IMG/VR virus record: IMGVR_UViG_2617270946_000019 | From: a virus | Lineage: Duplodnaviria; Heunggongvirae; Uroviricota; Caudoviricetes | Length of the DNA: 8,400 bases | Reading direction: 5' to 3' (one strand) | Shown here: positions 1-8,400 of the stretch, one piece after another | How the letters are laid out: each line of letters begins with the position of its first letter | How positions within the stretch are numbered: position 1 is the first letter of the stretch | The notes under the pieces: generated by a model | Told to the model about the DNA's origin: nothing | What the model saw: the letters and a program-made list of their open reading frames with translations, nothing else | The model's database searches: none | Translations under genes and position numbers: made by a program

Positions 1-1230
1 CGTGAAATATACCGCCTGGAGCCTGAAGAAAGCTGTTGCCCGGAGTGTGGCGGTGAGCTGGATTATCTGGGGGAAGTCAGCGCAGAACAACTGGAACTGG
101 TGAGCAGCGCCCTGAAAGTGATCCGCACAGAACGGGTAAAAAAAGCCTGTACAAAATGTGACTGCATCGTTGAAGCACCGGCGCCGTCCCGCCCGATAGA
201 GCGTGGTATCGCGGGCCCCGGATTACTTGCCCGCGTGTTAACGGGAAAATACTGCGAACACCTGCCACTGTATCGTCAGAGTGAAATCTTTGCCCGACAG
301 GGTGTCGAACTGAGCCGTGCATTACTCTCCAACTGGGTTGACGCGTGCTGCCAGTTAATGACGCCGCTGAATGATGCCCTGTACCGTTATGTGATGAATA
401 CCCGCAAGCTTCACACTGACGACACACCGGTAAAGGTACTGGCACCGGGCCTGAAAAAGACGAAAACAGGGCGCATCTGGACGTATGTCCGGGATGATCG
501 CAATGCGGGTTCGTCATCTCCTCCGGCGGTCTGGTTCGCGTACTCATCGAACCGGCAGGGGAAACACCCGGAGCAACACCTCCGCCCCTTCCGGGGTATC
601 CTGCAGGCGGATGCGTTCACAGGTTATGACAGGCTGTTCAGTGCAGAACGTGAAGGTAGTGCGCTGACAGAAGTTGCGTGCTGGGCTCATGCCCGGAGAA
701 AAATCCACGATGTATACATCAGCAGCAAAAGTGCGACGGCAGAAGAAGCCCTGAAGCGAATCAGTGAACTGTACGCCATCGAGGATGAAATACGGGGATT
801 ACCAGAGTCAGAGCGTCTTGCAGCCAGGCAGCAGCGAAGCAAAGCGTTACTGACGTCGCTGCATGAATGGATGGTGGAGAAGAATGGCACGCTGTCGAAA
901 AAATCCAGACTGGGCGAAGCGTTCAGCTATGTACTGAATCAGTGGGACGCCCTCTGTTATTACAGTGATGACGGTCTGGCGGAGGTGGACAATAACACAG
1001 CGGAAAGAGCGCTTCGTGCAGTCTGTCTCGGAAAGAAAAATTACGTGTTCTTCGGTAGCGATCACGGCGGCGAGCGTGGAGCACTGCTGTACGGGCTGAT
1101 CGGCACCTGCCGTCTGAACGGTATCGATCCGGAAGCGTATCTGCGCCATATTCTGAGCGTACTGCCGGAATGGCCCTCCAACCGTGTTGACGAACTCCTG
1201 CCATGGAACGTAGTACTCACCAATAAATAA
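1..1230 (+). CDS. tnpC: IS66-family transposase (TnpC-type), 3' portion; 5' end lies upstream of the window
   Basis: The frame is open from base 1 (REIYRLEPEESCCPECGGEL...), so the GTG at 100 is not the true start. Translation shows a CPECGG zinc-finger-like motif and a long transposase body typical of IS66/ISEc8-type TnpC; stop TAA at 1228-1230. Assignment is by eye from the translation. Confidence 0.88.
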   Translation, partial: REIYRLEPEESCCPECGGELDYLGEVSAEQLELVSSALKVIRTERVKKACTKCDCIVEAPAPSRPIERGIAGPGLLARVLTGKYCEHLPLYRQSEIFARQGVELSRALLSNWVDACCQLMTPLNDALYRYVMNTRKLHTDDTPVKVLAPGLKKTKTGRIWTYVRDDRNAGSSSPPAVWFAYSSNRQGKHPEQHLRPFRGILQADAFTGYDRLFSAEREGSALTEVACWAHARRKIHDVYISSKSATAEEALKRISELYAIEDEIRGLPESERLAARQQRSKALLTSLHEWMVEKNGTLSKKSRLGEAFSYVLNQWDALCYYSDDGLAEVDNNTAERALRAVCLGKKNYVFFGSDHGGERGALLYGLIGTCRLNGIDPEAYLRHILSVLPEWPSNRVDELLPWNVVLTNK

Positions 1231-1260
1231 GCGTCAATACGGTGCTCCGTTGACACTTAC
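1231..1260. mobile_element. IS66-family right terminal inverted repeat / element boundary
   Basis: Immediately after the tnpC stop; the reverse complement of 1241-1260 reads GTAAGTGTCAACGG..., resembling the GTAAGCG-type termini of IS66-family elements. Internal hairpin GTCAA-N12-TTGAC. The adjacent minus-strand gene stops making sense exactly at 1260/1261. Confidence 0.6.
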
Positions 1261-1435
1261 AAATTTTCTGGGTATTACGAGACAGGGCTTCCGGATGGCT
1301 GTCGTCATACAGTTCAGGAAACGTCATACCCAACTCAAAATAAGCCTGGGTTATTCCAGCTACTGGAACTTTTTCGCCATCAGGACGCGCCCAGGCATTC
1401 ATCGCCATGCGGATGTGTTCATGCTTGATTTTCAT
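1261..1435 (-). pseudogene. ydaT-like (CII-position) gene, 5' fragment of 58 codons, interrupted by the IS66 insertion
   Basis: Minus-strand ORF starting at ATG 1435 (MKIKHEHIRMAMNAWARPDGEKVPVAGITQAYFELG...) overlaps the 3' end of the upstream Cro-like gene by 17 nt. Beyond position 1261 the reading frame runs into IS-derived sequence. Position downstream of the Cro-like gene matches ydaS-ydaT arrangements; homology to YdaT is from memory only. Confidence 0.45.
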
Positions 1436-1691
1436 GAATCAACTCCGGTGCATTTGATGTGTTAACCTTGAATCCAACAGGTAAACCGTCGGTTGGGTTA
1501 GGATAAATATCAGGGCGAATTTCATGCGGGGTAACTTCCCACTTCATTAGCTGACATAACGGAATTACCTGCTTTGGGGGAACGTCAAAGCTAAACCATT
1601 GCCAAACTGTCTGTTGAGCGACCCCCATATAACGACCTATTTCAGCTTGAGTGTATTTCTGCCTAATTTTTTCGCGAGTGCTATCTAGCAT
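1419..1691 (-). CDS. Cro/YdaS-like HTH DNA-binding protein
   Basis: 90 aa; HTH-like segment QAEIGRYMGVAQQTVWQW and a conserved VTPHEIRPDIYPNPTDGLP motif typical of YdaS/Cro-like prophage regulators. Good RBS (AGGAGAG) 5-8 nt upstream of ATG 1691 on the minus strand. Divergent from the repressor gene. Confidence 0.75.
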   Translation of the reverse strand: MLDSTREKIRQKYTQAEIGRYMGVAQQTVWQWFSFDVPPKQVIPLCQLMKWEVTPHEIRPDIYPNPTDGLPVGFKVNTSNAPELIHENQA

Positions 1692-1725
1692 TTTGCTCTC
1701 CTCTAAAAAACTATAAGCAAAGCCT

Positions 1726-1764
1726 ACAATAAAAAACTGTACACAATCAACAGTTTTTTATTGT
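1726..1764. promoter_or_regulatory. Operator palindrome (OR-like): ACAATAAAAAACTGT-N9-ACAGTTTTTTATTGT
   Basis: Perfect 15-bp inverted arms with a 9-bp spacer, in the divergent intergenic region between the Cro-like and CI-like genes. A weaker palindromic copy lies at about 1771-1792 and a half-site-like AAAAAACTAT at about 1705-1714. Confidence 0.7.
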
Positions 1765-1800
1765 GATGCTTTTAACAGTATTTACCTGTAAAATTGAATA

Positions 1801-2202
1801 ATGATGAACGCCCTAGAAGTATCTATGTACAGAATCAGCAAGCTTCTTCAGGAAACTGGATGGAGCCAGGCTGAGCTTGCCCGTAGAATTGGTGTGACAC
1901 AACAAACTGTTCAACAATGGGTCAGCGGTAAGGCTACACCTAAAGCCTCAAGTTTGGATAAACTGGTTGAGGTTACAGGGCATCCATTGCATTGGTTTTT
2001 ATTGCCTCCTGAAGAGGGGGAGCAAATTTTCACCCCTGACACGATGAAAATTGGTCCTCGTCAACGCGAACTGCTCCAGGCTTTTAGTGCGTTTCCAGAG
2101 GAAGACCAAGAAAAAATGCTTCAAGAAATCAAAGACAAGAAAAAATCAATGGAAGAAACCATTGCCCGGTGGTTGGCGGCACAAAAAAGCCGCCGGGCGT
2201 GA
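1801..2202 (+). CDS. CI/DicA/PaaR-like HTH repressor (XRE family)
   Basis: 133 aa; N-terminal HTH (SQAELARRIGVTQQTVQQWVSG) and a C-terminal helical region resembling DicA/PaaR-type repressors. Tandem ATG ATG at 1801/1804 with essentially no Shine-Dalgarno. Divergent from the Cro-like gene. Confidence 0.8.
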   Translation: MMNALEVSMYRISKLLQETGWSQAELARRIGVTQQTVQQWVSGKATPKASSLDKLVEVTGHPLHWFLLPPEEGEQIFTPDTMKIGPRQRELLQAFSAFPEEDQEKMLQEIKDKKKSMEETIARWLAAQKSRRA

Positions 2203-2229
2203 CCACAGTACAAGAAGAGGAGTTATGCC

Positions 2230-2421
2230 ATGAGTACAGCCCTTTCTCCGATAGTTTCAGAATTCGAAACTACCGAACAAGAAAACAGTTACAACGAATG
2301 GTTACGCGCTAAAGTGGCGTCAAGCCTTGCTGACCCTCGTCCCTCAATTCCACATGATGAGGTAATGGCTGAAATGGAGAATCTTATTGCTCAAATTGCT
2401 GTAACTAACAGGAGCGAGTAA
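2230..2421 (+). CDS. PaaA-like antitoxin (partner of ParE-family toxin)
   Basis: 63 aa; RBS GAGGAG upstream; sequence ...SEFETTEQENSYNEWLRAKVASSLADPRPSIPHDEV... resembles PaaA2-type antitoxins as I recall them. Stop TAA overlaps the ATG of the next gene (TAATG). Confidence 0.7.
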   Translation: MSTALSPIVSEFETTEQENSYNEWLRAKVASSLADPRPSIPHDEVMAEMENLIAQIAVTNRSE

Positions 2422-2708
2422 TGTTACCCATTTTGTGGCTACCATCTGCTCGCGATGATTTGCGTCAGATCGTAGCCTATATTGCTAAGGAAAATATTCC
2501 TGCAGCACGCAGACTAAAAATACGGATTGAAACGTCTGTTTTAGCTCTCTCTGAGCATCCATATCTATATCCGCCAAGTGATCGAGTATCCGGTTTGCGG
2601 GAAATTGTGGTTCACCCTAATTATATCGTTTTGTACCGAGTAGCAGCTTCAAGCATTGAAATTGCAAATATTGTGCATGCCCGCCGACAATTTCCCTTCC
2701 CTATCTGA
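2421..2708 (+). CDS. parE: ParE/RelE-superfamily toxin (ParE-type)
   Basis: 95 aa; ParE-like pattern (W..A..DL..I..YIA..N..AA, REIVV..YIVLYRV, I.NIVHARR). Translationally coupled to the upstream antitoxin. Confidence 0.8.
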   Translation: MLPILWLPSARDDLRQIVAYIAKENIPAARRLKIRIETSVLALSEHPYLYPPSDRVSGLREIVVHPNYIVLYRVAASSIEIANIVHARRQFPFPI

Positions 2709-2725
2709 ACTGAACAATTTTCACA

Positions 2726-2750
2726 CTCCCTCATTCGAGGGAGTTTTTTT
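2726..2750 (+). terminator. Rho-independent terminator after parE
   Basis: Stem CTCCCTC / GAGGGAG with a 4-nt loop (ATTC), followed by TTTTTTT. Confidence 0.75.
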
Positions 2751-2760
2751 GCCCAATACA

Positions 2761-2804
2761 ACAATTAAAAACTGTTGACACAAAACAGTTTTTAATTGTA
2801 GATT
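2761..2804 (+). promoter_or_regulatory. Second operator palindrome (OL-like) overlapping a pL-like promoter
   Basis: ACAATTAAAAACTGT-N9-ACAGTTTTTAATTGT (2761-2799), differing by one base per arm from the palindrome at 1726-1764. Consensus -35 TTGACA at 2775-2780 and candidate -10 TAGATT at 2799-2804 (18-bp spacer), oriented toward the downstream plus-strand genes. Confidence 0.65.
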
Positions 2805-2980
2805 ATTTCCACTACCCCACCCCGCCCCACAGAACGCAGGGAAATACTTCGAGTTACCCGGCAGTGGTCAGGGGTTAAGTAGCCAGCCCGAGGCGTAAGA
2901 ACATGACGGCAGGGTTCAACTTTAACTATGCAGCAGGTTTTTGTTCCGCTACCCCGGCGTTAAGGGGAAATGAGGTCAGC

Positions 2981-3133
2981 ATGGATACTATCGATCTTGG
3001 CAACAACGAATCTCTGGTATGTGGTGTGTTCCCCAACCAGGACGGTACGTTCACCGCGATGACGTATACCAGAAGCAAAACGTTTAAAACTGAAGCTGGC
3101 GAGCGTCGCTGGTTAACCAGAAACACTGACTGA
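2981..3133 (+). CDS. YdfA/YdaF-like small prophage protein (DUF1391-type)
   Basis: 50 aa (MDTIDLGNNESLVCGVFPNQDGTFTAMTYT...) with RBS GGGGAAATGAGG before ATG 2981. The upstream ATG at 2903 lacks a convincing RBS. Family assignment from memory of the Qin/Rac small proteins. Confidence 0.6.
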   Translation: MDTIDLGNNESLVCGVFPNQDGTFTAMTYTRSKTFKTEAGERRWLTRNTD

Positions 3134-3144
3134 TGAGGTTGACG

Positions 3145-3519
3145 ATGGAATTTAAAGATTTACCAGTACCATTCCAGGAAATGGCATCGAATGTGGTTCG
3201 CTCTCAACTGGCGACTCTTGACCTGAGTACTGTAGAAAAAGAAACCATCGATACTATATCCGGTAACGTGCGTCGTGCCTTTATCGGTCTGTGCGAAGAG
3301 AAGCAGCTCTCTGATAACCAGGATTTACATGAAAAATACTTCCTGGAATTAATGGACATCATTAATAAAGGATTTGGCTTGTTAATGAAAAAGAAAGGGA
3401 TTCGAATAGCTCCCCTTGAAAATCATTTTACAGCAAGCAGTATTAATTCCTGTGATTTAAAGCATCACACATCCGATGGGAAAGTTGAATCAAACAACAA
3501 AATATCAATTAATCATTAA
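3145..3519 (+). CDS. Hypothetical prophage protein (ydfB/ydfC position)
   Basis: 124 aa from ATG 3145 (RBS GAGG 7 nt upstream); alternative start ATG 3133 overlaps the previous stop (TGATG). The C-terminal third is markedly AT-rich. No recognisable motif. Confidence 0.5.
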   Translation: MEFKDLPVPFQEMASNVVRSQLATLDLSTVEKETIDTISGNVRRAFIGLCEEKQLSDNQDLHEKYFLELMDIINKGFGLLMKKKGIRIAPLENHFTASSINSCDLKHHTSDGKVESNNKISINH

Positions 3520-3807
3520 TTTATTCACAGGTGAGGTAGAGTGCGTGCGCCGGACACGGATAAGAATCCGGCACTGACAGTTTACTGAAAAGGATATATC
3601 CCTGAAAAGTCAGGGCATAACGCGAAAGCGCACGGCGAAGTTCGTCTCTCTGTAGGTAGTCGTTAAATTTAATTCGACCGTGCGCTTCCGGTTGTGGCAA
3701 TCCGCGAAATGGCGCGGCGGTAAGTATGGCGGGGTTATTCCTTCCCCGCTGAGGACACCGGGTTGTCAGGTTGACCATACGCTTAAGTGACAACCCCGCT
3801 GCAACGC

Positions 3808-3860
3808 CCTCTGTTATCACTTTTCTGGTGATTCGGCGGAAACGGATATCCGCCCTTTTT
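3808..3860 (+). ncRNA. dicF: DicF-like small RNA with intrinsic terminator
   Basis: Sequence UUUCUGGUGA...GGCGG-loop-CCGCCCUUUUU (3822-3860) matches the 5' start and 3' terminator of E. coli DicF as I recall it, but with a shorter internal segment. Terminator hairpin 3835-3854 plus T-run 3856-3860. Sits directly upstream of a dicB-like gene, as in the dicB operon. The 5' end is uncertain because DicF is produced by processing. Confidence 0.6.
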
Positions 3861-3864
3861 AAAG

Positions 3865-4021
3865 TGAATTTTGTGATGCGGTGAATGCGGCTATGCGCAC
3901 GCGGAACAGTTAAAGCAGTAAGGCGGTATTTTACGGGCGTAACGAGCATCAACTAATCCGGCGTTAATTGTTAACTGGTTAACGTCACCTGGAGGCACCA
4001 GGCACTGCATCACAAAATTCA
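3865..4021. repeat. Long-range inverted repeat (15-bp perfect arms: 3865-3879 and 4007-4021) enclosing 127 bp
   Basis: TGAATTTTGTGATGC at 3865-3879 is exactly the reverse complement of 4007-4021. In RNA the pairing extends to about 21 bp (3863-3883 with 4003-4023) allowing G-U pairs. Lies between the dicF terminator and the dicB RBS. Confidence 0.7.
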
Positions 4022-4038
4022 TTGTTGAGGACGCGATA

Positions 4039-4227
4039 ATGGAAACGTTATTACCAAACGTTAATACGTCTGAAGGTTGTTTTGATATTGGTGTTCTGCT
4101 CAGTAACCGGGAGTTTACTGAAGATGCCATTAATATGAGGAAATATGAGCCTTATCTGCTCAATGATAATTCCATACTTTCCCGAATTGCTCTTCTTGAA
4201 CTTGGTATTTTCGGAGAACGTCAATGA
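4039..4227 (+). CDS. dicB: DicB-like cell-division inhibitor
   Basis: 62 aa; N-terminus METLLPNVNTSEGCFDIGV... closely resembles DicB (MKTLLPNVNTSEGCF...) as I recall it. RBS GAGGA 5-9 nt upstream. Position downstream of the dicF-like RNA. Confidence 0.7.
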   Translation: METLLPNVNTSEGCFDIGVLLSNREFTEDAINMRKYEPYLLNDNSILSRIALLELGIFGERQ

Positions 4228-4412
4228 CTTCAGCATTTGCACTGATGATGACGGTTTTTCTTATAACGGGTGAATCACAGAATGTGATTACCGGAATTTA
4301 TGCAAGTAAAGAATCCTGCCTCCAGGCAAGAGACGAGCAAAAAATTTCTGGTGAATGCCTCCCGCTAAAAAAAGTATCGCTGTACCTGAATAACGAAACA
4401 CCGGCTGGATAA
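4224..4412 (+). CDS. YdfD-like small membrane/lysis-type protein
   Basis: 62 aa; ATGA start/stop overlap with dicB-like; RBS GGAG 7 nt upstream; N-terminal hydrophobic segment (AFALMMTVFLITG). Position and size match ydfD downstream of dicB. Confidence 0.55.
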   Translation: MTSAFALMMTVFLITGESQNVITGIYASKESCLQARDEQKISGECLPLKKVSLYLNNETPAG

Positions 4413-4507
4413 CCCTCCAGCCATATTAACACCATACCAACGGATTAAAAATGCCAGCAATGGCAGGGATTCGTTCACCCTGAAATCTGTAATGAGGTTA
4501 AAACAAA

Positions 4508-6979
4508 ATGAGTAAAGTCTTTATTTGCGCCGCCATTCCGGACGAACAGGCAATAAAGGAAGAAGGTGCCGTCGCTGTAGCCACTGCCATTGAAGCCGGT
4601 GATGAACGTCGCGCCCGCGCAAAATTTCACTGGCAATTCCTGGAACATTATCCGGCTGCTCAGGACTGCGCTTATAAATTTCTTGTCTGCGAGGATAAAC
4701 CCGGTATACCCCGCCCTGCCCTAGATTCCTGGGATGCTGAATATATGCAGGAAAACCGCTGGGATGAGGAGTCTGCTTCCTTTGTCCCGGTTGAGACTGA
4801 ATCAGATCCGATGAACGTCACTTTTGACAAGCTGGCCCCTGAAGTACAGAACGCTGTCATGGTTAAGTTCGACACATGTGAAAACATCACCGTTGATATG
4901 GTGATTAGCGCGCAGGAACTGTTGCAGGAAGACATGGCAACATTCGACGGACATATCGTTGAAGCGTTGATGAAAATGCCAGAAGTTAACACCATGTATC
5001 CGGAGCTTAAGCTGCATGCCATCGGGTGGGTTAAGCATAAATGTAAGCCTGGTGCCAAATGGCCCGAAATTCAGGCAGAGATGCGCATCTGGAAAAAACG
5101 TCGCGAAGGTGAACGCAAGGAAGCCGGAAAATACACGTCTGTTGTTGATCTCGCCCGCGCCAGAGCCAATCAACAGCACAGTGAAAATTCAACAGGAAAA
5201 ATCAGCCCGGTCATTGCTGCCATTCATCGCGAATACAAGCAGACATGGAAAACACTGGATGACGAACTGGCCTACGCTCTCTGGCCTGGTGATGTGGATG
5301 CCGGAAACATTGACGGCAGCATCCATCGCTGGGCAAAAAATGAAGTTATCGACAACGACCGCGAAGACTGGAAGCGTATCTCGGCATCAATGCGCAAACA
5401 GCCTGATGCCCTTCGCTACGACCGCCAGACTATTTTTGGCCTTGTCCGTGAACGTCCGATCGACATTCACAAAGACCCTGTGGCACTGAACAAATACATT
5501 ACTGAATACCTGACTACAAAGGGCGTGTTTGAAGATGAAGGAAGAAATCAGAGCGCAACTGATACTCTCTCGTCGCCAGTACCAGAAACTGATGCAGTGG
5601 AAACGGCAATTCCGGGCAACGAAAAAACCGAATGCAAAGTGGAAGTCGAACCATCTGTAGAGCGTGAGGGGCCGTTCTACTTCCTCTTCACCGACAAGGA
5701 TGGCGAAAAATACGGTCGCGCAAACAAACTTTCTGGTCTGGAAAAAGCACTAGCCTTGGGAGCTACGGAAATCACAAAAGAGGAATACTTCGCACGTAAA
5801 AACGGCACGTACTCAGGTTCACAACAAAATACTGGTGCATCTGACACGACCGCACAACCAGAGCCGGTAAAAGTTACCGCTGACGAAGTAAACAAAATTA
5901 TGCAGGCAGCCAATATCAGCCAGCCTGACGCCGATAAGTTGCTTGCTGCCTCTCGCGGAGAATTTGTTGCAGGGATTAGCGACCCGAATGATCCGAAATG
6001 GGTAAAGGGGATTGAAACCCGCGATTCTGTAAACCAGAACCAGCAAGAATCGGAACAGAACGACCAGAAAGCGGAACAAAACAGCCCAAATACGCAACAA
6101 AACGAGCCAGAAACGAAACAACCTGAGCCAGTAGCGCAACAGGAACCGGAAAAAGTCTGCACCGCCTGCGGTCAAAGCGGTGGCGGCAACTGCCCTGATT
6201 GTGGCGCGGTGATGGGTGACGCAACATACCAGGAAACATTCGATGAAGAGAATCAGGTTGAAGTTCAGGAAAATGATCCGAAGGAAATGGAAGGCGCTGA
6301 ACATCCACACAAGGAGAATGCTGGTAGCGCTCAGGATCACGCCAGCGATAGTGAAACTGGCGAGACGGCAGATCCCTTAATTGCGATGAACGGTCATCAC
6401 GTTATCACATCCACCAGCAGGACGTGTGACCATCTAATGATCGACCTTGAAACCATGGGAAAAAATCCTGATGCCCCGATTATCTCAATAGGTGCAATAT
6501 TTTTCGATCCGCAAACCGGAGATATGGGACCGGAATTTAGTAAGACTATCGATCTGGAAACTGCTGGCGGAGTCATTGATCGTGACGTCATTAAAAGGTG
6601 GCTGAAGCAATCACGTGAAGCGCAGTCTGCCATTATGACCGATGAAATCCCGTTAGATGATGCACTGTTACAATTGCGGGAATTTATCGACGAAAACTCC
6701 GGTGAATTTTTTGTTCAGGTCTGGGGAAATGGAGCCAACTTCGACAACACGATTTTGCGCCGTTCATACGAACGGCAGGGGATCCCCTGCCCGTGGCGTT
6801 ACTACAACGATCGCGATGTACGCACAATCGTTGAGCTGGGGAAAGCCATAGACTTCGATGCCAGAACGGCTATTCCATTCGAAGGTGAGCGCCATAATGC
6901 ACTTGATGACGCCCGTTACCAGGCAAAATACATTTCAGTTATCTGGCAAAAACTGATCCCGAATCAGGCTGATTTTTAA
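4508..6979 (+). CDS. Large prophage protein with zinc ribbon and C-terminal DEDDh (DnaQ-like) 3'-5' exonuclease domain; exodeoxyribonuclease VIII-like placement
   Basis: 823 aa. C-terminal domain carries motif I IDLETMG (D 6443-6445, E 6449-6451), motif II WGNGANFD (D 6743-6745) and motif III HNALDDA (H 6893-6895). CxxC-N7-CxxC zinc ribbon at 6158-6202, preceded by a Q/E/N/P-rich low-complexity linker (about 6035-6155). N-terminal about 370 aa has no motif I recognise. RBS GAGG upstream of ATG 4508. Confidence 0.8.
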   Translation: MSKVFICAAIPDEQAIKEEGAVAVATAIEAGDERRARAKFHWQFLEHYPAAQDCAYKFLVCEDKPGIPRPALDSWDAEYMQENRWDEESASFVPVETESDPMNVTFDKLAPEVQNAVMVKFDTCENITVDMVISAQELLQEDMATFDGHIVEALMKMPEVNTMYPELKLHAIGWVKHKCKPGAKWPEIQAEMRIWKKRREGERKEAGKYTSVVDLARARANQQHSENSTGKISPVIAAIHREYKQTWKTLDDELAYALWPGDVDAGNIDGSIHRWAKNEVIDNDREDWKRISASMRKQPDALRYDRQTIFGLVRERPIDIHKDPVALNKYITEYLTTKGVFEDEGRNQSATDTLSSPVPETDAVETAIPGNEKTECKVEVEPSVEREGPFYFLFTDKDGEKYGRANKLSGLEKALALGATEITKEEYFARKNGTYSGSQQNTGASDTTAQPEPVKVTADEVNKIMQAANISQPDADKLLAASRGEFVAGISDPNDPKWVKGIETRDSVNQNQQESEQNDQKAEQNSPNTQQNEPETKQPEPVAQQEPEKVCTACGQSGGGNCPDCGAVMGDATYQETFDEENQVEVQENDPKEMEGAEHPHKENAGSAQDHASDSETGETADPLIAMNGHHVITSTSRTCDHLMIDLETMGKNPDAPIISIGAIFFDPQTGDMGPEFSKTIDLETAGGVIDRDVIKRWLKQSREAQSAIMTDEIPLDDALLQLREFIDENSGEFFVQVWGNGANFDNTILRRSYERQGIPCPWRYYNDRDVRTIVELGKAIDFDARTAIPFEGERHNALDDARYQAKYISVIWQKLIPNQADF

Positions 6980-7043
6980 TGTTCAACCCCGGTCGTTGCC
7001 CACCAGCTATAGTGGCGGCGACCATGATTAGCGAACGACGCTC

Positions 7044-7292
7044 ATGGCAAGACTTATTCTGCTCACTGAGTGGGCAAAAGAGGAATTCAGTGAACCGGTC
7101 CCTACTCCGAGTACGTTAAGTAAATACGCTAAAGCCGGAATGATATTTCCTCTCCCCAAAAAAGTTGGAAGACGCTGGCGAGTGGATCCGCAAGCTCGCT
7201 TTGTCGGAATGGTAAACAAGCCGGAGGTGATCGCCACAGATCACCCTGCTTTGAAGAGGATACTGGAAGATGGCGCGCCCGCGAAAATATAA
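7044..7292 (+). CDS. xis: Excisionase (lambda Xis-like)
   Basis: 82 aa; pattern LTEWAK...MIFPLPKKVGRRWRV resembles lambda Xis (LTLQEW...RIFPPPVK). Overlaps the integrase start by 23 nt, as is typical for xis-int. Confidence 0.8.
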   Translation: MARLILLTEWAKEEFSEPVPTPSTLSKYAKAGMIFPLPKKVGRRWRVDPQARFVGMVNKPEVIATDHPALKRILEDGAPAKI

Positions 7293-8400
7293 AACCGATG
7301 TTCCGGGATTATCTCCGTATTTTGACAAAAGAAATAACAAAGTTTACTGGCGTTACAGGCATCCCATAACAGGCAAAAATCACGGTCTCGGCAGTATTGA
7401 CCAGAAACTGGCAGAAACTATTGCAGCAGAAGCGAACAGCCGTCTTGCCCGGCAGCAAATGGAACAAATGCTCAGTCTGCAGGAGAAAATTATTAGTGAT
7501 ACCGGCGGTTCATCAACCGTTACCATTTTTCTGAATAATTACAGAAAAATTCAACAGGAAAGATATGAAAACGGCGAGATCAAACTCAACACGCTGAAAC
7601 AGAAAGCGGCCCCTCTCAGGGTATTTGATGAACGTTTTGGCACCAGACCGTTAGATGCCATAACCGTAAAAGATGTGGTATCAGTACTGGAAGAGTACAA
7701 GGCCAGAGGACATAACAGAATGGGACAAATTTTCAGGAAAGTACTGATCGATGTTTTCCGGGAAGCTCAGCAAACGGGCGATGTCCCGCCAGGCTTTAAC
7801 CCTGCAGAATCGGCAAAAAAACCGCAGGTGCGGATATCAAGACAGCGACTGACTTTTGATGAGTGGATGATGATTTATAACGCAGCGGAAAAGGATGGTT
7901 ACTTTTTACAGCGCGGTATGCTGCTGGCACTGATGACAGGCCAGCGCCTTTCAGATATTTGCAAAATGCAATTTTCGGATATCCGGGATGGTTATCTTCA
8001 TGTCGAACAGCAAAAAACAGGAACCCGGATTGCCATCCCTCTGGCTCTGCGTTGCGATAAATTAAATCTCACCCTGGATGATGTGGTGTCATCCTGCCGC
8101 GATTGCGTTCTTAGTCCGTGGCTATTGCACCACCATCACGCGAAAGGGACAGCTAAGCGCGGCGGGATGGTTAAGCCAGCAACATTAACCGTTGCATTTA
8201 AAAAAGCCCGGGATTCTGTGGATTACAACTGGCGTGCTAATGGCACCCCTCCCTCTTTCCATGAGCAGAGATCTTTATCAGAGCGATTGTTCAGAGAGCA
8301 GGGGGTTGATACCAAAATTTTGCTAGGCCATTCGAATCAAAAAATGACCGATATTTACAACGACGCACGCGGTAAGGAATGGAAAAAACTGGTCATTTGA
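7270..8400 (+). CDS. int: Tyrosine integrase, lambda Int family
   Basis: 376 aa; conserved R (LMTGQRLSD), H-x-x-R (HEQRSLSERLF), LLGHS...MTDIY (catalytic Tyr) and a C-terminal RGKEWKK tail similar to lambda Int (RGREWDK). Stop TGA at 8398-8400 coincides with the window end. Confidence 0.92.
   Translation: MARPRKYKTDVPGLSPYFDKRNNKVYWRYRHPITGKNHGLGSIDQKLAETIAAEANSRLARQQMEQMLSLQEKIISDTGGSSTVTIFLNNYRKIQQERYENGEIKLNTLKQKAAPLRVFDERFGTRPLDAITVKDVVSVLEEYKARGHNRMGQIFRKVLIDVFREAQQTGDVPPGFNPAESAKKPQVRISRQRLTFDEWMMIYNAAEKDGYFLQRGMLLALMTGQRLSDICKMQFSDIRDGYLHVEQQKTGTRIAIPLALRCDKLNLTLDDVVSSCRDCVLSPWLLHHHHAKGTAKRGGMVKPATLTVAFKKARDSVDYNWRANGTPPSFHEQRSLSERLFREQGVDTKILLGHSNQKMTDIYNDARGKEWKKLVI

What the first reader, a model, noticed from the sequence alone, without database searches (positions are those of the whole stretch)
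1231..1435. IS66-family element inserted into the ydaT-like (CII-position) gene next to the immunity switch
The minus-strand gene starting at 1435 is coherent for 58 codons and then runs into the IS terminus at 1260/1261, with the transposase ending at 1230. The insertion removes most of the gene downstream of the cro-like regulator and separates the rightward early operon from whatever lay beyond. That could lock the prophage into a defective state or alter its lysis-lysogeny control. The outward-facing IS end could also supply promoter activity toward the cro-like gene.
Basis: partly seen in the sequence, partly recalled or inferred. Interest (0 to 1): 0.45.

Follow-up and report, generated by a model that had tools for sequence, protein, structure and literature searches.

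The report
IS66-family insertion splitting prophage ydaT gene
A 2.5-kb jumping gene (ISEc47, IS66 family) has landed inside the CII-like regulator gene ydaT of a decaying lambda-like prophage in an E. coli isolate and knocked the gene out; this is an ordinary piece of prophage decay.

Summary
Window 1-1260 is the right-hand 1260 nt of an ISEc47-type IS66-family element. Its tnpC stop is at 1228-1230 and its tip is ...GACACTTAC at 1260. From 1261 the sequence is 100% identical to intact prophage loci in complete E. coli genomes, where the minus-strand gene starting at 1435 encodes a 141-aa YdaT-family protein. Here it keeps 58 native codons, then 14 IS-derived codons and a stop (1217-1435).

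The window is the end of a draft contig. A second contig of the same assembly carries the other IS end joined to the remaining 83 ydaT codons. Both junctions carry AAATTTTC, so the predicted 8-bp target duplication is real and no target DNA was lost.

The intact protein is 87% identical to CP-933P YdaT (PDB 8BT1), a CII-like tetrameric activator of PRE. The break falls inside its recognition helix and removes the tetramerisation helix, so the allele is almost certainly null. The OM operator (1425-1442) and the PaaR2/YdaS switch are untouched.

The same lineage also lacks the O C-terminus and the DnaC-like loader gene, so the prophage is defective anyway. An outward IS promoter is weakly supported and would be antisense to the cro-like gene. 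Interest is low.

The parts
1..1260 (+). Right-hand 1260 nt of an ISEc47-type IS66-family insertion sequence. The full element is 2541 bp; the window starts inside tnpC.
   Evidence: 99.8-99.9% identity to RefSeq copies annotated 'IS66-like element ISEc47 family transposase'. The reference copy L006:1220-3760 is bounded by GTAAGCG.../...CGCTTAC and an 8-bp TSD.
100..1230 (+). C-terminal part of the TnpC DDE transposase. The ORF as listed starts at an internal GTG because the window begins inside the gene. The stop codon is at 1228-1230.
   Evidence: Pfam DDE_Tnp_IS66 E 9e-98 and DDE_Tnp_IS66_C E 2e-16; ORF list.
1231..1260 (+). Right terminal inverted repeat region of the IS (reverse complement GTAAGTGTCAACGG...). 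It carries a G-to-A variant at 1255 that turns TTGACG into TTGACA (1250-1255).
   Evidence: Comparison with three reference copies. The variant end occurs in 129 of 5679 matching E. coli records.
1261..1268 (.). 8-bp target-site duplication AAATTTTC (right-hand copy).
   Evidence: The same octamer abuts the IS left end on contig JNRI01000073.1 of the same assembly. The uninterrupted target reads GCGGAAAATTTTCTGGG.
1262..1435 (-). The first 58 codons of the ydaT-family (CII-analogue) gene, truncated by the insertion.
   Evidence: 100% identical to codons 1-58 of the 141-aa WP_032207470.1. The intact protein is 87% identical to PDB 8BT1 (CP-933P YdaT).
1217..1435 (-). 72-aa fusion ORF: 58 YdaT codons, then 14 IS-derived codons (CKCQRSTVLTLIYW), then TGA.
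   Evidence: The exact protein is annotated as 'hypothetical protein' in three draft assemblies. It gives no Pfam hit, whereas the intact protein hits YdaT_toxin at residues 48-95.
1425..1442 (.). YdaT high-affinity operator OM, TTGATTTTCATGAATCAA, spanning the ydaS end and ydaT start. It is retained intact.
   Evidence: Exact match to the published 5'-TTGATTN6AATCAA-3' site (PMC9986795 section 3.3). A single match is not statistically unusual on its own (111 of 200 shuffles give at least one match at up to 2 mismatches). The position is exactly the published one.
1419..1691 (-). ydaS (cro-analogue) gene, intact. It overlaps the ydaT start by 17 nt.
   Evidence: Pfam YdaS_toxin E 1.6e-9. Annotated 'transcriptional regulator' WP_000887447.1 in intact loci.
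1801..2202 (+). paaR2-like CI-analogue repressor (133 aa). It has an HTH only and no peptidase domain.
   Evidence: Pfam HTH_3 E 1.7e-13 and Phage_CI_repr E 1e-5. The best solved-structure match is the 434 repressor HTH.

Best explanation
A 2541-bp ISEc47-type IS66-family element transposed into codon 59 of the ydaT-family gene. This is the third gene of the immunity region (CI-like paaR2 / Cro-like ydaS / CII-like ydaT) of a lambdoid prophage integrated next to ompW in an E. coli lineage. The event was a simple cut-in with an 8-bp target duplication (AAATTTTC) and no loss of flanking DNA.

Shown:
- the exact junctions;
- the target duplication;
- the identity of the IS;
- the length of the intact gene (141 aa);
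- the position of the break.

Inferred from published work on the 87%-identical CP-933P YdaT:
- The 58-residue stub ends inside recognition helix alpha3 (residues 50-63). It lacks conserved Arg60, helices alpha4-5 and the tetramerising helix alpha6. Even YdaT(1-96) does not bind DNA, so the allele is null.
- The YdaT-dependent PRE promoter, whose OM operator is still intact at 1425-1442, can therefore no longer be activated.
- The PaaR2/YdaS bistable switch and the paaA2-parE2 toxin-antitoxin pair are untouched.

Inferred from general knowledge: 2.5 kb of untranslated, antisense-oriented IS now lies between the PR-type promoter and the O-like replication gene and everything beyond it. It should act as a polar block on the rightward early operon.

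The lineage also carries a ~3.7-kb deletion that removes the O C-terminus and the DnaC-like helicase loader. The IS is therefore one of at least two lesions in a prophage that is decaying into a cryptic element. It is not a regulatory innovation.
For: - Breakpoint: alignment with intact loci is perfect from 1261 and unrelated before it.
- IS identity and ends.
- Other junction with the same octamer, in the same assembly (GCA_000704605.1, contig JNRI01000073.1).
- Identical junction strings in 3 right-junction contigs and 6 left-junction contigs.
- tnpA, tnpB and the tnpC N-terminus on the companion contig.
- Intact YdaT is 141 aa in complete genomes with 100% nucleotide identity over the retained part.
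- 87% identity to PDB 8BT1.
- Structure and function of YdaT (alpha3 = residues 50-63, Arg60, alpha6 tetramer, YdaT1-96 inactive, OM site): PMC9986795.
- YdaT activates PRE933P; PaaR2, YdaS and YdaT are analogues of CI, Cro and CII: PMC8630535.
- OM is present at 1425-1442.
- Second lesion: contig L007 is 100% identical to SHP24 up to 87 nt before the end of O, then jumps 3.7 kb. The O-like protein is identical for 293 aa and then diverges. The DnaC-like loader (phrog_50) is absent. No complete genome shares that junction.
Against: - Both junction contigs end inside the IS, and 121 nt of the element is covered by neither. It is therefore not proven that the two junctions flank one and the same IS copy today. 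Recombination with another ISEc47 copy after insertion would look identical in draft data.
- Loss of function of the stub, silence of PRE and polarity on O are inferred. They were not measured.
- The consensus scan found no more intrinsic-terminator-like sites in the IS than in shuffled sequence. Polarity would therefore have to be Rho-dependent.
- The order of the two lesions (IS insertion versus O/loader deletion) is unknown.
Confidence: 0.9

Rival explanations
1. The IS end acts as a mobile promoter. The -35-like TTGACA at the tip of the right inverted repeat (1250-1255) would combine with target DNA (TATTAC at 1273-1278, 17-nt spacer) to form a hybrid outward promoter. This promoter would constitutively transcribe the + strand, antisense to ydaT' and ydaS and onward into paaR2-paaA2-parE2. 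It would functionally replace the lost YdaT-activated PRE and bias the switch toward the repressed, immune state.
For: - A perfect -35 hexamer lies 5 nt from the IS tip. It is created by the G-to-A difference at 1255, which is the only difference between this copy and its closest references.
- Its direction is the same as PRE and paaR2 (PMC8630535).
- Hybrid promoters formed by IS ends are a well-known phenomenon in other IS families (general knowledge).
Against: - The -10 candidate matches 4 of 6 positions, lacks the conserved final T and has no extended TG.
- The consensus scan reports no promoter-like site in 900-2300 on either strand.
- The TTGACA variant is not specific to this site. It occurs at IS66-type ends in 129 of 5679 matching E. 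coli records, so it is not evidence of local selection.
- No outward promoter has been shown for this IS in the literature available here.
Confidence: 0.07
2. The junction is an assembly artefact, or the product of an IS-mediated rearrangement (deletion or inversion) rather than a simple insertion. In that case ydaT's distal part and the O gene are absent, or lie elsewhere in the genome.
For: - The window is the end of a draft contig that stops inside a multi-copy IS.
- No complete E. coli genome among 5426 carries this junction.
Against: - The reciprocal junction exists in the same assembly. It has the same 8-bp octamer and continues 100% identical to the intact locus with no missing base.
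- Both junctions recur in several independently assembled isolates.
- An inversion between IS copies after a simple insertion cannot be excluded from draft data.
Confidence: 0.03

Closest known systems
ISEc47 (IS66 family) as annotated in RefSeq E. coli genomes
   Same: 99.8-99.9% nucleotide identity over the 1260 nt in the window. The tnpA-tnpB-tnpC organisation is the same (the first two genes are on the companion contig). The termini are GTAAGCG/CGCTTAC-type. The target duplication is 8 bp.
   Different: There is one base change in the right inverted repeat (GCTTAC to ACTTAC at 1255), a minority variant. This insertion site was not seen in any of 5426 complete genomes.
YdaT of cryptic prophage CP-933P (E. 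coli O157:H7 EDL933), PDB 8BT1; also PDB 3C4R from E. coli O6:H1
   Same: The uninterrupted allele is 141 aa and 87% identical. It sits in the same position after ydaS and before an O-like gene, with the same OM operator sequence at the ydaS/ydaT boundary (PMC9986795, PMC8630535).
   Different: Here the gene is interrupted after codon 58. Only alpha1-alpha2 and half of recognition helix alpha3 can be made. The prophage is a mosaic relative, not CP-933P itself. It is integrated next to ompW, and its PaaA2/ParE2 homologues are more diverged from the CP-933P proteins than its YdaT is.
Lambda cII-null prophage, and IS polarity in phage early operons (classical IS insertions in lambda and in gal/lac operons)
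   Same: The establishment regulator is lost without damage to the CI/Cro-type maintenance switch. A large untranslated insertion lies in the PR operon upstream of the replication genes.
   Different: YdaT is unrelated in fold to lambda CII. It has a POU-like domain and 222-symmetric tetramer and binds an inverted repeat (PMC9986795). Polarity is inferred, not measured. The prophage is already replication-defective through a separate deletion.

Membership tests
IS66 family insertion sequence (ISEc47-type) | DDE transposase TnpC with IS66-type catalytic domain | tested here: met
   Pfam DDE_Tnp_IS66 E 9e-98 and DDE_Tnp_IS66_C E 2e-16 on window 100-1230.
IS66 family insertion sequence (ISEc47-type) | Three-gene organisation tnpA-tnpB-tnpC | tested here: met
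   The genes are not in the window. They are on companion contig L007 of the same assembly: HTH_Tnp_1 (tnpA), TnpB_IS66 E 3e-31, and LZ_Tnp_IS66 at the tnpC N-terminus. The same organisation is seen in reference copies.
IS66 family insertion sequence (ISEc47-type) | Imperfect terminal inverted repeats starting GTAAGCG | tested here: met
   Left end GTAAGCGTAAAGCC (L007). Reverse complement of the right end GTAAGTGTCAACGG (window 1247-1260). Reference copy IR comparison.
IS66 family insertion sequence (ISEc47-type) | 8-bp target-site duplication | tested here: met
   AAATTTTC at both junctions. The reference copy has AGATATGC.
YdaT family (CII-analogue, Pfam PF06254 YdaT_toxin) | Sequence membership of the uninterrupted gene | tested here: met
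   The intact 141-aa allele hits PF06254 at E 3e-10. It is 87% identical to 8BT1 at E 2e-81.
YdaT family (CII-analogue, Pfam PF06254 YdaT_toxin) | Complete POU-like HTH domain plus C-terminal tetramerisation helix in the product encoded in this window | tested here: not met
   The 72-aa product ends native sequence at residue 58, inside alpha3 (residues 50-63). It gives no Pfam hit (PMC9986795). The window carries a disrupted ydaT, not a functional member.
YdaT family (CII-analogue, Pfam PF06254 YdaT_toxin) | Genomic position after a cro-like ydaS and before an O-like gene, with the OM operator at the ydaS/ydaT boundary | tested here: met
   ydaS at 1419-1691, OM at 1425-1442, and the O-like gene directly after the ydaT remainder on L007.
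YdaT family (CII-analogue, Pfam PF06254 YdaT_toxin) | Activation of a PRE-type promoter | not testable with these tools
   Shown only for the CP-933P homologue (PMC8630535). It would need a reporter assay.

The most novel reading that the evidence does not exclude
The IS does more than inactivate ydaT. Its variant right end (TTGACA at 1250-1255) would form a hybrid outward promoter with target DNA. That promoter would constitutively produce a PRE-like transcript, antisense to the cro-like ydaS and sense for paaR2-paaA2-parE2. An activator-dependent establishment promoter would thus be replaced by an IS-borne constitutive one, fixing the cryptic prophage's bistable switch in the repressor/toxin-antitoxin-ON state.
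Probability: 0.05. Interest if true: 0.45.

Novelty: already known. Interest (0 to 1): 0.12.

Why it matters
The finding matters little beyond correct annotation. The 72-aa and 50-aa 'hypothetical proteins' in these draft assemblies are the two halves of one ydaT gene split by ISEc47. The prophage should be annotated as cryptic, with a disrupted CII-analogue and a truncated replication module.

The locus has one modest practical use. It is a naturally occurring ydaT-null allele with the PaaR2/YdaS switch, the OM operator and the paaA2-parE2 pair all intact. It could serve as a natural control for work on the bistable CP-933P-type immunity region.

Tried and rejected
- Same junction in complete genomes. 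I searched 5426 complete E. coli genomes and found none. The other IS end could therefore not be read from a finished genome.
- Route to the other junction. I predicted the ORFs that a gene caller would find at the hypothetical reciprocal junction and looked them up by exact sequence. The 50-aa ORF was then traced to contigs. The 58-aa and 53-aa candidates were not in the collection.
- Rfam scan of the whole window. There were no hits at gathering threshold, so no DicF-type sRNA was called upstream of dicB.
- Consensus promoter and terminator scans of the junction, of the whole IS and of the left junction. Nothing exceeded shuffled-sequence expectation. This gives no support for outward promoters at either IS end or for intrinsic terminators inside the IS. 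The scan also missed the known PR/PRM-type promoters, so it is insensitive.
- The G-to-A change at 1255 as a site-specific adaptive change. Rejected, because the variant end exists in 129 other records.
- Order of the two lesions. I looked for complete genomes sharing the O/loader deletion junction and found none.
- Literature. A search for ISEc47 biology or IS insertions in ydaT found nothing relevant.
- Short intact ydaT. The refutation condition 'an intact ydaT homologue of only about 58 aa' is not met. The intact alleles found are 141 aa. The 132-aa entries look like later start-codon calls, and many of the shorter ones are labelled partial by their source.

Full report
**1. What is in the sequence**

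- Window 100-1230 (+) encodes the C-terminal 376 residues of an IS66-family DDE transposase (Pfam DDE_Tnp_IS66 E 9e-98, DDE_Tnp_IS66_C E 2e-16). The stop codon is at 1228-1230.
- Window 1-1260 is 99.8-99.9% identical to the last 1260 nt of elements that RefSeq annotates as 'IS66-like element ISEc47 family transposase'.
- A reference copy inserted in an integrase pseudogene (L006:1220-3760) defines the element. It is 2541 bp, has tnpA-tnpB-tnpC, ends GTAAGCG.../...CGCTTAC, and is flanked by an 8-bp duplication AGATATGC.
- The window copy ends ...GACACTTAC at 1260.

**2. The breakpoint**

- Window 1261-2200 has 100% nucleotide matches in complete E. coli genomes, for example SHP24 (ZH48 and ZH49 also match at 100%). 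In SHP24 and in TD225-C4 (99.9%), whose annotation was fetched, the locus reads 'toxin YdaT family protein', 'transcriptional regulator' and 'helix-turn-helix domain-containing protein'.
- In a three-way alignment, identity to the intact loci is perfect from window base 1261 rightward and absent to the left. The intact sequence reads ...CCCAGCGGAAAATTTTCTGGG. The window reads ...GACACTTAC|AAATTTTCTGGG.

**3. The interrupted gene**

- The intact gene is 426 nt and encodes 141 aa (WP_032207470.1).
- In the window the minus-strand ORF from ATG 1435-1433 keeps 58 native codons (to 1262) plus the first base of codon 59. It then reads 14 IS-derived codons (CKCQRSTVLTLIYW) to TGA at 1219-1217.
- The intact protein hits Pfam YdaT_toxin at residues 48-95. 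The 72-aa fusion gives no hit.
The intact alleles found are 141 aa, the 132-aa entries look like later start-codon calls, and many of the shorter ones are labelled partial by their source.

**4. The other IS end and the target duplication**

- The window is the reverse complement of the first 8.4 kb (offset 2) of draft contig JNRI01000050.1 from assembly GCA_000704605.1. That contig stops inside the IS.
- No complete genome among 5426 carries the junction.
- I built the hypothetical reciprocal junction from the intact locus plus the reference IS, and listed the ORFs a gene caller could report there. I then looked those ORFs up by exact sequence.
- The 50-aa C-terminal remainder exists as a 'hypothetical protein' in the same strain (E. 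coli 2-005-03_S4_C1) that holds the 72-aa fusion.
- Its contig in the same assembly (JNRI01000073.1 = L007) carries the tnpC N-terminus, tnpB and tnpA. These are followed by ...GGCTTTACGCTTAC|GAAAATTT|TCCGCTGGGTAG. In window orientation this reads ...GCGGA[AAATTTTC]|GTAAGCGTAAAGCC.
- AAATTTTC is therefore duplicated at both ends and not a single target base is missing. This is a textbook simple transposition.
- The exact junction strings recur in 3 right-junction and 6 left-junction draft contigs. From their record prefixes and strain names they look like isolates of one sequencing project; that is my inference, and the tools do not state it.
- Caveat: the two contigs together cover 2420 of the 2541 IS bases. 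They cannot prove that both junctions still flank one IS copy.

**5. What the gene is and what the break does**

- The intact allele is 87% identical to YdaT of cryptic prophage CP-933P (PDB 8BT1, E 2e-81). It also matches 3C4R.
[quoted passage not shown] YdaT is not toxic, and it switches on an otherwise silent PRE promoter between ydaS and ydaT. That promoter gives an alternative transcript for paaR2-paaA2-parE2 (PMC8630535).
- The structure paper shows a POU-like HTH domain with recognition helix alpha3 = Ala50-Asp63 and family-invariant Arg60. It shows a C-terminal helix alpha6 forming a four-helix-bundle tetramer, and a high-affinity operator OM, 5'-TTGATTN6AATCAA-3'. A YdaT(1-96) truncation has no detectable DNA binding (PMC9986795).
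- The insertion here ends native sequence at residue 58, in the middle of alpha3. I infer with high confidence that the allele is null.
- The OM operator is present and exact at window 1425-1442 (TTGATTTTCATGAATCAA), about 165 bp from the IS. The insertion therefore removes the activator protein but leaves its operator.
- The rest of the switch is intact:
  - ydaS (1419-1691, −; YdaS_toxin E 1.6e-9);
  - the paaR2-like HTH repressor (1801-2202, +), which has no peptidase domain;
  - a PaaA2 homologue (2230-2421);
  - a ParE2 homologue (2421-2708);
  - two near-identical 39-bp palindromic operator-like sites at 1726-1764 and 2761-2799.

**6. Consequences for the prophage**

- By analogy with lambda (established knowledge), a CII-type function is needed to establish lysogeny, not to maintain it. 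Loss of YdaT alone should therefore not destabilise a resident prophage.
- The more consequential effect is positional. 2.5 kb of IS, oriented antisense to the PR-type operon, now separates ydaS-ydaT' from the O-like replication gene and everything beyond it on L007 (hok, DUF968, RusA, Q-type antiterminator, late region).
- Translation stops at 1217, so polarity is expected. It would have to be Rho-dependent, because the consensus scan shows no excess of intrinsic-terminator-like sites in the IS. This step is inferred.
- The lineage also has a second lesion. L007 is 100% identical to SHP24 from the junction up to 87 nt before the end of the O gene. It then jumps to sequence 3.7 kb further on.
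- The O-like protein is identical for 293 residues and then diverges (312 vs 321 aa). It loses the C-terminal end of the O profile. The DnaC-like helicase loader (phrog_50) and several downstream genes are gone.
- No complete genome shares this deletion junction, so the order of the two events is unknown.
- The prophage is thus already defective for replication.

**7. The outward-promoter idea**

- The only difference between the window's IS portion and its closest reference copies is G-to-A at 1255. This turns TTGACG into a perfect -35 hexamer TTGACA (1250-1255), 5 nt from the IS tip and facing outward.
- With a 17-nt spacer, the -10 candidate in target DNA is TATTAC (1273-1278). It matches 4 of 6 positions, lacks the conserved final T and has no extended TG.
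- The consensus scan reports no promoter-like site in 900-2300.
- The variant end is not unique to this site. It occurs in 129 of 5679 matching records, for example on O104:H4 pAA-type plasmids.
- Any transcript from such a promoter would run on the + strand. It would be antisense to ydaT' and to the cro-like ydaS, and co-directional with PRE and paaR2. It could not drive cro, but it could mimic PRE.
- I keep this as the most novel reading not excluded, with a probability of about 5%.

**8. Comparison with what is known, and verdict**

- All four defining features of an IS66-family element were tested and met: the DDE_Tnp_IS66 transposase, tnpA-tnpB-tnpC, GTAAGCG-type inverted repeats, and an 8-bp TSD.
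- The interrupted gene is a ydaT-family member by sequence, position and operator. The product encoded here fails the structural requirements of a functional YdaT.
- The phenomenon is well known: an IS inactivating a regulatory gene in a decaying lambdoid prophage. I found no literature on this particular allele, but it adds no new kind of biology.
Interest is low.

Noticed in passing
window 1250-1255 (base 1255): A G-to-A change in the IS right inverted repeat converts TTGACG to the consensus -35 hexamer TTGACA, facing outward. It is the only difference from the closest ISEc47 copies over 1260 nt. The same variant end is present in 129 of 5679 matching E. coli records, including O104:H4 pAA-type plasmids.
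   Followed up: yes
window 1425-1442: There is an exact copy of the published YdaT high-affinity operator OM (TTGATTTTCATGAATCAA). It straddles the ydaS stop region and the ydaT start codon and is left intact by the insertion.
   Followed up: yes
L007:2316-2318 (companion contig JNRI01000073.1); corresponds to SHP24 locus L001:1168-4849: The source lineage lacks about 3.7 kb present in its closest relatives. The missing stretch covers the last ~29 codons of the O-like replication gene, the DnaC-like helicase loader, and the DUF1627, DUF977, DUF4406 and Ea22-like genes. No complete E. coli genome shares this junction.
   Followed up: partly
window 1726-1764 and 2761-2799: Two 39-bp near-identical palindromic sites are present (ACAATAAAAAACTGT-N9-ACAGTTTTTTATTGT and ACAATTAAAAACTGTT-N7-AACAGTTTTTAATTGT). 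One lies in the ydaS/paaR2 intergenic region and one just downstream of parE2. They look like OR- and OL-type operators for the PaaR2/YdaS regulators. The second overlaps a TTGACA.
   Followed up: partly
window 1801-2708: A three-gene paaR2-paaA2-parE2-type toxin-antitoxin operon sits in the cI/rex position. The PaaA2 and ParE2 homologues match PDB 3ZBE and 5CW7 at E 1.5e-22 and 1.2e-37. They are clearly diverged from the CP-933P proteins, so this is a paralogous or variant set.
   Followed up: partly
window 4508-6979: An 823-aa protein has YdfE_N and YdfE_C domains and an Rv2179c-like 3'-5' exonuclease domain (full-length match to phrog_2082 'exonuclease'). It sits in the recombination-gene position between dicB/ydfD and xis-int.
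   Followed up: no
window 3520-4038: A ~520-bp stretch upstream of dicB has no convincing ORF on the + strand. In Qin-type prophages this position holds the DicF sRNA, but Rfam gave no hit at gathering threshold anywhere in the window.
   Followed up: partly
L003:2352-4166 (same contig beyond the window's right end): The prophage integrase (window 7270-8400) abuts ompW. This prophage is therefore integrated next to ompW, whereas the close relative in strain 100117 sits next to potC with a different integrase allele. That is typical lambdoid mosaicism.
   Followed up: no

Follow-up and report, generated by a model that had tools for sequence, protein, structure and literature searches.

A probable immunity switch of a defective Sp4/CP-933M-type lambdoid Escherichia coli prophage with a ParE toxin–antitoxin pair behind the repressor gene

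The analysed window is a stretch of 8,400 nucleotides of the IMG/VR virus record IMGVR_UViG_2617270946_000019, and its positions are numbered from the first nucleotide. The following genes, and one repeat at a gene junction, were identified around the repressor.

100-1230, plus strand: open reading frame of an IS66-family transposase (NCBIfam transpos_IS66, 1e-120)
1262-1435, minus strand: truncated ydaT, a CII-like activator (PHROG 163 'CII-like transcriptional activator', 8.7e-20)
1419-1691, minus strand: ydaS, a Cro-like regulator (Pfam YdaS_toxin, 37.8 bits against a cut-off of 30; PHROG 35, 8.5e-28)
1425-1442, no strand assigned: YdaT-box inverted repeat TTGATTTTCATGAATCAA (TTGATT-N6-AATCAA) at the ydaS/ydaT junction, in a PRE-like region
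1801-2202, plus strand: PaaR1-type immunity repressor of 133 aa with an N-terminal 434-like helix-turn-helix (HTH) and a C-terminal PaaR-family domain
2230-2421, plus strand: PaaA-family antitoxin of 63 aa (Pfam PF21217 PaaA2, 76.9 bits against a cut-off of 27, 1e-21)
2421-2708, plus strand: ParE-family toxin of 95 aa (Pfam PF05016 ParE_toxin, 59.1 bits against a cut-off of 23, 6.6e-16)

The three consecutive open reading frames starting at 1801 were found with the ribosome-binding sites and the stop–start overlap that the original prediction had described. The repressor gene and paaA are separated by 27 nt containing GAGGAG, AGGAG precedes parE, and the paaA stop and the parE start overlap in TAATG. 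A scan found neither a promoter nor a terminator between the three genes, which are presumably cotranscribed. The assignment of the middle gene to a PaaA-like antitoxin and of the third to the ParE family held as well. PF21217 was the sole Pfam match of the antitoxin, no unrelated family appeared, and the protein matched PaaA2 (PDB 3zbe) at 1.5e-22; residues 1-93 of the toxin aligned with ParE2 (PDB 5cw7_B, 1.2e-37). The antitoxin is 90.5% identical to Sp4 ECs_1068 and 72.9% to PaaA2, and the toxin 86.3% to Sp4 ECs_1067 and 67.4% to ParE2. In the systems of E. coli O157:H7, ParE is reported to be toxic and neutralised only by its cognate PaaA, with post-segregational killing (PMC4803016, PMC8630535). 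Moreover, PaaA1 cannot neutralise ParE2, nor PaaA2 ParE1 (PMC4803016).

The first gene had been expected to encode a CI/DicA-like HTH repressor, and an HTH_3 domain was indeed detected (Pfam, 1.7e-13). The DicA model NF007257 (NCBIfam) aligned residues 11-130 of the repressor with positions 9-131 of 135 (E = 4.1e-14); with 52.6 bits, far short of the 101 bits that the curated model requires, the protein is regarded as a distant relative of DicA and not as a member of its subfamily. The repressor is 97.7% identical to Sp4 ECs_1069 and 36.9% identical overall to PaaR2 (42% over 98 aa, residues 37-133, 2e-20). The three proteins are thus homologous to PaaR2, PaaA2 and ParE2, respectively. An alignment revealed a C-terminal motif of the repressor that is common to four other PaaR-like regulators. 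Peptidase_S24 was absent among the 17 Pfam matches, and because the repressor is without this domain, RecA-mediated cleavage is not expected; the Sp4 repressor is also without a peptidase domain (PMC2669165). The best PDB match was the 434 repressor, restricted to the HTH domain (E about 1e-5). A search by sequence gave no solved PaaR structure, and the top PDB matches were confined to that domain. In the alignment the recognition helix TQQTVQQW falls on TQQSIEQL of the 434 repressor, whose residues Q28, Q29 and Q33 read ACAA.

The ydaS gene is divergent from the repressor gene, at a distance of 109 bp, and its product is 97.8% identical to Sp4 ECs_1070. The homology of ydaT is confined to the first 58 of 141 codons, residue 58 being the last that aligns with the YdaT proteins of Sp4 and CP-933P. 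Near 1261, where the insertion element ends, ydaT is cut off, and the prophage homology of other E. coli genomes begins at 1261-1263. Because the IS66-family element truncates ydaT, the prophage is considered defective. The YdaT box matches TTGATT-N6-AATCAA exactly, with 0.04 matches expected by chance, and the same motif in the same position is the footprinted OM site (PMC9986795).

These families and the orthology to the Sp4 genes are established directly. Judged by sequence, the locus is a near-identical allele of paaR1–paaA1–parE1 of E. coli O157:H7, and for this reason it is genuine but previously described. The earlier remark that the genes resemble the O157:H7 paaR–paaA–parE systems and are probably not new was therefore correct, since they are an allele of the Sp4/CP-933M copy. 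We take Sp4 to be CP-933M, and ECs_1069-1067 to be PaaR1, PaaA1 and ParE1, in part on a published statement about CP-933M. According to that statement, paaR2–paaA2–parE2 has a homologue in CP-933M (PMC8630535). The paaR1–paaA1–parE1 system of the cryptic prophage CP-933M/Sp4 is attributed to Hallez et al. 2010, as cited in PMC8630535 and PMC4803016. Already known are thus the three-component system (2010) and, for the sister system of CP-933P, its embedding in a lambda-like switch. In CP-933P, PaaR2 plays the role of CI, YdaS that of Cro and YdaT that of CII, and the OR and OL/PL operators have been mapped (mBio 2021, PMC8630535; Acta Cryst D 2023, PMC9986795).

The regulatory features on both sides of the operon are listed below, operators being given without strand.

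1721-1750, minus strand: putative PR, with −35 TTGATT (1750-1745), an 18-nt spacer and −10 TAGGCT (1726-1721), mirroring PL
1726-1740: OR1, left arm of the OR palindrome, a predicted 15-bp operator ACAATAAAAAACTGT between the −35 and −10 of PR, invariant in 19 distinct natural OR variants
1750-1764: OR2, right arm of the OR palindrome, a predicted operator ACAGTTTTTTATTGT, its centre 24 bp from OR1 and at about −44 from the presumed PRM start, invariant in the 19 variants
1775-1789: putative OR3, ACAGTATTTACCTGT, weaker, 25 bp from OR2 and overlapping PRM
1789-1801, plus strand: putative PRM, with −10 TAAAAT (1789-1794) and a start at A1801 of the ATG
2725-2751, plus strand: intrinsic terminator of the repressor–antitoxin–toxin operon, with a hairpin at 2725-2744 (8-bp stem, 4-nt loop) and a T7 tail
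2761-2775: OL2, left arm of the OL palindrome, a predicted operator ACAATTAAAAACTGT immediately before the PL −35; its sequence is conserved among 23 distinct OL variants, and the arm is flipped in locus L064
2775-2804, plus strand: PL-like promoter TTGACA (2775-2780)-18-TAGATT (2799-2804), 10/12 to consensus, driving the arm of DUF1391 ... exonuclease, xis and int
2785-2799: OL1, right arm of the OL palindrome, a predicted operator ACAGTTTTTAATTGT between the −35 and −10 of PL, assigned from site matches and natural variants

The same palindrome, with 15-bp arms and a 9-bp spacer, had been proposed to flank the operon on both sides. Both palindromes are present with perfect arms: that at OR (1726-1764) has 15-nt arms and a 9-nt spacer, and that at OL (2761-2799) has 16-nt arms and a 7-nt spacer, the 15/9 reading also being possible. 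However, as only 32 of 39 bases (82%) are identical, the two are not strictly the same; taken as an inverted pair, their relation runs to 41 nt. OR and OL are separated by 1,035 bp. In 300 dinucleotide shuffles, perfect inverted repeats with a spacer of 3-12 nt reached 11 nt at most, compared with the 16 and 15 nt observed. The arm ACAATAAAAAACTGT occurs four times in the window at ≤1 mismatch, always within the two palindromes, and the five matches observed at ≤3 mismatches were reached in none of 200 shuffles. Likewise, the motif ACARTN5AYTGT at ≤1 mismatch has exactly five sites in the 8.4 kb, all of them at OR or OL and all starting with ACAA or ACAG; the sole further match beside the arms is OR3. 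A reading of the sequence and of the natural variants found no third operator at OL, where the terminator occupies the expected position. An extra half-site at 1707-1714 (AAAACTAT), which came from a direct repeat, was rejected, as it lies in the cro leader and is unconserved in natural variants.

The module is present in 509 of 5,426 complete E. coli genomes (about 9%), including ExPEC strains such as IHE3034; the whole window, at ≥80% coverage, had no match among the complete E. coli genomes. All 30 positions of the OR arms are invariant in the 19 distinct natural variants, and since these are closely related (repressors 92-100% identical), the invariance amounts to a footprint left within a short stretch of evolution. 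Variation is unconstrained in the spacer, whose positions 1-5 are hypervariable, and in the cro leader; OR3 varies at its central position 10 only.

The 15/9 geometry of the original prediction stands, whereas its reading as one operator is the less likely one: each palindrome is probably formed by two adjacent 15-bp operators ACA(A/G)T-N5-AYTGT with centres 24 bp apart. If each 39-bp palindrome were instead a single operator, the whole 15-9-15 unit would be read by one symmetric repressor oligomer. The perfect arms of both palindromes and the invariance of all 30 arm positions, including the mid-arm A/T tracts, fit such an arrangement, as does the oligomeric state of the paralogue PaaR2 in solution (PMC8630535). 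However, among natural variants the OL spacer is either 9 or 10 nt long, which counts toward two operators per palindrome, and L064 has its left OL arm inverted, which turns the arms into a direct repeat with the promoter layout still kept. Moreover, a lone third 15-bp site is found at 1775-1789, and an ACA...TGT dyad is present in every single arm, in keeping with a 434-like HTH dimer. We therefore regard the single 39-bp operator as rather unlikely.

When 2.9 million viral contigs were scanned, the repressor was present at 98-100% identity in every two-site locus. About 30 single-site matches were without the repressor and were treated as chance A/T-rich palindromes. The conservation of the sites and their co-occurrence with the repressor/cro module are direct observations; because the repressor and cro always co-occur with the sites, this co-occurrence cannot tell which of the two reads them. 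It would also suit YdaS as the main reader in place of the HTH repressor, and the YdaS footprint covers the same region as that of PaaR2 (PMC8630535). The PaaA–ParE complex might be considered too, as the PaaA2–ParE2 complex is reported to partly repress the operon of the paralogue (review PMC4803016). Against the latter, both palindromes are intact in two variants (L033 and L045) in which paaA–parE is deleted in frame, and in L064, where a 70%-identical PaaA2/ParE2-type pair replaces the toxin–antitoxin genes, the OR sites are kept and OL is altered by the flipped left arm; moreover, PaaA has no DNA-binding domain (PMC8630535). Against YdaS, the Cro protein ranges from 80% to 100% identity, and the arms and the repressor are fixed. 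A main reader other than the repressor is thus very improbable.

A consensus scan of 1400-3200 reported PL as its sole promoter-like site. The downstream palindrome had been predicted to overlap a −35 TTGACA, which was located at 2775-2780, so that the OL palindrome overlaps PL as a second operator set 3' of the repressor operon. The PL hexamers are kept in nearly all natural variants, with one exception (TAGTTT). The putative PR was missed by the scan because its −10 matches at 3/6 positions only; in the 19 natural variants TAnnnT at −10 and TTGAT at −35 are kept. Three operator-like sites lie between the divergent ydaS and repressor genes, and the promoter elements are in register with them. 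At PRM, TAAAAT is invariant in the natural variants and the 7 nt before the repressor ATG vary, never forming a Shine–Dalgarno sequence; the repressor gene is without a ribosome-binding site, and its mRNA is probably leaderless. The CP-933P OR has a GATAAT hexamer at an equal distance (6 nt) from the paaR2 ATG, and there 5' RACE placed the transcription start at the translation start (PMC8630535). Reading by eye at 16-18 nt spacing found no PRM −35 hexamer above 2/6 to consensus.

The terminator expected after the toxin gene was recovered at 2725-2751 by both scanning and folding (−13.9 kcal/mol, z = −4.5), and natural variants preserve its stem and differ in the loop. Rfam returned nothing at E ≤ 1 in 1400-3200. 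The consensus fold of the conserved PL leader had covariation in 2 of 35 pairs and a covariation term of −0.02, and no RNA structure is claimed. The OL palindrome was also flagged as terminator-like by the scan, and homology to heteroimmune phages resumes shortly outside the module, which would suit palindromes with a structural rather than an operator role, such as terminator hairpins or the boundaries at which an exchangeable immunity cassette recombines. However, their stems are A/T-rich with only 3 G-C pairs, the PL and PR hexamers keep a fixed register to the arms, OL already has a strong canonical terminator 10 nt upstream of it, and the conserved flank starts about 15 nt past the palindrome and not at it. 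We give a structural role almost no credence.

With the palindromes taken as paired operators of the repressor, the switch may work as follows. A weak, probably leaderless PRM-like promoter would express the PaaR1-type repressor together with PaaA and ParE, the transcript ending at the 2725-2751 hairpin. Repressor dimers would bind the 15-bp ACA(A/G)T-N5-AYTGT operators. Those at OR would cover PR, the presumed source of ydaS (Cro-like) and ydaT (CII-like) transcription, and those at OL would cover PL, the presumed source of the arm from DUF1391 to the exonuclease, xis and int. The third, weaker OR site over PRM could provide negative autoregulation, and OR2, centred at about −44, could activate PRM. 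OR and OL, 1,035 bp apart, could be bridged by the C-terminal domain, which renders the paralogue PaaR2 octameric. The toxin–antitoxin pair would most likely be an addiction module penalising loss or replacement of the immunity region. For the present locus we infer binding, promoter starts and looping. The original proposal that one repressor controls the toxin operon and both early promoters holds for the CP-933P paralogue, for which repressor binding, PR/PL repression, PRM activation, leaderless translation, bistability and addiction were shown (PMC8630535; PMC9986795), and would extend to the locus studied here by analogy.

Taken together, the findings make it very probable that a defective lambdoid E. 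coli prophage of the Sp4/CP-933M type has its immunity switch here, with a ParE toxin–antitoxin pair behind the repressor gene. The divergent genes, the operators in register and the overlap with PL all support the predicted lambdoid OR/OL layout with the toxin–antitoxin pair in the position of rexAB, and paaA2–parE2 is likewise said to replace rexAB in CP-933P (PMC8630535; PMC9986795). What our analysis would add are the proposed pairing of 15-bp operators, the putative third OR site, the helix aligning with that of 434, and the variants that appear to swap or delete the toxin–antitoxin pair. We lean slightly towards the view that the PaaR1-type switch is a distinct immunity specificity, with five 15-bp ACA(A/G)T-N5-AYTGT sites and a 434-like helix on a PaaR oligomerisation tail, and that the toxin–antitoxin pair is a passenger which can be exchanged or lost and has no part in the working of the switch. 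A full-text search with the arm sequences and the ECs1067-1069 tags gave no match to this operator code in the papers of the literature collection searched. As a discovery, the locus is of little weight, and because ydaT is truncated and an IS element has taken the place of the right arm, the switch may control nothing of consequence in the present strain. Nevertheless, since the locus is common in E. coli, a defined set of PaaR1-type operators could help prophage annotation and the prediction of heteroimmunity, and variants without the toxin–antitoxin pair or with a swapped one are ready-made controls for the proposal in the literature that the immunity region is protected by the pair against replacement.

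Among known systems, DicA of the Qin prophage shares a near full-length match with the repressor and the same place upstream of a DUF1391 (YdfA-like) gene heading the PL arm; no toxin–antitoxin pair is known behind dicA in Qin. In other prophages of the group, dicB is found further along the PL arm. The phage 434 repressor offers the closest solved HTH structure, with an aligned helix-3 TQQ...Q, and the predicted half-sites here start with ACAA or ACAG; its operators, however, are 14-bp ACAA-N6-TTGT in contrast to 15 bp here, and the C-terminal domains are unrelated, the similarity being limited to the HTH.

The features shared with lambda are the divergent repressor and cro genes, operator centres 24-25 bp apart, three OR sites, a weak and probably leaderless PRM, passenger genes behind the repressor and a terminator before OL/PL. 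Unlike lambda, the locus has no S24 peptidase domain in its repressor and two detected sites at OL, its passengers are a toxin–antitoxin pair and not RexAB, and OR and OL are 1.0 kb apart, compared with about 2.4 kb in lambda.

CP-933P/Sp12 has the same repressor–antitoxin–toxin operon, divergent ydaS–ydaT, OR and OL/PL operators and YdaT box at the ydaS/ydaT junction, as well as the PaaR C-terminal domain, the PL leader and the downstream genes. It differs in the N-terminal DNA-binding region of the repressor and in an unrelated Cro-like protein (23%), and its operators are 18-bp inverted repeats with the half-site GTTTAGTAA, whereas those proposed here are ACA(A/G)T-N5-AYTGT. The closest relative is Sp4/CP-933M, from which the present locus differs by one base in the right OL arm, by an OL spacer of 9 nt in place of 10 nt, by ydaT being cut by the IS66-family element and by 13 of the 95 toxin residues; the gene order, the protein lengths (133/63/95 aa), the OR arms, the left OL arm and the PL hexamers are identical in both.

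The genes of the immunity region lie where the original prediction had placed them: repressor, antitoxin and toxin follow one another at the predicted positions, and a Cro-like gene is divergent from the first. The features of the region are as follows.

Within 100-1261: IS66-family transposase open reading frame (NCBIfam, 1e-120); element end near 1261
1419-1691, minus strand: ydaS, Cro-like, divergent from the repressor
1425-1442: YdaT box TTGATT-N6-AATCAA (TTGATTTTCATGAATCAA), exact, at the ydaS/ydaT junction
1750-1745 and 1726-1721, minus strand: putative PR, -35 TTGATT and -10 TAGGCT with an 18-nt spacer, mirroring PL
1775-1789: putative fifth operator ACAGTATTTACCTGT, 25 bp from the adjoining arm
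1789-1794, plus strand: putative PRM, TAAAAT, start at A1801
1801-2202, plus strand: repressor, Xre/Cro-C1-type HTH (HTH_3, 1.7e-13), without peptidase domain
2230-2421, plus strand: paaA antitoxin (PF21217, 76.9 bits; PDB 3zbe PaaA2, 1.5e-22)
2421-2708, plus strand: parE toxin (PF05016; ParE2 chain 5cw7_B, 1.2e-37 over residues 1-93)
2725-2751, plus strand: strong hairpin with T7 tail (-13.9 kcal/mol, z = -4.5)
2775-2804, plus strand: TTGACA-18-TAGATT (PL-like), within the OL palindrome, the sole sigma-70-like site in 1400-3200

The first gene had been described as a CI/DicA-like repressor, which agrees with its HTH_3 domain, with the phage 434 repressor as its closest solved structure and with a nearly full-length match to the DicA NCBIfam model (52.6 bits, far under the 101-bit cut-off). 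The domain and structure matches likewise identified the middle gene as PaaA-like and the third as a member of the ParE family; the two overlap by TAATG, and each is preceded by a GGAG-type ribosome-binding site. Both the terminator expected after the toxin and the TTGACA -35 overlapping the downstream palindrome were found. Beyond the OL palindrome, a DUF1391 gene, an unknown gene, a RecE-like exonuclease, an excisionase-like ORF and an integrase form the left arm of a lambdoid prophage. The exonuclease (823 aa, a partial match to the exodeoxyribonuclease VIII model), the 82-aa excisionase-like ORF and the tyrosine integrase, which runs past the window end, lie in 4508-8400. A match to the Rfam STnc100 sRNA at 3853-4071 (plus strand) is sub-threshold (31.2 bits against a gathering value of 47, E = 7.7e-4).

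In a distant DNA search, the paaA-parE part matched prophage Sp4 of E. coli O157:H7 Sakai with 85% identity. The repressor is 97.7% identical to ECs_1069, the antitoxin 90.5% to ECs_1068, the toxin 86.3% to ECs_1067 and the Cro-like protein 97.8% to ECs_1070; the gene lengths equal those of the window, and the OR and OL regions are both conserved. We take CP-933M of EDL933 to be Sp4 of Sakai. A paaR2-paaA2-parE2 homologue sits in cryptic prophage CP-933M, in the same strain as CP-933P (mBio 2021, PMC8630535), and, because of these identities and this correspondence, the window is assigned an allele of paaR1-paaA1-parE1. With orthologues in Sp4, the expected likeness to the O157:H7 paaR-paaA-parE systems holds, as does the remark that the system is probably not new, since it has already been described. 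The module, counted at a coverage of at least 80% of window positions 1400-2900, occurs in 509 of 5,426 complete E. coli genomes. The exact mosaic of this window is uncommon, as no match in a complete E. coli genome covered at least 80% of the full window.

The palindromes upstream of the repressor and downstream of the toxin are both real and perfect. The repeat search gave 15-nt arms with a 9-nt spacer for OR (1726-1740/1750-1764) and 16-nt arms with a 7-nt spacer for OL (2761-2776/2784-2799), for which a 15/9 reading is also possible. In 300 dinucleotide-preserving shuffles, perfect inverted repeats (spacer 3-12 nt) reached at most 11 nt, compared with 16 and 15 nt in the window. With at most one mismatch, the arm ACAATAAAAAACTGT occurs four times in 8.4 kb, solely at the OR and OL arms; with at most three, it has five matches, a number reached in none of 200 shuffles. 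The observation of two recurring palindromes was thus confirmed, but the two 39-mers are 82% identical rather than near-identical (the inverted-pair similarity reaches 41 nt).

Each 39-bp palindrome is probably a pair of neighbouring 15-bp operators rather than a single unit, because variants differ in having an OL spacer of 9 nt or, as in Sp4, of 10 nt; because in L064, a chimeric comparison locus, the left OL arm lies in the opposite orientation (ACAGTTATTTATTGT), which makes the arms a direct repeat; and because of the fifth site and a 434-like recognition helix. The motif ACARTN5AYTGT, with at most one mismatch, has exactly five sites in the window, of which four are the arms; among variants of the fifth, only the central base differs. 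In the alignment, the helix TQQTVQQW falls on TQQSIEQL of the 434 repressor, whose Q28, Q29 and Q33 recognise ACAA at the ends of the 14-bp 434 operators. The 24-bp and 25-bp centre-to-centre distances come close to the lambda OR1-OR2-OR3 spacings.

A scan of 2.9 million viral contigs for AAAAACTGT-N7-11-ACAGTTTTT gave 74 loci. All two-site loci carry the repressor at 98-100% identity; in most, the sites are ~1,035 bp apart as in the window, also with antitoxin, toxin and cro. About 30 single-site loci without any of these four genes were set aside as chance matches. All 30 arm positions are invariant in 19 distinct OR variants, in which spacer positions 1-5 and the cro leader vary freely; the putative PR -10 retains TAnnnT, and none of them departs from TAAAAT at 1789-1794. 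The arms and both PL hexamers hardly vary among 23 OL variants, and the terminator keeps its stem, with changes in the loop.

Two of the two-site loci have palindromes only 683 bp apart (L033, 7493-8202; L045, 5142-5851). Here paaA codon 22 is joined in frame to the final 22 parE codons and the toxin-antitoxin pair is lost, with repressor, cro and both operator sets intact. In L064, a PaaR1-type repressor of 92% identity (3650-3252 on the minus strand of that locus), with the OR arms unaltered, precedes a PaaA2/ParE2-type pair that shares 70% identity with the pair of the window. In L004 (1669-2980), an E. coli prophage, tandem PaaR-like genes encode a 123-aa PaaR2-type and a 153-aa PaaR1-like protein, with the second gene overlapping the beginning of a PaaA2/ParE2-like pair. 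The sites go with the repressor, not with the toxin-antitoxin pair, and from this loss, swap and tandem arrangement, switch and pair are separable modules. This separability speaks against the PaaA-ParE complex as the main reader of the palindromes, a role that we consider very improbable for it, even jointly with the YdaS alternative. It fits the published view of an addiction module in an immunity region (PMC8630535).

Other genomes are homologous to the window's prophage part from 1261 onwards, and the IS66-family element stands in place of the prophage right arm. The ORF past ydaS is the first 58 codons of ydaT, a CII-like activator, cut by this element. With YdaT truncated at residue 58 of 141, the prophage is, judged from its sequence, defective, and the establishment branch is probably dead. 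The YdaT box is kept despite the truncation; in CP-933P, YdaT was footprinted at the same position (PMC9986795). Over its first ~170 nt (2816-2980), in a block beginning CCCCGCCCCACAGAACGC, the PL transcript is almost invariant across the window and loci L001, L003, L004, L005 and L064, prophages that differ in repressors and operators (PaaR1-type, PaaR2-type and L003-type). The predicted fold of this leader showed almost no covariation, and no Rfam match was obtained for it. A short ORF from 2903 is joined to the DUF1391 gene in the window and ends early in Sp4.

By analogy with the paralogue, the fifth site, at about -19 of the putative PRM, would mediate autorepression, and the adjoining arm (OR2), at about -44, would mediate activation. 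No Shine-Dalgarno sequence precedes the repressor ATG in any natural variant. In the CP-933P OR, a GATAAT hexamer likewise stands 6 nt before the paaR2 ATG, at which the published 5' RACE start falls, and the paaR2 mRNA is leaderless (PMC8630535). An operator model for the PaaR1 immunity type was not found in the searchable literature, and the one proposed here is a reasonable prediction.

For comparison, a CP-933P-type locus was taken from an O157:H7 genome; its regulator starts MQKKE and the intergenic region measures 97 bp, both matching the publication. PaaR2 is homologous to the window repressor at residues 37-133 (42% identity, 2e-20), with ~60% identity in the last 50 residues (counted by eye from the alignment) and an unlike N-terminal region. 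Among regulators that precede paaA-parE pairs in other E. coli prophages, three end in the same C-terminal motif, Q-ELLQ-F-AFPE ... ARW-AAQ--RRA, and a fourth has a short extra tail after it. With this common motif and differing N-termini, the PaaR family seems to consist of a shared tail joined to DNA-binding heads that vary.

The system is already known, being of the paaR1-paaA1-parE1 type with a mechanism published for its paralogue, and the proposed interpretation is supported with refinements. Control of the toxin operon and both early promoters by one repressor, the suggested point of interest, has been shown for CP-933P and is not a novelty. There, PaaR2, which octamerises like CI, binds the paaR2-ydaS intergenic region, represses PR as well as PL, a promoter past parE2 with similar operators, and activates PRM at low dose; YdaS plays the part of Cro and YdaT that of CII, and the locus shows bistability, with an addictive toxin-antitoxin pair (PMC8630535). 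The Sp4 repressor was listed as a CI equivalent without peptidase domain by Asadulghani et al. 2009 (PMC2669165), and the position of paaA2-parE2 in place of rexA-rexB, with PaaR2 in place of CI, has been stated outright (PMC9986795).

Follow-up and report, generated by a model that had tools for sequence, protein, structure and literature searches.

A common short allele at the dicF locus of lambdoid prophages is predicted to lack pairing with ftsZ

DicF is a textbook prophage sRNA that depends on Hfq and inhibits cell division when overexpressed. Its target-pairing regions in Escherichia coli K-12 have been assigned to different parts of the molecule. Pairing with ftsZ involves the 3′ region, pairing with xylR was genetically assigned to the 5′ end, and pykA is paired by the same internal position as ftsZ, defined by the variant DicF23 (PMC5069750); manX is paired by the 3′ end (PMC5861419). 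In addition to the RNA with an RNase E-generated 5′ end, a 72-nt RNase III product of K-12 DicF has been described (PMC5069750). The engineered variants DicF9 and DicF21 are separation-of-function variants, which do not repress ftsZ and are non-toxic (Balasubramanian et al., 2016; PMC5069750). Only dicF sequences with more than 99% identity were compared in that study. EHEC has been described as carrying four dicF copies (PMC7873438; PMC11774850), and an Rfam-based list for strain EDL933 contains four DicF copies of 52–56 nt at 1.26, 1.88, 2.16, and 2.33 Mb (PMC5331693). In EHEC, pchA has been reported as a DicF target (Melson and Kendall, 2019, as cited in PMC9438474 and PMC7873438).

The present analysis concerns a DicF-like element in a stretch of 8,400 nt of viral DNA (IMG/VR record IMGVR_UViG_2617270946_000019), which is called the window throughout. 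The window represents the early-left part of a lambdoid prophage, and its features are compiled in Table 1. The gene order is the same as in the Sakai prophage Sp4 and, from the ydfA-type gene on, also the same as in strain 9000 and Sakai Sp14. The element is situated in the dicB operon between the ydfA/B/C-type genes and dicB, and an alignment to K-12 revealed that positions 3822–3860 represent the orthologous dicF position, 5′ of an intact dicB gene. None of the complete E. coli genomes covered at least 80% of the whole 8.4-kb window. At positions 1–1260 the IS66-family transposase fragment is directly adjacent to the cro-like gene; in the prophages used for comparison, replication genes occupy this place, and the prophage in the window appears to be truncated or interrupted at this fragment. 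An inverted repeat of 41 nt (1724–1764 and 2761–2801, 80% complementary, arms 996 nt apart) flanks the HTH repressor gene and the PaaA2/ParE cassette. Each arm is palindromic, the right arm overlaps a promoter-like TTGACA, and the two arms may serve as operators or delimit a mobile cassette. A repeat finder paired positions 947–983 with 3804–3840 (direct match of 27/37 nt, including the word ACGCCCTCTGTTAT), suggesting a second dicF-like copy. This was judged to be a chance match, because it lies inside the IS66-family transposase ORF and has only a 14-nt word in common with the upstream flank of dicF. A coding reading of the element, based on a minus-strand ORF at 3521–3952, was also rejected, because the ORF is absent from the PGAP annotation of identical loci and the 19-nt length difference to K-12 would shift its frame.

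Table 1. Features of the window and of the dicF-type element (positions in nt, position 1 being the first nucleotide of the window).
Feature	Position	Strand	Remarks
IS66-family transposase fragment	ORF 100–1230		
YdaS/Cro-like gene	1419–1691	minus	
HTH repressor gene	1801–2202		
PaaA2/ParE toxin-antitoxin pair	2230–2708		
DUF1391 (ydfA-like) gene	2903–3133	+	upstream gene of the dicB operon
Hypothetical ORF, 128 aa	3133–3519	+	operon gene between the ydfA-like gene and the dicF element
Predicted precursor hairpin AUCACU/GGUGAU	3816–3832 (3816–3821 with 3827–3832)	+	fold of 3700–4045
5′ single-stranded region UUUCUGGUGAUUC	3822–3834	+	nt 1–10 as in K-12 DicF; nt 11–13 differ (UUC vs. CGUUU)
Terminator hairpin GGCGGA-AACGGAUA-UCCGCC	3835–3854	+	6 bp (5 G-C), loop of 8 nt; in place of the long K-12 hairpin with the anti-ftsZ sequence
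CUUUUU tail of the intrinsic terminator	3855–3860	+	identical to K-12
5′ arm of the 21-bp long-range stem	3863–3883	+	fold of 3700–4045
3′ arm of the 21-bp long-range stem	4003–4023	+	ends 15 nt 5′ of the dicB start codon
dicB, intact, 62 aa	4039–4227	+	Pfam DicB, E = 6.4e-37; annotated as dicB in identical loci
DUF1482 (ydfD-like) gene, 823-aa exonuclease, excisionase (xis), integrase (int)			downstream of dicB, in this order

For a detailed comparison, window positions 3700–4045 were aligned to the K-12 Qin dicF region (NC_000913.3, annotated ncRNA 1,649,382–1,649,434). The flanks, including the downstream stem, are nearly identical for about 120 nt on the 5′ side and about 75 nt on the 3′ side of the element. 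Within the element itself (UUUCUGGUGAUUCGGCGGAAACGGAUAUCCGCCCUUUUU, 3822–3860), RNA nucleotides 1–10, the GGCGG/CCGCC stem base, and the CUUUUU are identical to K-12 DicF. The 5′ end UUUCUGGUGA is thus present with 10 of 10 identical nucleotides in an RNase E site context, which has a single A-to-C change at position −2. The differences reside in the interior of the RNA: the 27-nt inner hairpin of K-12 (UAUCAGUUUUACUCCGUGACUGCUCUG) is replaced by 10 nt (AAACGGAUAU), and the spacer CGUUU is replaced by UUC. The variant, with the allele-specific sequence GAUUCGGCGGAAAUGGAUAUCC, is termed the short allele. It has a length of 34 nt compared with 53 nt for K-12 DicF when both are counted to the end of the stem (K-12 to ...CCGCCC, U-run excluded), and of 39 nt compared with 58 nt with the U-run, and hence it is 19 nt shorter. 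By eye, the 10-nt loop resembles the start of the K-12 loop in inverted orientation (AUAUCCGUUU vs. UAUCAGUUUU) and might be what is left of it. The preliminary description had recognized a DicF-like element that starts like K-12 DicF and ends in the same hairpin and U-run; the alignment and the operon context bore this out, and these parts were found to be identical. It had also proposed a shortened variant of about 39 nt as compared to about 53 nt. The shortening proved correct, but the size did not, because the like-for-like difference is 19 nt and not about 14 nt. The objection considered there, that a full-length DicF core might be present after all, was settled by the replacement of the inner hairpin, which leaves no such core.

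When the short RNA was folded alone, 13 unpaired nucleotides at the 5′ end were followed by a hairpin of 6 bp with an 8-nt loop (−10.7 kcal/mol). The hairpin (3835–3840 with 3849–3854) and the U-run were also listed by a terminator scan. As predicted from the sequence, the GGCGG...CCGCC stem-loop represents a Rho-independent terminator: it is G+C-rich, directly precedes the U-run, and closes a gene block on the transcribed strand. The 346-nt fold of positions 3700–4045 (z = −4.2) contains the precursor hairpin as well as the 21-bp long-range stem. The loop of the precursor hairpin includes the position that, by alignment, matches the RNase E-generated 5′ end of K-12 DicF, and by analogy with the K-12 RNA (PMC5069750) RNase E would be expected to generate the 5′ end of the short allele, too. 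The long-range stem joins the sequence just 3′ of the terminator to the sequence just 5′ of the dicB ribosome-binding site. It is probably an RNase III site, which in analogy to K-12 would yield a longer form of the RNA, and it may also act as a gate on dicB translation. Two further observations concern the surroundings of the element. Upstream of it a GC-rich hairpin is found (3728–3734 with 3744–3750), both arms of which differ in two short-allele haplotypes (2014C-4587, NCCP 13963) with the pairing kept (CUGGGG/CUCCAG), which points to structural conservation in the operon leader. In the region from the terminator to dicB (3857–4000) a match to Rfam STnc100 was weak and below the threshold (14.9 bits against a threshold of 47; E = 0.46); many prophage copies of STnc100 exist in EDL933 (PMC5331693).

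Covariance-model searches had been proposed in the preliminary description, which regarded the lack of a DicF match as evidence against its assignment. Taken literally, this was the outcome: no match was obtained in the whole window at the Rfam gathering thresholds, and no DicF match in the 351 nt around the site at E ≤ 10. However, when 55 nt were searched alone, DicF was the sole Rfam family (16.6 bits, E = 0.057), with a global alignment in which 17 inner model positions were deleted. The gathering threshold of the DicF model (RF00039) is 48 bits, and the K-12 dicF control reached 76.7 bits. The missing match at normal thresholds is therefore due to the deletion and not to absent homology. 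Judged from the sequence, the homology of the short allele to dicF rests on its position and its flanks. It is a DicF-locus allele and not a strict member of the Rfam family, because two defining features are absent, i.e., a model score above the gathering threshold and the complementarity to ftsZ that is treated below. In the PGAP annotations of strain 9000, strain 2159, and EDL933 no ncRNA is annotated at the site of the short allele.

The pairing potential with the known K-12 targets was compared using windowed, accessibility-corrected scans and site-restricted folds; these replaced unconstrained folding of whole RNAs, which gave long, unrealistic hybrids. The accessibility-corrected predictions for K-12 DicF agreed with the published assignment of the pairing regions. 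All energies are model predictions, and for ftsZ even the K-12 value was modest (−4.9 kcal/mol, nt 25–44), compared with +3.1 kcal/mol for the short allele. The respective values were −12.1 (nt 26–43) and +3.2 kcal/mol for pykA, and −12.5 (nt 35–54) and +1.6 kcal/mol for manX. For xylR, −11.7 kcal/mol (nt 6–15) was predicted for K-12 DicF and −4.2 kcal/mol for the short allele, the latter at another site and requiring the terminator stem to open. Site-restricted hybrid energies dropped from a range of −19.4 to −33.4 kcal/mol for K-12 to uniform values of −9.3 to −11.4 kcal/mol for the short allele (ftsZ: −19.4 vs. −9.3 kcal/mol), and the hybrids of the short allele were formed with unrelated parts of the RNA. 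The internal complement to the ftsZ ribosome-binding site (K-12 nt ~25–44, including CUCCG) is absent from the short allele, which is devoid of the inner stem and loop with complementarity to ftsZ, pykA, and manX. The predicted K-12 duplex with xylR comprises nt 6–15 (GGUGACGUUU) or nt 4–18, and it is predicted to be lost as well, because nt 11–15, the spacer, are altered. All four duplexes validated for K-12 (ftsZ, xylR, pykA, and manX) are thus predicted to be lost.

These results bear on what had been expected from the sequence at first sight. The expectation that the missing internal region is the one that pairs with ftsZ was confirmed, as it corresponds exactly to the part that pairs with the ribosome-binding site (3′ region according to PMC5069750; nt 25–44 of K-12 DicF in the prediction), and the predicted ftsZ duplex vanishes accordingly in the model. 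That the 5′ seed is kept holds for nt 1–10, but not for nt 11–15, and a changed 5′ part is incompatible with the predicted xylR duplex. The statement that the K-12 5′ end pairs with the other targets applies to xylR (PMC5069750), but not to pykA and manX, which use the internal or the 3′ region. The anticipated change of the target spectrum is consequently wider than the predicted loss of ftsZ, because xylR, pykA, and manX are affected, too, and only a complement of 8 nt to pchA and pchC survives.

The short allele was found in 442 of the 5,426 complete E. coli genomes (~8%), using an 81-nt query centred on the hairpin and a coverage of at least 80%, with long alleles matching only the 3′ third of the query. 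The equivalent K-12 query was covered in 3,974 complete E. coli genomes. The short allele is also present in E. albertii NBRC 107761 and in 38 IMG/VR contigs. It was found in none of 50,697 phage records, in which the matches were restricted to the shared 3′ flank. In the EHEC reference genomes it is located in Sakai Sp14 (2,707,678–2,707,716, plus strand), between ECs_2767 and dicB (ECs_2768), and in EDL933 (2,802,005–2,802,043) within the serU-integrated prophage. Long alleles are present in Sakai Sp4, Sp11, and Sp12. As the four catalogued copies are long forms, the short allele represents an extra, uncounted locus. A literature search yielded no description of it; the papers of Melson and Kendall (2019), Faubladier and Bouché (1994), and Murashko and Lin-Chao (2017) lay outside this search.

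A set of 43 short-allele loci comprised 23 haplotypes. Across these, 35 consecutive columns from −12 to +23, i.e., through the 5′ arm of the stem, were invariant, including the 5′ region at 3822–3834, and about 9 variable sites were present in the 33 nt just upstream of this block. The haplotypes differed at two positions of the loop (C/U and A/G), at the first base 3′ of the stem (C/A), and at one position in the flank; in the hairpin (3835–3854) only the two loop positions were polymorphic. The constancy of the 5′ region could reflect the precursor structure or a recent spread, and not selection on the seed. The short allele is linked to a downstream haplotype of its own, which marks it as an established lineage as opposed to a K-12-type copy with a recent deletion.

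Several related sequences put the short allele into context. It looks like a natural counterpart of the engineered variants DicF9 and DicF21. In contrast to the short allele, these carry point substitutions in a full-length RNA and have kept xylR control (PMC5069750), whereas in the short allele the whole module is gone and xylR pairing is predicted to be lost. A third dicF allele (UUUCUGGUGACGUUUGGCGGCAUCUGUUUGCCCAUGAACUGAUGUCCGCCC, loop CAUCUGUUUGCCCAUGAACUGAUGU), called class C, was detected at locus L006 (4612–4661, minus strand) and in L013 and L095; it occurs in E. albertii, in IMG/VR, and in about 600 E. coli records. Class C has kept the 18 nt at the 5′ end of K-12 DicF, differs in the loop, lacks CUCCG, and has a full length of ~51 nt. 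Its Rfam DicF score of 43.5 bits is just below the threshold of 48 bits, which explains why it is unannotated. Class C is predicted to keep xylR pairing, because nt 1–18 are retained, and to lose pairing with ftsZ and pykA. Locus, 5′ end, and stem base are the same as in the short allele, and both have an exchanged loop without CUCCG and do not reach the Rfam gathering threshold, but only class C is full-length with nt 1–18. A more distant relative is a Rac-type hairpin 5′ of kil in Sakai Sp10. It has the GGCGG...CCGCCCUUUUU terminator base and the 3′ flank in common with the short allele and is likewise situated in the early-left operon of a lambdoid prophage, but it differs in having an unrelated 5′ part and loop and in being followed by kil and not by dicB. 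The terminator cassette is common to different prophage types, and its top is variable. The class C loop and the Rac-type hairpin with the same base and 3′ flank thus characterize the hairpin top as an exchangeable module in a fixed cassette. The hairpin in the Rac-like Sp10 (L134 ~13,023, minus strand), upstream of a kil-type gene, has the sequence GGCGGCAUCAGUUUUUUUCUUGAAGUUCGGCUGAUGUCCGCCCUUUUU.

Taken together, the element is most likely a natural allele of the DicF locus that still serves as a terminator and processing cassette in cis and is unable to repress ftsZ. The basis for this is the positional orthology, the exact anatomy, the lost complementarity to the four validated K-12 targets, the wide occurrence, and the constancy of the sequence. 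The upper terminator hairpin, and with it the module antisense to the ftsZ, pykA, and manX sites, has been replaced by the 10-nt loop, and the 5-nt spacer by 3 nt. Situated between the ydfA-like genes and dicB, the element would act in cis as an intrinsic terminator and as a cassette for processing; it has kept the RNase E-site context, the hairpin, its U-run, and the 21-bp stem of the RNase III type further downstream. The RNA set free by termination or processing would have a length of ~34–39 nt, or of ~53 nt after a cut at the downstream stem, and 13 unpaired nucleotides at its 5′ end. Such an RNA would be unable to repress ftsZ in the manner of K-12 DicF, any activity in trans would be confined to the conserved 5′ end, and division inhibition by the operon would then be exerted through DicB alone. 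An RNA of 34–39 nt would be unusually short for an Hfq-dependent regulator. An RNA-seq survey of EDL933 listed no new ncRNA near the short allele, but expression of the long copies was very low in this strain as well (PMC5331693). It is very improbable that the short allele is instead fully equivalent to DicF and still represses ftsZ and blocks division despite the deletion. Locus, 5′ end, and terminator base are indeed the same, but the CUCCG anti-Shine-Dalgarno sequence and its flanks are missing, the best predicted ftsZ interaction is unfavourable (+3.1 kcal/mol), and point mutations in this region of K-12 DicF (DicF9, DicF23) already abolish or weaken ftsZ control (PMC5069750). A chance resemblance, or a deletion caused by sequencing or assembly, might be suspected from the short length of the matching segments; it is refuted by orthologous flanks of more than 300 nt and by the same allele in 442 complete genomes and several haplotype backgrounds.

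The question whether the allele retained any function in trans is addressed by two further readings. According to one of them, it is solely a cis element, i.e., an intrinsic terminator or attenuator that restricts how much transcription runs on into the toxic dicB, in which the DicF-like 5′ bases are kept only as part of a processing structure of the operon mRNA and no trans-acting RNA function is left. The hairpin is cut down to a minimal 6-bp terminator, the four validated K-12 duplexes are all predicted to be lost, the 5′ GGUGAU pairs with the upstream AUCACU in the precursor fold, and the entire cassette from −12 to about +80, and not the seed alone, is conserved equally. However, terminator function alone does not need the exact UUUCUGGUGA, and the retained RNase E-site context lets a stable, terminator-ended fragment be expected as a by-product. 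The complement to pchA and pchC also points in the other direction. This reading has somewhat less than an even chance. A retargeted sRNA is distinctly less likely, and is put forward tentatively: the short RNA would be made, bind Hfq, and address a smaller set of targets (in EHEC pchA and pchC) through the conserved 5′ end UUUCUGGU(GA), activating virulence genes without the toxic activity against ftsZ, manX, and pykA. The 5′ end UUUCUGGU, which is constant across the haplotypes, is perfectly complementary over 8 nt to ACCAGAAA at +98 to +105 of both pchA and pchC, and in shuffled sequences the chance of any such 8-mer match was 1.8%. For this pairing a total energy of −7.4 kcal/mol was predicted with almost no opening cost, and the hybrid energy was more favourable for the short allele (−13.2 kcal/mol) than for K-12 DicF (−10.9 kcal/mol). 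In pchA the site lies inside a predicted structure in which coding positions +110 to +119 pair with bases adjoining the ribosome-binding site, and the CCAGA of the site is itself paired there. The published report on pchA as a DicF target, as far as it is cited in reviews, and the joint presence of pchC and the short allele in Sp14 fit this reading as well. On the other hand, reviews conflict on the DicF site in pchA (5′ UTR or coding sequence), and the 8-nt match may differ from the validated site. Moreover, 8 bp are a minimal seed, and the short allele also occurs in BEC1-S17-ESBL-09, a strain not named as STEC.

An extension of this reading is more doubtful still, namely that the short allele is an unrecognized fifth dicF-type gene of EHEC O157:H7 (Sakai Sp14, EDL933 serU prophage), encoding a minimal Hfq-dependent sRNA of ~34–39 nt that has kept the pchA/pchC-activating 5′ seed and shed the growth-toxic module against ftsZ, pykA, and manX. 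The predicted anatomy would fit that of 3′UTR-derived or intra-operonic Hfq-dependent sRNAs, which RNase E releases from an mRNA, which end in a terminator, and which pair with mRNAs through a single-stranded seed, and the 8-nt match to pchA and pchC exists. If this reading were true, the short allele would persist in mutants in which all four dicF copies are regarded as deleted.

Independent of any activity in trans, the preferred interpretation as a natural DicF-locus allele without ftsZ repression is modest but concrete in what it adds: reference EHEC genomes contain a common natural variant of a well-studied sRNA, of the separation-of-function kind, that is not annotated. Model-based annotation misses two common alleles of the dicF locus, the short allele (442/5,426 genomes) and class C (~600 records). 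As both are predicted to lack ftsZ pairing and are unannotated, dicF copy counts and deletion strains considered complete may be incomplete, and so may be the view that a division inhibitor is encoded at every dicF locus. Within a processing cassette that is otherwise fixed, the terminator hairpin has a loop that behaves like an exchangeable module for target recognition, and the short allele offers a natural test of which DicF functions need the 5′ end alone. Variation at the 5′ end was observed in one long copy, that of Sakai Sp4 (L133 ~5,783, minus strand; AUUCUGGUGACAUUU...GUAACUG), the 5′ end of which, invariant elsewhere, starts with a changed base. This copy is located ~18 kb from pchA in the same prophage.

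Follow-up and report, generated by a model that had tools for sequence, protein, structure and literature searches.

The analyzed DNA (the whole 8400-nt stretch, referred to below as the window) is a Qin/Kim-type prophage segment in which a long inverted repeat separates a DicF-like small RNA from the dicB gene. The question raised by this locus is what the repeat, together with the sequence enclosed by it, represents. Both DicF and DicB are classic examples of prophage-encoded regulators that act on the division and metabolism of the host cell, and the dissection of their operon continues. In the initial annotation, the repeat was described as a 21-bp RNA duplex that could be a substrate of RNase III, could set the DicF 3′ end or gate the translation of dicB, or could instead be a small inverted-repeat element at the DNA level. 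The reading preferred here is that the arms form the extended closing stem (P1) of a pseudoknotted RNA of the STnc100 family, placed after the DicF-like small RNA and its terminator and before dicB, and that RNase III cuts both arms; we assign it a probability of roughly 0.6.

The features of the region are collected in Table 1. In addition to the genes listed there, Pfam finds DicC-like and DicA-like regulators and a ydfA-type gene (DUF1391) in the window. An identical stretch is present in E. coli 2013C-4991.

Table 1. Features of the dicF–dicB region, with positions in the window.
Feature	Position	Strand	Description
DicF-like small RNA, short variant	3822–3860	+	Seed UUUCUGGUGA; terminator hairpin 3835–3854; U tract 3856–3860
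P1, 5′ arm of the 21-bp closing helix	3863–3883	+	Predicted RNase III cut after 3874
Predicted excised STnc100-like RNA	3875–4013	+	139 nt; 9-bp P1 with 2-nt 3′ overhang; putative release
P2 hairpin	3887–3902	+	3887–3891 / 3897–3902, A3899 bulged; 100% of cells paired; both-sided changes in 3 of 5 pairs
P3	3903–3959	+	3903–3905 / 3957–3959; encloses the variable insert 3914–3956; A-U, C-G, and U-G at one pair
Pseudoknot, 5′ strand	3907–3913	+	CAGUUAA; partner 3971–3977
P4 hairpin	3960–3986	+	3960–3968 / 3978–3986; both-sided changes in 6 of 9 pairs
P4 loop	3969–3977	+	Carries the pseudoknot 3′ strand UUAACUG (3971–3977)
P5 hairpin	3988–4002	+	CCUGG-AGGCA-CCAGG; AGGCA loop invariant; search motif for relatives
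P1, 3′ arm	4003–4023	+	Predicted second RNase III cut after 4013, 2-nt stagger
dicB Shine-Dalgarno (SD) sequence and start codon	4027–4041	+	GAGG 4027–4030, start codon 4039–4041; both outside the helix
dicB	4039–4227	+	62 aa; Pfam DicB (PF05358), 125.5 bits, full length
ydfD-like gene (DUF1482)	4224–4412	+	Overlaps the dicB end; Pfam match and K-12 orthologue annotation

The long duplex that separates the DicF-like small RNA from dicB was confirmed, and it is far beyond chance expectation. A repeat finder detected arms of 19 nt (3865–3883 and 4003–4021) that are 95% complementary, with one non-Watson-Crick position and a spacing of 119 nt. The perfect 15-mer TGAATTTTGTGATGC within them occurs once on each strand of the window (3865–3879 and 4007–4021); 0.07 matches are expected by chance, and two matches were reached in none of 200 shuffles. 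Direct reading of the bases shows that the pairs G3880·U4006, G3864·U4022, and A3863-U4023 lengthen the helix to 21 continuous base pairs (3863–3883 / 4003–4023), with three G·U pairs and zero mismatches. The arms, the perfect 15-mer, and the G-U extension all agree with the initial description, as does the placement of the repeat, which ends (4021) 17 nt before the dicB ATG (4039) and in the vicinity of its GAGG (4027–4030). Folding of the region 3850–4045, which had been suggested as a check of the duplex, gave −72.2 kcal/mol (z = −4.9), and the minimum-energy structure contains the long helix.

Comparison between lineages characterized this helix further. The MAFFT alignment lost register in the outer part of P1, and the covariation of the outer stem was tabulated from structure-guided duplexes instead. 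Among 14 lineages, at least two different Watson-Crick pair types were found at 10 of the 21 stem positions. For example, TGAATTTTGTGATGC is paired with GCATCACAAAATTCA in the window, CAGGCTTTAAGGTGC with GCACCTTAAAGTCTG in Citrobacter, and GGGCTTTGCAATGC with GCATCGCAAAGCC in Klebsiella. The duplex energy amounts to −18.4 kcal/mol for cognate arms versus −9.7 kcal/mol for arms exchanged between classes. Ungapped extension of the arms overlooked the kil-type copies, which have a bulged A, and duplex energies were used in its place; in the kil-type leaders, P1 is longer, with about 30 pairs, and takes in the A tract together with a portion of the SD sequence. The sense-strand duplex is more stable than the antisense one in 12 of 16 lineages, owing to G·U pairs. 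The arm covariation and this sense-strand G·U bias indicate that P1 is an RNA helix read in the direction of the operon.

As for the enclosed sequence, its relatives were collected by scanning viral and genome collections with the P5 motif, with GGUGAAU required 72–110 nt upstream. As a result, 173 copies with P5 and GGUGAAU were obtained (130 unique); many motif matches in genome contigs of GC-rich taxa had no 5′ core and were counted as chance. According to the RNAalifold analysis of 18 diverse copies, the consensus consists of the closing stem P1, hairpin P2, stem P3 around a variable insert, and hairpins P4 and P5. The multi-helix RNA closed in this way by the arms of the window measures 139–161 nt. 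Paired cells make up 97.1% in this consensus versus 28–47% with the partners slid, the observed values were reached in none of 500 shuffles, and 15 pairs of the inner structure show both-sided changes. The initial annotation had mentioned further local hairpins in the enclosed 119 nt; hairpins do exist there, but the conserved STnc100-family core and its presence in other phage contexts were missed. The CCTGG-AGGCA-CCAGG hairpin proposed at 3988–4002 is real and co-varying, with U-A as the central pair in 10 sequences and G-C in 8. In turn, the GTTAAC-TG-GTTAAC element proposed at 3970–3983 cannot be a hairpin because its loop would comprise only 2 nt; covariation backs P4 instead, and the first GTTAAC lies in the P4 loop.

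The P4 loop is additionally complementary to the strand located shortly 3′ of P2 (3907–3913). A first version of the energy test for this pseudoknot, in which the automatic extraction of loops was noisy, gave p = 3e-10, and the retest used fixed windows. In this alignment-free analysis, a Watson-Crick run of at least 6 nt was found in 58% of 104 unique cognate pairs, in comparison with 10% of swapped partners and 5% of the reversed control. The complementarity is kept across the family through 41 distinct strand sequences. The pseudoknot is absent from both the Rfam structure line and the 2026 Pas/STnc100 preprint. Judging by this comparative evidence, the enclosed module is a compact pseudoknotted fold with an almost invariant core. 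From E. coli to Klebsiella and P1-like phages, the core hardly varies; it is conserved far above the arms and measures about 80 to 129 nt across copies.

The insert of P3 shows a different pattern. Its sequence and length in the window (3914–3956) differ wholly from those in K-12 (locus L246, 1650–1686), while the flanks are nearly identical. The insert has the look of a swappable cassette and may be the site of the differing STnc100 and PasD seeds.

The family assignment of the module follows from Rfam comparisons. At gathering thresholds, Rfam gives zero matches in the window. A permissive scan finds a full-length STnc100 match (RF02076, model positions 1–206) at 3853–4071 with E = 7.3e-5; it is statistically significant, though its score of 31.2 bits is under the curated gathering threshold of 47 bits. 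The same model gives 34.4 bits for the dicF–dicB spacer of the K-12 Qin prophage and 28 bits for K-12 Rac. Relatives sharing the motif score 57–161 bits as STnc100 and align with the window copy through common elements. The architecture of the family, namely, the closing stem, P2, P4, P5, GGUGAAU, and the AGGCA loop, is present in the window copy. Like STnc100 and PasD, the leader module has a closing stem around P2, P4, and P5 with a variable middle, GGUGAAU and UCACCNGGAGGCACCNGGCAC are invariant in both, and lambdoid and P1-like phages harbor both. The P2 sequence is GCGGCUAWGCGCACGC in the leader module and CCCCCUGUGCGGAGGGG in STnc100. In contrast to the STnc100 type, the leader module has no terminator, its P1 comprises 21–30 bp instead of 7–10 bp, and it is located in the leader of an early operon before an ORF, whereas STnc100 is a separate gene of the late region. 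In particular, no 3′ terminator hairpin of its own was found after the module of the window, where the dicB SD sequence and ATG come next. No tRNA or tmRNA-like gene is present, and a full-text literature search on the core sequences yielded nothing but unrelated papers on human shRNAs. On the strength of model match and shared motifs, the dicF–dicB spacer is a previously unannotated member of the STnc100 family that falls outside the Rfam threshold.

The copies are of two kinds. The energies of the duplexes formed by the flanks are bimodal: P1 is long in about 37 unique copies (−26 to −40 kcal/mol, with shuffled controls at about −11 kcal/mol) and short, with only 7–10 bp, in about 90. The short-P1 copies that were tested are STnc100 proper by the Rfam threshold (57–161 bits). 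An SD sequence and an ORF come next in 36 of 39 long-P1 copies and in 20 of 93 short-P1 copies; a terminator comes next in 1 of 39 and 50 of 93, respectively. Fisher tests of P1 type against downstream context gave 1e-14 and 3e-9, values that overstate independence because the copies are phylogenetically related and the long-P1 ones represent only about four arm classes. Downstream of the long-P1 copies, the ORFs encode DicB, Kil, a 282-aa protein, and several small proteins. Thus, a long P1 goes with operon-embedded copies and a short P1 with standalone genes. The standalone STnc100 genes are often arranged in tandem, with 2–4 copies spaced about 250–330 nt apart, frequently directly downstream of phage tRNA clusters (loci L014, 2265–3380; L241, 894–2010; L025, 3121–3798; L009, 1121–1794; also L027 and L047).

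The module is portable between genomes. A BLAST search against phage genomes showed that the window region 3845–4023 recurs without dicB. The module was found before kil in the Shigella phage 75/02 Stx, before kilR in Rac-SA53, before terB in the tRNA-containing ban operon of P7, and in Klebsiella phages, with its end about 20–40 nt upstream of a start codon in each of these four contexts; it also precedes Klebsiella and Citrobacter ORFs. Matches were present in 4629 of 5426 E. coli genomes at 10,679 places, with a median of two and a maximum of nine per genome. About 190 plasmid records match the core only, without the outer arms; they are mostly non-mobilizable replicons of about 90 kb, which look like P1-type phage-plasmids.

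In K-12 itself, a three-part cassette also precedes kilR. The Rac cassette (locus L250, 9121–9364, minus strand) is composed of a DicF-like hairpin with a terminator, the long-P1 module, and kilR, where the DicF-like element scores 39 bits, under the threshold. The Rac copy was analyzed in NEB5-alpha, and the K-12 substrain AG100 is without Rac. The Rac and dicB arrangements are alike; therefore, the conserved unit consists of a small RNA with its terminator, the module, and a division inhibitor.

Two further cases differ from this arrangement. In some genomes, such as E. coli CFSAN061772 (locus L247, 1201–1305), the module is truncated at about the 3′ strand of P3 by a rearrangement that joins it to a partial DUF977 gene, and dicB keeps only the 3′ half of the module. 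The T4-like jumbo Aeromonas phage AP1 (MT713136) contains a K-12-type dicF and the module (locus L004, 2470–2720) with about 85% identity to E. coli, located in a tRNA region and followed by a degraded dicB start; this copy could be a result of horizontal transfer or an assembly contaminant.

As for the processing of the helix, later papers citing Faubladier 1990 state that RNase III produces a 72-nt DicF in K-12, which is 19 nt longer than the terminated 53-nt form. The K-12 DicF end lies at position 1595 of locus L246, and the addition of 19 nt leads to position 1614, 10 nt into the 5′ arm, which is equivalent to a cut after 3874 in the window; since it rests on two secondary statements of RNA sizes, this position is uncertain by a few nucleotides. 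With the customary 2-nt stagger, the second cut would fall after 4013, and the two cuts would split the 21-bp helix into 10 + 2 + 9 bp, i.e., exactly at its center. In vivo, E. coli RNase III acts on about 20–22 bp of double-stranded RNA, leaves 2-nt 3′ overhangs, and has at least one G-C among the two pairs between the cuts (PMC6212723). The intramolecular P1, with 21 continuous base pairs, is of the size suitable for double cleavage, and the pairs between the cut positions deduced from the RNA sizes would be G3873-C4013 and U3874-A4012, with a G-C pair present.

In the accessible part of a 2023 study of the operon, the only RNase III cut described is the well-documented one at the 5′ end of the 190-nt DicF precursor, a different, upstream site, and the 72-nt species is unmentioned there (PMC10448788). 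In two transcriptome-wide RNase III maps, DicF appears as a citation only; the operon is repressed in standard conditions. A search for transcript data on the spacer RNA found none. The window helix is orthologous to that of the K-12 dicBF operon, in which the reported RNA end falls at the center of the duplex (Faubladier, Cam and Bouche 1990, as cited by later authors). In comparison with K-12, the window has a shorter DicF-like RNA and a different variable insert. Because its DicF-like RNA differs from that of K-12, processing in the window is extrapolated from K-12, and because it is shorter, the extended form would measure about 53 nt. The RNase III part of the initial annotation holds in that the helix is of the right size and the K-12 end lies in the 5′ arm; it is not new, since the RNase III site defining the DicF 3′ end appears to be already known, according to secondary sources. 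In the cited K-12 work, as summarized by others, the site is a determinant of the DicF 3′ end and not the stem of a separate structured RNA.

RNase III cuts both strands of long stems in 16S and 23S rRNA precursors and in the early mRNA of phage T7, freeing RNAs and separating cistrons. The locus studied here resembles these systems in having a long helix that flanks a structured RNA or lies between cistrons; the difference is that the enclosed RNA is a small RNA-like module of about 140 nt, whose release is inferred.

The preferred reading can be described as the following sequence of events. Read-through of the DicF terminator would allow the 21-bp helix to form on the transcript, and RNase III would cut the center of the helix on both strands, after approximately 3874 and 4013. 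The cut in the 5′ arm would give the longer DicF 3′ end; both cuts together would free an STnc100-like RNA of about 139 nt with a 9-bp P1; and the cut in the 3′ arm would leave a dicB–ydfD mRNA with a 25-nt, 5′-monophosphate leader. The segment 3875–4013 folds alone to the consensus architecture (−48.4 kcal/mol, z = −3.4), and its 9-bp P1 is in the length range of P1 of standalone STnc100. Standalone copies would obtain their ends from transcription and termination, and embedded copies may have acquired the long P1 for excision by RNase III and uncoupling of the cistrons. Of this scheme, the helix with its covariation and strand, the family relationship, the portability of the module, and the association of long P1 with embedded copies are results of the present analysis; the RNase III dependence of the 72-nt DicF comes from the K-12 literature; and cleavage of the 3′ arm, the liberation and persistence of the core RNA, and a role for this RNA are predicted. 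A tentative extension, which is possible but has the odds against it, is that the spacers before dicB, kilR (Rac), and kil (Stx phages) encode a third, so far unrecognized product of these operons, namely, a pseudoknotted STnc100-family RNA of about 140 nt released by RNase III. If so, the division-inhibitor cassettes would be three-gene units (small RNA, structured RNA, toxic protein), where a host or phage factor would bind the invariant core as a scaffold, and specificity would come from the hypervariable insert.

Several other explanations of the duplex were considered. The helix could be only a processing or insulation site, at which RNase III parts the small RNA from the toxic dicB or kil mRNA and alters its stability, with the core as a passenger. 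RNase III cleavage is the sole step with experimental support, as far as secondary accounts show, and the downstream genes mostly encode the toxic division inhibitors DicB and Kil, for which decoupling is sensible. Nevertheless, this explanation is unlikely: a passenger does not account for an interior that is far more conserved than the arms and contains covariation-backed helices and a pseudoknot, or for the existence of standalone, terminator-bearing STnc100 genes whose RNAs reportedly bind Hfq. The core might also act in cis, by Rho block, processive antitermination, or ligand sensing, with the long P1 as a structural clamp. The invariance of the core and its pseudoknot are features typical of protein- or ligand-binding RNAs, and embedded copies lie at a fixed short distance before ORFs. 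However, standalone and tandem copies with terminators beside tRNA clusters misfit a leader-only role, a P1 of 21–30 bp would be constitutively closed, unlike a switch, and Rfam gives no match to a known riboswitch or antiterminator; we regard a cis-acting core as very improbable.

Gating of dicB translation through access to the ribosome-binding site (RBS), as initially suggested, is unsupported by the thermodynamic predictions and is considered quite improbable. It would fit the end of the 3′ arm 5 nt before GAGG and the kil leaders, in which the helix of about 30 pairs covers part of the SD sequence and the predicted cost of RBS opening is about 7 kcal/mol before the predicted cut and about 3.5 kcal/mol after it, which corresponds to a modest masking of the kil RBS. 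In contrast, GAGG and AUG of dicB are outside the helix, and cleavage does not lower the opening cost (in the window, 7.3 kcal/mol for the intact helix versus 8.3 once it is cut; in K-12, 3.6 versus 8.9), so that the helix does not mask the dicB RBS. No change was noted in Citrobacter, Klebsiella, and P7, and no conserved direction of the effect was found across the lineages. Sequestration of the SD sequence or AUG in one state, as in a translational operator or riboswitch-like element, was not observed for dicB. Finally, the repeat could be a DNA-level feature, i.e., a miniature inverted-repeat mobile element or a protein-binding or recombination site with terminal inverted repeats. The module is present at many places (the above 10,679, up to nine per genome), and the antisense strand also folds well (z = −4.4). 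Yet, the arms are wholly different between lineages and still complementary, and the interior is conserved, which is the opposite of transposon terminal repeats; G·U pairs favor the sense strand; direct repeats flanking the arms are absent; the copies occupy homologous positions of prophage operons; and the single partial copy that was examined represents a scar of rearrangement, not an empty site. The co-varying, non-conserved arms and the absent target-site duplications rule out a miniature inverted-repeat transposable element, and the DNA-level proposal of the initial annotation as a whole is rejected as having a negligible probability.

The preferred reading of the spacer as an STnc100-family RNA has consequences beyond the processing site. 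The RNase III proposal alone mostly repeats the 1990 result, and the main gain is the re-identification of the spacer as a module common to dicB and kil leaders. This module, found before genes of cell-division inhibitors in many phages, is new as a member of STnc100/PasD and known as an RNase III site. STnc100 and PasD are described in the literature as Hfq-binding, trans-acting small RNAs, and the function of the family is not known according to the 2026 Pas/STnc100 preprint, in which dicF, dicB, kil, RNase III, and the pseudoknot are all unmentioned. The assignment thus joins two literatures without mutual citation, for a family that is widespread among pathogenic E. coli. Judging by its co-varying pseudoknot and its nearly invariant loops, the family seems to be more than simple base-pairing small RNAs, which bears on the abundance of STnc100/PasD in Stx phages and outer-membrane vesicles.

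As for the DicF-like RNA of the window, it lies immediately upstream in the same transcript as the module and shares the seed with DicF (RF00039); it is a separate RNA, and the duplex is not its terminator hairpin. The terminator-like site at 3835–3854 is followed by CTTTTT. With the Rfam DicF model, the window gave no match at either the gathering threshold or E ≤ 10, in comparison with a score of 76.7 bits for K-12. Only the 5′ seed UUUCUGGUGA and the position of the terminator are conserved relative to K-12 DicF; the 3′ hairpin region of the latter, which was shown to pair with ftsZ and pykA, is replaced in the window copy. Since the ftsZ-pairing region is replaced and the Rfam model does not detect the RNA, it may not repress ftsZ as K-12 DicF does.

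The dicB start (4020–4051) is predicted to be locally structured, with AUAAUG (4036–4041) pairing with CGUUAU (4046–4051) around a GAAA loop. After the predicted cut, the remnant CAUUGUUG (4020–4027) could pair with CGAUAAUG (4034–4041), folding on the AUG.

Other parts of the window contain several additional elements. An ORF of an IS66-family transposase (remnant) is located at the left end (100–1230), beside the immunity region. A PaaA2-type antitoxin and ParE toxin pair (2230–2708) lies between the dicA-like repressor gene and the promoter region of the dicB operon. A near-perfect 39-nt palindrome with a 16-bp stem (2761–2799) overlaps the promoter-like TTGACA...TAGATT just upstream of the ydfA-type gene and is likely the operator and promoter of the dicB operon. 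Downstream of ydfD, an ORF of 823 aa (4508–6979) encodes a protein with a C-terminal Rv2179c-like 3′-5′ exoribonuclease domain.
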